From: a virus
Lineage: Duplodnaviria > Heunggongvirae > Uroviricota > Caudoviricetes
Length of the DNA stretch: 24,740 nt
Virus record (IMG/VR): IMGVR_UViG_648276671_000014
Reading direction: 5' to 3' (one strand)
Shown: positions 1-24,740 of the stretch, piece after piece
How the letters are laid out: each line of letters starts with the position of its first letter
Numbering within the stretch: the first letter of the stretch is position 1
The notes under the pieces: generated by a model
Database searches by the model: none
What the model was told of the DNA's origin: nothing
The model's input: the letters and a program-made list of their open reading frames with translations, nothing else
Position numbers and translations under genes: made by a program

Positions 1-1056
1 TTATTGCGGGGTAATGCCAACCGCTGCCGCCACTTTGTCGCCATTTGGTAACGTTGCCAGTGGATTGAAACGGAGCGCCGTTTCCAAATGATCCGGTGCC
101 AGATGCGCATAACGCATAGTCATTTTTATATCGTGGTGTCCGAGAATTTTTTGTAAGGCCAAGATGTTTCCACCCGACATCATGAAGTGCGCCGCAAACG
201 TATGGCGCAGAACGTGTGTCAGTTGACCGCGAGGGAGAACGATAGACGTTTTTTCCATCACGGATAAAAATTGAAAATAGCAGTCTGTGAAGAAATTGAA
301 CCCATCGAGCGCCATGATCTCTTCATAAAGCTCTTTACTGATAGGGATGCTTCTGTTTTTCTTCCCCTTCGTTCTCACAAAGGTGATTCGGTACTTGGTG
401 ACCTGTGAGCGGGTAAGATTGATTGCTTCTCGCCAACGTGCGCCTGTACTTAGACATATTTTTACCACCAGTGCCAGAATTGGGTTCTGACGTTTGCAGT
501 CAGACAGTAATTCGATAATCTGCTCATGTGTAAGCCATGCCATTTCCTTTTCTGCGATAGTGAATTTGCGCATCTTCTCTAATGGGTTTGGAAGTGTCCA
601 TTCACCCAGGCGGGAAAGTTCTCTGAAAACGCTGCTTAGATGGCTTTGCTCCAGGTTAACAGTAACTGGGCTTGCTCCTTTCTTCCATTTTTCACTGAAG
701 TAGATTTCACCAGTAAGGCGTTTATCGCGATAGTGAGCAAACATTTTTGAGGTGAGATCAGTTGCAAGGGGATTTCCCAAGGCGTCAACCATCAACAGCA
801 GCTTGTTGTAGACATGCTGTCCGGCAGTAAGAGATTTGCCATGTAATTTGAACCATAGCTCAACCATATCTTTCAGTGTCCGACGATCCACTGATTCGCC
901 CAGCCAGGGCTTTGCTTCTATTTCCCCCATGGTGTATCGCTCGAAGGCCAGTGCTTCGCCTTTGGTGGCGAATTGTTTACGCACACGACGCCCATTACGT
1001 CCGGCGGGGTAACATTCGCAAAGCCATTTCCCTGTGGTGAGTTTTCGTACTGCCAT
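1..1056 (-). CDS. int: Tyrosine integrase, P2/186 family (351 aa from the internal ATG; the ORF track's 403-aa form has an unlikely N-terminal extension)
   Basis: N-terminus MAVRKLTTGKW...GRNGRRVRKQF and C-terminus with HxxR ... RYAHL fit the remembered P2 Int pattern; stop codon at 1-3; ATG at 1056 placed by offset in the ORF translation. Confidence 0.9.
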   Translation of the reverse strand: MAVRKLTTGKWLCECYPAGRNGRRVRKQFATKGEALAFERYTMGEIEAKPWLGESVDRRTLKDMVELWFKLHGKSLTAGQHVYNKLLLMVDALGNPLATDLTSKMFAHYRDKRLTGEIYFSEKWKKGASPVTVNLEQSHLSSVFRELSRLGEWTLPNPLEKMRKFTIAEKEMAWLTHEQIIELLSDCKRQNPILALVVKICLSTGARWREAINLTRSQVTKYRITFVRTKGKKNRSIPISKELYEEIMALDGFNFFTDCYFQFLSVMEKTSIVLPRGQLTHVLRHTFAAHFMMSGGNILALQKILGHHDIKMTMRYAHLAPDHLETALRFNPLATLPNGDKVAAAVGITPQ

Positions 1057-1244
1057 AAAAAATGCCCTCCAGTAGAGAGCATTTTCACTGTATGTATAAC
1101 CAGTGTCAATGTATGAAATCCTACGACCATACATCTCACTGAAGCCATAATTAAGTTGGCTATTCTTTTTGCTATGTGAGCATGTAATTTTTGCGGTTAA
1201 CCTGCGGCTCATTTTTATTTTAGGCGCAGATATAAAAGCAAAAG

Positions 1245-1436
1245 TTATCGTGAGTTTTTAGTACAGATTTTTTTGGATTTACTAATAGTTCCATCATTGC
1301 AAACGAATTTGCCATCTGAGGTACAGTGAGAAACACCTCCCTTTTTCCCTGAACAGGGATAATTTCTAGCATGGGTAGTTAGTGGGTTTAATAATAAAGA
1401 ACATGACAAAACCACAAAAAATACCTTACCAAGCAT
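1245..1436 (-). CDS. Small secreted cysteine-rich protein of unknown function (63 aa)
   Basis: ATG at 1436 preceded by a GGGAGG Shine-Dalgarno; hydrophobic signal-peptide-like N-terminus ([23 protein letters not shown]) then a short Cys-rich mature part; sits between int and cI. Confidence 0.45.
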
Positions 1437-1451
1437 AGTTTCCTCCCGGTA

Positions 1452-2021
1452 CTATTTAACATACTTGACTGTTAAACTTATAATTTTACCAATTATTTCA
1501 ATGTCTTCTATCTTGCATTCGAAGGCTCTGTTTCCACCCTCGACGAAGATTCTTCCACCGGGTAAACGAGTAATGTCACGGATCGTTATTTCGCCATCAA
1601 TACTTATTACCCATTTACCATCACGTATATCATCAAATTCCTTATCACAAATAAATTCAAAATTATTATCTGTGATTACAAAAAGATTCTTGAATGCCGA
1701 CGGTAGAAATTCCCTATCGAAAATATAAAAACCGTCTTCACACAAGGCCCCATCAGATAATACATATTTAGCAACTTCCATAGTATTTGTATTACCTGAA
1801 GTTTGCTTTGAACCATGCCCGGTTGTGAGCCAATTAAGCGAGGTGCCCGTTTCAAGGGCGCACTGGATTACCCATTCTGCGGGGAATGAGTCACGCATGT
1901 AGCGTGTGGCGAGTGTACTTTTAGAGATTCCTAAATGATCGCACAACGCCTGTCGAGTCTTGAATCCATAAGCTTCTACCATGCGCTCTATAGCGCCTCG
2001 TCCGCCTTTCTCCAAATTCAT
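1452..2021 (-). CDS. cI: 186-type CI immunity repressor (189 aa from the ATG at 2021; ORF track starts at a GTG at 2027)
   Basis: Length about 190 aa and motifs AYGF..., CALETG..LNWL, ISIDGEITIRDITRLPG match remembered 186 CI. GGAG Shine-Dalgarno 5 nt upstream of the ATG at 2021; the GTG at 2027 overlaps that Shine-Dalgarno. Confidence 0.85.
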   Translation of the reverse strand: MNLEKGGRGAIERMVEAYGFKTRQALCDHLGISKSTLATRYMRDSFPAEWVIQCALETGTSLNWLTTGHGSKQTSGNTNTMEVAKYVLSDGALCEDGFYIFDREFLPSAFKNLFVITDNNFEFICDKEFDDIRDGKWVISIDGEITIRDITRLPGGRIFVEGGNRAFECKIEDIEIIGKIISLTVKYVK

Positions 2022-2045
2022 GGTCACTCCAAGTGAACTTTTGTC

Positions 2046-2074
2046 TTGACGATTTCACCGTGCGATCGTATGTT
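2046..2074 (+). promoter_or_regulatory. Putative rightward lytic promoter pR (-35 TTGACG, 17-nt spacer, -10 TATGTT)
   Basis: Sigma70-like hexamers read directly in the cI/apl intergenic region; position fits a 186-type switch. Confidence 0.45.
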
Positions 2075-2089
2075 TGTGGTGTTCACAAA
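2073..2089. promoter_or_regulatory. Operator-like inverted repeat TTTGTG-N5-CACAAA just downstream of the pR -10
   Basis: Perfect 6-bp arms with flanking imperfect symmetry (GATCG..CGATC); plausible CI operator. Confidence 0.35.
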
Positions 2090-2146
2090 ATACAAACGAT
2101 CCGTATTCGTCCTGATTAATCATCATTAAACGAGGAATGTTGCATC

Positions 2147-2368
2147 ATGAGACCTAACATTTCAATCACTCTTACCACGCCTCATGTGACTATTGAACGC
2201 TATAGCGAGCTGACAGGGCTGTCCATCGATACTATCAATGACATGTTGGCTGATGGACGCCTTATCCGTCACCGTTTGCGCAAAGATAAAAAACGCGAAA
2301 AAGTGATGATCAACATAGCAGCCATGACCGTTGATGCGCTTTCAGAATGCAATCTAAACCTTAATTAG
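2147..2368 (+). CDS. apl: Apl/Cox-like excisionase and switch regulator (73 aa)
   Basis: First gene rightward from the switch; small protein with an HTH-like segment ([21 protein letters not shown]); GAGGA Shine-Dalgarno upstream. Confidence 0.7.
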
Positions 2369-2400
2369 TTCGATTCTGAAATACATCAGAGGCATTGACC

Positions 2401-2910
2401 ATGTTTGATTACCAAGTTTCCAAACATCCACATTTTGATGAAGCCTGTCGTGCATTCGCATTGCGCCACAACTTGGTGCAACTGGCAGAACGTGCAGGCA
2501 TGAATGTGCAGATTCTGCGGAACAAGCTGAACCCAGCGCAACCTCATTTATTAACCGCACCAGATATCTGGCTGCTTACTGATCTGACAGAAGACTCAAC
2601 ACTGGTAGATGGTTTTCTGGCACAGATTCATTGTCTGCCATGTGTACCGATTAATGAGGTGGCAAAAGAGAAACTGCCGCATTACGTCATGAGTGCAACC
2701 GCAGAGATCGGGCGTGTTGCTGCAGGTGCGGTATCTGGCGATGTAAAAACCAGTGCAGGTCGTCGTGATGCTATCAGCAGCATTAACTCTGTAACACGAC
2801 TGATGGCGTTGGCTGCTGTTTCATTGCAGGCCCGTTTACAGGCTAACCCTGCGATGGCGAGTGCAGTTGATACCGTGACTGGCCTAGGTGCTTCATTCGG
2901 TTTGCTGTGA
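2401..2910 (+). CDS. cII: CII-like lysogeny establishment activator (169 aa)
   Basis: [20 protein letters not shown]... with the [22 protein letters not shown] and ...GASFGL segments; 169 aa matches remembered 186 CII; Shine-Dalgarno CAGAGG 8 nt before the ATG at 2401. Confidence 0.85.
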
Positions 2911-2917
2911 GGTGCTT

Positions 2918-3214
2918 ATGCTGACGAAAGAACCATCATTTGCATCGCTGCTGGTAAAGCAAAGCCCGGCAATGCACTACGGTCACGGCTGGATCATGGG
3001 TGAGGATGGAAAACGCTGGCATCCATGTCATTCACAAGATGAATTGCTGTCTGAATTGACCACGAGGAAACGGAGAAAGTCAAAATGTATGCAGCGGAAA
3101 GTGAAGTGGTTTATCAGTTTTGTTACAGAGGGGAGAGTTATTCAGTACCTGAAGATGATTTGCTCTGTTGCTATCCGTCGTTGTCGGGCGATGGCAGTTA
3201 CTTTTTCACGCTAA
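2918..3214 (+). CDS. Hypothetical early protein (98 aa; possibly a Fil-like product, true C-terminus uncertain)
   Basis: GAGG Shine-Dalgarno 5 nt before the ATG at 2918; N-terminal half looks protein-like, C-terminal 40 aa is Cys/Arg-rich and overlaps the next ORF. Confidence 0.4.
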   Translation: MLTKEPSFASLLVKQSPAMHYGHGWIMGEDGKRWHPCHSQDELLSELTTRKRRKSKCMQRKVKWFISFVTEGRVIQYLKMICSVAIRRCRAMAVTFSR

Positions 3215-3309
3215 AGGATGGGACGTTTTTACGGGGAGAGCAGGTTAAAGAGACGGTACGAAAAAATGTATCTCCCCTTGAGCGTTACCGTAAGAACAAA
3301 GAACGATAG
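3085..3309 (+). CDS. Hypothetical early protein (74 aa)
   Basis: ATG with GGAG 9 nt upstream; balanced composition; overlaps the previous ORF by 130 nt in another frame. Confidence 0.5.
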   Translation: MYAAESEVVYQFCYRGESYSVPEDDLLCCYPSLSGDGSYFFTLKDGTFLRGEQVKETVRKNVSPLERYRKNKER

Positions 3310-3331
3310 GTGCGTTTGGGGGATATGAAGT

Positions 3332-3673
3332 ATGGCAATTAATGGCGCTGCGGCGACTGTTCCATTAAGCCCCGGTGAACGCCTGAATGGACTTAATCAC
3401 ATTGCGGAATTAAGGGCGAAAGTATTTGGCCTGAATATTGAGTCAGAGCTTGAGCGGTTTATTAAAGATATGCGTGATCCACGGGATATCAATAACGAAC
3501 AAAATAAACGGGCACTGGCTGCTATATTCTTTATGGCAAAAATTCCAGCTGAACGTCATAGCATCAGCATTAATGAGCTGACCACTGACGAAAAGCGGGA
3601 GTTGATTAAAGCAATGAATCATTTTCGTGCAGTGGTGAGCTTATTTCCCAGACGGCTAACCATGCCGAATTAA
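3332..3673 (+). CDS. Hypothetical early protein (113 aa)
   Basis: ORF with ATG start in the early operon; no recognisable motif. Confidence 0.6.
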   Translation: MAINGAAATVPLSPGERLNGLNHIAELRAKVFGLNIESELERFIKDMRDPRDINNEQNKRALAAIFFMAKIPAERHSISINELTTDEKRELIKAMNHFRAVVSLFPRRLTMPN

Positions 3674-3740
3674 CCAACTAATGAAATTAATGGCGTAAAC
3701 CCGCCGGGTATCCCTTTATCTAAATTCAGGAGAATTGATT

Positions 3741-3974
3741 ATGCGTAATATTGAAACTCTCACGACTAAAACCGGACCGGATGATGCAGGGCTTAATATT
3801 TTACTGACAGAGGCTCGTCTGGAAGAACGCCGGGCAAGGGCTGAAGCAATGGCAGCTCGCCTTGATAGCCTGGCGTGTCATATCACATCCCGCCAGCTAA
3901 ACCACGTCGAAGCAGCAGAACTACTGCGTGTAACTGCTGAAGCAATCCAGAACGAAGCGCAGGAGATCCACTAA
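3741..3974 (+). CDS. Hypothetical early protein (77 aa from ATG 3741)
   Basis: CAGGAG Shine-Dalgarno 8 nt before ATG 3741; its stop overlaps the next start (TAATG). Confidence 0.6.
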   Translation: MRNIETLTTKTGPDDAGLNILLTEARLEERRARAEAMAARLDSLACHITSRQLNHVEAAELLRVTAEAIQNEAQEIH

Positions 3975-4201
3975 TGGCTGATGCAATGGATCTCGTACAG
4001 CAGCGAGTTGAAGAAGAACGCCAACGTCATATCCGTGCTGCCCGTGCCAAAACACCGGGCGTGTCCCGCGTGCTTTGCGTTGAGTGTGAAGCGCCAATTC
4101 CGCCAGCACGCCGTCGTGCCATTCCGGGTGTGCAGCTTTGCATTACCTGTCAGGAAATCGCAGAGCTGAAAGGCAAACATTACAACGGAGGTGCTGTATG
4201 A
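3974..4201 (+). CDS. TraR/DksA-family C4 zinc-finger protein (75 aa)
   Basis: CVEC...(16 aa)...CITC pattern near the C-terminus; translationally coupled on both sides. Confidence 0.75.
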   Translation: MADAMDLVQQRVEEERQRHIRAARAKTPGVSRVLCVECEAPIPPARRRAIPGVQLCITCQEIAELKGKHYNGGAV

Positions 4202-5055
4202 GCACCATCCTGAAATGGGCGGGAAATAAAACCGCCATTATGTCCGAACTGAAAAAACACCTTCCTGCTGGCCCGCGACTGGTTGAACCTTTCGCGGGTT
4301 CCTGTGCTGTGATGATGGCGACGGATTACCCCAGCTATCTGGTTGCTGATATTAATCCTGATTTAATCAACCTCTATAAAAAGATTGCCGCTGATTGCGA
4401 AGCGTTTATATCTCGTGCCAGAGCTTTATTTGAGGAAGCAAACAGGGAGGTGGCTTATTACAACATAAGGCAGGAGTTTAACTGCTCAACTGAAATTACT
4501 GACTTCATGAAAGCAGTATATTTCCTGTATCTCAATCGTCACGGTTACCGTGGGTTATGTCGCTATAACAAGAGCGGGCATTTCAACATTCCCTACGGTA
4601 ATTATAAAAATCCGTATTTCCCTGAAAAAGAAATTCGCGCATTTGCAGAGAAAGCCCAGCGAGCAACGTTTATCTGCGCCAGCTTTGATGAAACGCTGGC
4701 GATGCTGCAGGTGGGGGATGTGGTGTATTGCGATCCGCCTTATGACGGTACGTTTTCCGGCTATCACACTGACGGCTTCACTGAAGATGACCAGTATCAC
4801 CTGGCATCTGTTCTTGAATATCGATCATCAGAAGGTCATCCAGTCATTGTTTCTAACAGTGACACATCCCTGATCCGTTCGCTGTATCGAAATTTCACTC
4901 ACCACTACATCAAGGCAAAACGCAGCATCGGCGTGTCGGCTGGCGAGAGTAAATCTGCAACAGAAATCATTGCTGTTTCCGGGGCGCGCTGCTGGGTGGG
5001 ATTTGATCCTTCGTGTGGCGTGGATAGTTCTGCTGTGTACGAGGTGCGTATATGA
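4198..5055 (+). CDS. dam: Dam-like N6-adenine DNA methyltransferase (285 aa)
   Basis: N-terminal LKWAGNK...EPFAGS (AdoMet-binding) and catalytic DPPY motif; [14 protein letters not shown] segment resembles E. coli Dam; GGAG Shine-Dalgarno, start overlaps the upstream stop (ATGA). Confidence 0.85.
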
Positions 5056-7466
5056 GTCATGACGATATGAGCAACTCTAGCGGCTTTAACGAGGCCGCTG
5101 CAGCATTTTCATGGAACGGCCCGAAAAAGGCCATTAACCCTTATCTGGACCCGGCGGAAGTTGCGCCGGAGTCTGCACTTTCAAACCTGATCACTCTGTA
5201 CGCTGCCGATAATGAGCAGGAACAGCTGCGCCGCGATGCACTGAGTGAGCAGGTCTGGGAGCGTTATTTCTTTAATGAATCTCGTGATCCTGTCCAGCGC
5301 GAAATGGAGCAGGATAAGCTCATTAGCCGGGCAAAGCTGGCGCATGAACAGCAGCGTTTTAACCCGGACATGGTCATTCTGGCGGACGTCAGCGCCCAGC
5401 CCACCCATATTAGCAAGCCGCTGATGCAACGTATCGAATACTTCAGCAGCCTGGGCAGGCCAAAGGCTTATTCCCGCTATTTGCGTGAGACGATTAAGCC
5501 ATGTCTGGAGCGACTGGATTGTGTACGTGACAGTCAGCTGTCTGCTTCTTTCCGTTTTATGGCAAGCCATCAAGGGCTGGAGGGCCTGCTGATCCTGCCT
5601 GAAATGAGTCAGGATCAGGTGAAACGCCTGTCCACCCTGGTAGCTGCGCATATGAGCATGTGCCTTGATGCAGCTTGTGGCGATTTGTATGCCACCGATG
5701 ACGTTAAGCCAGAAGAAATCCGCAAGACATGGGAAAAGGTGGCGGCGGAAACCCTGCGTCTGGATGTCATCCCACCTGCGTTTGAGCAACTCCGTCGGAA
5801 AAGAAACCGCCGTAAACCCGTGCCCTATGAACTCATTCCGGGTTCGCTGGCGCGTATGTTGTGCGCCGACTGGTGGTATCGGAAATTATGGAAGATGCGT
5901 TGCGAATGGCGGGAAGAGCAGTTGCGTGCTGTCTGCCTGGTCAGCAAAAAAGCATCTCCCTATGTCAGCTATGAAGCCGTGATGCATAAACGTGAGCAGC
6001 GCCGTAAGTCGCTGGAGTTTTTCCGTTCTCATGAACTGGTGAACGAAGACGGCGACACGCTGGACATGGAGGATGTGGTAAACGCCAGCAGCAGCAACCC
6101 TGCGCATCGCCGCAATGAGATGATGGCCTGTGTTAAAGGTCTGGAGCTTATCGCGGAAATGCGCGGTGACTGCGCCGTTTTCTACACTATCACCTGTCCG
6201 TCACGTTTCCATTCCACGCTCAACAACGGCAGACCCAACCCAACCTGGACAAATGCGACGGTAAGACAAAGCAGCGATTATCTGGTCGGCATGTTTGCTG
6301 CATTTCGTAAGGCAATGCACAAAACCGGGTTGCGCTGGTATGGCGTACGGGTGGCTGAGCCGCACCATGACGGTACTGTGCACTGGCATCTCATGTGCTT
6401 CATGCGTAAAAAAGACCGCCGCGCCATCACTGCATTACTGCGTAAGTTTGCCATCCGTGTAGACCGCGAGGAGCTGGGCAACAATACGGGGCCACGCTTT
6501 AAGTCTGAGCTGATTAACCCGCGCAAAGGAACACCGACAAGCTACATCGCGAAATACATCAGTAAGAACATTGACGGGCGTGGTCTGGCTGGCGAGATCA
6601 GCAAGGAAACGGGTAAATCCCTGCGTGATAACGCCGAATACGTCAATGCCTGGGCGTCTCTGCATCGTGTTCAGCAGTTCCGCTTCTTTGGTATTCCGGG
6701 ACGTCAGGCTTACCGTGAACTTCGCTTGCTGGCTGGTCAGGCGGCAAGGCAACAGGGTGACAAAAAAGCAGGTGCGCCGATACTGGATGACCCGCGCCTT
6801 GATGCCATCCTGGCTGCTGCTGATGCTGGTTGTTTTGCCACCTACATCATGAAGCAGGGCGGCGTACTGGTTCCCCGTAAATATCACCTTATCAGAACCG
6901 CTTATGAAATCAACGAAGAGCCGACCGCCTATGGCGATCACGGCATTCGTATTTATGGCATCTGGTCACCCATTGCAGAGGGCAAGATCTGCACTCATGC
7001 AGTGAAGTGGAAAATGGTTCGTAAGGCCGTTGACGTTCAGGAGGCGGTAGCCGACCAGGGCGCTTGCGCCCCTTGGACTCGTGGCAATAACTGTCCCCTT
7101 GCTGAAAATTTGAACCAACAAGGGAAAGACAAATCAGCTGATGGGGATACCAGGACGGACATTACCCGCATGGATGACAAGGAGTTGCACGATTACCTGC
7201 ACAGTATGAGCAAAAAAGAGCGCCGGGAACTGGCTGCAAGGTTACGCCTGGTGAAACCGAAACGGCGTAAAGACTACAAACAGCGAATTACAGACCATCA
7301 GCGACAGCGGCTCGTCTATGAACTGAAGTCCAGAGGATTTGATGGCAGCGAGAAAGAGGTCGATTTACTCCTTCGCGGCGGCAGTATTCCGTCAGGAGCA
7401 GGCCTGCGTATCTTCTATCGGAACCAGCGTTTGCAGGAAGATGATAAGTGGCGAAACCTGTATTAA
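5052..7466 (+). CDS. A: Replication initiation endonuclease, gpA/RepA type (804 aa)
   Basis: Large early ORF in the expected position and size, with the tyrosine-containing [12 protein letters not shown] segment remembered from P2 A family proteins; start overlaps the dam stop. Confidence 0.9.
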
Positions 7467-7534
7467 TTACGCGGGTTAACAATTCGTGCTCTTAATAATA
7501 CCAGGCATATCAGGCTGATGAACGTAAAAAAACG

Positions 7535-7562
7535 TTTTACATCAGTAAGATTATTATATACT
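7535..7562 (+). promoter_or_regulatory. Putative SOS promoter (-35 TTTTAC, -10 TATACT) for the tum/dinI-like operon
   Basis: Hexamers read directly; the -10 overlaps the LexA box. Confidence 0.4.
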
Positions 7563-7576
7563 GTAAATATAAACAG
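7561..7576. promoter_or_regulatory. LexA box (CTGT-N8-ACAG: CTGTAAATATAAACAG)
   Basis: Exact CTGT and ACAG half-sites with an 8-nt AT-rich spacer, 44 bp upstream of the tum-like ATG. Confidence 0.65.
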
Positions 7577-7619
7577 TGGTTATACATACAGTATCGCTTG
7601 TGGTGTCATAGGAGGAAAG

Positions 7620-7808
7620 ATGCAGGACTATTTTTTGGAGTCTTTGAAGCTCCAGCGCATTGATTTTTTTCTTAAGCTTGTAGCGGCTAGTGAGTGTAGT
7701 GATGAAGAGAAGGGGCTGGCTTTGCAGTGGGTTTCTGAACTGACAGATGAACTCATGGCAAAAATCAGAACCCACGAATACAACCGCTCAATGGATGTCA
7801 TCAGCTGA
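7620..7808 (+). CDS. tum: Tum-like antirepressor N-terminal module (62 aa)
   Basis: First ORF after the LexA-controlled promoter, GGAGG Shine-Dalgarno; position matches the 186 tum locus. Confidence 0.5.
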   Translation: MQDYFLESLKLQRIDFFLKLVAASECSDEEKGLALQWVSELTDELMAKIRTHEYNRSMDVIS

Positions 7809-7818
7809 GGTGACTTTT

Positions 7819-8052
7819 ATGCGCATTGAAATAATGATCGATAAAGAGCAGAAGATTAGCCAGTCTACCCTGGACGCCCTTGAATCCGAGCTTTACCGCA
7901 ATCTGCGCCCCCTATATCCAAAAACGGTAATTCGCATCCGCAAAGGTAGCTCTAACGGTGTGGAACTGACTGGACTGCAACTGGACGAAGAAAGGAAGCA
8001 AGTGATGAAAATTATGCAGAAGGTGTGGGAAGACGACAGCTGGCTGCATTAA
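7819..8052 (+). CDS. DinI-family protein (77 aa)
   Basis: MRIEIMIDKEQ...LDALESEL...VWEDDSW parallels remembered E. coli DinI (MRIEVTIAK...IDALAGEL...TWESADDW); GAGGTG Shine-Dalgarno 5 nt upstream. Confidence 0.8.
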   Translation: MRIEIMIDKEQKISQSTLDALESELYRNLRPLYPKTVIRIRKGSSNGVELTGLQLDEERKQVMKIMQKVWEDDSWLH

Positions 8053-8322
8053 GAAACGTTGCTGGCGTCTGAACTTGCTTCTGGCGTCAGCAAGGTTGAA
8101 CAACGAGCTATGCGAGGCGTTAGTGTCAATTTGTTACCTTAACCACTATATATGCCAGGAAATTAACAGTTCTTAAGAAACCGCTTGCATGATCGAGCGC
8201 ATTGAACTTAAGTTTAAGTAACGAAATCAACAGATGATATTGTTGTCTAAATTTTAAAGATAATCTGTTGAGGTTGTAGGCGTCGGAGTGTAGACTTCCG
8301 CGCCATGTGAAAAGGGGGAGTT

Positions 8323-8538
8323 ATGTCAAGCATCGCCGCATTTAGCCTGGGTAACCCAGTTGAACGTCTGGCAAGGGTTCTTAAAGAGAACCAGGACAAA
8401 CTCAATCTTAGTAAAGATGGTTTTGTGTCCGTAGACTTGTCTAACAAAAGAGCAATGGATGCCATCAAGGCACAGATGGATAAGCTTGAAGGCATCAAAA
8501 CGAGCACTGTAAAAGAGAAAACTAATAGAACCAGATAA
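8323..8538 (+). CDS. Hypothetical protein (71 aa), first gene of an AT-rich cargo operon
   Basis: GGGGGAG Shine-Dalgarno before ATG 8323; hydrophilic; stop overlaps the next start (TAATG). Confidence 0.55.
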   Translation: MSSIAAFSLGNPVERLARVLKENQDKLNLSKDGFVSVDLSNKRAMDAIKAQMDKLEGIKTSTVKEKTNRTR

Positions 8539-8738
8539 TGGCAACATTACTTTTAGCAGTGATTTTGGTTAGTGGTTTTATTTATGTAAACCTATCACTT
8601 TCAACAAGATACCGATATAAGCGTTCCAACGGCTGGGACGCTTATTTTTTGTGGCTGCCTGGGGTATCGTTTTTTTCTCCTTGGCGGTTTTTTCACCTTT
8701 ATTTTGAACGTCAGCGGAGGGTTTCGTTGGCTGGCTAA
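8538..8738 (+). CDS. Small membrane ORF (66 aa), probably the N-terminal fragment of a frameshifted multi-pass membrane protein
   Basis: Translationally coupled ATG; hydrophobic helix LLLAVILVSGFIYVNL; reading frame ends just after three poly-T tracts. Confidence 0.4.
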   Translation: MATLLLAVILVSGFIYVNLSLSTRYRYKRSNGWDAYFLWLPGVSFFSPWRFFHLYFERQRRVSLAG

Positions 8739-8772
8739 TGCCTTGAATCTAACACCTGACAGTTTTAATGGC

Positions 8773-9378
8773 ATGTTGTCTTCATCGAAAGACAAACTTC
8801 AAAGAATAAATGAAATCAAACAGATAGCATGGGTTATGATTTCAATTGTTCTCGCTGCGATTTCAGGTTTTGGAAATAAGTTACGCACATCACGTGGAGA
8901 TCGTCGCTGGGATGCCTTAGCTAAAGCTGTGGGTAATAACGCTTTCGAATCATTACTCATGGAAGCGTCCGCAAGACAGTTTCCGATCATAGCAACTCTG
9001 TCGTCTCGCAAAATCTATGTTGGTCTTGTTACTTGTCCGGCGTTAGAAAACGGGCTTTCAGAACACCTTGAACTTCTCCCGATGTTAAGCGGATATCGGG
9101 ATAAAGATGATCTAACGATTAGTATCACGACTAACTATCACCAACATTATCTTGATAGTGGTGTGATAAGTGGAATGTCTCGGCTTAATATCGAAGATTT
9201 CCGTGTGCTCATACCAAAAGATGAGGTTGAAACAATTTCGTTTTTTGATACTGAGACATATAACAAATTTAAAGAAAATGAAGCCAGGGATAGAAAGAAC
9301 TGTCGAAAGATTGGTAGTAAAAGTGCATCTTCGCGCAGCAAGCGTGCAGCAGATGCTGAGTCAAATGATCGTGCATGA
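8773..9378 (+). CDS. Hypothetical protein (201 aa from ATG 8773; frame is open from 8590), probably the C-terminal continuation of the 8538 gene
   Basis: No Shine-Dalgarno before ATG 8773 or the upstream TTG 8704; frame stays open back into the 8538 ORF; hydrophobic segment IAWVMISIVLAAISGF then a soluble domain. Confidence 0.45.
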   Translation: MLSSSKDKLQRINEIKQIAWVMISIVLAAISGFGNKLRTSRGDRRWDALAKAVGNNAFESLLMEASARQFPIIATLSSRKIYVGLVTCPALENGLSEHLELLPMLSGYRDKDDLTISITTNYHQHYLDSGVISGMSRLNIEDFRVLIPKDEVETISFFDTETYNKFKENEARDRKNCRKIGSKSASSRSKRAADAESNDRA

Positions 9379-9426
9379 CTATGCTGCATGAGATCGCATG
9401 ATCGTTTGAGGATCGTTTTTGCTAAG

Positions 9427-9450
9427 GCCCGCCAGAACTGGCGGGCTTTT
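9427..9450 (+). terminator. Rho-independent terminator (GCCCGCCA-GAAC-TGGCGGGC then TTTT)
   Basis: Perfect 8-bp GC-rich stem followed by a T run, 49 bp after the operon stop. Confidence 0.6.
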
Positions 9451-9495
9451 GCGTAGATCATGCACCTGCATGAAAACTACTACATAAAGCGGGCA

Positions 9496-9514
9496 GGCGT
9501 GGCGGGGATACGAG
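9496..9514. other. Candidate cos cohesive-end site (GGCGTGGCGGGGATACGAG)
   Basis: First 13 nt match the remembered 186/P2 cohesive end (GGCG[T/A]GGCGGGGA...), followed by TGCGCG as in P2; lies between the early region and portal gene Q. Confidence 0.4.
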
Positions 9515-9538
9515 TGCGCGTAATAACTAATATTCCTA

Positions 9539-9567
9539 TTGACTTTCTATGATGCAATAGCTAATTT
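9539..9567 (+). promoter_or_regulatory. Putative promoter (-35 TTGACT, 17-nt spacer, -10 TAATTT) for the tRNA-like leader and HEPN-motif ORF
   Basis: Hexamers read directly; would start transcription at about 9574. Confidence 0.35.
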
Positions 9568-9573
9568 ATTTCT

Positions 9574-9657
9574 AGGCCTATAGTTTAATTTGGGAAAACG
9601 GCGGAGTATGATTTAGGTTATATATCCGTCATACCGGTTCGATTCCGGTTAGGCAAA
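9574..9657 (+). other. tRNA-like element (degenerate tRNA or tRNA mimic)
   Basis: Canonical T-arm ACCGG-TTCGATT-CCGGT (9633-9649), D-arm GTTT-AATTTGGGA-AAAC (9583-9599), U8-A9-like TA, 5 of 7 acceptor pairs; anticodon stem is not canonical and there is no CCA. Confidence 0.35.
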
Positions 9658-9685
9658 GAGCATTTTAGAGTGTTCTTTGCCTAAC
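9648..9685 (+). repeat. Perfect 12-bp inverted repeat (GTTAGGCAAAGA ... TCTTTGCCTAAC) forming a long hairpin ending 1 nt before the Shine-Dalgarno of the downstream ORF
   Basis: Arms at 9648-9659 and 9674-9685 are exact reverse complements; the loop can pair further with G-U pairs. Confidence 0.8.
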
Positions 9686-9697
9686 AGGATACGTAAA

Positions 9698-10447
9698 ATG
9701 ACTGATGACGAGATTAAAAATATTTTCCATGCTCAAACTGATAATGTTAGAGAGCTTGAGAAAGTCTGGAAACAAATAGTCAAAGAAATTAATACTGCAT
9801 TACGAACAGATAATGCAGTCCAAGTTGCACTTAAAACCAAAATGCTAGGTTTGGTTTTTTGCGCTCTTGCCGAAGCTCAATTTTCAAAGTTGATCCACAC
9901 GCCCGGTCAATTTTCCCCTAATGAAATAGAACAGATTAAATATGCAGCTTCATCTAATGTCTCAGATGGATGGTTAAAGTGCATAAATTTGGCTACGAGA
10001 CGACTATCGAAAGGCACAAAGCATAATCATGTTCCTAATGTTATTCAGGAGCTTGAAAGACTAGTTGATGATTTTATAAAAGCGCCAAGTTTAATTAGAA
10101 ATAAAATTGCGCATGGACAATGGGTTGTCGCTCTTAATAGAAAGAATACACATGTGAACTCAGAAATGACACATACTTTGCGTAATTTGACAATAGTGGA
10201 ATTAACAAAGTTTAAAGATGCTTTCACGAGAATGTCGCGAATAGTCGAAGATATTATTAAATCTCCTAATAAAGCTCATTTGCGTGATTATTGGCCGCAG
10301 CTTGAAGAGTTTAGAGCAAAGCAAAAGGAAATGGATAGTTGGACTCTTGCTGAAAAAGTCTTCCAATTAAAAAAGAAATATAATTACTCATCTAATATGA
10401 GATGTGAATCATGCGGTCAGTTACATGTTGATAGAAATAAACAATGA
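9698..10447 (+). CDS. HEPN-motif protein (249 aa), candidate RNase or abortive-infection effector
   Basis: AGGA Shine-Dalgarno 8 nt before ATG 9698; R134-N-K-I-A-H139 fits the HEPN Rx4-6H signature; AT-rich codon usage unlike the phage core. Confidence 0.65.
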   Translation: MTDDEIKNIFHAQTDNVRELEKVWKQIVKEINTALRTDNAVQVALKTKMLGLVFCALAEAQFSKLIHTPGQFSPNEIEQIKYAASSNVSDGWLKCINLATRRLSKGTKHNHVPNVIQELERLVDDFIKAPSLIRNKIAHGQWVVALNRKNTHVNSEMTHTLRNLTIVELTKFKDAFTRMSRIVEDIIKSPNKAHLRDYWPQLEEFRAKQKEMDSWTLAEKVFQLKKKYNYSSNMRCESCGQLHVDRNKQ

Positions 10448-10494
10448 TGATTATTATTTTGTGACACTTTCAATATTTTAATGCTTTATATATT

Positions 10495-10522
10495 AGCAAT
10501 GGTCATTAACATGACCATTGCT
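10495..10522. repeat. Perfect palindrome (AGCAATGGTCAT-TAAC-ATGACCATTGCT) between the HEPN-motif ORF and Q
   Basis: 12-bp arms are exact reverse complements with a 4-nt loop; no flanking T run. Confidence 0.8.
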
Positions 10523-10537
10523 ATGTGACCTAATATA

Positions 10538-11581
10538 TTAGTTATCTTCTGTCCTGAGCGAGTAAAAGCTAAAACGGAGAATTTCTTCACCAAGCCAGTT
10601 ATTTAGTTCCTGTAAACGTTTCTGCAGTGACATTAGTTCATTGCGTACAAAAACGCGACTAGCTTTCTCCACATCCCCAAATCCCCCAACATTATTTGGC
10701 ATTATCCCCATCATCTGTGGCGGCACGCGGTGCGCTGCCATCATGTCATCCCGACTCACGTTCTTGATATTAAGAAATTCATCCTTCGCCGCGACTTCTG
10801 ACAATGGGATGATCTGAAGCCCGTCCTTTTTGCCGTTAGGCGAGTACATAAACAGGTTGCGGAAGTTGCCTGGACCTTTGGCGCTTTTCATCGCGTTGCG
10901 GAGGTTGTTCACATCTTCCTGGTTCTGCGCGGCATCGGTCATGTACATGATGAAGCCTGCATGGCTGCCGTTGATGTAATACTTACGGCGGAACAGCGTG
11001 GCAGACTCGTTGAGCAGGGCGGATGGAATGGCAGAAAGATAGCCGGGCAGGCCGTAGATCTCCTGGTTGATGTCCGGTTCCATCAGATGAAAAATGCTGC
11101 CTTTCGTGAACTGATACGGCTGGGTTGTCATACCGTATTGCACAAACCAGTAGGTATCCAGGTCTAACCCGCGTCGGGTGTATTTTGCCAGCGCAGGCTC
11201 AAGGGCGATAACTTCACCGAATCGGTTCGTGCGTTTCTCCAGGTAGGCGTTACCAAATACCAGATAGTCCTGCACAAAACGCGAAAAAGCCTGCTGGCTG
11301 AGCAGCGGATGAGGGATATAGGTACTGGTCAGAATGTTGCACTTTACTGCAATCGGGGAACTGTGATGCACGGCGGCGCGGAAGGTGCGCGCCAGTCCGT
11401 TAAAGCTGACGGGCGGCTCATACCAACGGTCCATCTGTACGCATTCCACATAGTCCAGCAGTTCACGGCGGTCCAGAACAGGAACGGGATCGCCGAAGCT
11501 GAATGCTTCGGCTGTAGTTTGACTTTTAAGCTGGATCTGTTTCGTCGCCGCAGCTCGGTTCTTCTTACTCTTTCCCATCAA
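10538..11581 (-). CDS. Q: Portal protein gpQ (347 aa)
   Basis: Size and position immediately after cos and upstream of P as in P2/186; stop overlaps P (ATGA). Confidence 0.9.
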   Translation of the reverse strand: MMGKSKKNRAAATKQIQLKSQTTAEAFSFGDPVPVLDRRELLDYVECVQMDRWYEPPVSFNGLARTFRAAVHHSSPIAVKCNILTSTYIPHPLLSQQAFSRFVQDYLVFGNAYLEKRTNRFGEVIALEPALAKYTRRGLDLDTYWFVQYGMTTQPYQFTKGSIFHLMEPDINQEIYGLPGYLSAIPSALLNESATLFRRKYYINGSHAGFIMYMTDAAQNQEDVNNLRNAMKSAKGPGNFRNLFMYSPNGKKDGLQIIPLSEVAAKDEFLNIKNVSRDDMMAAHRVPPQMMGIMPNNVGGFGDVEKASRVFVRNELMSLQKRLQELNNWLGEEILRFSFYSLRTEDN

Positions 11582-13344
11582 AAAATCTCCACAATATTGC
11601 TGGTATTGGCGGATTCGCCCTGCAGCGGTTCGTTAAACAGTGCGTGCATCGTTGCCCATGCCAGATCGGCGTGGCTGGCTTCTTCGCTGCGGCTGGCTTC
11701 ATAGGTCGGGCGGTTGCCACTGGCGGTGGTGGCGCGACGGATTGCCATAAATGACTGCGCAATGTCGGTATGTCCGGCGTCAAACTCCAGACGGCGGTGG
11801 CTGATAATGTCGTAGGCCTTGAGTACCAGGGCGTTTTTAACGTTGGGGTTGTAGACAAACTCCCGGACGGCAGGAAAGAACGCTTTCACGTTCTCGTAAA
11901 CCCCGTGACCAACGCCGGTTGAGTCGATGCCGATGTAGGTCACGTTGTACTGCTCGGTCAGTTTTTTGATTGCGTCAGCCTGGGCGCGGAAGTCCATCCC
12001 GCGCCACTGGTGACGCTCAAGAATGCGAAACTTACCGCCCGGCACGGCTGGCGGTGCCACCACCACGCATCCGGCGCTGTCGCCGTTCTGCGTACCTTTT
12101 GCCGGGTCATAACCGATCCACACTTCGCGCCAGCCAAACGGGCGCAGGGCCAGAGCATGAAAGTCGGTCCAGACTTCCCAACTGTCCACCATGCACGCCT
12201 GCAGCTCGCTGAGCGGAAACACGGACGCGAGATCGTCCACAAACTCGCACATCAGCAGGTTCTGGTATTCGTCCAGGCTGTACTCCATGCGCAACTGGTC
12301 GAGGTCGAACAGGTTACAGCCGCCGCGCACCGCATCTTCCACAGTGACTATCTGGCGGTACTGCCCGTCTGCGCACAGCAGGCCGGGGGCCAGATTGCTG
12401 TGGGACAGGTCGATGTCCACCTTATCGGCTTTGTTGCGCCCACGATTGAACAGCGCACCGGACCAGAACGGATAAGCACTGTGAGTCAGGCTGGATGGCG
12501 TGGAAAAATAGGTTTGTCGCCATTTTTTGTGAATAGCCATCCCGGAAGCCACTTTGCGCAGCTCCTGGAATTTCGGTATCCAGAAATATTCATCCAGATA
12601 CAGGTTGCCGTGGTAACTCTGGGCCGTGCGGGCATTGGTGCCGAGGAAGTAAAGCGTGGCTCCGTTAGGAAGCACCATCGGATCGCCTTTTAGCTCTACC
12701 TCGACTTCTTTGGCGAAGTCGATGATGTACTGCTTAAAGACGTGAGCCTGTGCCTTACTGGCGGAAAGGAAAATCTGGTTACGTCCGGTAAGCAGGGCGT
12801 CAATCAGGGCTTCACGGGCAAAGTAAAAGGTCGCGCCGATCTGGCGTGACTTCAGCAGGTTGCGGATGCGGTTGGTTTTTCCGGCTTCCCACCAGTGGCG
12901 CTGGTAGTTGAACATGGAGGAATGGAAGATTTCTTCCAGTTTCTCAATCTGTTCATCGGTGAAAACATTCTTTTCCGGCTGACGGCGCGGGCCCTTATTG
13001 CGGTTGGCGACGTTAGGGTTTAAGTCAGCTTCGTTGCCGCCATTGTTAAACTTGCCGATCCGCGCGTGGCGCTCCGACTGGCGCGCCAGCAGGTCAATTT
13101 CTTTGAAATCTTTCCCTTCTTTATGCTCCTTCATGATGAGCTGGCAGTAGCGTGCGGCGGTGGTGAGCTGCATCTGATCCAGCGGCCCATAGTCACCCCA
13201 CTTGTCGCGTTTTTTCCAGCTGTGAACGGTTGCAACTTTCTCGCCCAGCATTTCAGCAATGCGGGCTACGCGGTATCCCTGAAAGTACAGCAGCATGGCC
13301 TGCCGACGGGGATCGAGATCTGCGGGTGTCAGTGTGGTGTTCAT
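11578..13344 (-). CDS. P: Terminase large (ATPase) subunit gpP (588 aa)
   Basis: Size matches P2 P; divergent from O across the late promoter region. Confidence 0.9.
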   Translation of the reverse strand: MNTTLTPADLDPRRQAMLLYFQGYRVARIAEMLGEKVATVHSWKKRDKWGDYGPLDQMQLTTAARYCQLIMKEHKEGKDFKEIDLLARQSERHARIGKFNNGGNEADLNPNVANRNKGPRRQPEKNVFTDEQIEKLEEIFHSSMFNYQRHWWEAGKTNRIRNLLKSRQIGATFYFAREALIDALLTGRNQIFLSASKAQAHVFKQYIIDFAKEVEVELKGDPMVLPNGATLYFLGTNARTAQSYHGNLYLDEYFWIPKFQELRKVASGMAIHKKWRQTYFSTPSSLTHSAYPFWSGALFNRGRNKADKVDIDLSHSNLAPGLLCADGQYRQIVTVEDAVRGGCNLFDLDQLRMEYSLDEYQNLLMCEFVDDLASVFPLSELQACMVDSWEVWTDFHALALRPFGWREVWIGYDPAKGTQNGDSAGCVVVAPPAVPGGKFRILERHQWRGMDFRAQADAIKKLTEQYNVTYIGIDSTGVGHGVYENVKAFFPAVREFVYNPNVKNALVLKAYDIISHRRLEFDAGHTDIAQSFMAIRRATTASGNRPTYEASRSEEASHADLAWATMHALFNEPLQGESANTSNIVEIF

Positions 13345-13390
13345 GGCACAAACCTACAGCCTTGAATGAAGGCTTTCCCCGCCTGCGGTT

Positions 13391-13408
13391 TGTGTGGTTG
13401 TCGGTACA
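13391..13408. promoter_or_regulatory. Late-activator (Ogr/B-type) binding dyad TGT-N12-ACA in the P/O divergent late promoter region
   Basis: TGTGTGGTTGTCGGTACA; dyad centre lies about 55 bp upstream of a plausible start site for O (ATG 13487). Confidence 0.45.
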
Positions 13409-13486
13409 AATACCGCGCATTGTTTCACTGCCCCCATCACCGCAACCATAAGGCTCCAGTAAGTTTTTTCTAACGGAGCACGGCTC

Positions 13487-14341
13487 ATGACAGTGAAAGC
13501 AAAGCGTTTTCGCATCGGGGTGGAAGGTGCCACCACCGACGGACGCGAAATCCAGCGTGAATGGCTGGAACAGATGGCAGCCAGCTACAACCCGACGGTG
13601 TACACCGCGCTGATTAACCTTGAGCACATCAAGTCTTATCTGCCGGACAGCACCTTTAACCGCTACGGCAAGGTGACGGCGCTGTTTGCTGAAGAAATCA
13701 CGGAAGGTCCGCTGGCAGGCAAGATGGCGCTGTATGCCGACGTTGAGCCAACGGAATCACTGGTGGAACTGGTGAAAAAAGGCCAGAAATTATTCACCTC
13801 TATGGAAGTCAGCCCGAAGTTTGCTGATACGGGCAAAGCCTACCTGGTCGGCCTGGCTGCCACTGATGACCCTGCCAGTCTGGGCACTGAAATGCTGACA
13901 TTCAGCGCCAGTGCAGCCCATAACCCGCTGGCAAACCGCAAGCAGAATCCCGCCAATCTTTTTACCGCTGCAGAGGAAACGGTGATCGAACTGGAAGAAA
14001 TCCAGGATGACAAACCGTCCCTGTTTGCCCGTGTCACGGCGCTGTTCACCAAAAAAGAGCAGTCCGATGACGCCCGGTTCTCTGATGTGCATAAGGCCGT
14101 GGAACTGGTCGCCACTGAGCAGCAGGACCTGAGTGCGCGCACCGAAAAATCCCTGTCTGAGCAGGAAGAACGCCTGTCTGAGCAGGAAGAACGCCTGTCT
14201 GAGCTGGAGACTGCCCTGCAGGCACAGCAGACCGCCTTTAACGAACTGGTGGACAAGCTGAGCCAAGAAGACAGCCGCCAGGACTACCGCCAGCGTGCAA
14301 CAGGCGGTAACGCCCCCGCTGACACTCTGACCAATTGCTGA
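13487..14341 (+). CDS. O: Capsid scaffolding protein gpO (284 aa)
   Basis: Position and length match P2 O; acidic coiled-coil C-terminus. Confidence 0.85.
   Translation: MTVKAKRFRIGVEGATTDGREIQREWLEQMAASYNPTVYTALINLEHIKSYLPDSTFNRYGKVTALFAEEITEGPLAGKMALYADVEPTESLVELVKKGQKLFTSMEVSPKFADTGKAYLVGLAATDDPASLGTEMLTFSASAAHNPLANRKQNPANLFTAAEETVIELEEIQDDKPSLFARVTALFTKKEQSDDARFSDVHKAVELVATEQQDLSARTEKSLSEQEERLSEQEERLSELETALQAQQTAFNELVDKLSQEDSRQDYRQRATGGNAPADTLTNC
14153..14205 (+). repeat. In-frame tandem duplication of a 21-bp unit (CTGTCTGAGCAGGAAGAACGC, 2.5 copies) inside O
   Basis: Read directly; encodes LSEQEER-LSEQEER-LSELE. Confidence 0.8.
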
Positions 14342-14357
14342 TGGAGCACAAAACCTG

Positions 14358-15416
14358 ATGAAGAAGAATACCCGCTTTGCTTTTAACGCTTACCTGCAGC
14401 AACTGGCGCGTCTGAACGGTGTGGCAGTTGAAGAACTGTCCAGCAAATTCACCGTAGAGCCGTCTGTACAGCAGACGCTGGAAGACCAGATCCAGCAGTC
14501 CGCCGCTTTCCTGACGCTGATTAACGTCACGCCAGTGACTGAGCAGTCCGGTCAGCTGCTGGGGCTGGGTGTTGGCAGCACCATTGCCGGAACCACTGAC
14601 ACCACCGCGAAAGAGCGTGAACCTGTCGATCCGACGCTGATGGTCGATGTGGAATACAAATGCGAACAGACCAACTTTGACACGGTGCTGACCTACGCGA
14701 AGCTGGACCTGTGGGCGAAGTTTCAGGATTTCCAGGTGCGTATCCGTGACGCCATCGTGAAACGTCAGGCACTGGACCGCATCATGATCGGCTTTAACGG
14801 CGTGAAGCGTGCGAAAACCTCCAACCGTAGTGAAAACCCGCTGCTGCAGGATGTGAACAAAGGCTGGCTGCAGAAAATCCGTGAGGATGCACCGGATCAC
14901 GTCATGGGCAGCACCACCACGGGCGGCGAAACCACACCGGGTGCGGTGAAAGTCGGGAAAGGTGGCGAATATGCCAACCTGGACGCTGTAGTGATGGATG
15001 CGGTCAATGAGCTTATCGACGTGGTCTACCAGGATGATGACGATCTGGTGGTGATTTGCGGTCGTGAACTGCTGTCTGACAAGTATTTCCCGCTGGTCAA
15101 CAAAGAGCAGGAAAACAGTGAAAAACTGGCTGCCGATATGATCATCAGTCAGAAACGCATGGGTGGCCTGCAGGCCGTGCGTGCGCCGTTCTTCCCGCCG
15201 AATGCGCTGCTGATCACCCGTCTGGATAACCTGTCCATCTACTGGCAGGAAGACACCCGCCGCCGTTCAGTTATCGACAACCCGAAACGTGACCGGATTG
15301 AAAACTTTGAATCCGTTAATGAAGCCTATGTGGTTGAGGACTACCGCTGCGCCGCACTGGTGGAAAACATCCAGATTGGCGATTTCAGCGCCGCCGCAGC
15401 AGAAACCGGAGCGTAA
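14358..15416 (+). CDS. N: Major capsid protein gpN (352 aa)
   Basis: Extended similarity to remembered P2 N (TRFAFNAYL..., KFTVEPSVQQTL, GFNGVKRA.TS.RS.NPLLQDV, ISQKRMG...). Confidence 0.9.
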   Translation: MKKNTRFAFNAYLQQLARLNGVAVEELSSKFTVEPSVQQTLEDQIQQSAAFLTLINVTPVTEQSGQLLGLGVGSTIAGTTDTTAKEREPVDPTLMVDVEYKCEQTNFDTVLTYAKLDLWAKFQDFQVRIRDAIVKRQALDRIMIGFNGVKRAKTSNRSENPLLQDVNKGWLQKIREDAPDHVMGSTTTGGETTPGAVKVGKGGEYANLDAVVMDAVNELIDVVYQDDDDLVVICGRELLSDKYFPLVNKEQENSEKLAADMIISQKRMGGLQAVRAPFFPPNALLITRLDNLSIYWQEDTRRRSVIDNPKRDRIENFESVNEAYVVEDYRCAALVENIQIGDFSAAAAETGA

Positions 15417-15419
15417 TCC

Positions 15420-16070
15420 ATGAGCCTGAGTCCCGCACGGCAGCATCGCCTGCGCGTTCAGGCTGAACAGGCCGCCCGCGAGGGCGGCAGTGTTCGCCAC
15501 GCGTCGGGCTATGACCTGATGCTGCTGCAACTGGCGGAAGACCGCCGCCGTCTCAAGGGCGTTCAGTCCACGGTCAAAAAAGCGGAAATCAAGGTGGAGC
15601 TGCTGCCGAAGTACGCCGCCTGGGCGGAGGGGGTCCTGGCTGCCGGAGGCGCTCAACAGGATGACGTGCTGATGTACGTGATGCTGTGGCGTATTGATGC
15701 CGGAGATTATGCCGGGGCGCTGGAGATTGGGCGTCATGCCCTGCGTCATGGCTGGGTGATGCCGCTGGGTAACCGCAACGTGCAGACCGTGCTGGCAGAG
15801 GAAATGGCAGACGCGGCGCAGAGCGCAATGCTTGCCGCCACCGGCTTTGATGCTGATCTGTTGCTGCAGACGCTGGAGCTGACAGACGGTCTGGATATGC
15901 CGGACCAGTCACGGGCGCGTCTGCATAAAGCGATTGGCGCGGTCCTGAGTGAAAGCAATCCGGCTTCCGCCCTTAATCATCTCAACCATGCGTTACAGCT
16001 CGATCCCCGCTGTGGCGTGAAAAAAGACAAACAGCAGCTGGAGCGCAGACTGCGCAATGACAGCCGCTGA
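15420..16070 (+). CDS. M: Terminase small (endonuclease) subunit gpM (216 aa)
   Basis: Position after N and size consistent with P2 M. Confidence 0.85.
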   Translation: MSLSPARQHRLRVQAEQAAREGGSVRHASGYDLMLLQLAEDRRRLKGVQSTVKKAEIKVELLPKYAAWAEGVLAAGGAQQDDVLMYVMLWRIDAGDYAGALEIGRHALRHGWVMPLGNRNVQTVLAEEMADAAQSAMLAATGFDADLLLQTLELTDGLDMPDQSRARLHKAIGAVLSESNPASALNHLNHALQLDPRCGVKKDKQQLERRLRNDSR

Positions 16071-16164
16071 CAGAACGTGCCCCGCGCACGGGCGGCACGG
16101 GGTGGCGAAAGGCACAGCCACATCAAAACTCCGTCCACCGCCCTCTATTTCAGGAGAAAGCAGC

Positions 16165-16629
16165 ATGAAGTTTGTTGCGCCAGAACAGGCACCGGAACAG
16201 GCGGAAATCATCAGAAATACGCCGTTCTGGCCTGATGTGGACCTGTCGGAGTTTCGCAGTGTCATGCGCACTGACGGCACGGTGACGCAGCCGCGTTTAA
16301 AGCAGGTTGCGCTGTCGGCAATTTCGGAGGTCAACGCAGAGCTGTATGAGTTTCGCAGACGCCAGCAGATGCTGGGGTATGCGTCGCTGGCAGAGGTTCC
16401 GGCGGAACAGCTGGACGGCAAAAGTGAGCGCATTCAGCACTATTTCAACGCGGTTTATTGTTGGGCACGCGCCATGCTCAACGAACGATACCAGGACTAT
16501 GACGCCACGGCATCGGGTGTGAAGCGAGGCGAGGAACTGGCAGAAGCCAGCGGTGATTTGTGGCGTGACGCCCGCTGGGCCATCAGCCGGGTACAGGATG
16601 CGCCGCACTGCACAGTGGAGCTTATCTGA
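16165..16629 (+). CDS. L: Head completion/stabilisation protein gpL (154 aa from ATG 16165)
   Basis: CAGGAG Shine-Dalgarno before ATG 16165; motifs NTPFWPDVD, NAELYEFR, LWRDARWAI parallel P2 L. Confidence 0.8.
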   Translation: MKFVAPEQAPEQAEIIRNTPFWPDVDLSEFRSVMRTDGTVTQPRLKQVALSAISEVNAELYEFRRRQQMLGYASLAEVPAEQLDGKSERIQHYFNAVYCWARAMLNERYQDYDATASGVKRGEELAEASGDLWRDARWAISRVQDAPHCTVELI

Positions 16630-16832
16630 TGAAAGTGCGTGCGCATCAGTATGACACGGTGGACGCGCTTTGCTGGCGTCATTACGGGCGCACGCAGGGT
16701 GTCACGGAGCAGGTACTGAAGGCAAATCCGGGGCTTGCCGAATACGGCCCCTTTTTACCTCACGGGTTGCAGGTGGAGCTGCCGGACATACCGACAACCA
16801 CCACCGTGCAGACCGTCCAGCTATGGGACTGA
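16629..16832 (+). CDS. X: Tail protein X (67 aa, LysM-like)
   Basis: YGRTQGV.E.VL.ANPGLAE...LPHG..VELPD closely parallels P2 X; same length. Confidence 0.85.
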   Translation: MKVRAHQYDTVDALCWRHYGRTQGVTEQVLKANPGLAEYGPFLPHGLQVELPDIPTTTTVQTVQLWD

Positions 16833-16835
16833 ATT

Positions 16836-17051
16836 ATGACGCTTGAGCGAATCAGCGCCTTTATCACGTATTGCATCGCCGTCGTGCTGGCCTGGCTGGG
16901 CGATTTGTCCATCAAGGATGCCTCAACGCTGGGCGGCCTGATGATTGGTGTGCTGATGCTGGCTATCAACTGGTACTACAAACACAAAGCCTACCAGCTT
17001 CTGCGTGACGGGCAGATCTCGCGGGAGGACTATGAATCCATCAATCGTTAA
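16836..17051 (+). CDS. Y: Holin (71 aa, two predicted transmembrane segments)
   Basis: Two hydrophobic helices and a charged C-terminus, immediately upstream of the endolysin. Confidence 0.7.
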   Translation: MTLERISAFITYCIAVVLAWLGDLSIKDASTLGGLMIGVLMLAINWYYKHKAYQLLRDGQISREDYESINR

Positions 17052-17547
17052 ACGCTGCCTTGTCGGAGCCGTGCTGGCTATTGCTGCCACGCTGCCGGGT
17101 TTTCAGCAGCTTCACACCTCCGTGGAGGGGCTGAAACTGATTGCCGATTACGAAGGCTGTCGTCTGCAGCCGTATCAGTGCAGCGCGGGTGTCTGGACCG
17201 ACGGCATTGGTAATACATCGGGCGTCATTCCCGGCAAAACAATCACGGAACGACAGGCAGCAGAAGGGCTGATCTCAAACGTGCTACGTGTGGAGCGGGC
17301 GCTGGAAAGATGTGTGAAGCAACAGCCGCCACAAAAGGTGTATGACGCGGTGGTGTCGTTTGCCTTCAACGTGGGGACGGGCAATGCCTGCAGTTCCACG
17401 CTGGTGAAGTTACTCAATCAGCGGCGCTGGGCGGATGCGTGCCGACAGTTGCCGCGCTGGGTTTATGTGAAAGGTGTGTTTAATCAGGGGCTGGATAATC
17501 GCCGTGCGCGGGAGATGGCCTGGTGCCTTAAAGGAACTGGACTATGA
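17032..17547 (+). CDS. K: SAR-type endolysin (T4-lysozyme-like), 171 aa from ATG 17032
   Basis: N-terminal weakly hydrophobic signal-anchor (LVGAVLAIAATLPGF) followed by a lysozyme-like domain; GGGAGG Shine-Dalgarno. Confidence 0.8.
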   Translation: MNPSIVKRCLVGAVLAIAATLPGFQQLHTSVEGLKLIADYEGCRLQPYQCSAGVWTDGIGNTSGVIPGKTITERQAAEGLISNVLRVERALERCVKQQPPQKVYDAVVSFAFNVGTGNACSSTLVKLLNQRRWADACRQLPRWVYVKGVFNQGLDNRRAREMAWCLKGTGL

Positions 17548-17971
17548 CGCGTGCGCTGGCAGTAGTGGTGGCGCTGGCACTCGTTGCGCTGGGCTGGCAG
17601 TCGTGGCGGCTTAACAGCGCCAGCCACACCATCGAAACGCAGCGCGCGGCGCTGAAAAGTAAAGCGCAAGAACTGACAAAGAAAACAGCCAGCTGATCGG
17701 TCTGTCCATTCTGGCTGAAACCAACAACCGGGAGCAGGCGCGGCTCTACGCCGAAGCAGAACAGACCAGCGCACTGCTGAGACAACGACAACGCCGGATC
17801 GAGGAACTGAAACGTGAGAACGAGGATTTACGCCGCTGGGCTGATACTCCTTTGCCTGCTGACATTATCCGGCTGCGGGAACGTCCGGCACTCACCGGAG
17901 GTGCAGCTTACCGTCAGTGGTTGTCCGCGAGTGACGCCGTGTCGGCTGGAGCAGGCAGCGCCGCGCACTAA
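17544..17971 (+). pseudogene. lysB: lysB (Rz-like i-spanin) with a frame change between 17663 and 17693
   Basis: N-terminal membrane-anchor part reads in one frame to a stop at 17694-17696; the coiled-coil C-terminal part reads in another frame from 17663 to TAA 17969-17971 with no start codon of its own. Confidence 0.5.
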
Positions 17972-18104
17972 CGGTGATCTGAACGCATTGCTGGATGAAA
18001 CGGAGGCCGCCTGGGCGGTCTGTGCAGACAAAGTGGACATGATTATTGCGTGTCAGGAGCGAAACAGTGAACAAACCACAGTCCCTGCGTCACGCCCTCA
18101 ATAA
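17814..18104 (+). CDS. lysC: lysC (Rz1-like o-spanin lipoprotein, 96 aa), embedded in and extending past lysB
   Basis: GTG start; signal peptide plus lipobox LTLSGC; length matches P2 LysC. Confidence 0.65.
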   Translation: MRTRIYAAGLILLCLLTLSGCGNVRHSPEVQLTVSGCPRVTPCRLEQAAPRTNGDLNALLDETEAAWAVCADKVDMIIACQERNSEQTTVPASRPQ

Positions 18105-18498
18105 AGCAGTGCCTTATGTCCGCAATAACCCGGACAAACTGCATCTGTTTGTGGATAACGGTTCGCTGGTTGCCACGGGGGCCAGCTCTATGTCGTGGGA
18201 GTACCGTTACACCCTGAACGCGGTGATTGAAGATTTCAGCGGCGACCAGAATCTGCTGATGGCCCCGGTTTTGCTGTGGCTGCGGGATAACCAGCCCGAT
18301 GCCATCAATAACCCGGCGTTACGGGAAAAGCTATTCACCTTTGAGGTGGATATTCTGCGCAACGATGTCTGTGATATCAGCCTTAACCTGCAACTGACGG
18401 AGCGTGTGCTGGTCAGCACTGACGGCAGTGTGTCGAACGTTGAAGCGGTAGCGGAACCTGATGAACCTGAAGAAATGTGGACGGTGAAACGTGGCTGA
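18067..18498 (+). CDS. R: Tail completion protein gpR (143 aa from GTG 18067)
   Basis: AGGAG Shine-Dalgarno 7 nt before the GTG; position and size as P2 R. Confidence 0.8.
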   Translation: MNKPQSLRHALNKAVPYVRNNPDKLHLFVDNGSLVATGASSMSWEYRYTLNAVIEDFSGDQNLLMAPVLLWLRDNQPDAINNPALREKLFTFEVDILRNDVCDISLNLQLTERVLVSTDGSVSNVEAVAEPDEPEEMWTVKRG

Positions 18499-18937
18499 AT
18501 TGCAGAAGGTGGACGACTGGCTGAGTGCCTTGCTGGTGAATCTGGAGCCAGCCGCAAGAAGCCGTATGATGCGCCAACTGGCGCAGGAACTGCGCAGGAC
18601 ACAACAGAAGAACATCAGGATGCAGCGCAATCCAGATGGCAGTAGTTATGAACCGCGACGGGTAACAGCACGCAGTAAAAAGGGGCGTATCAAACGTCAG
18701 ATGTTTGCAAAGCTGCGCACCACAAAATACCTGAAAACTGCCGCCAGCGCCGATTCTGCCAGCGTACAGTTTGAAGGTAAGGTACAGCGCATTGCCCGTG
18801 TTCACCATTACGGTCTGCGTGATCGCGTAAATAAAAAAGGTTTAATCGCGAAATATCCGCAACGTACTTTATTGGGCTTATCTTATAAAACAGAAGAAAA
18901 TATTATTATGAGCATAAAGGAGGAGCTATCAAAATAA
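18491..18937 (+). CDS. S: Tail completion protein gpS (148 aa); last 25 or so codons lie in AT-rich DNA
   Basis: GTG start overlapping the R stop; position and size as P2 S. Confidence 0.8.
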   Translation: MAELQKVDDWLSALLVNLEPAARSRMMRQLAQELRRTQQKNIRMQRNPDGSSYEPRRVTARSKKGRIKRQMFAKLRTTKYLKTAASADSASVQFEGKVQRIARVHHYGLRDRVNKKGLIAKYPQRTLLGLSYKTEENIIMSIKEELSK

Positions 18938-18977
18938 AGACGAGGAGGTTTAAATAACCCTCTCGTCTTTTGTTTTT
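18938..18977 (+). terminator. Rho-independent terminator after S (AGACGAG stem / CTCGTCT then TTTGTTTTT)
   Basis: Hairpin with a 7-bp perfect core plus a T-rich tail, directly after the S stop. Confidence 0.55.
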
Positions 18978-19203
18978 ATCCATAAGCCAGCTCCTGTGGA
19001 GATGGCGATTGATTAGCTGTTCATGTAAGAGTTAAATAGAGCTGAGATTTTTTGTGTATCCGTAACTGGATCAGTCGATGAGCCTTGTCTGATATAAAAC
19101 ATATTCTCAAAGTCGCAAATTTGACCTGTGCTCTGAATAGTTATCTTGAGTATGTGTAAGCCATTGTAAGAGCAAAACTCAATATTCTTAAGTATCTGCT
19201 GTT

Positions 19204-20787
19204 TTAGAGTTTCAGTGAAATCGTATCCTTGTATTTTTGTTTTATTAACATAAAGTAATCATCAATGCTACCAGAGACTAACATTGCTTCATGATCAATT
19301 CCGTTTATATAGAACCCATTGAACTCAATTGAATTTACTCCATATAAATGTTGAATTCTATCTGCGGTTAATTTATTTTCGGCAATACCAACTAAAATAT
19401 AGCCTTTTGCGCTTTTTCCAATATTATTTATTGCTACGCAAGTTTGTAATATTCCTTTTAAACATTCATCATCAAATTCATTTTTACCTGATAAATTAAA
19501 GAACCCCTGTTTGAAATCATAACTTGGTTGTTCAGTTCTAGAATTTGTTAATAGATTGCGAATTTCAGTTACCCAAGCATGATTCACATACTTTTGAGGA
19601 GCAGGTTGGAAGTAGCGACTTATTAATGCAACAAGATCATTAACACTTTTTTCACGAGTGCTTGCAGCCCAGCGGCCACCATCGGTAACCATAATTATGG
19701 TATTGCCAGTGTTTTTTAATTGCGAGAATAAACCTTCTTTATCAATTAATTGCATATTTTGGTTGAAAAGAAGTTCATAAATAGACAAAAACACAGCTTG
19801 ATAATAACGAGGGCATTCTTGAGATGAATTATCCTCCCCTAAAATATGGCTTCTAAAAGTATCATTTTTTCCGTCATATAGGCTTGTAATTAATTCATAT
19901 ACAGCTATGAAATTCTGCTTAATAGTGGCAGCGTTATTGGTTTGAATGAAAGACTCTAATTGCTGTCTGACACCATGAGCATGAGAGGAGTTTCCTTGAC
20001 CATAGAATGTGTCGAGAGAAGTTGACCCAGATGTGGGTTTTTCTTCTAGACTGATATATGCAAGGATATTGGCTATCAATTCCTCGTCATCAGAATCACG
20101 AATACTTCGTCTTGTTAAAATATGATGTTTTATATAAAAGTGGTTATCGATATTTACCCCGTACTCCAATCTATCGTTACTGATTGAAATTTTGTGCATT
20201 TGCTGGAGATTCATAATGTCAGAATGGCTAGTATCACCTCTGATCGATGTTGATATCGATCTGACCAGTTCAGAGAAGTTACTAACTGTTCCTGCACTAC
20301 GTAATTCTTGTTTGGATAAAATCTTCCCGTTTGAGTTTATTCGTCTGAATACTTCGTCAATATTTTCATTTGTGGAGCTATATTCTGATATTGCAAATCG
20401 ATAACGTGCAATAATTGCTGAAGAATCACGGGAAAGAATTGGTTCTTTCTGAATTAAAGTTCCATTATCTTTAAGTTGTTTTGTTAAAGCTATAGAGTCC
20501 AAATCAAAATATTGTCCATCTAATGAAAATCTCTGTTCGATGAAGCTCATAATTGCTTCTAATCTTTGCATTCCATCCAATATTTCTCTTTGTTCATTGA
20601 TGGTAACAAATAATAATAACGGAATAGGATATTGTTGCAGCATAGAAGATATTAAAGAAGTCTTTTCTTCTAGAGACCATACAAGTTTCCTTTGATAACG
20701 TCTATTGACTATCAAATTTCCTTGCAAATACCATTCGTATAATTGCTCGGTAGTCCTTGAGTCAATATCAAGATTTTCATTTGGCAT
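19204..20787 (-). CDS. DUF262 (ParB/Srx-like, DGQQR-type) domain protein, 527 aa, with an unassigned C-terminal half
   Basis: AAGGAG Shine-Dalgarno 7 nt before ATG 20787; N-terminal motifs NRRYQRKLVW and DGMQRL match the DUF262 signature; no DUF1524-type EHI.P motif seen; strongly AT-rich and opposite in orientation to the flanking late genes. Confidence 0.8.
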   Translation of the reverse strand: MPNENLDIDSRTTEQLYEWYLQGNLIVNRRYQRKLVWSLEEKTSLISSMLQQYPIPLLLFVTINEQREILDGMQRLEAIMSFIEQRFSLDGQYFDLDSIALTKQLKDNGTLIQKEPILSRDSSAIIARYRFAISEYSSTNENIDEVFRRINSNGKILSKQELRSAGTVSNFSELVRSISTSIRGDTSHSDIMNLQQMHKISISNDRLEYGVNIDNHFYIKHHILTRRSIRDSDDEELIANILAYISLEEKPTSGSTSLDTFYGQGNSSHAHGVRQQLESFIQTNNAATIKQNFIAVYELITSLYDGKNDTFRSHILGEDNSSQECPRYYQAVFLSIYELLFNQNMQLIDKEGLFSQLKNTGNTIIMVTDGGRWAASTREKSVNDLVALISRYFQPAPQKYVNHAWVTEIRNLLTNSRTEQPSYDFKQGFFNLSGKNEFDDECLKGILQTCVAINNIGKSAKGYILVGIAENKLTADRIQHLYGVNSIEFNGFYINGIDHEAMLVSGSIDDYFMLIKQKYKDTISLKL

Positions 20788-21001
20788 AATTTTTCTCCTT
20801 GTTAGATTGAACTTATATATTGTCAATAAACATCTTTTGTGTCAAAGATTACATAGTAACTGCCTAAATTAATTGGCTTTTAATAATTAAAGACGTAGCT
20901 TTCAAGTGCTTTTTTAAGAGCATTGAACTTCTTAACTTGCGCAACGTCATTCGACCTTTTGCAACGTATTAATGCTCTAACGCAGACCATTGAAAGGCAT
21001 T

Positions 21002-21019
21002 TGTTCTATGTCTAATACA
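21002..21019. promoter_or_regulatory. Late-activator dyad TGT-N12-ACA upstream of V
   Basis: TGTTCTATGTCTAATACA read directly; spacing to the V ATG is shorter than expected, so the assignment is tentative. Confidence 0.35.
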
Positions 21020-21065
21020 ATAACAAAGGCTGTCTACTGCTTGCTATTGATGGCAACCTTTCCCT

Positions 21066-21644
21066 ATGAACGCACAATTAACCGAAATCATGCGCCTTAT
21101 CACCAACCTGATCCGCACTGGTGTAGTCACCGAAGTGGACCGGGAGAATTGGCTTTGCCGGGTGAAAACGGGCGACCTTGAAACTAACTGGATCAGTTGG
21201 CTGACGCTGCGCGCGGGTAATGCCCGGACATGGTGGCGACCATCGGAAGGTGAGCAGGTGGTGCTGCTGAGTCTGGGCGGAAATCTGGAAACCGCCTTTG
21301 CGTTGCCCGCCATCTATTCGAATCAGTTCGCTCCACCGTCGACATCAGCGGATGCCTGCGTGACAGAGCATCCTGACGGCGGCTGGTTTGAATATGAACC
21401 CGCCACCGGGCGCTGGTTTGTCAGGGGCATCAAATCAATGGTCATTGAGACCGCTGACAATATCACCCTGAAAACCAGTGAGTTTGTGCTGGAGGCTGAC
21501 CGCACGCGTATTAACAGCGAAGTATTGATCAATGGTGGCGTTACCCAGGGCGGCGGTGCGATGAGTTCTAACGGGATCGTGGTTGATGCGCATCAGCATA
21601 CTGGCGTCCTGAAAGGCGGCGATACAACCGGAGGCCCGGTATGA
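21066..21644 (+). CDS. V: Baseplate spike protein gpV (192 aa)
   Basis: Motifs IRTG.V.E.D, WL.WLT.RAG..RTWW.PS.GEQV and the C-terminal SSNG...H.H.G parallel P2 V. Confidence 0.9.
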   Translation: MNAQLTEIMRLITNLIRTGVVTEVDRENWLCRVKTGDLETNWISWLTLRAGNARTWWRPSEGEQVVLLSLGGNLETAFALPAIYSNQFAPPSTSADACVTEHPDGGWFEYEPATGRWFVRGIKSMVIETADNITLKTSEFVLEADRTRINSEVLINGGVTQGGGAMSSNGIVVDAHQHTGVLKGGDTTGGPV

Positions 21645-22000
21645 CGCTTTATAGCGGGATGAACAATACCAGCGGCAAAGTCATTACTGATATTGATCAT
21701 CTGCGCCAGTCGGTGCGGGACATTCTGCTGACACCGCAGGGTAGCCGTATTGCCCGCCGGGAATATGGTTCCCTCCTGTCGGTTTTAATAGATCAGCCAC
21801 AAAATCCGGCATTACGCCTGCAGGTCATGTCGGCAGTGTATGTGGCGCTGAGTCGCTGGGAGCCACGGCTGACGCTGGATTCCATCACCATCAACAGCAA
21901 CTTTGACGGTTCTATGGTGGTGGAGCTGACCGGGCGGCGGAATAACGGTGTGCCTGTGTCCCTTTCCGTATCAACAGGAGCAGAGAATGGCAGTGATTGA
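21641..22000 (+). CDS. W: Baseplate protein gpW (119 aa)
   Basis: Position between V and J, size as P2 W; start overlaps the V stop. Confidence 0.85.
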   Translation: MTLYSGMNNTSGKVITDIDHLRQSVRDILLTPQGSRIARREYGSLLSVLIDQPQNPALRLQVMSAVYVALSRWEPRLTLDSITINSNFDGSMVVELTGRRNNGVPVSLSVSTGAENGSD

Positions 22001-22895
22001 CCTTTCGCAGTTGCCTGCACCGCAGATTGTGGATGTGCCGGACTTTGAGACGCTGCTTGCCGAACGCAAGGCAGAATTTGTGGCGCTTCATCCGAAAGAT
22101 GAGCAGGAAGCCGTGATCCGCACGCTGGAACTGGAATCTGAACCCGTCACTAAATTGTTGCAGGAGAACGCTTACCGTGAGTTGCTTCTGCGCCAGCGCA
22201 TTAACGAAGCCGCGCAGGCGGTGATGGTGGCTTACGCGATGGGCGGCGATCTTGACCAGCTCGCTGCCAACTACAACGTGACACGCCTGACGGTGACGCC
22301 TGCTGATAATGATGCTGTGCCGCCCGTTGCAGCTGTGATGGAAAGCGATGAAGCGTTACGCCTGCGTGTGCCTGCAGCCTTTGAAGGGCTTTCTGTTGCG
22401 GGGCCAACTGCAGCTTATGAATTTCATGCCCGAAGCGCCGACGGTCGGGTGGCGGATGCCAGTGCAACCAGCCCGGCACCTGCAGTGGTGGTGCTGACTG
22501 TCCTTAGCCGCGAAGGCGATGGAACTGCAGAAAAAGACCTGCTGGACGTGGTGGAAAAAGCTCTGAACAGTGAGAACGTCCGCCCGGTGGCTGACCGTCT
22601 GACGGTTCGCAGCGCAGAAATCATCCCGTATCGCGTGGAAGCCACCATTTTTCTCTATCCGGGACCGGAAGCAGAGCCGGTAATGGCAGCGGCAAAAGCC
22701 AGCCTGCAGAAGTACATCGCCAGTCAGACGCGTCTTGGTCGGGATATTCGCCGTAGCGCCATCTTTGCCGCCCTGCATGTTGAGGGTGTGCAGCGTGTGG
22801 AGCTGGCGTCTCCTCTGGCGGATGTGGTCCTGAACAAAACACAGGCGGCATCATGTACGCAGTGGAGCGTGACCAACGGAGGAACGGATGAATAG
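21987..22895 (+). CDS. J: Baseplate assembly protein gpJ (302 aa from ATG 21987)
   Basis: AGGAG Shine-Dalgarno; extensive similarity to remembered P2 J (DLSQLPAP, LESEPV.KLL.ENAYRELL.RQR.NEAA, RLGRDIR.SAI.AALHVEGVQRVELA.PLAD.VLN). Confidence 0.9.
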   Translation: MAVIDLSQLPAPQIVDVPDFETLLAERKAEFVALHPKDEQEAVIRTLELESEPVTKLLQENAYRELLLRQRINEAAQAVMVAYAMGGDLDQLAANYNVTRLTVTPADNDAVPPVAAVMESDEALRLRVPAAFEGLSVAGPTAAYEFHARSADGRVADASATSPAPAVVVLTVLSREGDGTAEKDLLDVVEKALNSENVRPVADRLTVRSAEIIPYRVEATIFLYPGPEAEPVMAAAKASLQKYIASQTRLGRDIRRSAIFAALHVEGVQRVELASPLADVVLNKTQAASCTQWSVTNGGTDE

Positions 22896-23493
22896 TCTGC
22901 TGCCACCGGGGTCAACTTCACTGGAGCGCCGACTGGCGCAAACCTGTAGCGGGATTTCTGATCTGCAGGTGCCGCTGCGTGACTTGTGGAATCCGGCTAC
23001 CTGTCCGGTCAGCTTCCTACCTTATCTCGCCTGGGCGTTCTCTGTGGATCGCTGGGACGAGGGCTGGACAGAAAGCGTCAAACGCCAGGTAGTGAAGGAT
23101 GCTTTTTATATTCATCAGCATAAAGGAACCACCAGTGCCGTGCGGCGGGTGGTGGAACCGTTCGGATTCCTGATCCGCATTATTGAGTGGTGGCAGACCG
23201 GAGAAACACCGGGCACGTTTCGCCTGGATATCGGCGTGCAGGACCAGGGCATCACTGAAGATACCTATCTGGAACTTGAGCGGCTGATAAGCGATGCCAA
23301 ACCATGTAGCCGTCACATGATCGGCATGTCCATCAATCTGCAGACCAGCGGTCCGCATTGGGTGGGGGCCGCCAGCTATCTTGGCGAAGAAATCACGATC
23401 TATCCGTATATCAACGAAACAATTATTTCTGGCGGCACCGCGCATGAAGGCGGGGCGGTCCATGTTATTGACACAATGAGAGTGAATCCATGA
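22888..23493 (+). CDS. I: Baseplate / tail-fibre attachment protein gpI (201 aa)
   Basis: LLP.GS..LERRLAQT..GISDL.VPLRDLWNP.TCPV..LP.LAWAFSVDRWDE.W parallels P2 I. Confidence 0.9.
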   Translation: MNSLLPPGSTSLERRLAQTCSGISDLQVPLRDLWNPATCPVSFLPYLAWAFSVDRWDEGWTESVKRQVVKDAFYIHQHKGTTSAVRRVVEPFGFLIRIIEWWQTGETPGTFRLDIGVQDQGITEDTYLELERLISDAKPCSRHMIGMSINLQTSGPHWVGAASYLGEEITIYPYINETIISGGTAHEGGAVHVIDTMRVNP

Positions 23494-24740
23494 GCACAAA
23501 ATTTTATACCCTGCTGACGGATATTGGCGCGGCGAAACTTGCCAGCGCCGCCGCGCTCGGTGTGCCGCTAAAAATTACCCATATGGCGGTCGGCGATGGC
23601 GGCGGAGTATTGCCAACGCCAGACTCAAAGCAGACTGCACTGGTAAATGAGAAACGCCGGGCTGCGCTGAATATGCTCTATATCGACCCGCAGAACAGCA
23701 GCCAGATTATTGCCGAACAGGTGATCCCTGAAAACGAGGGCGGTTGGTGGATACGTGAAGTGGGCTTGTTTGATGAGTCCGGGGCATTGATTGCCGTGGG
23801 CAACTGCCCGGAAAGCTATAAGCCGCAACTGGCTGAAGGTAGCGGGCGCACTCAGACCGTGCGCATGGTGCTGATTACCAGCAGCACGGACAATATCACC
23901 CTGAAAATCGACCCTGCCGTAGTGCTGGCAACCCGCAAGTATGTGGATGACAAGGCACTGGAGCTGAAGGTGTACGCGGATGATCAGATGGCAAAACATC
24001 TTGCCGCACCGGACCCGCATTCACAGTATGCACCCAAAGAAAGTCCGACGTTTACCGGGACACCCAAAGCGCCAACGCCAGCCGCAGGGAATAACACCAC
24101 GCAGATTGCGACCACCGCGTTTGTTCAGGCGGCTCTGACGGCTCTTATTAATGGTGCGCCAGCCACGCTGGACACGCTGAAAGAAATAGCCGCAGCCATT
24201 AACAATGATCCGAAATTCAGTACCACCATTAACAATGCGCTGGCACTGAAAGCGCCGCTGTCGAGTCCGGCACTCACCGGAACGCCAACCGCACCTACTG
24301 CGGCACAGTCGGTCAACAATACACAGATTGCCACCACGGCATTTGTGAAGTCGGCGATTGCGGCAATGGTGGGTTCTGCACCTGCGGCACTGGATACACT
24401 GAACGAACTGGCGGCAGCGCTGGGGAATGACCCGAACTTTGCCACGACAATGCTTAATGCGCTGGCAGGTAAACAACCGCTGGACAATACGCTGACTAAT
24501 TTGAGTGGAAAGGATGTAGCTGGTCTTCTCACATACCTTGGTTTGGGAGAAGGTTCGGCATTACCCGTTGGGGTGCCTGTTCCGTGGCCTTCAGCCACTC
24601 CGCCAACAGGCTGGCTGAAATGCAATGGTGCGGCTTTTTCTGCTGAAGAATACCCGGAACTGACAAAGGCTTACCCGACTAATAAATTGCCTGATTTACG
24701 CGGTGAATTTATTCGTGGCTGGGATGACGGCGGGGATTGA
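23490..24740 (+). CDS. H: Tail fibre protein gpH (416 aa); stop codon is the last three bases of the window
   Basis: N-terminus (..TMAVGDGGG, ESYKP.LAEGSGR.QT.RMV) parallels P2 H; contains two copies of a repeated module (NNTQIATTAFV ... LDTL.E.AAA..NDP.F). Confidence 0.85.
   Translation: MSTKFYTLLTDIGAAKLASAAALGVPLKITHMAVGDGGGVLPTPDSKQTALVNEKRRAALNMLYIDPQNSSQIIAEQVIPENEGGWWIREVGLFDESGALIAVGNCPESYKPQLAEGSGRTQTVRMVLITSSTDNITLKIDPAVVLATRKYVDDKALELKVYADDQMAKHLAAPDPHSQYAPKESPTFTGTPKAPTPAAGNNTTQIATTAFVQAALTALINGAPATLDTLKEIAAAINNDPKFSTTINNALALKAPLSSPALTGTPTAPTAAQSVNNTQIATTAFVKSAIAAMVGSAPAALDTLNELAAALGNDPNFATTMLNALAGKQPLDNTLTNLSGKDVAGLLTYLGLGEGSALPVGVPVPWPSATPPTGWLKCNGAAFSAEEYPELTKAYPTNKLPDLRGEFIRGWDDGGD

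Follow-up and report, generated by a model that had tools for sequence, protein, structure and literature searches.

The slot between the replication gene A and cos or the portal gene Q, known in P2 for tin and old, has been established by experiment as a source of anti-phage systems, and non-defence cargo such as partition systems and toxins occurs there as well (Rousset et al., 2022; PMC9122126). Of eight unannotated cargo loci picked at random from the related P4 satellites, six were protective when tested (PMC13586616). Within a stretch of viral DNA of 24,740 nucleotides (the window), we have analysed a locus that occupies this same A-Q slot. It represents a widespread accessory cassette of two uncharacterised genes, which encode a small protein and a membrane protein. 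Like the P2 cargo, it is rich in AT and is exchanged between prophages that are nearly identical elsewhere, but its sequence is unrelated to Tin, Old and all PADLOC models. In composition it resembles Lambda RexA/RexB and other membrane-effector defence systems, likewise prophage-encoded pairs of a cytoplasmic and a multi-pass inner-membrane protein, and RexA/RexB is the model for the mode of action proposed below. However, no sequence or fold similarity to RexA/RexB was found, the partner in the cassette has just 71 amino acids and comes first in the operon, and the membrane protein has its own cytoplasmic Sm-like domain.

The features of the locus are collected in Table 1. The cassette has a GC content of 0.39-0.43, compared to 0.53-0.60 in the core phage genes, all of which are full length in the window, and it is flanked by gene A (5052-7466) and gene Q (10538-11581, minus strand). 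As read from the sequence, positions 8323-9378 hold the 71-aa ORF and, overlapping it, a membrane ORF in two parts. The upstream part (8538-8738) stops after 66 codons; the downstream part ends at 9378, starts at 8704 (TTG, 224 aa) or 8773 (ATG, 201 aa), lacks a Shine-Dalgarno sequence and has a frame that is open back to 8590. The AT-rich operon, its TAATG coupling and the two membrane ORFs had been described in the same way in a first-pass annotation, which also recognised the site as that of the tin/old cargo. Indeed, both accessions of the intact operon (WP_000094764 and WP_000212611) are listed in the P2 hotspot as 'hypothetical + hypothetical' (Rousset et al., 2022, Table S5; PMC9122126), and the cassette is not among the cloned and tested systems in the supplementary tables of that study. 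It is not the sole cargo, as cos and Q have a second cargo ORF between them. A scan upstream of 8323 revealed no sigma-70-like promoter, which counts against the function that we favour below and leaves expression in the lysogen putative. The downstream limit of the slot is marked by GGCGTGGCGGGGA (9496-9508), 3' of the cassette, in a site that we take to be cos based on the cos sequences of P2 and 186.

Table 1. Features of the cassette and its immediate surroundings, with positions in the window.
Feature	Position	Strand	Basis
Shine-Dalgarno AGGGGGAG of the small gene	8313..8320	+	read from sequence
Small partner gene, 71 aa	8323..8538	+	ORF; phrog_9843; homologous clusters
TAATG stop/start overlap, translational coupling	8536..8540	+	read from sequence
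Membrane-protein gene, disrupted (intact: 843 nt, 280 aa, WP_000212611.1)	8538..9378	+	alignment to the intact Ec1115 copy (L001); phrog_3630
Predicted TM helix 1, residues 2-19	8541..8594	+	AF2 model; hydropathy, charge count
Conserved 12-bp hairpin running into T-run 1, codons 27-38	8617..8650 (hairpin 8617-8645)	+	terminator scan, folding
Predicted TM helix 2, residues 33-60, conserved GWDAYFFVAAWG; spans both T-runs	8634..8715	+	AF2 model, hydropathy, conservation
T-run 1, T6 in the window against T7 in intact copies; first frameshift	8645..8650	+	alignment
T-run 2, T7 in the window against T8 in intact copies; second frameshift	8670..8676	+	alignment
Hydrophobic core of predicted TM helix 3, residues 94-112; basic cytoplasmic segment after it	8815..8871	+	AF2, hydropathy
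Predicted cytoplasmic Sm/LSm-like beta-barrel domain, residues 136-236	8941..9243	+	
Operon terminator, GC-rich hairpin then UUUU	9424..9450	+	folding energy -23.4 kcal/mol, z -4.65
Cos-like site GGCGTGGCGGGGATACGAG, downstream limit of the cargo slot	9496..9514	+	GGCGWGGCGGGGA match, once in window

The split membrane gene was initially interpreted as a single protein interrupted by one frameshift. It is indeed one gene in homologues, but the interruption consists of two T-run deletions. Over 1,301 nt, the window and the intact copy of E. coli Ec1115 (NZ_CP126614.1, 3077110-3078167) differ by no substitution, and two 1-nt T-run contractions are the sole differences; over 4.3 kb they are the sole internal indels. 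The membrane gene of the window is out of frame because both T-runs, which in their intact form are the longest homopolymers of the whole window, are each short of one T. Consequently, repair needs two insertions and not one. Among 50 near-identical complete E. coli genomes, 49 carry the intact 843-nt coding sequence, whose 280 codons agree with the length of about 280 aa predicted earlier for the repaired protein. In one RefSeq complete genome, E. coli MIN9, only the first T-run is contracted. We are practically certain of the anatomy and the repair of the cassette as described here.

The two proteins belong to families with a wide distribution. Both give full-length matches to PHROGs annotated as 'unknown function', the membrane protein to phrog_3630 (E=3.3e-99, residues 1-270, 274-position profile) and the small protein to phrog_9843 (E=1.4e-36, residues 1-66, 66-position profile). 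Searches of Pfam, NCBIfam and PADLOC with both proteins, 40 membrane-protein homologues and 35 small-protein homologues gave nothing above chance. In PADLOC-DB v2.0.0, whose models include HEC and PD-T4/PD-Lambda, the small protein has no match and the membrane protein a chance-level one (E=0.14). The initial statement that no family is recognisable holds for these curated libraries, the PHROGs being the sole matches. A PDB sequence search with both profiles yielded nothing meaningful; weak matches to OspA merely reflect a beta-hairpin pattern. No published description of the family was found in the literature, and an apparent mention of 'LSm' in the AbjA preprint turned out to be a microscope model.

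At thresholds of E<=1e-3 and E<=1e-10, the membrane family counts 2,889 and 2,018 representatives, respectively, almost without exception 240-300 aa long, and its thousands of sequence clusters extend over Gamma- and Betaproteobacteria and Acidobacteria. The 57 close clusters are all single proteins (239-336 aa), and one exact E. coli variant is present on at least 1,000 contigs. Across 80 species-level loci, the membrane gene is a single ORF in 73, so that homologues, as in E. coli, do not occur as two separate genes. An apparent homologue of the C-terminal domain alone in phiES15 (49% of the query) is actually annotated as a full-length gene of 272 aa, with a small ORF upstream. The association of the two genes, which was proposed from the window alone, is likewise conserved: nearly all 80 loci have an ORF of 55-100 aa directly before the membrane gene, and an iterative profile search ties 51 of these upstream ORFs to the 71-aa protein with no other match in the loci. 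Most pairs share 1, 4 or 13 nt or are separated by at most about 20 nt. Both genes are under purifying selection, with a dN/dS of about 0.04-0.05 for the membrane gene and 0.18-0.22 for the small gene.

The intact membrane protein has three hydrophobic peaks, and hydropathy and the AF2 model agree on three hydrophobic segments followed by a soluble C-terminal domain, as the first-pass annotation had it. The model contains helices at residues 2-19, 33-60 and 87-119, then a barrel and finally one long helix (239-278) of low confidence. Both predicted cytoplasmic segments, after TM1 and TM3, are basic; the loop after TM1 (RYRYKRS) has four basic and no acidic residues. According to the positive-inside rule, the protein probably resides in the inner membrane with a periplasmic N-terminus and a cytoplasmic C-terminus. 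Variability is highest, and the model poorest, in the predicted periplasmic loop (residues 60-93), and conservation is strongest in the cytoplasmic Sm-like domain, with K159, Y161, G163, P182, S185, G186, R188 and Y201 as invariant residues, including polar ones; D189 and Y205 are conserved as well. This domain shows the N-terminal helix and five-stranded bent beta-barrel of the Sm/LSm/Hfq fold, and its matches in a BFVD structure search are unnamed Sm-like phage proteins only. It shares 10-20% identity with Sm/LSm/Hfq proteins and with the WYL sensor domains of BrxR, CapW and DriD, which are related to them; it differs from them by its tether of three TM helices and a long insertion between strands 4 and 5, and it has no Pfam LSM, Hfq or WYL match. 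The Sm1/Sm2 motifs (Pfam LSM or Hfq) were not found at E<=1 in the E. coli protein, nor at E<=0.01 in 40 diverse members. The layout of three TM helices, N-out/C-in, ahead of a cytoplasmic Sm-like beta domain also resembles the MscS family, and the protein is of similar size. At the sequence level MscS homology is rejected, as there is no MS_channel Pfam match and hhalign gives a probability of 0.13% against an E. coli MscS sequence. The C-terminal alpha/beta vestibule domain of MscS is absent from the AF2 model, in which the barrel is followed by the low-confidence helix.

The 71-aa partner is hydrophilic and basic (pI 9.9) and has 29 homologous clusters. Its conserved core, 'KDGxVSxxLxN', corresponds to a beta-hairpin and is followed by a helix. 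An AF2 model suggests a helix-hairpin-helix arrangement at low confidence (pLDDT 63), which we judged too uncertain for a fold search. 'Multidrug ABC transporter ATPase' is a widespread but wrong annotation of this protein.

An additional element is embedded in the membrane gene. The hairpin at 8617-8645 has a 12-bp stem with five GC pairs (-16.8 kcal/mol, z -4.3) and is directly followed by T-run 1, a combination of stable stem-loop and U-tract that corresponds to the structure of an intrinsic (Rho-independent) terminator. Both arms use fixed codons in 18 diverged homologues (codon entropy 0.29 versus 1.41 bits, p=2e-5); across homologues, 90.7% of cells are paired and two pairs are compensatory. 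The hairpin is under nucleotide-level constraint via synonymous codons, and is found in an Enterobacterales/Aeromonas clade only. Its sequence suggests an intrinsic terminator or attenuator within the ORF; the hairpin could also serve another purpose, e.g., mRNA stability.

The cassette is distributed patchily over prophages and chromosomal islets. It occurs in the P2 A-Q hotspot in 14 loci as well as in phages SEN4/5 and ST15-OXA48phi14.1. In Enterobacter, Haemophilus and Nicoletella it lies between the lambda-like tail genes L/K/I, and phiES15 has it between int and attP. In phage C5a it neighbours the repressor, and in Shewanella it is located at a prophage edge. Variable genes of a defence type (PIN, DUF4062, SEFIR, DUF262) adjoin it. 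Many other members, e.g., in Pseudomonas, Photorhabdus and Acidobacteria, reside in chromosomal islets with neither phage nor defence neighbours.

As sequenced, the cassette of the window is non-functional, and its membrane gene is either a recent slippage pseudogene or the product of homopolymer sequencing errors. That the missing T's are sequencing or assembly errors and the real genome carries an intact, functional cassette is a serious option, to which we give slightly less than even chances. Pyrosequencing, Ion Torrent and nanopore reads characteristically err by such single-base losses in homopolymers, and the losses are confined to the two longest homopolymers in a region without any substitution. 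On the other hand, replication slippage favours the same sites, the core phage genes are full length, the other runs of seven in the window show no visible disturbance, and MIN9 with its single contraction indicates that such variants exist or recur. Until its T-runs have been read again, the window copy is best regarded as frameshifted. A third reading takes the T-runs as a programmed on/off switch of the membrane protein, by phase variation or by transcriptional or translational slippage. Relatives with as little as about 55% protein identity retain T-run 1 in their DNA, and length variants exist in two independent genomes. However, conserved Tyr-Phe-Phe codons and a role as U-tract of the hairpin account for the retention of T-run 1, T-run 2 is confined to the E. 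coli lineage, nearly all E. coli copies are in frame, runs of seven or eight are short for efficient slippage, and rescue of the window copy would take two events. A switch at the T-runs is thus highly improbable.

For the intact cassette, a role in phage exclusion or defence on behalf of the prophage appears somewhat more probable to us than any absence of such a role. It is favoured because the genomic contexts are typical of prophage cargo, the pairing is conserved, both genes are under selection and one of the sites is an established anti-phage hotspot; the missing PADLOC match, the islet copies and the non-defensive part of the P2 hotspot cargo count against it. How it would act can be modelled tentatively, and the specific ring and pore mechanism is doubtful. 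The membrane protein would oligomerise via its Sm-like domain into a ring that bundles 18-21 TM helices, and this assembly, when triggered, would perturb or permeabilise the inner membrane, resulting in abortive infection. The small partner would bind the cytoplasmic domain as an inhibitor or a trigger, and the terminator-like hairpin with its U-run would keep the membrane protein scarce relative to this partner. Oligomerisation and pore formation are extrapolated here from the behaviour of Sm folds and the architectural analogy with MscS. T4 Imm, P22 SieA and HK97 gp15 block phage genome entry without cell death, and the cassette might similarly provide superinfection exclusion by an inner-membrane protein that stops the incoming genome and spares the cell. 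A prophage-encoded inner-membrane protein is in line with this possibility, as is the variability of the periplasmic loop, which is expected of an arms-race surface facing phage ejection proteins. The repeated insertion within tail-tip gene clusters, where exclusion morons such as cor and lom are located as well, points in the same direction. Yet, conservation peaks in the Sm-like domain with its polar invariants and extends to a cytoplasmic partner, and because a simple entry block needs neither, we consider it unlikely.

The cassette may also have no anti-phage role at all and act as a toxin-antitoxin-like addiction or stabilisation module or as other cargo, e.g., in membrane or ion homeostasis of the lysogen, which we regard as improbable. 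Its layout resembles that of type II toxin-antitoxin operons, with a small upstream gene coupled to a larger downstream gene by overlapping stop and start codons and a mobile, patchy distribution. The in-ORF attenuator would hold a putative toxin low, the combination of three TM helices with an Sm-like domain recalls MscS channels, and many copies lie in islets away from phage genes. However, no match to any channel family was found and the cassette proteins have no Pfam or NCBIfam match to toxin-antitoxin families, the cassette is concentrated in prophage cargo slots rich in exclusion genes, and toxin-antitoxin and abortive-infection roles are not mutually exclusive.

Returning to defence by abortive infection, the cassette could represent an undescribed anti-phage system, a reading that we hold to be decidedly speculative. 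A membrane-anchored Sm-like ring would sense a cytoplasmic cue, gate an MscS-like TM bundle and collapse the membrane potential, with the dosage set by the in-ORF terminator. The cue is possibly a nucleic acid, a nucleotide or a phage protein, perhaps presented or masked by the 71-aa partner. The cassette is common rather than rare, although it has no curated family or name. Its membrane-tethered Sm-like domain, its conserved small partner and a terminator-like hairpin under synonymous-codon constraint make it a candidate for experiment. If this proposal is true, a membrane-tethered Sm fold would for the first time form the basis of a defence effector.

The window is a 186/P2-type prophage with all core genes at full length. 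A two-gene cassette, encoding a 71-aa protein and a membrane protein, lies between replication gene A and portal gene Q, the tin/old position described as a hotspot of anti-phage cargo (Rousset et al., 2022; PMC9122126). GC content is 0.39-0.43 at the cassette versus 0.53-0.60 in core genes. The cos-like sequence GGCGTGGCGGGGA has one match in the window, which is probably cos by comparison with the P2 and 186 cos sequences.

Coordinates of the features discussed, as positions in the window
Feature	Coordinates	Strand	Remark
Integrase	1-1212	-	
CI repressor	1452-2027	-	
CII	2395-2910	+	
Dam-type methylase	4138-5055	+	
Replication protein A	5052-7466	+	
DinI-like gene	7819-8052	+	
Hairpin 3' of DinI-like gene	8055-8097		-23.5 kcal/mol, z -4.9
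71-aa ORF	8323-8538		strong SD
Membrane ORF	8538-8738		stops after 66 codons
Third ORF	8704 or 8773 to 9378		no SD; frame open back to 8590
Intragenic hairpin	8617-8650		12-bp stem 8617-8645; -16.8 kcal/mol, z -4.3
T-run 1	8645-8650		T6 in window, T7 in intact copy
T-run 2	8670-8676		T7 in window, T8 in intact copy
Operon-end terminator	9424-9450		-23.4 kcal/mol
cos-like site	9496-9508		
256-aa ORF	9677-10447	+	phrog_12663, 5.9e-13
Portal Q	10538-11581	-	
Terminase	11578-13344	-	
Head and tail genes	beyond 13344		
Second AT-rich island	18800-21000		GC 0.30-0.36
GmrSD_N/DUF262 ORF	19204-20826	-	540 aa; Pfam 1.4e-17

The strong hairpin directly 3' of the DinI-like gene lacks a U-tract; it could act in termination or processing, or mark a recombination boundary of the cargo slot. 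The 256-aa ORF flanked by the cos-like site and portal Q gives a sub-threshold hint of HEPN_MAE_28990 (E=0.051), and its slot is occupied in relatives by DUF4062, PIN, SEFIR or three hypothetical genes. The second AT-rich island separates tail gene S from baseplate gene V and is probably a further slot for defence cargo; its GmrSD_N/DUF262 protein matches NsnA (2.5e-23) and PD-T4-2_A (1e-17) in PADLOC.

The first-pass annotation had read the ORFs of the cassette as a small gene, overlapping the membrane ORF at a TAATG, followed by the two parts of one frameshifted gene, and the homologues bear this out. Among 5,426 complete genomes of E. coli, 52 have the locus, 50 of them with at least 99% identity to the window. 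In 49 of these 50 copies the interval measures 843 nt and is a single 280-aa CDS (WP_000212611.1), the exception being E. coli MIN9, where the interval is 842 nt and the gene is split. The proposed repair to about 280 aa was thus right in length, but alignment to the intact copy of E. coli Ec1115 requires two insertions instead of one: over 1,301 nt there is no substitution and there are exactly two differences, one T short in each of two runs, and the stretch separating them is correctly read in the third frame, as FVAAWGIVF. These losses are the sole internal indels of a 4.3-kb alignment with 141 substitutions, and in intact form no homopolymer of the 24.7-kb window would be longer than these two runs. 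Either a sequencing error in homopolymers or genuine slippage would produce this pattern; as sequenced, the window copy of the cassette is non-functional. Besides MIN9 (locus L002), the gene is split in seven of 80 species-level loci (L017, L019, L024, L036, L050, L056, and L043, which retains the C-terminal ORF alone), among them Symbiopectobacterium, Enterovibrio, Xenorhabdus, Photorhabdus and Psychrobacter, several of which are symbionts. Inactivation therefore recurs, though most copies are intact.

The cassette is a conserved, selected and mobile gene pair of prophage cargo slots. Among the 80 species-representative loci encoding a membrane-protein relative, the membrane gene is one ORF in 73, and nearly all have an ORF of 55-100 aa immediately 5' of this gene in the same orientation, overlapping it by 1, 4 or 13 nt or separated by a gap within about 20 nt. 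An iterative profile search from the 71-aa protein recovers 51 of these upstream ORFs, with no off-target match among the ORFs taken from roughly 1 Mb of flanking sequence, so that the supposed association of both genes is indeed conserved. The other upstream ORFs (Pseudomonas, Shewanella, Acidobacteria) have the same core: a hairpin of the pattern 'KDG/GRG-x-hydrophobic-S/x-hydrophobic-N/D', then an amphipathic helix. Purifying selection acts on both genes, with a dN/dS of about 0.04-0.05 in the membrane gene, where dS approaches saturation, and of 0.18-0.22 in the small gene. The small protein has matches to phrog_9843 and to 29 close clusters; Pfam and PDB sequence searches gave nothing above chance. 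Its weak AlphaFold model (pLDDT 63, helix-hairpin-helix) would be in keeping with folding upon a partner. In NCBI and UniRef, this protein and its homologues P0059-P0083 are commonly named 'multidrug ABC transporter ATPase', a propagated mis-annotation given that the protein is far too small and lacks such a domain.

The contexts of the cassette are those of a self-contained mobile accessory module. Fourteen loci, and also the copies in phages SEN4/SEN5 and Klebsiella ST15-OXA48phi14.1, occupy the P2 A-Q hotspot, where neighbours vary between DUF4062, PIN, SEFIR, SieB, DUF262/DUF1524 or three hypothetical genes. Elsewhere the cassette lies between integrase and attP in Cronobacter phage phiES15, near a similar integrase in Mangrovibacter, beside the repressor of Pseudoalteromonas phage C5a, at a Shewanella prophage edge, and in chromosomal islets between housekeeping genes in Pseudomonas, Photorhabdus, Neisseria, Psychrobacter and Acidobacteria. 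Among lambda-like tail-tip genes, it is inserted between K and I in Enterobacter hormaechei and between L and K in Haemophilus and Nicoletella (loci L086 7775-8801, L040 5734-6723 and L039), suggesting this tail region as a further recurrent site of cargo. In a single case, a Snodgrassella alvi prophage (L063 5710-7735), it is next to the endolysin gene, about 530 nt upstream. Table S5 of Rousset et al. (2022; PMC9122126) enters WP_000094764 and WP_000212611 as 'hypothetical + hypothetical', and the cassette sequence is absent from their tested constructs.

The membrane protein belongs to a large family. Its 57 close-homologue clusters, from Enterobacterales, Aeromonas and Shewanella, are all single proteins of 239-336 aa; an exhaustive profile search yields 2,889 representatives (50% identity) at E<=1e-3 and 2,018 at E<=1e-10, the best 150 being almost all 240-300 aa and aligned end to end. 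One exact variant occurs on at least 1,000 contigs. The sole family match is phrog_3630 (function unknown): no Pfam family was matched by the E. coli protein or 40 diverse members, NCBIfam, PADLOC and PDB sequence searches returned nothing, and database names are 'hypothetical protein' throughout, save a few labels that are evidently spurious (HrcA, DUF2207). The AlphaFold model (mean pLDDT 79) shows three TM helices and an Sm-like domain: helices 2-19, 33-60 and 87-119 coincide with the three hydrophobic peaks, followed by two short helices, a helix plus five-strand barrel (residues 136-236, pLDDT 75-91) and one long, poorly defined basic helix at the C-terminal end. Strongly basic segments after TM1 (RYRYKRS) and TM3 (NKLRTSRGDRR) imply, by the positive-inside rule, an outside N-terminus and a cytoplasmic barrel, an N-out/C-in three-TM layout also matching class I holins. 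Across the 40 members (21-44% identity), Y36 in TM2 and K159, Y161, G163, P182, S185, G186, R188 and Y201 in the barrel are invariant, and the periplasmic loop (residues 60-93) is most variable. By strand order, several of the invariant barrel residues may lie near loops forming the nucleotide pocket of Sm rings.

Inside the membrane ORF, a terminator scan found a stem leading straight into T-run 1. In 18 homologues of 45-100% protein identity, the codons of both arms are essentially fixed (K28 AAG, 18/18; R29 CGT, 17/18; S30 TCC, 15/16; D34 GAC, 16/16; A35 GCT, 17/18; Y36 TAT, 18/18; F37 TTT, 18/18), while the loop codon G32 varies freely. The hairpin averages 0.29 bits of codon entropy versus 1.41 bits elsewhere (Mann-Whitney p = 2e-5), and zero entropy occurs in none of the 89 remaining columns where the amino acid is conserved and its codon degenerate. 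In a 20-sequence alignment 90.7% of cells are paired versus 31-49% with partners slid, and compensatory pairs occur in Erwinia (U-A to C-G, at the cost of an Asp-to-Gly change) and Aeromonas (U-G to G-C, together with Ser-to-Ala and Asp-to-His changes). Fixed codons, pairing and two-sided changes together indicate selection at the nucleotide level; distant subfamilies lack the hairpin. The hairpin and its U-tract resemble an intrinsic terminator or attenuator placed after codon 38, in which case most transcripts would encode the small protein alone; the membrane component thus appears to be held at low expression. The U-tract is the first frameshifted T-run, which explains the conservation of this run at the DNA level and weakens the case for phase variation at the T-runs.

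Both the observation and the interpretation of the first-pass annotation, a cargo operon at the old/tin position, are supported overall, and we infer that the cassette excludes other phages. We favour an abortive-infection effector, with low confidence in the mechanism. Sm folds characteristically form rings of six or seven members; such a ring would bring together 18-21 TM helices in a layout resembling MscS. The most conserved parts being cytoplasmic suggests sensing inside the cell, and a coupled small partner and an attenuator are what is expected for a dangerous product. Alternatively, the cassette may block DNA entry, act as a TA-like addiction module or serve a membrane function outside defence; among curated families, none supports these readings, exclusion or the effector reading. 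Intact copies of the family are a good candidate anti-phage system, of which the embedded hairpin is an additional testable feature.

Follow-up and report, generated by a model that had tools for sequence, protein, structure and literature searches.

Contingency loci, as described in Neisseria, Haemophilus, Helicobacter, and Bordetella, carry homopolymers in the 5′ part of an envelope-protein gene, and changes in tract length shift the reading frame. Homopolymer miscalls in draft assemblies, whether of the pyrosequencing era or built from uncorrected long reads, show up as private one-base indels in unrelated genes and intergenic DNA and create apparent pseudogenes in sequence that is otherwise identical to that of relatives; the concern is a general one (PMC4746626). 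Intrinsic terminators and attenuators combine a stem with a G+C-containing core, a short loop, and an immediate U-rich tail. Finally, the interval between genes A and Q of P2-like phages (gpA-gpQ, the old/tin locus) is a hotspot for variable anti-phage cargo, and the transmembrane proteins of anti-phage systems have been discussed as presumed effectors (Rousset et al. 2022, PMC9122126). The locus described here, a membrane-protein gene interrupted at a cluster of T runs in a prophage of E. coli TA280, resembles each of these in part. As in contingency loci, its homopolymers lie in the 5′ part of an envelope-protein gene and their length shifts the frame, but the tracts are short (6 to 8 bases), near-invariant in relatives, and not maintained as DNA in other genera; moreover, two of them are affected at once, and the defect is not locus-specific in the TA280 assembly. 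It has the private one-base homopolymer indels of miscalled drafts, and the sister panel assembly H120 is documented with the same problem, whereas a 10-kb chromosomal flank of TA280 is free of such errors. A hairpin inside the gene has the G+C-containing stem core, 5-nt loop, and immediate U-rich tail (UUAUUUUUUUGU) of an intrinsic terminator, and its structure is conserved beyond coding need, with compensatory changes, yet it sits ∼80 to 115 nt inside a coding sequence rather than after one or in a leader. The gene and its small upstream partner share their position with the cargo of the gpA-gpQ hotspot, but their proteins match no PADLOC, Pfam, or NCBIfam model and no described defense family.

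The DNA analyzed is a stretch of 24,740 nt (hereafter the window) from a P2-like (Peduoviridae) prophage, with an integrase at its left end, a DinI-like gene, and head, lysis, and tail genes. It is 100% identical to scaffold GL884339.1 of the draft assembly GCA_000176655.2, whose proteins are named after E. coli TA280. Within it, an ORF at 8538-8738 (frame 0) overlaps another at 8704-9378 (frame 1), in a different frame, across a stretch that contains the T runs. The features involved are as follows.

8538-9378, plus strand: membrane-protein gene, 841 nt here versus 843 nt when intact; 280 aa, WP_000212611.1, phrog_3630
8645-8650, plus strand: T run 1, T6 here versus T7 in the intact gene; encodes Tyr36-Phe37-Phe38; site of the first −1 deletion; U-tail of the hairpin
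8670-8676, plus strand: T run 2, T7 here versus T8 in the intact E. coli-type gene; encodes Val-Phe-Phe; site of the second −1 deletion
8688-8693, plus strand: T run 3, T6 as in the intact gene; encodes Gly-Phe-Phe; no part in the frame break

The three tracts, T6 at 8645-8650, T7 at 8670-8676, and T6 at 8688-8693, are exactly where an earlier sequence-only reading had placed them. That reading also put the frame switch at the clustered runs, which proved half right: the break does fall there, but alignment with intact homologues resolved it into two breaks, namely separate 1-nt deletions that turned T7 into T6 at 8645 and T8 into T7 at 8670, with run 3 uninvolved. The reading path therefore moves from frame 0 to frame 2 for 25 nt and then to frame 1. 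Adding one T to run 1 (8645) and one to run 2 (8670) yielded a protein identical at 280/280 positions to WP_000212611.1 and to those of loci L001 and L007. A single frameshift joining both ORFs was ruled out by the same alignment, with its two −1 deletions and unaltered run 3. The possibility that the two ORFs are independent genes with their own starts, which the sequence-only reading had set against its own account, was ruled out as well: relatives carry one 843-nt coding sequence, annotated as such (280 aa) in Ec1115 and in Klebsiella phage ST15-OXA48phi14.1.

The clustering of the T runs is mildly unusual. The window holds 36 homopolymers of at least 6 bases, 19 of them T runs; under uniform placement, three runs fall within 50 nt with P ∼0.075 if all 36 are counted and with P = 0.011 if the 19 T runs alone are. 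Coding content explains the cluster: the runs encode Tyr-Phe-Phe, Val-Phe-Phe, and Gly-Phe-Phe in predicted membrane helix 2, and the T runs are a consequence of this Phe-Phe-rich helix. At its intact length of T8, run 2 would be the longest homopolymer of the window.

The intact 843-nt gene, encoding a 280-aa protein with three predicted membrane helices and reading T7, T8, and T6 at the three runs, occurs in more than 60 related prophages. Matches to 8538-9378 were found in 52 complete E. coli genomes, 50 of them at ≥99% identity; among the matches listed (40 complete E. coli genomes), the gene spans 843 nt in 39 and 842 nt in MIN9. We compared tract lengths, as the sequence-only reading had proposed, in 47 further loci drawn from IMG/VR, complete genomes, and other assemblies. 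At run 1, 46 of the 47 have T7; the exception, locus L058, has an inserted A. At run 2, 18 of 20 E. coli-type loci have T8, while MIN9 has T7 and L049 has T9, and synonymous changes break the run in Klebsiella, Serratia, and other alleles (GTC TTT TTC, GTG TTC TTT, and others). At run 3, every E. coli-type locus has T6, and synonymous changes interrupt the tract elsewhere. Runs 2 and 3 are thus not conserved as DNA in other genera, though the protein is. The pattern among relatives is not that of a maintained hypermutable tract. Broken alleles occur in three other assemblies, all inside the same T-rich 50 nt (T8 to T7 in MIN9, T8 to T9 in L049, and the inserted A in L058). MIN9 is a complete genome, with T7, T7, and T6 at the three runs in the alignment; the only further 1-nt deletion of its prophage is in the invertase, outside homopolymers, and it shows no general homopolymer problem.

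We surveyed the prophage for further one-base lesions by comparing the window, plus 5 kb upstream and 7 kb downstream of it on the scaffold, with up to 13 related prophages. The 31.6-kb prophage carries six private, uncompensated homopolymer indels, all of them −1 deletions in runs with a reference length of 5 to 8, and the comparison revealed no private insertions. The sites are 8645 and 8670, described above, together with 16080, 17682, 19234, and a site equivalent to 29057, beyond the window.

16080-16083, plus strand: C5 to C4, intergenic, between the terminase small-subunit and head-completion genes; C5 in 13 relatives
17682-17685, plus strand: A5 to A4, frameshifts the spanin gene lysB (∼17544-17972)
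19234-19238, minus strand: T6 to T5 (in plus-strand letters), truncates the GmrSD-like gene at 19204-20826 to 540 aa versus 591
29057-equivalent, beyond the window: A7 to A6, breaks the tail sheath gene

Restoring one base had the same effect at these sites as at the T runs: an extra A at 17682 gave a 142-aa LysB identical to that of locus L011, and an extra base at 19234 gave a GmrSD-like C terminus identical to that of the same locus. As a control, 12 relatives were compared with one another; they showed 0 homopolymer indels in 66 pairwise comparisons (880 kb aligned, with thousands of mismatches) and a single non-homopolymer event, private to one locus. The only non-homopolymer indels of the TA280 prophage are two 1-nt gaps at 24731 and 24733, which frameshift the tail-fiber gene H into a stop at 24738-24740; an 866-N scaffold gap follows 193 nt further on. 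The invertible tail-fiber/invertase region contains an IS3-family element and a second N gap (L019 13868-14733, 14734-15947, and 16404-16470). In the 10-kb chromosomal flank on the same scaffold, 62 homopolymers of at least 5 bases showed 0 private indels. Two length differences in this flank (L062 18568 and L008 2203) that were considered as errors were struck off, both being shared natural polymorphisms. One is A7 versus A8 in intergenic DNA upstream of dacC, and the A7 form is found in 796 of 5425 genomes; the other is T4 versus T5 in intergenic DNA downstream of ybjI, and strain P15-25 also has T4.

The frame break is probably a sequencing artefact, in which a draft assembly called T7 and T8 each one base short, because four other homopolymers of the same prophage have suffered the same loss. 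Consistently with miscalling, all isolated private indels (6 of 6) are one-base events private to this assembly and confined to homopolymers, and they are in excess over substitutions relative to near-identical DNA. No mismatch to intact relatives lies within 500 nt on either side of the T runs and only one within 1500 nt, i.e., the 3 kb around the tracts contains two indels versus one mismatch; near-identical blocks totaling 13.5 kb contain 4 private indels and no more than 7 private substitutions. Spontaneous mutation in repair-proficient E. coli produces indels and substitutions at a ratio of ∼1:10. Under this ratio, the probability of at least 4 indels in these 13.5 kb is ∼0.006. The platform was probably 454, assemblies of the same project and date having been made by pyrosequencing. 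A second independent assembly of TA280 was not found on record, and the gpO protein of this prophage is on one contig only. From the pattern of losses we infer base-calling, rather than biology, as the cause. If so, the underlying gene would be intact and unremarkable, the second member of a conserved pair (71 aa plus 280 aa).

The alternative with the next best standing is that the lesions are real and recent. Here, slippage would have removed one base from several homopolymers of a decaying, IS-disrupted P2-like prophage, an account that we consider possible if rather doubtful; with about the same reserve, we allow that the events would include the two longest runs of a dispensable cargo gene, leaving this gene dead in TA280. 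The defects do look prophage-specific, as real decay predicts, because all six private homopolymer deletions are in the prophage and none is in the flank despite its 62 at-risk runs, an outcome (0 of 6) with a probability of ∼0.10 if errors were uniform. The prophage may also be truly defective, since the IS3-family element in the tail-fiber/invertase region amounts to at least one real inactivating event. Broken alleles recur in the same 50 nt in MIN9, L049, and L058, and real slippage at run 2 is possible because MIN9, which has few other such defects and no general homopolymer problem, also went from T8 to T7. Against decay, 4 indels versus at most 7 substitutions is far from the spontaneous spectrum, and every event is a deletion. 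The prophage shows no nonsense mutation, no larger deletion, and no non-homopolymer indel besides the two 1-nt gaps beside the scaffold gap; one of the deletions shortens an intergenic C5 tract that does not vary among 13 relatives. Furthermore, the second deletion in a gene that was already dead must be a coincidence, and the truncated product is unique to the TA280 assembly: the exact 66-aa product of the window has no other occurrence among 153 billion gene positions. Of the three explanations offered by the sequence-only reading, inactivating mutation and sequencing error survive, with error the better supported, and the on/off switch does not.

According to that third explanation, the T runs would be a contingency locus that toggles the membrane protein by slipped-strand phase variation, and the window would have captured the OFF state. 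This is very unlikely. One further T lost from any of the three runs would indeed restore the downstream frame from T6/T7/T6, three other assemblies vary in length or sequence inside the same 50 nt, and the gene is in a phage-defense hotspot (PMC9122126), where the ability to silence a costly gene could be an advantage. However, tract lengths are near-uniform in relatives (T7 at run 1 in 46 of 47 loci, T8 at run 2 in 18 of 20 E. coli-type loci) and the gene keeps its 843 nt in 39 of the 40 complete genomes among the matches listed, while the synonymous interruptions of runs 2 and 3 in other genera mean that no hypermutable tract is maintained. Six to eight bases is short for a contingency tract, and such switches do not require two independent events to reach an OFF state. 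Nor is the −1 defect locus-specific, since four unrelated homopolymers of the assembly share it. As for run 1, its conservation belongs to the hairpin with its U-tail and to a conserved Tyr-Phe-Phe motif. Programmed recoding, in which two consecutive −1 ribosomal frameshifts or transcriptional slippage would yield the full-length protein, deserves next to no credence: both shifts needed are −1 and would occur on U-rich, slippery-looking sequence just 3′ of a stable hairpin, but nearly all homologues are in frame and require no shift, which in practice rules this reading out, two sequential low-efficiency events would be needed, and efficient transcriptional slippage is known from longer runs than T6 and T7.

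If the sequence were accepted as it stands, the split gene would enter annotations either as a phase-variable membrane protein or as a pseudogene, and both are probably wrong. Homopolymer frameshifts in the annotation of TA280 (GCA_000176655.2) deserve suspicion, with at least four genes of this one prophage affected. The caveat is a practical one because TA280 is in use as an experimental strain (bioRxiv 10.1101/2020.05.25.114553).

The affected gene is the second of a pair located between replication gene A and portal gene Q, within the following set of features.

5052-7466: replication endonuclease A
8323-8538, plus strand: small gene preceding its partner, the membrane-protein gene, with a stop that overlaps the latter's start (ATAATGG); 71 aa, phrog_9843
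9698-10447 (ORF listed as 9677-10447): cargo gene of the window prophage, 249 aa as called elsewhere; phrog_12663
10538-11581, minus strand: portal Q
11578-13344, minus strand: terminase

The 71-aa and 280-aa genes form a conserved module of two genes at the hotspot's left edge, because the small gene always precedes the 280-aa gene while at least 20 different cargo genes follow. The small gene is there, with overlapping stop and start, in all 45 close loci that include upstream DNA (45/45), and among distant family members 30 of the 45 loci scanned have an upstream gene of 60 to 90 aa with overlapping or adjacent stop and start. What comes after the module across prophages is one of at least 20 cargo genes (DUF4062, SEFIR, SieB-like, and others) or the portal gene directly. 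Homologues of the 280-aa protein occur in Enterobacterales, Aeromonas, Shewanella, Pasteurellaceae, Pseudomonas, and others. Profile searches with the 280-aa and 71-aa proteins returned no Pfam, PADLOC, or NCBIfam match, and their PHROG families (phrog_3630 and phrog_9843, respectively) are families of unknown function only. An AlphaFold2 model of the 280-aa protein (mean pLDDT, 79) predicts three long N-terminal helices and a C-terminal beta domain. This domain has a weak similarity to Sm-like beta-barrels in a fold search (E ∼3e-3), a model-based resemblance that is insufficient for assigning a function. We know of no anti-phage activity of the module. The cargo gene that follows it in the window, at 9698-10447, has a weak, sub-threshold match to HEPN_MAE_28990 (E = 0.05) and no PADLOC match; the exact 256-aa reading of this neighboring gene has no other occurrence, the gene being called at 249 aa. 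About 150 nt downstream of the module (9371-9520) are 95% conserved even in prophage KE47, which is without the module, and many loci show this stretch again as a spurious ORF ("MHLHENYYIKRAGVAGIR..."). Within it, at ∼9424-9452, a GC-rich inverted repeat followed by TTTT can be read from the sequence, although the terminator scan did not flag it. The 9371-9520 stretch may be a hotspot boundary or a terminator.

The membrane-protein gene also contains a terminator-like hairpin, upstream of and abutting T run 1. The hairpin, and the codons that illustrate synonymous constraint in and around it, are listed below.

8617-8645, plus strand: terminator-like hairpin, 12-bp stem and 5-nt loop, with T run 1 directly 3′
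Lys9, stem: AAG in 24/25
Arg10, stem: CGT in 23/25
Ala16, stem: GCT in 23/24
Arg5, flank: five codons in use
Ala21 and Ala22, flank: all four codons in use

The terminator scan reported it as ATAAGCGTTCCA-ACGGC-TGGGACGCTTAT followed by T run 1; this simple scan had one match in the region, which is within chance expectation. The predicted RNA fold has a minimum free energy of −16.8 kcal/mol (z = −3.47 versus shuffles). We examined pairing in 29 distinct alleles from at least 12 genera, down to ∼40% protein identity (E. coli, Klebsiella, Serratia, Photorhabdus, Citrobacter, Edwardsiella, Erwinia, Symbiopectobacterium, Aeromonas, Proteus, Pectobacterium, Enterobacter, and metagenomes). Across the 10-bp core helix, 98.3% of cells are paired, versus at most 51% in controls with slid partners, and compensatory changes affect two core pairs (U-A to C-G twice and U·G to G-C once). 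Synonymous sites are near-frozen in the codons of the stem and the U-tail, whereas flanking codons vary; third positions in the loop are variable, and a U-rich tail is retained in variant forms. T run 1 is therefore conserved as part of a nucleic acid element. The hairpin is lost in the Photobacterium, Shewanella, Pasteurellaceae, and Pseudomonas homologues, and a search of Rfam found no family at this position.

Most simply, the hairpin and T run 1 may constitute an intrinsic-terminator-like attenuator inside the gene. A wider proposal, that this attenuator belongs to a two-gene unit for exclusion or abortive infection, as yet undescribed, on the left side of the P2 defense hotspot, is speculative and on balance unlikely. 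In such a scheme, the hairpin would form and transcription would stop when ribosomes fail to re-initiate at the overlapping stop and start (ATAATGG) of the 71-aa gene, so that a possibly toxic membrane effector would be kept low relative to its small partner; length changes in the neighboring T runs would be a side effect of the T-rich design. Alternatively, the hairpin may be a signal for translational pausing immediately past membrane helix 1, or it may be a DNA-level site. None of this alters the verdict on the frame break. A conserved RNA hairpin with a U tract in a widespread, uncharacterized module is a candidate for within-gene attenuation, a finding of modest independent value.

Two other genes of the prophage are worth recording. 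The capsid scaffold gene gpO contains an in-frame 21-nt tandem duplication (CCTGTCTGAGCAGGAAGAACG) at 14152-14172, which lengthens the protein to 284 aa versus 277; the 284-aa protein is the one found on a single contig of the whole collection. The GmrSD-like gene (19204-20826, minus strand) occupies the second cargo site, flanked by the tail-completion gene and the baseplate V gene, and its PADLOC matches are NsnA and PD-T4-2_A.

What the first reader, a model, noticed from the sequence alone, without database searches (positions are those of the whole stretch)
9539..10447. Candidate defence module between cos and the portal gene: promoter, tRNA-like leader and HEPN-motif ORF
P2/186 phages normally have almost nothing between cos and Q. 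Here about 1 kb of AT-rich DNA carries its own sigma70-like promoter, an 84-nt tRNA-like element, a very stable hairpin and a 249-aa ORF with an R-N-K-I-A-H (Rx4-6H) motif typical of HEPN RNases. Several HEPN-class nucleases (for example the PrrC/RloC anticodon nucleases) target tRNA, so a HEPN protein directly downstream of a tRNA-like RNA suggests a toxin with a tRNA-mimic regulator, decoy or substrate sensor. I cannot tell from sequence alone whether this architecture is already described.
Basis: partly seen in the sequence, partly recalled or inferred. Interest (0 to 1): 0.8.

Follow-up and report, generated by a model that had tools for sequence, protein, structure and literature searches.

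The report
tRNA-shaped leader RNA with HEPN-like gene
A P2-type prophage carries, next to its packaging site, a small two-part module: a tRNA-shaped RNA joined to a gene for a likely RNA-cutting protein. The same pair recurs in about 90 loci across many bacterial phyla and phages and matches no catalogued system, so it is probably a new RNA-controlled toxin or anti-phage module.

Summary
Window 9539-10447 contains a promoter, a tRNA-like RNA (9576-9654), a 15-19 bp hairpin (9650-9683, extendable to 9644-9689), an SD/ATG (9686/9698) and a 249-aa ORF with R134-N-K-I-A-H139-G-Q-W.

The decisive new result is comparative. The protein belongs to a small uncharacterised family (436 representatives among 1.84 billion; PHROG 12663, unknown function). 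A tRNA-like element lies 2-64 nt upstream of the gene in 76 of 78 loci, and in all 16 independent viral loci that retain upstream DNA, at protein identities down to about 20%.

All four cloverleaf stems covary, and the tRNA tertiary-contact nucleotides are conserved. The "anticodon" arm, however, ends in a 3-4 nt loop, and the acceptor stem has only 5 bp. No partner protein gene is conserved, and RNA subtype tracks protein clade rather than host taxonomy.

HEPN membership is unproven. The RNxxAH motif is conserved, but Pfam hits are sub-threshold and fold searches found no HEPN.

The module is rare, AT-rich cargo in the known P2 gpA-gpQ defence hotspot.

Best reading (about 0.45): an AbiF/type III-like toxin-antitoxin or abortive-infection module, in which a tRNA-mimic RNA restrains a tRNA-directed RNase. 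No Rfam, Pfam, PADLOC or literature entry describes it.

The parts
9496..9514 (+). P2-type cos core GGCGTGGCGGGGATACGAG. This is context, not part of the module; the module starts about 25 nt downstream.
   Evidence: Read directly from the sequence. The cos region 9400-9538 is 92-98% identical to E. coli, Klebsiella and Salmonella P2-like phages, and similarity stops at about 9538. The same motif precedes the module in L081-L085.
9539..9567 (+). Putative sigma-70 promoter: -35 TTGACT at 9539-9544, -10 GCTAAT/TAATTT at 9560-9567. The predicted start site is at about 9574-9576, the first nucleotides of the tRNA-like fold.
   Evidence: Read from the sequence; not flagged by the consensus scan. 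Conserved in L081-L083. Homologous loci have TTGACA-17-TAnAAT ending 6-8 nt before the acceptor strand. The start site is inferred.
9576..9654 (+). tRNA-derived, non-decoding structured RNA. 5-bp acceptor-like stem (9576-9580 with 9650-9654), D arm 9583-9599, expanded hairpin in the anticodon position 9600-9630, T arm 9633-9649.
   Evidence: Covariance model R1 scores 63.5 bits. Covariation was counted on a structure-blind MAFFT alignment. U8, G10, A14, G18, G19, C25, G53, T54, T55, C56, A58 and C61 are conserved. ARAGORN gives no call.
9644..9689 (+). Long hairpin whose 5' arm reuses the 3' acceptor strand and the T-stem 3' strand. Its 3' arm runs into the SD. It is therefore an alternative fold that excludes the cloverleaf. 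Core 9650-9683.
   Evidence: In 49 of 49 type-A leaders the hairpin state is more stable than the closed cloverleaf, by a median of 7.2 kcal/mol. The hairpin extends into the T stem by a mean of 3.4 pairs, against 0.9 in shuffles.
9686..9700 (+). Shine-Dalgarno AGGA (9686-9689) and start codon ATG (9698-9700).
   Evidence: Read from the sequence. The N-terminus aligns with homologues from this ATG.
9698..10447 (+). 249-aa all-alpha protein of an uncharacterised family. Signature motif R134-N-K-I-A-H139-G-Q-W, encoded at 10097-10123. Putative HEPN-like RNase.
   Evidence: AF2 pLDDT 90.8. PHROG 12663, unknown function. 436 representatives among 1.84 billion proteins.
10494..10523 (.). Perfect 13-bp palindrome between the module's stop codon and the stop codon of portal gene Q. 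Possible bidirectional transcript end.
   Evidence: I4. No T-run follows it; the function is inferred.

Best explanation
A self-contained, horizontally mobile RNA-protein module sits as cargo in the cos-proximal hotspot of a P2-like prophage.

One promoter drives a transcript that begins with a tRNA-derived, L-shape-competent but non-decoding RNA. This is followed by a long hairpin and then the gene for an RNxxAHGQW (HEPN-like) protein.

Proposed mechanism, by analogy with AbiF/RCd22 and type III toxin-antitoxin systems:
- The protein is an RNase whose natural substrates are tRNAs.
- The cis-encoded tRNA mimic binds it as a pseudo-substrate or antitoxin. The mimic has the tRNA elbow and T arm, but no anticodon loop, and its acceptor end is capped by a hairpin.
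- The mimic also tunes expression, through competition between the cloverleaf and the hairpin that abuts or sequesters the SD.
- Phage infection, or loss of the element, lowers the RNA:protein ratio. This frees the RNase and halts translation (abortive infection or addiction).

Shown: the anatomy, the obligate RNA-gene pairing, the covariation, RNA-protein co-evolution, mobility, and the hotspot location.

Inferred: RNase activity, the tRNA target, the antitoxin role, and the defence phenotype.
For: - Pairing: the RNA lies upstream of the gene in 76 of 78 loci, 2-64 nt from the start codon, and in 16 of 16 viral loci not used to build the model, including relatives at 19-29% identity.
- tRNA fold: acceptor stem 90.7% paired with all 5 pairs covarying; T stem 100% paired. 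Covariation score 0.58, against 0.21 in shuffles and at most 0.25 when slid. Tertiary-contact nucleotides are conserved. The Rfam tRNA model passes its gathering score in 8 of 19 relatives.
- Non-decoding: the loop is 3-4 nt in 56 of 76 elements, and ARAGORN's 'anticodons' are random.
- Distinct from real tRNAs: genuine tRNAs in the same loci score at most 27 bits, against 37-75 bits for the elements.
- No conserved partner protein. Neighbours are integrases, Abi_C, AAA_21, DUF3800 and RelA_SpoT.
- RNA subtype B maps to one pure protein clade drawn from six or more phyla.
- The motif R134/N135/H139 is conserved down to 12% identity, with faint hits to five HEPN Pfam families centred on it.
- Architecture parallels AbiF_Cd/RCd22: promoter, about 100-nt structured RNA, hairpin, RBS, HEPN toxin, with the RNA neutralising the toxin (bioRxiv 10.1101/2025.04.15.648962).
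- HEPN RNases do cut tRNA (bioRxiv 10.64898/2025.12.03.690598; PMC11586414).
- The location is the published P2 gpA-gpQ defence hotspot (PMC9122126). Sister phages carry other cargo in that slot.
- In three Bacteroidota loci the hairpin is followed by a T-run, like the terminator in type III and AbiF systems.
Against: - 37 of 48 members give a weak hit to an unrelated ferritin-like family, IMEF_Flp.
- There are no antitoxin repeats as in ToxIN, and neither the abiF RNA motif nor an Abi_2 domain is present.
- In most loci, including the window, the hairpin lacks a U-tract. Production of a separate small RNA is therefore unproven.
- No toxicity, binding or phage data exist.
- The obligate pairing would equally fit a purely cis-regulatory leader.
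Confidence: 0.45

Rival explanations
1. Purely cis-acting tRNA-mimic leader. The RNA is only an expression platform. The protein, or a cellular tRNA-binding factor, binds the tRNA-like fold of its own mRNA, as ThrRS does on the thrS operator. This shifts the balance between the cloverleaf and the extended hairpin and so sets translation or transcript stability. The RNA has no antitoxin activity in trans.
For: - The RNA is at the extreme 5' end of the mRNA, with the promoter 6-8 nt upstream.
- The two folds are mutually exclusive, and both are maintained by covariation.
- In the window, in alphaproteobacterial loci, and in L042 and L076, the extended hairpin pairs with the SD.
- Most hairpins have no U-tract, so a separate small RNA is not evident.
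Against: - SD sequestration is not universal. The typical extension is 3 nt and stops short of GGAG.
- Type-B leaders have no hairpin at all, yet keep the tRNA fold.
- Autoregulation alone does not explain why a rare mobile gene keeps a full L-shape-competent tRNA mimic across phyla.
Confidence: 0.25
2. The tRNA mimic is a sensor or activator (guard) rather than an inhibitor. Phage factors that attack, modify or sequester tRNAs would also hit the mimic. Examples are anticodon-independent tRNA nucleases, tRNA-repair or tRNA-modifying enzymes, and host shut-off RNases. Its cleavage or remodelling would switch on translation or activity of the effector.
For: - Only the features read by shape-specific tRNA-binding proteins are conserved (elbow, T loop, acceptor/T stack). 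The anticodon arm is free to vary.
- The design is bistable.
- tRNAs are recognised targets and battlegrounds in phage defence (PMC12409363 and PMC12851939, listed).
Against: There is no direct evidence and no known precedent for a tRNA-shaped guard RNA. The hypothesis does not by itself explain why the protein would need the RNA in every locus unless the protein is toxic.
Confidence: 0.12
3. The protein is not a nuclease or toxin, and the module is not a defence system. It could be, for example, a tRNA- or RNA-binding lysogenic-conversion factor, or a regulator whose mRNA happens to carry a tRNA-derived stabilising 5' structure.
For: - No profile or fold evidence of any catalytic family.
- PHROG 12663 is 'unknown function'.
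- A structured, base-paired 5' end would protect the mRNA.
Against: - The invariant R-N...H-G-Q-W, together with N16 and E59, looks catalytic.
- The context is mobile or defence-island-like.
- A simple 5' stabiliser would not need conserved tRNA tertiary nucleotides.
Confidence: 0.13
4. The element is a decayed host tRNA gene or an integration-site (att) remnant that merely lies beside the ORF.
For: - ARAGORN and Rfam call some relatives as tRNA.
- Integrases occur near 8 loci.
- L067 lies beside a 5S rRNA-tRNA cluster.
Against: - Orientation is fixed and the distance to the gene is 2-64 nt in 76 of 78 loci.
- It has its own promoter.
- All stems covary.
- It lacks an anticodon loop.
- RNA type follows protein clade, not host.
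- It is present inside phage genomes next to cos.
Confidence: 0.03

Closest known systems
AbiF / abiF-motif ncRNA (RCd22) systems: Abi_2 HEPN toxin with an upstream structured RNA antitoxin; proposed Cas13 ancestor
   Same: - One promoter, then a roughly 100-nt structured RNA, a hairpin, an RBS and a single gene for a HEPN-type protein.
- Prophage-borne.
- The RNA and the gene are always co-located.
   Different: - The RNA here is a tRNA-derived cloverleaf, not the abiF motif RF03085 (no Rfam hit).
- The protein has no Abi_2 domain.
- The hairpin usually lacks a terminator U-tract.
- Nothing has been tested experimentally.
Type III toxin-antitoxin systems (ToxIN, CptIN, TenpIN)
   Same: An RNA encoded directly upstream of an endoribonuclease-like gene, separated from it by a hairpin. 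Mobile, with an abortive-infection context.
   Different: - A single structured unit, not tandem 34-45-nt repeats.
- The protein is unrelated to ToxN-type toxins by any search run here.
HEPN RNases acting on tRNA (HepT of HepT/MntA, Cas13, PrrC/RloC-type anticodon nucleases)
   Same: A conserved R-N-x-x-A-H motif. tRNA is a documented HEPN substrate.
   Different: - No significant sequence or fold match to any of them.
- No MNT partner, ABC-ATPase domain or crRNA.
- Regulation would be by an RNA mimic rather than by a protein or a guide.
tRNA mimicry in mRNA leaders (thrS operator; T-box elbow recognition)
   Same: A leader RNA that imitates tRNA features and is positioned next to the SD/start codon.
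   Different: This is a whole cloverleaf with elbow nucleotides but no anticodon. It is attached to a mobile accessory gene, not to an aminoacyl-tRNA synthetase or amino-acid operon.
Cargo of the P2 gpA-gpQ cos-proximal defence hotspot (old, tin and many validated systems; Rousset et al. 2022)
   Same: Same slot, AT-rich, and replaced by unrelated cargo in sister phages.
   Different: This gene family is absent from PADLOC, from 5,426 complete E. coli genomes and from 50,697 phage records.

Membership tests
HEPN superfamily RNase | Conserved Rx4-6H motif, often R-N/D/H-x-x-x-H | tested here: met
   R134 and N135 are invariant, and A138 and H139 are at least 90% conserved, in 50 sequences reaching down to 12% identity. 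Distant viral relatives keep RNK[IL]AHGQW.
HEPN superfamily RNase | Significant profile match to a curated HEPN family | tested here: not met
   Only sub-threshold hits: AbiU2 0.0023, MAE_28990 0.034-0.047, Swt1 0.044-0.083, RiboL-PSP 0.026. All are below the gathering score. NCBIfam and PADLOC give nothing.
HEPN superfamily RNase | Four-helix up-down HEPN fold resembling solved HEPN structures | tested here: inconclusive
HEPN superfamily RNase | Metal-independent RNase activity that depends on the R and H residues | not testable with these tools
   Needs biochemistry.
Canonical tRNA (Rfam RF00005) | Cloverleaf with covarying stems and conserved tertiary nucleotides (U8, A14, G18, G19, T54, Psi55, C56, A58) | tested here: met
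Canonical tRNA (Rfam RF00005) | 7-nt anticodon loop with a consistent anticodon | tested here: not met
   The loop is 3-4 nt in 56 of 76 elements. ARAGORN's 'anticodons' are random or irregular. In the window, RNAfold folds this arm (9600-9630) as a 13-pair stem capped by a 4-nt loop.
Canonical tRNA (Rfam RF00005) | 7-bp acceptor stem with a free NCCA 3' end | tested here: not met
   Only 5 pairs are supported. The outer two positions are unpaired in 61 of 66 and 50 of 67 sequences. The 3' strand runs straight into a hairpin or a C-rich tail.
Canonical tRNA (Rfam RF00005) | Reaches the Rfam gathering score or an ARAGORN call | tested here: not met
   Window: no ARAGORN call, and the best Rfam clan hit is 24 bits and partial. 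However, 8 of 19 relatives do pass RF00005, which supports descent from a tRNA.
Type III toxin-antitoxin | RNA gene directly upstream of the toxin gene, same strand, with a hairpin or terminator between them | tested here: met
Type III toxin-antitoxin | Antitoxin made of tandem direct repeats processed by the toxin | tested here: not met
   No tandem repeats in 9380-10600. There is a single cloverleaf unit.
Type III toxin-antitoxin | RNA binds and neutralises the toxin | not testable with these tools
   Needs co-expression, EMSA or a structure.
AbiF / abiF-motif system | Abi_2 (AbiD/F) protein domain and abiF RNA motif RF03085 | tested here: not met
   No Abi_2 hit. No RF03085 hit at E <= 10.
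P2 cos-proximal defence-hotspot cargo | Lies between gpA and gpQ next to cos, and varies between related phages | tested here: met
   gpA 5052-7466, cos 9496-9514, Q 10538-11581. Similarity to relatives stops at about 9538. Other cargo is found there in Cartapus, a Klebsiella phage and Fels-2. Hotspot definition from PMC9122126.
P2 cos-proximal defence-hotspot cargo | Confers phage resistance | not testable with these tools
   Needs a phage challenge.

The most novel reading that the evidence does not exclude
The module is a new class of immune or addiction switch built on a tRNA-shaped riboregulator. The cloverleaf is a decoy or sensor read by shape-specific tRNA-binding factors: the cognate RNase, host enzymes or phage enzymes. 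Its competition with an expression-blocking hairpin converts the cell's tRNA-handling state during infection into release of a tRNA-directed effector whose fold is not yet linked to any solved family.
Probability: 0.2. Interest if true: 0.9.

Novelty: new variant of a known kind. Interest (0 to 1): 0.8.

Why it matters
If the reading is right, three things follow.

First, it adds a third kind of RNA partner for HEPN-type effectors. The known ones are CRISPR RNAs (Cas13) and the abiF motif (AbiF). This one would be a domesticated tRNA that serves as inhibitor, decoy or sensor.

Second, it links two active topics: tRNA as a target of bacterial immunity, and RNA antitoxins.

Third, it defines a new structured-RNA family (absent from Rfam 15) and gives a function to an orphan protein family (PHROG 12663). 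The family is spread across at least eight phyla and into phages.

On the practical side, ARAGORN and the Rfam tRNA model call many of these elements as tRNAs with arbitrary anticodons, including 'suppressor' ones. They are therefore a likely source of false tRNA annotations. The system is small (about 1 kb) and can be tested directly in E. coli.

Tried and rejected
- ARAGORN on the window: no tRNA.
- Rfam at E <= 10 on 9300-10600: only a partial T-arm match to tmRNA and noise.
- Pfam, PADLOC and NCBIfam on the protein, on 48 family members and on 19 distant members: nothing above threshold.
- PDB profile searches with two alignments: nothing.
- hhalign of the family profile against the Abi_C neighbour in L002 and against the Cartapus DUF4145 protein in the same slot: no relationship.
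- Search for a conserved partner gene by all-against-all BLAST of the flanks: none.
- Search for orphan copies of the RNA in viral contigs with a specific 27-nt pattern: only the two known contigs.
- Covariance-model search of the equivalent slot in Cartapus, a Klebsiella phage and Fels-2: no tRNA-like element.
- Tandem repeats of ToxI type: none.
- The idea that the hairpin is an intrinsic terminator: rejected for the window and for most loci, which have no U-tract. It holds only for three Bacteroidota loci.
- The idea that the element is a host tRNA or att remnant: rejected.
- Literature searches for tRNA-like plus HEPN, antitoxin, Abi or anti-phage terms: no paper describes such a system. 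The library lacks most subscription journals.
Full report
**Setting.** The window is a P2-like (Peduoviridae) prophage. It carries an integrase, a gpA replication gene (5052-7466), AT-rich cargo, a P2-type cos core (GGCGTGGCGGGGATACGAG, 9496-9514), the finding itself, then portal Q (10538-11581, minus strand) and terminase P. Q and P are 95-96% identical to Escherichia phage Cartapus and to Klebsiella P2-like phages. DNA similarity to E. coli genomes and to phage records covers only 9400 to about 9538, and nothing matches 9539-10530. That segment has GC 0.30-0.37, against 0.52-0.62 in the phage core.

**The observation.** All the reported parts exist.
- The ORF runs 9698-10447 (249 aa), with SD AGGA at 9686-9689. 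R134-N-K-I-A-H139-G-Q-W is encoded at 10097-10123.
- Upstream, 9576-9654 can be drawn as a cloverleaf. It has a 5-bp acceptor-like stem (9576-9580 with 9650-9654), a D arm (9583-9599), a 31-nt hairpin where the anticodon arm should be (9600-9630), and a canonical T arm (9633-9649, loop TTCGATT).
- ARAGORN does not call it. Rfam aligns only the T arm, to a tmRNA model.
- A 15-bp hairpin (9650-9683) starts at the first nucleotide after the T stem. The repeat finder extends it to 19-nt arms at 9644-9662 and 9671-9689, which takes in the T-stem 3' strand and the SD.
- The leader's folding energy has z = -5.8.

**The protein family.** The database search returned 160 relatives, all 'hypothetical', about 235 aa long, from Vibrio, Edwardsiella, Variovorax and many metagenomes. 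An exhaustive profile search found only 436 cluster representatives among 1.84 billion. The family is therefore small and rare. It is absent from 5,426 complete E. coli genomes and from 50,697 phage records, and present in 2 of 72,556 plasmids. PHROGs lists it as phrog_12663, unknown function. Across 50 sequences reaching down to 12% identity, R134, N135, G140 and Q141 are invariant. N16, T47, E59, W92, A138, H139 and W142 are at least 90% conserved.

**The key result: an obligate RNA partner.** I fetched 80 genomic loci that encode relatives.
- A simple motif scan showed GGTTCGATTCC or a one-base variant 25-90 nt upstream of nearly every gene.
- A structure-blind MAFFT alignment of 67 leaders supports a cloverleaf. 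The acceptor stem is 90.7% paired and all five pairs covary, with up to six pair types per position. The T stem is 100% paired. The D and anticodon-position stems covary despite some misalignment.
- The covariation score is 0.58, against 0.21 in column shuffles and at most 0.25 when partners are slid.
- The invariant or near-invariant unpaired positions are exactly the tRNA tertiary-contact nucleotides: U8, G10, A14, G18, G19, C25, G53, T54, T55, C56, A58, C61. The RNA should therefore adopt the L-shape.
- A covariance model built from this alignment finds the element 2-64 nt upstream of the start codon in 76 of 78 loci, at 37-75 bits in all but three low-scoring or truncated loci (L078, L080, L035; 14-28 bits). 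The two exceptions are a contig with only 89 nt of upstream DNA and a truncated gene.
- Genuine tRNAs in the same loci score at most 27 bits.
- As an independent test, 17 viral contigs that encode relatives were fetched afterwards. The model finds the element upstream in all 16 that have upstream DNA, including proteins only 19-29% identical to the window's.

**What kind of RNA it is.** It derives from tRNA but does not decode.
- Rfam's tRNA model passes its own gathering score on 8 of 19 relatives, up to 56 bits.
- ARAGORN calls about half of them, with arbitrary 'anticodons': Lys, Met, Tyr, stop, or 2- and 4-base.
- The anticodon-position arm is a 4-9 bp stem capped by a 3-4 nt loop in 56 of 76 cases.
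- The acceptor stem has 5 bp, not 7.
- There is no free NCCA end.
- Sigma-70 promoters (TTGACA-17-TAnAAT) end 6-8 nt before the first acceptor nucleotide in many loci. The RNA therefore begins the primary transcript. This is inferred from sequence.

**Two RNA subtypes.**
- Type A, which includes the window, has a 15-17 bp hairpin that starts at the first nucleotide after the T stem and so reuses the 3' acceptor strand.
- Type B has a G5:C5 acceptor stem and no hairpin, and the start codon follows within about 25 nt.
- Type B maps to a single pure protein clade of 16 members. They come from Bacteroidota, Cyanobacteria, Deinococcota, Myxococcota and several proteobacterial orders. RNA and protein thus travel and evolve together, independently of the host.

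**Competing folds in type A.**
- The 5' acceptor strand and the 3' end of the hairpin are both complementary to the same five nucleotides, and both pairings are maintained.
- By nearest-neighbour energies, the full hairpin beats the closed cloverleaf in 49 of 49 leaders, by a median of 7.2 kcal/mol.
- The hairpin tends to extend further into the T-stem 3' strand: a mean of 3.4 contiguous pairs, against 0.9 for shuffled flanks, with CCGGG/CCNGG and CCTGC/GCAGG covarying.
- In the window and several other lineages this extension pairs with the SD.
- In three Bacteroidota loci the hairpin is followed by a T-run, like an intrinsic terminator.
- The leader therefore looks like a switch between a tRNA-shaped state and a hairpin state. 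What flips it is unknown.

**Context.**
- No protein-coding neighbour is conserved. The only family shared by the flanks is tyrosine integrases, in 8 loci. Other neighbours include Abi_C, AAA_21, DUF3800 and RelA_SpoT proteins.
- The enterobacterial subclade (window, L081-L085; 74-98% identity) always sits immediately after a P2-type cos.
- The gpA-gpQ cos-proximal region is a published hotspot of anti-phage systems in P2-like phages (PMC9122126).
- In the same cos-to-portal slot, Cartapus carries a DUF4145 protein, a Klebsiella phage a 580-aa protein, and Fels-2 a 565-aa protein. None of these has a tRNA-like element.

**Mechanism.** The closest documented architecture is AbiF_Cd/RCd22. In that system a SigA promoter drives a roughly 100-nt structured RNA, then a terminator hairpin, an RBS and an Abi_2 HEPN toxin. 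The RNA represses in cis and neutralises the toxin in trans by direct binding (bioRxiv 10.1101/2025.04.15.648962). HEPN RNases are known to cleave tRNA. I therefore propose a type III-like toxin-antitoxin or abortive-infection module. In it, a tRNA mimic with the elbow and T arm, but no anticodon loop and a capped acceptor end, occupies the tRNA-binding site of a tRNA-directed RNase and also tunes its expression. Confidence is about 0.45. Every functional step (RNase activity, tRNA target, neutralisation, phage phenotype) is inferred. The rivals are a purely cis-regulatory tRNA-mimic leader, a sensor or guard role for the RNA, a non-nuclease protein, and a decayed tRNA or att remnant. The last is effectively excluded.

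**Novelty.** The RNA is not in Rfam 15. The protein has no Pfam, NCBIfam or PADLOC family. Five full-text searches found no description of a tRNA-like RNA paired with a HEPN-type or Abi gene. The caveat is that subscription-only papers are not searched. I class it as a new variant of a known kind (RNA-controlled HEPN-type toxin). There is a real chance, about 0.2, that the tRNA-shaped switch works by a principle not yet described.

Noticed in passing
window 8704-9378 (+): A 224-aa ORF just upstream of cos. It has no Pfam or PADLOC hit but is a strong member of PHROG 3630 (unknown function). It is followed by a terminator-like hairpin at 9421-9452. It may be a second, independent cargo gene of the gpA-gpQ hotspot.
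   Followed up: partly
window 7747-8052 (+): A DinI-like ORF (Pfam 1.3e-22) lies in the same hotspot, as in Fels-2 and L081.
   Followed up: partly
window 10494-10523: A perfect 13-bp palindrome (TAGCAATGGTCAT/ATGACCATTGCTA) lies between the convergent stop codons of the module and of portal Q. It has no T-run. It may be a bidirectional transcript end or a protein-binding site.
   Followed up: no
L104 (Escherichia phage Cartapus NC_070909) 162-860: The closest sister phage has a DUF4145 protein in the same cos-to-portal slot, without any tRNA-like leader. hhalign finds no relationship to the family studied here.
   Followed up: yes
L023, L039, L041, L057, L071, L076 and others, about 3850-3990: ARAGORN and the Rfam tRNA model call many of these leaders as tRNAs with arbitrary anticodons, including two 'stop/suppressor' (tta) calls. 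They are a likely source of spurious tRNA annotations in genomes.
   Followed up: partly
L053, L059, L061 (Bacteroidota), directly after the leader hairpin: In these loci the hairpin is followed by a run of 5-8 T, like an intrinsic terminator. In these lineages the RNA may therefore be released as a separate small RNA.
   Followed up: partly
Family alignment A1, residues about 171-229: 37 of 48 members give weak sub-threshold hits to IMEF_Flp, the encapsulin ferritin-like cargo family (best E 1.9e-5; also TIGR04536 and PDB 6n63). This is probably a helical coincidence, but it is unexplained.
   Followed up: no
L002 3551-3640 (-): An Rfam C4 antisense RNA (P1/P7-type immunity RNA, 55.8 bits) lies about 240 nt upstream of the module in Kerstersia gyiorum. 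An Abi_C protein is encoded just downstream. This indicates a prophage or defence-island context.
   Followed up: no
window 9600-9630, compared with L083 and with other loci: The enterobacterial subclade has an expanded, AU-rich 31-nt arm in the anticodon position, where other loci have 11-20 nt. This arm is the most divergent part between the window and L083, while the rest of the leader is nearly identical.
   Followed up: partly

Follow-up and report, generated by a model that had tools for sequence, protein, structure and literature searches.

The question

The window analysed here, a 24,740-nt stretch of the Caudoviricetes record IMGVR_UViG_648276671_000014, carries on its plus strand an element with the T-arm and D-arm of a tRNA, and the locus raises the question of what this element is and which gene, if any, it serves. 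The element is part of a self-contained cassette of about 1 kb (approximately 9527-10500), which consists of a putative promoter, the tRNA-like leader, a second hairpin (termed hairpin 2), a Shine-Dalgarno sequence and a 249-aa open reading frame (ORF). The features of the cassette are as follows.

9527-9573, plus strand: left cassette edge and putative sigma-70 promoter, placed by the end of backbone homology and by positional conservation
9539-9544, plus strand: putative -35 hexamer TTGACT, with a 17-nt spacer to the -10 hexamer
9562-9567, plus strand: putative -10 hexamer TAATTT, a weak match (3/6) to the consensus
9574-9656, plus strand: tRNA-like leader of 83 nt, supported by sequence, Rfam, folding, covariation and a family covariance model
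9644-9689, plus strand: hairpin 2, the alternative fold, supported by folding energies and covariation
9686-9689, plus strand: Shine-Dalgarno AGGA, read from the sequence, with an 8-nt spacer to the ATG at 9698-9700
9698-10447, plus strand: 249-aa ORF for a putatively all-helical, HEPN-like protein, a putative RNase with the motif R134-N-K-I-A-H139-G-Q-W

The cassette is prophage cargo with a conserved promoter position

In a P2-like E. coli prophage, the cassette fills the variable slot that is flanked by the gpA/DinI genes on one side and the portal gene on the other. Homology to the backbone of Fels-2 ends at ...GCGCGTAAT, at about 9525, and alignments of the backbone with genomes of E. coli and of phages stop at about 9525-9538. 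At the same slot Fels-2 carries unrelated cargo. Other known cargo of P2-like phages in this slot consists of defence genes. An Edwardsiella homologue of the ORF is found in a prophage, adjoining a reverse transcriptase and an ATPase, a neighbour pair that resembles a retron or DRT defence system.

Transcription is predicted to start at about 9574, the first nucleotide (position 1) of the element. In 39 of 82 distinct family loci, the end of the best promoter-like site lies 5-8 nt upstream of this nucleotide, and in 32 of those 39 the distance is exactly 6 nt. We call the promoter because its position is conserved across loci and not on the strength of its hexamers; a stricter consensus promoter scan did not list the window promoter, the -10 hexamer of which matches at 3/6 positions.

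The element is a tRNA mimic and not a tRNA gene

The T-arm ACCGG-TTCGATT-CCGGT, read from the sequence, spans 9633-9649, and the D-arm pairs GTTT (9583-9586) with AAAC (9596-9599) around the loop AATTTGGGA. T8 and A9 of the element lie at 9581-9582. Five of the seven acceptor positions pair (9576-9580 with 9650-9654), and A1 and G2 are unpaired, since positions 1-2 and 71-72 set A/G opposite A. There is no 3' CCA on the element; its tail, AA(AG), continues as AAAG into hairpin 2. The T-arm, the D-arm, the U8/A9 equivalents, the 5/7 acceptor pairing and the missing CCA had been described in the initial annotation and were confirmed here. Its description of a degenerate anticodon stem with about two Watson-Crick pairs, in contrast, has to be replaced: the distal arm (9600-9630), joined to the T-arm by a CAT linker, folds into a hairpin of 13 bp that has a single bulge and ends in the 4-nt loop UUAG (9613-9616). 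A 7-nt anticodon loop on a 5-bp stem is absent from the window element.

Scoring with the Rfam tRNA model (RF00005), which the initial annotation had proposed as a check, yields 30.7 bits against a cut-off of 29, a marginal pass (E = 0.0078 for the whole window and 8e-5 for a local 261 nt), and the alignment places the basal 5 bp of the distal arm around a 19-nt insert. With the same model three relatives stay below the threshold (26.6-28.6 bits) and one, L004, lies above it (34.5 bits). In a cmscan at E <= 10 over 9500-9760 the matches were solely to tRNA and, by chance, to microRNA precursors, with neither the abiF motif nor yjdF among them; a partial beta-tmRNA match of 21.7 bits was seen in two relatives (L001 and L002), not in the window. 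For the window ARAGORN reports no tRNA; it does call a few family members, and the anticodons that it assigns to them are inconsistent (Lys, Arg, Cys, Pyl, Pro, Ile, Gln or undetermined).

Folding and comparative analyses agree on the cloverleaf. The isolated 85 nt fold into it with -24.9 kcal/mol (z = -3.06), and 0 of 200 shuffled sequences are as stable. Across the family, compensatory changes are found in 17 of the 18 tested pairs and all four helices are supported, the covariation score being 0.615 versus 0.222 for shuffled and at most 0.19 for slid alignments. The T-stem is paired in 99.5% of the family alignment. Moreover, 77 sequences show little or no variation at U8, A14, G18, G19, T54, Psi55, C56 and A58, and the Levitt pair 15-48 covaries (A-U in 57/78, G-C in 7/78). 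The variable part is the distal arm, a closed hairpin of variable length, such that the distance between D-stem and T-stem ranges from 15 to 57 nt. In most lineages it is short (3-8 bp, loops of 3-7 nt) and shows ordinary compensatory change, and between the window and a 74%-identical relative it has been replaced wholesale, the rest of the leader being nearly identical. A covariance model of the family scores the window element at 69.4 bits, a value that is not independent, since the element is within the seed alignment of the model.

Thus, the element is a complete tRNA mimic at the predicted 5' end of an mRNA and not a tRNA gene, because the acceptor has 5 bp, the CCA is lacking and a closed hairpin of 13 bp takes the place of the anticodon arm. 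The initial annotation was therefore right that this is not a normal tRNA gene. That the element might nevertheless be a degenerate or unusual real tRNA gene, or an attachment-site remnant captured with the cargo as had been suggested, is barely credible. The Rfam threshold is reached and a few family members are called by ARAGORN; against this stand the anatomy just listed, the inconsistent anticodons, and a cloverleaf that is kept by compensation across phyla, always in the same place and orientation ahead of one ORF family. A remnant would be expected to resemble the 3' fragment of a tRNA, whereas the element is a full cloverleaf that recurs before the homologues of the ORF, instead of matching the terminal 25 nt or so of a host tRNA and being missing elsewhere. 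Finally, when 9440-10520 was compared by megablast with 5,426 complete E. coli genomes, only the initial ~99 nt, which are prophage backbone, aligned and the element did not; as this search needs a 28-nt exact word, faint resemblance to a host tRNA would escape it.

The element is strictly paired with one family of HEPN-like proteins

The element lies on the strand of the ORF and directly upstream of it, as judged by the T-loop motif, in 82/82 homologue loci that have at least 200 nt of upstream sequence, and there is one copy per locus. This supports two of the options left by the initial annotation, a tRNA mimic and a structured regulatory leader. With the family covariance model, the element is recovered ahead of the ORF in 83 related loci and in the window at 32-80 bits, high scores that arise partly by construction, as most targets were in the seed; genuine tRNAs in the same loci reach only 24-31 bits. 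In the reverse test, in which metagenome loci were picked by the RNA pattern alone (a strict T-arm followed by AAAGRGCA), the family ORF is found directly downstream in 39/39 usable loci. A loose DNA pattern of D-arm and T-loop was useless as an association test in viral contigs, where it mostly retrieved ordinary phage tRNAs with normal anticodon loops. The association holds down to 19-29% protein identity, and the surroundings (~3 kb) of 88 loci share no further conserved protein. The pairing of RNA and ORF is thus strict and reciprocal.

The same evidence bears on the idea that the element acts in the processing or stability of RNA: it would recruit RNase P, RNase Z or RNase E, or shield the 5' end, and so set the half-life of the mRNA with no specific interaction with the encoded protein. 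tRNA-processing enzymes recognise the stack of T-arm and acceptor and the elbow, which are the conserved parts of the element, and the element is predicted to lie at the very 5' end of the transcript. However, a generic signal is not expected in one protein family, as seen in the reverse test, and a transcript that starts at position 1 leaves RNase P nothing to remove. We therefore consider this explanation very improbable.

The protein carries the sequence R134-N-K-I-A-H139, which is invariant in 26 homologues and corresponds to the Rx4-6H motif of HEPN proteins (often RNxxxH). In relatives of 19-29% identity RNKIAHGQW is kept, the family motif being RNKxAHGQW. Neither Pfam nor NCBIfam has a family for the ORF; Pfam HEPN matches of its family are sub-threshold, and Abi_2 (PF07751) is not matched by the window protein or by the 26 members at a cut-off as loose as E <= 1. 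PADLOC-DB 2.0 yields 0 families at E <= 0.01, which includes models of the ToxN/AbiQ type, and in PHROGs the ORF corresponds only to phrog_12663, of 'unknown function'. A profile search of PDB sequences with the ORF family gave chance matches only, and a Foldseek search of the protein against the PDB gave nothing significant. Matches to IMEF_Flp and encapsulin cargo were judged spurious, as they cover a C-terminal helix only. The predicted HEPN assignment draws on the motif and on modest structural and profile similarity, and the product is a putative RNase. Existing annotation calls it 'hypothetical' only. The protein family comprises 447 clusters at 50% identity, and at least 187 species-representative genomes from many bacterial phyla, together with phages, carry the module.

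Strict co-occurrence would also be expected if the tRNA-shaped RNA, perhaps after processing, were a bound cofactor or guide that activates or targets the HEPN protein, as crRNA does for Cas13. The fast-evolving distal arm, with its 15-57 nt range and its wholesale replacement relative to the 74%-identical leader, could then provide specificity. However, the arm is mostly a short closed hairpin that evolves by compensation, and it offers no long single strand for pairing with a target, which makes this role improbable.

A competing hairpin is predicted to reach the Shine-Dalgarno sequence

Hairpin 2 has a core of 17 bp, in which 9648-9664 pair with 9669-9685 around a loop at 9665-9668. It is predicted to be extended by T9644, C9645 and C9646, which belong to the T-loop and the 3' strand of the T-stem, pairing with the GGA of the Shine-Dalgarno sequence (9687-9689). 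Since hairpin 2 consumes the 3' strand of the acceptor and part of the T-stem, it excludes the cloverleaf. The minimum-energy fold of the full leader (9574-9700) is hairpin 2 with -45.0 kcal/mol (z = -5.8), compared to -34.1 kcal/mol when the cloverleaf is enforced.

The competition is a property of the family. Hairpin 2 is the minimum-energy fold in 63/63 full leaders, 8-24 kcal/mol (median 13.8) under the cloverleaf-enforced fold. In 95 distinct leaders positions 66-80 are paired in 95-100% with many pair types, and the 5' strand of the acceptor, its 3' strand and the hairpin strand covary three ways. T-stem positions 63-65 are, family-wide, paired in 85-98% with the strand ahead of the Shine-Dalgarno tract. 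In most lineages the competing hairpin has 17-22 bp and ends at the Shine-Dalgarno; a Shine-Dalgarno-like tract begins 2-4 nt past the acceptor-strand pairing in 33/61 leaders, and in the family it usually lies 5-8 nt ahead of the start codon. The tRNA-like fold is thus predicted, from modelled structures, to compete with pairing between T-arm and Shine-Dalgarno. For a structured regulatory leader, both the predicted transcription start at position 1 and the rivalry with a hairpin that ends at the Shine-Dalgarno are fitting. Leaders of class II, found in Bacteroidota and others, are full tRNA mimics without hairpin 2, and the switch is therefore not universal. Hairpin 2 was also considered as an intrinsic terminator and rejected, because in nearly all leaders the stem is followed by a Shine-Dalgarno tract and not by a U-tract. 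On a separate note, hairpin 2 is so favoured in the energy models that the tRNA fold may be short-lived unless bound.

There is a precedent for such a switch in the yjdF leader, where a tRNA-like fold competes with pairing of T-loop and Shine-Dalgarno, and where tRNAs grafted into leaders activate translation (PMC9142559). Both leaders resemble a tRNA with a D-loop/T-loop elbow at the start of an mRNA, and in both the off state, which is predicted here, pairs the T-arm or T-loop with the Shine-Dalgarno region, the tRNA-like fold being its competitor and, in the case of the element by prediction, the state that turns translation on. In contrast to yjdF, the element has no Rfam yjdF match, the downstream gene encodes a HEPN-like protein and not yjdF, the competitor is a 17-22 bp hairpin that also takes the acceptor strand, and class II does without the switch.

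With this precedent, the leader could be a cis-regulatory sensor and nothing else, a translational switch of the yjdF kind whose tRNA fold would be stabilised by a small molecule, a host tRNA-binding enzyme or a phage protein. The HEPN protein would then not be neutralised by the RNA, and would be controlled by its expression or its own activation. The mutually exclusive folds, both of which covary, and the reach of the hairpin into the Shine-Dalgarno are in line with this, and there are HEPN defence nucleases, such as DARNA (bioRxiv 10.64898/2026.02.22.705581), that consist of one protein and depend on a signal for their activation. Class II, however, keeps the mimic without the competing hairpin, so the fold must do more than switch. 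Moreover, a constitutive HEPN RNase with no partner would need some other safety, and no other gene is conserved. We regard this explanation as possible but doubtful.

An AbiF-like RNA-protein module as the favoured proposal

What we favour, with a probability of roughly 0.5, is that element and ORF form a toxin/antitoxin or abortive-infection module of the AbiF kind, in which the tRNA mimic is the regulator and probable neutraliser of the HEPN protein. The evidence consists of the RNA fold with its covariation, the competing hairpin, the reciprocal linkage, the HEPN motif and the cargo context.

In AbiF/RCd22 from a Clostridioides difficile prophage, a HEPN toxin is neutralised by an upstream ncRNA through direct binding, in cis and in trans, and expression is lowered (PMC12373285). 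The likeness lies in a single HEPN-type gene, a structured ncRNA upstream on the same strand, a prophage or otherwise mobile location and the lack of a protein antitoxin. The differences are that the protein here has no Abi_2 Pfam match, that the RNA is a complete tRNA mimic with no match to the abiF motif (Rfam, E <= 10), and that AbiF has no described equivalent of the conserved hairpin that competes at the Shine-Dalgarno.

The favoured module would work as follows. It would travel as mobile cargo of a prophage slot and encode a tRNA-shaped RNA followed by one HEPN-type predicted RNase. Transcribed from position 1 of the element, the RNA would first fold as an L-shaped tRNA mimic with intact elbow nucleotides, a 5-bp acceptor, no CCA and an anticodon end capped by a closed hairpin. 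After a further ~35 nt of synthesis, the much more stable hairpin of 17-22 bp would seize the 3' strands of acceptor and T-stem and occlude or abut the Shine-Dalgarno. In the predicted direction of the switch, the tRNA-like state would leave the site free and translation on, and the hairpin state would turn translation off. The mimic would likely be the partner that restrains the presumed toxic RNase, since no second protein is conserved, and would bind it as a non-cleavable tRNA decoy or an RNA antitoxin, in the manner of AbiF/RCd22 and of type III toxin-antitoxin systems. Phage infection, the proposed trigger, would free the nuclease or license its synthesis and so lead to abortive infection. 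As a separate consideration, if the toxin itself were the binder of the tRNA fold, positive feedback would be predicted, which would be awkward for an antitoxin.

A more specific role, which we consider unlikely, is that the leader is an infection sensor. Hairpin 2 would keep it off until a tRNA-binding or tRNA-modifying factor of phage origin captures the mimic, or until the host tRNA machinery is disturbed; the leader would then adopt its tRNA fold and so allow the HEPN protein, a suicide or defence nuclease, to be translated. If true, infection would be sensed by RNA-based tRNA mimicry, unlike in protein sensors or in the decay-based release of type III toxin-antitoxin systems.

Relation to other known systems

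Type III toxin-antitoxin systems (ToxIN, CptIN, TenpIN) act in abortive infection and, like the AbiF-like module favoured here, combine a putative RNase with a co-transcribed upstream RNA in a two-part mobile unit. In those systems, however, the toxin processes an antitoxin RNA of tandem repeats and an intrinsic terminator precedes the toxin gene, whereas the element is a single copy, with no tandem repeats in 9380-10560 and no plus-strand terminator-like site between RNA and ORF. The toxin fold differs as well, being HEPN by prediction here and of the ToxN/AbiQ type there, for which no PADLOC model matched.

The tRNA-like module of the Y RNA YrlA and the tRNA-like domain of tmRNA belong to stand-alone RNAs that work with Ro60 or SmpB. 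The element shares with them the stack of acceptor and T-arm, the elbow and an anticodon arm replaced by another helix. It differs in being an mRNA leader whose sole conserved neighbour is the HEPN ORF, and none of the corresponding Rfam models is above threshold. PrrC, RloC and DARNA, defence nucleases that cut tRNAs, also have the HEPN motif. They are larger, are regulated by protein or DNA signals, have no dedicated tRNA-like RNA and show no detectable sequence relation to the protein. The tRNA-shaped partner suggests that the HEPN protein of the module also recognises tRNA. As the RNA hints at a nuclease that recognises the tRNA shape, both target and trigger become testable.

In Rfam and in the searched literature on tRNA-like RNAs combined with HEPN, antitoxins or abortive infection, we found no description of the module. 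If the favoured reading is true, this would be an undescribed, small toxin or defence unit made of RNA and protein, with a complete tRNA mimic as the partner of a HEPN nuclease. It would be the second independent HEPN toxin governed by its own structured RNA, beside AbiF. The C. difficile study ties Abi_2/AbiF-type proteins structurally to Cas13, and RNA-protein pairing of the AbiF kind is an arrangement linked to Cas13 ancestry (PMC12373285). The leader would likewise be the second natural tRNA-derived translational switch, beside yjdF. On the practical side, such elements are at times wrongly reported as tRNA genes and given arbitrary anticodons.

A tRNA-like leader in a prophage cargo cassette

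By gene content the window is a P2-like prophage, which also encodes a DinI-like protein. DNA similarity to the E. coli, Fels-2 and Klebsiella P2-like phages ends at about 9525-9538, the Fels-2 cargo at the same slot is an unrelated 565-aa gene, and the stretch of about 9527-10500 is low in GC. Thus, this stretch is a cargo cassette. It consists, in this order, of a putative promoter, the tRNA-like element, a second hairpin (termed hairpin 2), a Shine-Dalgarno site and one ORF. The features are:

1-1212: integrase
5052-7466: gpA
9539-9567, + strand: putative promoter of the cassette (TTGACT 9539-9544, 17-nt spacer, TAATTT 9562-9567)
9576-9580 with 9650-9654, + strand: acceptor stem, 5 of 7 positions paired
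9583-9586 with 9596-9599, + strand: D-arm GTTT/AAAC, loop AATTTGGGA
9600-9630, + strand: closed 13-bp hairpin with a 4-nt loop at the place of the anticodon arm, from the fold of the isolated 85 nt
9633-9649, + strand: T-arm ACCGG-TTCGATT-CCGGT
9686-9689, + strand: Shine-Dalgarno site AGGA of the cassette
9698-10447, + strand: single ORF of the cassette, 249 aa (ATG at 9698, stop at 10447)
10538-13344: portal and terminase

The sequence that precedes this mobile cassette differs among otherwise identical prophages, which have a 225-aa gene, a 71-aa plus a 280-aa gene, a 141-aa gene or nothing there. The cassette is therefore an independent unit in a multi-cassette slot. In the window a 224-aa ORF (8704-9378, + strand; phrog_3630, of unknown function) directly precedes it. 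In the otherwise identical prophages L138-L141 this spot holds other genes or none, so the slot accommodates several independent cassettes. The terminator-like hairpin GGCCCGCCAGAACTGGCGGGCTTTTGCG (about 9427-9454) that follows the 224-aa ORF is backbone sequence common to Fels-2. The cassette was not found in the 5,426 complete RefSeq E. coli genomes searched.

The element is a tRNA body lacking an anticodon loop

The initial annotation had recognized the T-arm, the D-arm, T8 and A9 equivalents, five of seven acceptor pairs and the missing 3' CCA, all of which we find in the sequence. What it took for a degenerate anticodon stem is the closed hairpin of a cloverleaf: the isolated 85 nt fold cleanly into this shape (-24.9 kcal/mol, z = -3.06), and none of 200 shuffles is equally stable. 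The Rfam tRNA model matches 9576-9654 with 30.7 bits, just over its cut-off of 29 (local E = 8e-5), and ARAGORN makes zero tRNA calls on the window. The tRNA likeness is real and far from chance, and the window RNA is a tRNA body without an anticodon loop. The distal part of the "anticodon" arm (9606-9625) is replaced wholesale in L001, a 74%-identical relative (about 2907-2926), with the remaining leader almost identical; the sister prophage L139 shows two base differences in the same arm. This variable arm could act in specificity, or it could be a neutral expansion segment.

In an alignment of 77 sequences, both partners vary in 17 of the 18 pairs tested. Covariation scores 0.615, versus 0.222 for shuffled alignments (0 of 500 reach 0.615) and no more than 0.19 when the register is slid; pairing reaches 99.5% in the T-stem and 92.7% in the 5-bp acceptor stem. 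Little or no variation is seen at U8, A14, G18, G19, G53, T54, Psi55, C56, A58 and C61. The Levitt tertiary pair 15-48 also covaries, being A-U in 57 and G-C in 7 of 78 elements, which speaks for a genuine L-shaped RNA with its elbow. Throughout the family the element differs from tRNA in its acceptor stem of only 5 bp, in the absence of CCA and in the closed hairpin that forms the anticodon arm. The length of this hairpin varies: most lineages have 3-8 bp and a small loop, some a far longer arm, and the distance from D-stem to T-stem ranges from 15 to 57 nt. The occasional ARAGORN calls on family members have anticodons unrelated to one another. On the elements of L009, L011, L036, L042, L043, L051, L069, L072 and other related loci they comprise tRNA-Lys, Arg, Cys, Pyl, Pro, Ile, Gln and undetermined, and genome annotations may therefore list such leaders as tRNA or pseudo-tRNA genes. 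The earlier suggestions of a tRNA mimic and of a structured regulatory leader are both supported, while that of an attachment-site remnant is not; a real tRNA or such a remnant, for all the match to the Rfam model, is scarcely credible.

The best sigma-70-like promoter ends 5-8 nt ahead of element position 1 in 39 of 82 distinct loci, and exactly 6 nt ahead in 32. From this conserved spacing the mRNA most likely begins with the element as its primary 5' end, without need of RNase P to make it. That the leader, lying at such a predicted end, serves as a processing or stability signal seems quite improbable.

RNA and protein are reciprocally linked

The T-loop motif GTTCRAnnC stands on the ORF strand in each of the 82 homologue loci whose upstream sequence is long enough, usually 25-115 nt ahead of the ORF start, and all 82 upstream elements parse as the same cloverleaf. 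A covariance model built on 77 distinct elements finds the element immediately before the ORF in 83 related loci and in the window with 32-80 bits (window, 69.4; most elements are in the seed and the scores are partly by construction), against only 24-31 bits for genuine tRNAs of the same loci. The linkage persists in viral relatives with just 19-29% protein identity, which retain RNKIAHGQW. In the reverse direction, a metagenome scan with an RNA-only pattern (T-arm + N5 + AAAGRGCA) yielded 40 loci, and the family ORF is encoded in 39 of the 39 with enough downstream sequence. A second recurrent protein family was not found within about 3 kb in 88 loci. Both RNA structure and RNA-protein linkage have very strong support. 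One RNA and one protein, exclusively linked in a stand-alone cassette, make up the module. Such a linkage would also suit an RNA that serves as cofactor or guide, a role we regard as improbable.

The protein carries a HEPN-type motif

The 249-aa protein, annotated in E. coli/Salmonella as "hypothetical protein", matches no Pfam, NCBIfam or PADLOC entry, and its sole PHROG is phrog_12663 ("unknown function"). Across 26 diverse homologues R134-N-K-x-A-H139-G-Q-W, an RNxxxH HEPN-type motif, is invariant, as are several further N-terminal residues. Family members give sub-threshold Pfam matches to HEPN_AbiU2, HEPN_Swt1 and HEPN_MAE_28990. The AF2 model is all-helical and confident (pLDDT 90.9), and a Foldseek search with it returned no significant match. 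We regard the protein as probably a divergent HEPN RNase, with a predicted activity. The window protein and its closest relatives (P0002, of Pantoea) have an extra C-terminal tail, C-x-x-C ... H (MRCESCGQLH; residues 238-249, 10411-10444), which is missing from other homologues and is modelled with low confidence (last residues, mean pLDDT about 62).

The family comprises 447 clusters at 50% identity, and its full-length members are nearly all of about 230-250 aa, none with an evident added domain. At least 187 species-representative genomes carry it, from Proteobacteria, Bacteroidota, Cyanobacteria, Acidobacteriota, Nitrospirota, Myxococcota, Planctomycetota, Clostridia and one Paceibacterota genome.

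A competing hairpin ends at the ribosome-binding site

In class I leaders, which most lineages including the window have, a strand further downstream pairs with the 3' side of the acceptor stem and with the AAAGRGCA next to it. The resulting hairpin 2, of 17-22 nearly perfect bp, starts inside the T-stem 3' strand. In 95 distinct leaders, pairing in hairpin 2 reaches 95-100% at positions 66-80, with many pair types, and 85-98% at T-stem positions 63-65; three-way covariation ties the two acceptor nucleotides (5' and 3') to their hairpin partner. Both mutually exclusive helices are therefore kept by selection. Hairpin 2 with an open acceptor stem is the minimum-energy structure in 63 of 63 full leaders folded; the cloverleaf-enforced state is less stable by 8-24 kcal/mol (median 13.8; energies without tertiary contacts), with -45.0 versus -34.1 kcal/mol in the window. 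Here the predicted extended hairpin pairs T9644, C9645 and C9646 with GGA of the Shine-Dalgarno site. In 33 of 61 leaders a Shine-Dalgarno-like tract begins 2-4 nt past the acceptor-strand pairing; its usual distance to the start codon is 5-8 nt. Hairpin 2 was rejected as a terminator, since a U-tract is absent after the stem in nearly all leaders. Four bp at its top (9661-9664/9669-9672; family positions 77-80) are conserved in sequence, CAUU...AGUG, each in 68-80 of the 95 leaders and not freely covarying, and the loop varies; such conservation may mark a site of sequence-specific contact or cleavage.

Hairpin 2 is missing from class II leaders (Bacteroidota, some Burkholderiales, cyanobacteria and others). 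Their cloverleaf is retained and has GGGGG/CCCCC as its acceptor stem, and the ORF starts about 25-50 nt downstream of the element.

A proposed two-state leader and RNA antitoxin

We propose that the tRNA fold would form first during transcription, leaving the Shine-Dalgarno site free, and that hairpin 2 would then displace it and stop translation unless something holds the tRNA fold. The same switch logic has been demonstrated for the yjdF tRNA-like riboswitch, and tRNAs grafted into leaders also activate translation (PMC9142559). The leader might accordingly be a pure sensor or switch, which we hold to be unlikely; because the loci share no further conserved protein and class II leaders have the tRNA fold but no switch, the mimic is likely a direct partner of the nuclease as well. 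It could be a decoy that fits a tRNA-recognizing HEPN enzyme and offers no cleavable anticodon loop, which would make the RNA an antitoxin. RNA antitoxin action is established for type III systems. It has also been shown for AbiF/RCd22 (PMC12373285). Infection would release or license the nuclease, leading to abortive infection. To this combined reading, of a two-state leader whose mimic is nuclease partner and RNA antitoxin in abortive infection, we assign a probability of about 0.5. A difficulty arises if the toxin itself stabilizes the "on" fold, which would give positive feedback; in-cis cleavage of the leader or a different binder would remove it.

Repeats, a terminator and a ToxN-type toxin, which define classical type III toxin-antitoxin systems, are all missing from the module; no repeats were found at the cassette. 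AbiF-type HEPN/ncRNA systems appear closest in working, and yjdF would be the nearest likeness at the RNA level; however, the module is a member of neither, having no Abi_2 domain and no abiF or yjdF Rfam match. In Rfam 15 only the generic tRNA model matches. The module is best described as an RNA-governed HEPN toxin or defence module, with a putative function, that combines a tRNA-mimic partner with a covarying two-state leader. Such a partner would be unprecedented for an RNA-governed HEPN module; full-text literature on HEPN and "tRNA-like" yielded no description of it, which does not fully exclude a prior one.

Neighbouring genes

A second low-GC cargo gene (19204-20826, - strand; GC 0.31-0.36) lies in the other variable slot of the prophage. 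Its 539-aa product has a GmrSD_N/DUF262 domain (Pfam, 1.4e-17) and PADLOC matches to NsnA (2.5e-23) and PD-T4-2_A (1e-17); a role of the gene in type IV restriction-like defence is probable. In Edwardsiella tarda (locus L142, region 9086-12379) the homologue is in a lambdoid prophage and adjoins a reverse transcriptase (RVT_1), an SMC/AAA_15/AAA_21 ATPase and a 243-aa gene, a trio that to us resembles a retron- or DRT-like defence system. Finally, a distant family member on the viral contig L006 is followed, some 2.5 kb downstream, by an int-alpA RNA (RF02996, 45.5 bits; 6174-6241).

Follow-up and report, generated by a model that had tools for sequence, protein, structure and literature searches.

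The locus and its genomic setting

The window, by which we mean the whole 24,740-nt stretch of DNA that was analysed, is a P2-type prophage that encodes, among other proteins, a gpA-like replication protein and a DinI-like protein. Between gpA and the portal gene, in the gpA-gpQ interval, lies a small cassette made up of a promoter-like site, a leader containing a tRNA-like element and a perfect inverted repeat, and one open reading frame for a HEPN-like protein. The features of the region are as follows.

5052-7466: gene for the gpA-like replication protein
9421-9456, plus strand: terminator-like hairpin and T run (inverted repeat I6, 9421-9435/9438-9452, then TTTT), closing the upstream gene
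9539-9567, plus strand: putative sigma-70 promoter (-35 TTGACT 9539-9544, 17-nt spacer, -10 TAATTT 9562-9567)
9574-9655, plus strand: tRNA-like element with acceptor, D arm, long tetraloop-capped 'anticodon' arm and T arm
9576-9580/9650-9654, plus strand: acceptor stem, 5 bp
9583-9599, plus strand: D arm
9600-9630, plus strand: 'anticodon' arm, 13 bp with a tetraloop cap, without an anticodon loop
9633-9649, plus strand: T arm (T stem 9633-9637/9645-9649, loop TTCGATT)
9644-9646, plus strand: TCC at the T loop/T stem junction, pairing with the Shine-Dalgarno GGA 9687-9689 in the minimum free energy (MFE) fold and in inverted repeat I1
9648-9685, plus strand: hairpin of 17 bp (9648-9664/9669-9685) with tetraloop UUAG 9665-9668
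9686-9689, plus strand: Shine-Dalgarno AGGA, with 8 nt between it and the ATG at 9698; its GGA (9687-9689) is base-paired when the hairpin is extended
9698-10447, plus strand: HEPN-like ORF, 249 aa, all-helical, with RNKIAHGQW (R134 to H139 encoded at 10097-10114)
10494-10523, no strand assigned: 13-bp perfect inverted repeat I8 (TAGCAATGGTCAT/ATGACCATTGCTA, 4-nt gap), separating the HEPN-like ORF and the portal gene, which converge
10538-11581, minus strand: portal gene
11578-13344, minus strand: terminase gene

The gpA-gpQ interval of P2 is a defence hotspot (PMC9122126), and the location of the cassette is circumstantial evidence for a role in defence. Comparison with near relatives by blastn indicates that the cassette (9371-10452) moves as one unit between differing flanks: homology to loci L096 and L081 starts at 9371, and homology to L081 stops at 10452. 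The terminator-like hairpin at 9421-9456 sits near its 5' edge, and I8 is probably a two-way terminator on its 3' side. DNA similarity searches with the cassette gave no match in E. coli genomes or phage records, and tblastn gave none against phage records. Upstream, segment 8063-9370 is swapped in L096 for another gene (DUF8087) on the opposite strand. The window carries there two overlapping ORFs in different frames, 8538-8738 and 8704-9378, that both match phrog_3630 (profile positions 1-38 and 68-273 of 274) and look like one frameshift-split gene, either a pseudogene or a case of programmed shifting.

The putative promoter at 9539-9567 is omitted by the promoter consensus scan, and its -10 element matches the consensus at only 3/6 positions; an ..AAT box stands 6 nt 5' of the leading GG in nearly all aligned loci. 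We infer a transcription start at about 9574/9575, right where the tRNA-like element begins. The promoter-like site, the leader and the ORF follow one another without interruption, and the RNA lies upstream of the gene in 78 of 78 loci, pointing to a single transcription unit.

The AlphaFold2 model of the encoded protein is all-helical, with a pLDDT of 89.6. Residues R134, N135, K136, A138, H139 and G140 are invariant in 32 sequences, a spacing that falls within the Rx4-6H pattern of HEPN proteins; an Rx4H motif of the RN type is typical of HEPN RNases (general knowledge and PMC3710099). Searches with PADLOC, NCBIfam and Pfam returned no significant family. The Pfam matches were weak ones within the HEPN clan, to AbiU2, MAE_28990 and Swt1 (E = 0.002-0.05), the PADLOC defence catalogue held no match at E <= 0.1, and Abi_2 matched none of the 32 family members scanned. 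The initial annotation had spoken of a HEPN-motif ORF. The RNKIAHG motif is there and its RNxxxH residues are invariant, but we write HEPN-like rather than HEPN because the label is drawn from this motif and the weak Pfam matches, while profile and fold searches do not establish membership. The 249-aa protein is probably an RNase. There are at least 160 homologues in the 90%-clustered collection, and 436 representatives of 50%-identity clusters match, nearly all of them about 235 aa long. None of the homologues carries a functional name, the few named entries being 'hypothetical protein', and the sole match in PHROGs is phrog_12663, a family of unknown function.

Two mutually exclusive folds of the leader

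Positions 9576-9654 match the Rfam tRNA model RF00005 with 30.7 bits against a gathering score of 29, and the tRNA family is the only one in Rfam 15 that matches the leader RNA. A cloverleaf with T and D loops is thus present above the Rfam threshold, and all four of its stems covary. In the alignment to RF00005, however, the position of the 7-nt anticodon loop is occupied by 19 nt. The acceptor has 5 bp, not 7, with the outer GG/AA positions unpaired in 25/25 and 24/25 sequences of a MAFFT alignment (see below). There is no CCA end on the window element; its acceptor stem is directly followed by AAAG, which is conserved in the aligned loci. ARAGORN called no tRNA in the window. Across loci it reports a tRNA at the leader in about 24 of 60, assigning 11 different anticodons, or 'anticodons' of 2 or 4 nt, with identities that range over Lys, Arg, Pyl, Pro, Gln, Met, Ile, Leu, Asn and Asp. 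Given such inconsistent or misshapen 'anticodons', we regard this as a tRNA-like element without decoding identity. A genuine tRNA gene was considered and rejected, there being no 7-nt anticodon loop, no 7-bp acceptor, no CCA and no constant anticodon. Public genome annotations probably list leaders of this kind as tRNA or pseudo-tRNA genes; loci with an ARAGORN call include L002, L004, L031, L039, L058, L059, L061, L064, L067, L070 and L073.

The tRNA-like element runs into the inverted repeat. As the initial annotation had stated, GTTAGGCAAAGA (9648-9659) and TCTTTGCCTAAC (9674-9685) are, by direct reading, exact reverse complements over 12 bp, and the helix can be extended with the help of G-U pairs; five further pairs (G9660.U9673, C9661-G9672, A9662-U9671, U9663.G9670 and U9664-A9669) bring it to the 17 bp that RNAfold also gives. 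The hairpin is the MFE fold of 9570-9700, at -45 kcal/mol (z = -5.35; 0/200 shuffles as low). It corresponds to inverted repeat I1 (arms 9644-9662/9671-9689), which ranks first in the 24.7-kb window, and by our own arithmetic about 0.06 perfect 12-bp inverted repeats within 40 nt would be expected per 24.7 kb. The inverted repeat is thereby confirmed as genuine, beyond what chance would supply.

The 5' arm of the hairpin contains the last two bases of the T stem and the entire 3' strand of the acceptor (9648-9654). Since 9648-9654 are used both by the hairpin and by the tRNA-like stems, the two folds are mutually exclusive, just as had been proposed from the overlap with the acceptor strand, and both helices covary across phyla. 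The competition is wider than the acceptor: the T stem and T loop are also involved, through the pairing of TCC 9644-9646 with GGA 9687-9689. On the other side, the hairpin had been said to end 1 nt before AGGA. It does adjoin the ribosome-binding site, but the gap to AGGA 9686-9689 is zero, and only the GGA of the Shine-Dalgarno begins 1 nt after the hairpin end.

In 51 loci the hairpin is predicted to be the more stable conformer, on average by 15.6 kcal/mol relative to the tRNA-constrained fold (range 8.3-25.1), on nearest-neighbour energies that ignore tRNA tertiary contacts. Averaged over these loci, the unpaired probability of the Shine-Dalgarno region goes from 0.33 without constraint to 0.54 under a forced tRNA fold (p = 8e-7). 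The window itself shows no such rise (0.34 unconstrained, 0.28 forced), and the accessibility of its AUG falls from 0.67 to 0.12. Of the two conformations, the hairpin is the MFE structure, and forcing the tRNA fold does not raise the predicted accessibility of the Shine-Dalgarno of the window. In the tRNA-constrained fold, CAUUUUA (9661-9667) of the upper hairpin is paired with the complementary UAAAAUG (9694-9700) at the start codon. A conserved pairing between GCAUUU of the upper hairpin and AAAUG(C) of the start region was tried and rejected, 17 of 200 permutations reaching the observed value in 51 loci.

The start codon follows the foot of the hairpin by 9-22 nt in most loci, and a Shine-Dalgarno-like motif stands 0-8 nt from the hairpin end in 29 of 51. 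A strong U tract (>=6 T in 8) follows the hairpin in loci L074, L076 and L080, and L035 has a six-T run a few bases further on. Altogether, T runs of 5-8 T about 0-10 nt after the hairpin are seen in 3-4 loci, mostly Bacteroidota; most proteobacterial loci carry a Shine-Dalgarno where these four have the T run. Judged from such flanking sequences, the output of the hairpin may differ by lineage. Bacteroidota largely do without Shine-Dalgarno pairing, and the hairpin is retained in them; it is also kept in the remote relatives L091-L095, in which the ORF apparently starts >100 nt downstream. Hiding the ribosome-binding site is thus not a role that all these hairpins can share.

Covariation and RNA-protein linkage across genomes

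By scanning one genome per species we obtained 80 loci, from Proteobacteria, Bryobacterales, Myxococcota, Nitrospirota, Bacillota, Chloroflexota, Bacteroidota and other groups. Covariation was assessed in two alignments. The first was a structure-blind MAFFT alignment of 25 loci, in which pairing in the 17-bp hairpin reaches 98.6%, both partners have changed at nine pairs and G-U pairs are many, and the acceptor shows compensatory changes at 5/5 pairs. For the second, 51 loci were aligned by a covariance model that contained only the cloverleaf and the non-overlapping upper hairpin. The lower hairpin, left out of this model, appears in columns 111-117 as seven pairs, each 96-100% paired and six of them with changes on both sides; the acceptor is 94.9% paired in the same alignment. 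The 5-mer that the two helices share occurs in 27 sequence versions among the 51 loci, and in 39 of them it is fully complementary to both the acceptor 5' strand and the hairpin 3' arm. There are 97 G-U cells and 6 A-C cells, and therefore the structure is formed by RNA of the sense strand. RNAalifold independently recovers the 17-bp hairpin. The three-way covariation in these alignments establishes two exclusive sense-strand RNA helices. The check across homologous loci that the initial annotation had suggested comes out in favour of the two folds: both helices are kept by compensatory changes, in the 25-locus as in the 51-locus alignment, and the repeat is conserved in related loci, 51 of which have a near-perfect hairpin of 17-24 bp.

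Comparison of the window with its closest relative, L081, leads to the same picture of constraint on the leader. The ORF is 71% identical between the two and its third codon positions 50% identical, against 97% for the hairpin, where the single change turns a G.U pair into A-U, and 100% for the T arm. The acceptor/D region is 96% identical and the 'anticodon' arm 55%. The hairpin and the T arm are under purifying selection.

The RNA and the protein are tied to one another. A tRNA-type T loop (GTTCRANYC) lies within about 100 nt of the ORF start in all 78 loci that have upstream sequence, for a chance expectation of about 1.4% per locus by our own arithmetic. An all-against-all comparison of neighbouring ORFs found no second conserved protein, be it an antitoxin, a nucleotidyltransferase or a DNA-binding protein. 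We conclude from these two results that the unit consists of one RNA and one protein, and this RNA-plus-protein module is widespread in bacteria. Viral relatives at 19-29% protein identity keep both the tRNA-like element and the hairpin. A scan of viral contigs for the T arm followed by AAAG gave seven matches, three of which are the known module; the other four are without hairpin and RNxxxH ORF, and at least L100 and L103 lie inside coding sequence. Our literature search, whose coverage of subscription journals was thin, found no description of a module of tRNA-like leader and HEPN-like gene, and the phrases tRNA-like, tRNA gene(s), non-coding RNA and RNA antitoxin are all absent from the HEPN census paper.

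The hairpin is not present throughout. In a second class of loci the acceptor is GGGGG/CCCCC and the 'anticodon' arm is capped by a tetraloop, with no hairpin downstream (L033, L037, L040, L046, L047, L049-L053, L057, L059, L060, L066, L067, L070, L072, L073, L077 and L079). In L016 the usual tRNA-like element (2368-2449) has no hairpin and the ATG follows the acceptor by 6 nt. Two modules that differ from each other lie about 850 nt apart on an Olleya contig (L053): the first (1881-2546) has a tRNA-like element without hairpin and an ORF, and the second (3390-4290) a divergent tRNA-like element, a 15-bp competing hairpin and a 257-aa paralogue with IRNRIAHGQW. From the existence of hairpin-less loci it follows that the tRNA-like RNA is the core partner of the protein and that the hairpin is a class-specific add-on. 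The effect common to hairpins of the class is therefore the unfolding of the tRNA shape, occlusion of the ribosome-binding site being one output among several.

A proposed two-state leader and its alternatives

Our interpretation, to which we give a probability of about 0.55, is that a 5' leader with two states has the inverted repeat for its ground-state helix, with the hairpin as an OFF or storage state and the tRNA-like fold as the alternative. The structural half of this interpretation stands on both helices, their exclusivity and conservation, and their position beside the start codon; its regulatory half we put forward conditionally. The transcript would start at the first base of the tRNA-shaped element, which would then be the first part to fold during transcription. 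The 10-bp upper hairpin, directly after the acceptor 3' strand and compatible with the cloverleaf, would form next to it and tether the competitor strand (9679-9685 plus GGA 9687-9689) beside the acceptor stem. This competitor could then displace the acceptor 5' strand, and after it part of the T arm, to give a hairpin of 17-20 bp in which the tRNA shape is lost and the helix reaches the ribosome-binding site. The tRNA-like fold, presumably the state that permits expression, would be populated transiently or when stabilised, candidate stabilisers being the HEPN-like protein, a factor that binds tRNA, or the melting of the lower helix by a ribosome. Leader and HEPN-like protein would together form a two-part RNA-protein unit in the P2 gpA-gpQ hotspot, after the manner of a type III toxin-antitoxin system or AbiF, and our best reading is that the leader would control, or would itself be, the RNA partner of a HEPN-like toxin. 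Of the riboswitch-type or protein-operator control point envisaged in the initial annotation, what survives is the pair of exclusive, conserved helices before a ribosome-binding site, an arrangement like that of riboswitch-type expression platforms; a DNA operator does not, given the preponderance of G-U over A-C cells.

A more specific version, which we offer tentatively and think on balance doubtful, is that the tRNA-shaped leader serves as a conditional pseudo-substrate antitoxin, or as a sensor, for a HEPN RNase directed at tRNA. The leader would present a tRNA mimic whose anticodon loop is replaced by a tetraloop arm that cannot be cut. Neutralisation, and with it translation of the toxin, would occur only while a ribosome or protein keeps the lower helix open, and shut-off induced by a phage would release the RNase.

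The two-state leader has to be set against other uses of such a hairpin. It might be a processing or stability element, either a cleavage site (for RNase III, for example) or a 5' stabiliser that remains once tRNA-type 3' processing is over; a small, stable RNA of tRNA-like form, acting as antitoxin, would be cut from the toxin mRNA so that the ratio of the two is set, and the overlap with the acceptor would merely position the cut. The length and near-perfection of the helix in 51 loci would suit this, as would the succession of an RNA and a toxin-like gene behind a single promoter, an order shared with type III systems, and the conserved AAAG directly after the acceptor. We nevertheless consider it unlikely, as a cleavage site needs no three-way covariation with the acceptor 5' strand, there is neither a CCA nor a 7-bp acceptor to direct tRNA 3' processing, and hairpin-less loci exist. 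Type III systems use a terminator between RNA gene and toxin, and a ToxIN-like attenuator or terminator, at which most transcripts would stop after the tRNA-like RNA, is suggested here by the T run right after the hairpin in L074, L076, L080 and, more weakly, L035. In the window, however, the hairpin is followed by AGGATACG, with no U tract, as is likewise the case in about 47 of the 51 loci, and RNA terminated at this point would be in the hairpin rather than the tRNA-like state, all of which makes this explanation improbable. For the window hairpin in particular, a Rho-independent terminator was rejected, there being no T run after 9685 and no entry in the terminator scan.

Explanations at the level of DNA fare worse. 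Integration commonly takes place in the 3' halves of tRNA genes, and this cassette does move, so that a recombination or att site derived from the 3' end of a tRNA gene might be imagined; alternatively, a perfect 12-bp palindrome-like repeat between promoter and gene could be the operator of a dimeric repressor. Yet the pairing is strand-specific, as expected of RNA, the arms vary in sequence while their complementarity is kept, no conserved DNA-binding protein is encoded nearby, and the covariation of the cloverleaf, D and anticodon stems included, speaks of selection on RNA and not on an att core; we judge either variant highly improbable. That a chance repeat might lie, functionless, beside a decayed tRNA gene could be argued from the failure of ARAGORN to find a tRNA and from the tendency of prophage hotspots to accumulate debris, but this is scarcely credible for an arrangement kept with compensatory changes in at least 51 loci of many phyla, and for a hairpin conserved at 97% where third codon positions have drifted to 50%.

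Among described systems, AbiF with its upstream ncRNA is the closest functional precedent. In C. difficile the upstream ncRNA RCd22 binds and neutralises the HEPN toxin and down-regulates it in cis (PMC12373285), and AbiF RNA acts, in cis as well as in trans, as a type III-like antitoxin (PMC12373285). In both AbiF/Abi_2 and the present module a single HEPN-type protein, here HEPN-like, is preceded by a structured ncRNA on the same strand, and both are prophage-borne; the present module differs in having no match to Abi_2 and none to the abiF motif in Rfam, and in pairing a cloverleaf mimic with a competing hairpin where the AbiF RNA consists of two abiF motifs. With type III systems (ToxIN, CptIN, TenpIN) it has in common an RNA directly 5' of an RNase-like gene, one putative promoter, a hairpin in between, and carriage on mobile or defence elements. 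Unlike type III antitoxins, it has no tandem repeats within 9350-10550; the window hairpin has no U-tract terminator, and the toxin families differ, ToxN not being a HEPN protein.

Riboswitches and T-box leaders resemble it in placing two exclusive conserved helices on one strand, the stabler of them adjoining the Shine-Dalgarno or a U tract, and in an output type that may vary by lineage. Here, though, the sensor is itself tRNA-shaped instead of a metabolite pocket or a tRNA-binding leader, and the gene is a toxin-like putative RNase, not a metabolic one. tRNA mimics within larger RNAs include the tRNA-like domain of tmRNA, the thrS operator, MALAT1 mascRNA and viral tRNA-like structures. Like these, the element does no decoding and combines an acceptor-like helix with D and T arms inside a longer transcript, but its acceptor is of 5 bp and lacks CCA. 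To our knowledge, none of these mimics has a downstream strand that unfolds acceptor and T arm, and none is linked to a HEPN-like gene.

The value of the finding lies in the widespread linkage of RNA and protein, in unusually clean covariation and in a model that is directly testable, since the three-way covariation defines three short strands to mutate and compensate. If our reading holds, the locus packs into about 1.1 kb an RNA-protein module whose RNA partner is a tRNA look-alike that carries the strand for its own unfolding. A class of 'pseudo-tRNA' annotation calls would then be explained, and the P2 hotspot would gain a candidate defence gene that current catalogues miss. Should the pseudo-substrate version prove true, the leader would be without precedent as a type III-like antitoxin that mimics tRNA and has a conformational switch built in. 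AbiF has been linked to the origin of Cas13, and the module would, if the reading is true, bring a new RNA architecture into the small group of HEPN toxins under RNA control.

Follow-up and report, generated by a model that had tools for sequence, protein, structure and literature searches.

A frameshifted DUF262-Schlafen gene, probable anti-phage cargo at the S/V junction of a P2/186-like prophage

Introduction

Prokaryotic Schlafen proteins (pSlfn) have been catalogued by Perez Taboada et al. (Nat Microbiol 2026; PMC13056530), who assembled 5,930 of them, defined by a PF04326 Schlafen domain of more than 100 aa (E<0.001) and a conserved Ex4(E/D)xK motif. Fusions to DUF262 represent 1.8% of these proteins and constitute the class pSlfn7; the DUF262-Slfn architecture was thus already described in 2026, and protection has been shown experimentally for one member of the class. 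[quoted passage not shown] The Ex4(E/D)xK motif is required for pSlfn defence, and RorSlfn5, which belongs to a different class and has an Ig-like sensor, cleaves the anticodon arm of tRNA in a trigger-dependent manner that needs the Ex4DxK residues (PMC13056530). Five of the seven pSlfn systems tested gave no defence (PMC13056530), and one of these five may be a close relative from Enterobacter, a genus in which alleles with 89% identity to the protein studied here occur.

DUF262 is also the N-terminal NTPase domain of GmrSD and BrxU, where it is combined with a C-terminal DUF1524 His-Me finger DNase, and it is present in SspE, of the SspABCD-SspE system, in the Dnd-associated DUF262 entry 9jfl and in NsnA, of the Menshen system NsnABC. 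NsnA, GmrSD and SspE have in common the "ParBDB" DNA-binding domain, a concept taken from PMC12065111.

This work concerns a stretch of viral DNA of 24,740 nucleotides (IMG/VR record IMGVR_UViG_648276671_000014, Caudoviricetes), hereafter the window. The original prediction, made from the sequence alone, had described here a stand-alone DUF262/ParB-like protein of 527 aa without a recognisable partner domain, which might be a modified-DNA sensor with a different effector. The locus is here considered a probable pSlfn7-type single-gene anti-phage system, carried as cargo between genes S and V of a P2/186-like prophage and represented in the window by a recently inactivated copy; the intact protein would contain a DUF262 sensor, a helical ParBDB-like region and a C-terminal Schlafen/AlbA_2 ribonuclease domain with the Ex4DxK motif.

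Results

The island between genes S and V

The window is a P2/186-like prophage which shows, from the left, the integrase, CI, CII, a D12 adenine methyltransferase, gpA, a DinI-like protein and an AT-rich stretch, followed by the portal gene Q, the terminase, capsid and lysis genes, the tail genes R and S, the island, and V-W-J-I-H. The island, 2.1 kb long, contains a single substantial gene, the one studied here (Table 1). Its GC content is 31-36% (positions 19001-21000), against 54-60% on both sides, in agreement with the AT-rich island that had been reported. At its left edge, folding revealed a hairpin with fold energies of -20.9 kcal/mol (z -3.65) on the plus strand and -29.1 kcal/mol (z -6.34) on the minus strand. 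Judged from its sequence, this hairpin is likely a bidirectional terminator, serving the O operon, which ends after S, and the leftward gene; the P2 record has a terminator annotated at the equivalent position. At the right edge, a TGT-N12-ACA element resembles the annotated activator-binding site of the P2 pV promoter, TGTTGTCTGGTAGTTCTACA, a likeness of sequence only, compared by eye. In P2, the equivalent slot, which is delimited by the O-operon terminator following S and by the pV activator site, contains the nonessential leftward Orf30, so the placement of the window gene in the orf30 slot holds, with equivalent boundaries. Orf30 itself is a 261-aa hypothetical protein, unrelated to the window protein. 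A consensus scan for promoters and terminators found sites no commoner than in shuffled sequences, and no promoter for the gene.

Extent and reading frame of the gene

The ORF as first read, on the minus strand, shows an ATG start codon preceded by an AAGGAG sequence and encodes 527 aa, and is a real leftward ORF, as predicted. It is not a complete protein but a copy, truncated by a one-base deletion, of a 591-residue DUF262-Schlafen nuclease fusion. Alignment with the intact E. coli C21 over 2.2 kb gives seven mismatches and a single gap, which corresponds to one A absent from an A6 run, and the gene is 1775 nt long in the window versus 1776 nt in the RefSeq CDS of C21 (protein WP_073461753.1). 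In the intact gene the run reads AAA CAA AAA ATA (K-Q-K-I); with the frame shifted at this A run, the stop codon at 19204 is a product of the frameshift. The remaining 73 codons, which include KIQGYDFTETLKQQ and end in ALFNSYMNS before the stop, continue in the other frame to 19013, with no stop codons and one amino-acid change only. When one A is re-inserted, a 591-aa ORF is obtained that has three amino-acid differences from the homologue P0001 (591 aa), itself 100% identical to the window ORF over 98% of the query. Homologues are 585-610 aa long, and more than 100 full-length relatives were returned by a search of 5.8 billion proteins. Since homologues are of about 591 aa, one A is missing and the downstream frame is readable, the true gene spans 19013..20787. 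No NCBIfam family matched the window protein.

Table 1. Coordinates of the features of the S/V island and its flanking genes in the window
Feature	Position	Strand	Remarks
Gene S (virion morphogenesis / tail completion)	18491..18937	plus	left flank
Hairpin, U-runs on both strands	18936..18970	both	island left edge; found by folding
DUF262-Schlafen gene, full extent	19013..20787	minus	591 codons and stop after re-insertion of one A
Stranded 3' part of the gene	19013..19233	minus	native residues 519-591, out of frame
Schlafen/AlbA_2 nuclease domain	19064..19533	minus	residues 419-575 of the intact protein; interrupted after residue 518
527-aa ORF	19204..20787	minus	518 native residues, 9 out-of-frame residues (YKDTISLKL) and premature stop
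Frameshift site	19234..19238	minus	A5 in the window versus A6 in intact alleles
Predicted catalytic motif E419-x4-D424-x-K426 (TEQPSYDFK)	19510..19533	minus	still encoded upstream of the frameshift
Mostly helical middle region	19588..20280	minus	residues ~170-400; secondary structure from AF2 model
ParB-type DUF262 (GmrSD_N) NTPase/sensor domain	20293..20721	minus	residues 23-165
Shine-Dalgarno AAGGAG	20795..20800	minus	7 nt upstream of the ATG at 20787; read from the sequence
TGT-N12-ACA element upstream of V	21002..21019	plus	island right edge
Gene V (baseplate assembly)	21066..21644	plus	right flank

Domains and motifs of the intact protein

The N-terminal part of the protein matches Pfam PF03235 (GmrSD_N/DUF262; residues 23-165, E=1.3e-17) and shows the motifs QRxxxW (Q32, R33, W37), DGxQR (D71, G72, Q74, R75) and FxxxN (F147, N151), so the DUF262 signature first noticed as YQRKLVW and DGMQRL is present. 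The best PADLOC match, the NsnA (Menshen) model, covers residues 9-348 (3e-23). Since this model spans the DUF262 domain and then the helical ParBDB region, the first part of the mostly helical middle region corresponds to the ParBDB domain. At the C-terminus, intact alleles match Pfam SLFN_AlbA_2 (PF04326) over residues 419-575, model positions 1-117 of 118, with scores between 27.6 and 40 bits (P0001: 27.6 bits, E=4.6e-6) for a gathering cut-off of 25.3 bits. The window ORF shows a sub-threshold fragment of this match, of 54 aa (residues 419-472; 15.3 bits, E=0.029). Fold comparison also assigns the effector domain to the Schlafen/AlbA_2 fold. Residues E419, D424 and K426 and those of the DUF262 motifs are invariant in 38 homologues, with identities down to 37%, and the predicted catalytic motif matches the Ex4(E/D)xK required for pSlfn defence (PMC13056530).

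A DUF1524 His-Me finger domain, on which the original prediction was to stand or fall and of which it saw no sign, was not found in the window ORF or in the intact alleles by profile and structure comparisons. Other candidates were discarded: PDB sequence searches gave HNH matches that were weak, spurious and outside any nuclease motif, and the PDB profile search returned BrxU weakly and a chance match to YtvA, and nothing else. The effector is thus non-HNH, as had been supposed, and it is the lack of a recognisable domain in the C-terminal part that did not survive, because intact alleles contain SLFN_AlbA_2 there. The partner domain was missed in the first reading because the one-nucleotide frameshift truncates the ORF: the C-terminal 300 aa then inspected did not extend to the final 73 native residues, and the Schlafen/AlbA_2 domain was cut in two.

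State of the window copy and other alleles

In the AF2 model, the residues removed by the frameshift (519-591) comprise strands 537-541, 544-552, 563-568 and 571-575 and helices 526-535 and 578-590; the nuclease domain thereby loses two helices and four of its eight β-strands, together with the invariant R567 and the near-invariant Y541 and G569. The motif is kept but the domain is unlikely to fold, so that the loss of the nuclease would come from disruption of the fold; as the stranded 3' part shows no further decay, the event would also be recent. On this model, the gene in the window is most likely a pseudogene of recent origin.

The frameshift might instead be an artefact of sequencing or assembly, in a strain whose 591-aa gene is intact and functional. 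Only one base is affected, within a homopolymer, miscalls of homopolymers are common with some sequencing technologies, and the 73 downstream codons are preserved as described above. The A6 form, of 34 nt, is present in every uninterrupted copy from complete E. coli genomes (26/26) and in the six IMG/VR and metagenome matches (6/6). However, the A5 allele, with exactly the same 527 aa, is found in two other public sequences, GCA_052850915.1 and an independent Logan read-set assembly; their island sequences are the same, with 11 differences from the window. At five sites these two islands group with strain P276M, which has A6, and the window groups with the intact C21. The A5 deletion therefore lies on two haplotypes, by recurrence or recombination, and its presence on a haplotype different from that of the window indicates that real deletions occur at the site. 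Moreover, other copies have been inactivated in other ways: an IS1 insertion interrupts the gene in two genomes, and in P276M indels leave a CDS of 461 aa. An artefact is accordingly unlikely, and a real inactivation of the window copy is preferred.

The A-run frameshift on two haplotypes, the IS1 insertion, the indels and the remnants of a paralogue in the IncF plasmid backbone (847 records, with an unbroken stretch of at least 80% of it in only 107) constitute repeated independent inactivation, which hints at a fitness cost. It is a good deal more doubtful that the A6 run in the nuclease domain recurrently switches a costly, prophage-borne tRNase on and off, or attenuates it. If it did, DUF262-Schlafen systems would be repeatedly counter-selected, for instance through autoimmunity, or alternatively toggled, with rare -1 slippage on the A run restoring traces of the full-length enzyme; such a site would be at odds with reports that defence pseudogenes are rare in P2-like phages.

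It is very unlikely that the truncated 527-aa protein is still active, either as a nuclease-less DUF262/ParBDB sensor or DNA-binding protein (a decoy or regulator), or because occasional -1 slippage yields a small amount of full-length protein and so attenuates a toxic effector. The shift leaves untouched the DUF262 domain, the middle domain and Ex4DxK, which are encoded before it; the deletion is seen on two haplotypes; and, from reading of the sequence, a -1 slip of tRNA-Lys on C-AA-AAA-T would regenerate the wild-type K-I-Q-G. Nevertheless, half of the β-sheet of the nuclease domain is lost in the AF2 model, no slippery heptamer or stimulatory structure was identified at the A run, and a run of five A is on the short side for slippage or phase variation to be efficient.

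Comparison with pSlfn7 and with other DUF262 and Schlafen systems

The intact version of the window gene shows every sequence and structure character of pSlfn7. Its alleles contain a Schlafen domain within the limits used for pSlfn, whereas the window ORF does so only once the frameshift is corrected; E419, D424 and K426 are also present in the window, and the DUF262 domain is in the same polypeptide. As in pSlfn7 and EcoSlfn7, a single polypeptide contains DUF262 and a PF04326 Schlafen nuclease with Ex4(E/D)xK, encoded by a single gene of Enterobacterales on mobile elements or islands; the window copy differs from EcoSlfn7 in being frameshifted. By replicon size (PMC10326431), UC4224 corresponds to none of the 28 genomes with a chromosomal copy of the P2-borne allele, nor to any of the 60 plasmid records listed for the IncF paralogue. 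EcoSlfn7 is therefore not the P2-borne allele. The paralogue in the IncF backbone has 69% identity to the window-type protein and, as UC4224 has an IncF plasmid, EcoSlfn7 may plausibly be this paralogue, in which case its identity to the window protein would be 69%.

The protein shares the N-terminal DUF262 NTPase domain with GmrSD and BrxU, but has Schlafen/AlbA_2 in place of their DUF1524 DNase and shows no sign of modified-DNA dependence. A GmrSD-like type IV restriction enzyme, or a modified-DNA sensor, that acts on DNA by a novel non-HNH effector would be in keeping with the homology of its DUF262 domain to those of GmrSD, BrxU and SspE and with its RefSeq name, "GmrSD restriction endonuclease domain-containing protein", a misleading public name for a protein whose effector is of the Schlafen type rather than HNH. 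Against this, the tested DUF262-Slfn, EcoSlfn7, acts best on T7, which is not known to carry hypermodified bases. AlbA_2 domains such as that of SAMD9 can bind DNA (PDB 7ksp, title), but here there is no DUF1524 domain and the effector is of the Schlafen type, whose characterised members are RNases (PMC13056530). Such a DNA-directed enzyme is highly improbable: of the modified-DNA sensor with a different effector, the different effector stands, as Schlafen/AlbA_2, and the sensing of modified DNA is disfavoured by the activity on T7.

SspE and the Dnd-associated entry 9jfl differ in their effector domain and in their association with phosphorothioation, the genes for which are absent from the island. 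Menshen NsnA has DUF262 and ParBDB regions as the window-type protein does, but no adjacent gene for an NsnB ABC-ATPase or an NsnC effector is present here, the effector being fused in cis; neighbours of the NsnB/NsnC type were not found in the 2.1-kb island nor around the family members of Rivularia, Vibrio and the IncFII plasmid. The PADLOC PD-T4-2_A model matches the DUF262 part only (residues 10-181). From the PADLOC naming, PD-T4-2 is presumably a multi-gene system with a partner to its DUF262 protein PD-T4-2_A, and differs from the window island, which has no second gene. Compared with the eukaryotic SLFN11/12/13/14 and the SAMD9 tRNase domain, the bacterial protein has a single catalytic lobe only, lacks helicase and SAM or other regulatory domains, and has the DUF262 module as its sensor.

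The S/V junction as a site of defence cargo

The survey of the S/V junction that had been proposed as a check took one genome per species and covered the 68 P2-like prophages for which S and V could both be located. The junction is empty (11-165 bp) in 34 of them and holds a cargo of 0.6-4.3 kb, mostly AT-rich and leftward, in the other 34. Known or candidate defence models were matched at five of the nine cargo loci sampled: SIR2/ThsA-like (PDC-S25), PDC-S49, a Septu PtuA and PtuB pair, ApeA-like and PARIS AriA-like. The S/V (orf30) junction of P2-like prophages is thus a hotspot of defence cargo, which agrees with the secondary P2 hotspot described as "downstream of GpL / within the tail genes" (PMC13586616). 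The window island has the features of these loci and of P2 orf30: it separates S from V, with the O-operon terminator on one side and the pV promoter on the other, it is GC-poor, and its gene points leftward. The DUF262-Schlafen family is absent from all 34 cargoes of the surveyed species. In the main texts of the P2-hotspot literature examined, DUF262, Schlafen and GmrSD are unmentioned, and the P2 S/V location is mentioned neither there nor in the main text of PMC13056530.

Among 50,697 deposited phage genomes, no full-length homologue was found, only partial DUF262 matches. Outside phages, the Rivularia family member is located among housekeeping genes and adjoins a PemK toxin-antitoxin pair, the Vibrio member is inside an integrase-bounded island, and the IncFII plasmid paralogue is between pemIK and parM, beside the IncFII replicon. 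These three contexts show no conserved partner gene, and the locus has a single-gene organisation. A non-defence role in ParB-like maintenance, partition or addiction of mobile elements, to which the ParB fold and the plasmid location between pemIK and parM could point, is extremely improbable given the nuclease effector domain with its conserved catalytic motif, the presence of the gene among housekeeping genes outside plasmids, the known defence systems that fill the slot in other prophages, the defence phenotype of EcoSlfn7, and a frequency of loss and breakage unlike that of an essential maintenance function.

Discussion

By analogy with GmrSD, BrxU and SspE and with the characterised Schlafens, the DUF262/ParBDB module of the intact protein would detect a cue of infection, most likely phage nucleic acid, and this detection may be coupled to NTP binding or hydrolysis. 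Detection would release the cis-fused Schlafen nuclease, which might then cut tRNA, shut down translation and lower the phage yield. The defence phenotype of the class is that of EcoSlfn7 and the tRNA cleavage that of RorSlfn5 (PMC13056530). In the window copy, the loss of one nucleotide from the A6 run, which shifts the frame after codon 518 and removes the last 73 residues, would leave the sensor with a nuclease domain unable to act.

The tempting reading of this locus as an orphan DUF262 sensor with an unrecognised effector is corrected by these results: it is a frameshifted copy of a DUF262-Schlafen gene. The S/V (orf30) junction is documented as a defence hotspot, with Septu, SIR2/ThsA-like, ApeA-like, PARIS-like and DUF262-Slfn cargo. 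The broken and intact alleles provide natural on/off pairs in which function may be tested, and the trigger sensed by DUF262 in the DUF262-Slfn class would be the main prize.

Inactivation of the P2-borne allele

The DUF262-Schlafen allele carried in the S-V junction of P2-like prophages has been inactivated by at least three different routes. The first is a deletion in an A-run, present in two haplotypes: that of the window (19234-19238) and that shared by two other sequences (L002/L003). The second is an IS1 insertion, which occupies the same span in both affected genomes (CFSAN064035 and 22AR0322), and the third consists of complex indels in P276M (L010), leaving a CDS of 461 aa. In P2-like phages, defence pseudogenes are reported to be rare, about 2% of pseudogenes (PMC13586616).

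Cargo of the S-V junction and of the gpA-gpQ region

Among 68 P2-like prophages (L011-L084), the S-V junction is empty (11-165 bp) in half, and the other half shows 0.6-4.3 kb of cargo, mostly AT-rich and leftward, which includes several defence-like proteins (see table). PADLOC gave no match for four sampled cargo proteins (L024, L025, L035 and L036). The classical defence hotspot of P2-like phages is old/tin (PMC9122126), whose position corresponds in the window to 7467-10537, between gpA and the portal gene gpQ, an AT-rich region (GC 32-43%) containing a DinI-like ORF and two ORFs of 224 and 256 aa. Both of the latter match only PHROGs of unknown function, with no match in Pfam or PADLOC, and are candidates for uncharacterised defence cargo. 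In the early region of the prophage, a gene just 5' of gpA encodes a D12-class N6-adenine DNA methyltransferase (Pfam E=7e-76).

Location of the features
Feature	Sequence	Coordinates	Strand	Remark
D12-class methyltransferase	window	4138-5055	+	early region
DinI-like ORF	window	7747-8052		gpA-gpQ region
ORF, 224 aa	window	8704-9378	+	phrog_3630
ORF, 256 aa	window	9677-10447	+	phrog_12663
Plasmid paralogue	L009 (E. coli plasmid pEC96-CTX-M-215)	4836-6608		IncFII
Vibrio chagasii member	L006-L008	6001-7782		island
Septu (PtuA+PtuB)	L040, L032			S-V cargo
SIR2/ThsA-like protein	L022			S-V cargo
PDC-S49	L031			S-V cargo
ApeA-like protein	L055			S-V cargo
AriA-like ATPase and second ORF	L084			S-V cargo

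Relatives on other mobile elements

A paralogue of the DUF262-Schlafen protein with 69% identity, flanked by pemIK and parM, belongs to the IncFII plasmid backbone and was found in 847 E. coli records, only 107 of which contain 80% or more of it as a single uninterrupted stretch. Two remnants are common: P0068 (1685 member sequences), an N-terminally truncated protein of 500 aa annotated as 'AlbA family DNA-binding', and P0075 (1100 member sequences), a fragment of 336 aa. A short ORF annotated as hypothetical occurs in about 40 large lytic coliphages, which are T-even-like phages of Escherichia and Shigella such as GEC-3S and kaaroe (H145-H160); this ORF matches only DUF262 residues 16-91 (37-38% identity) and might, speculatively, be a decoy or a fragment. 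The family member of V. chagasii (61% identity) is located in an integrase-bounded island, adjoining genes for P2-type CI/CII repressors and a replicase/primase-type gene. Since this island resembles a satellite or a small integrative element, the DUF262-Schlafen gene travels on several kinds of mobile element.
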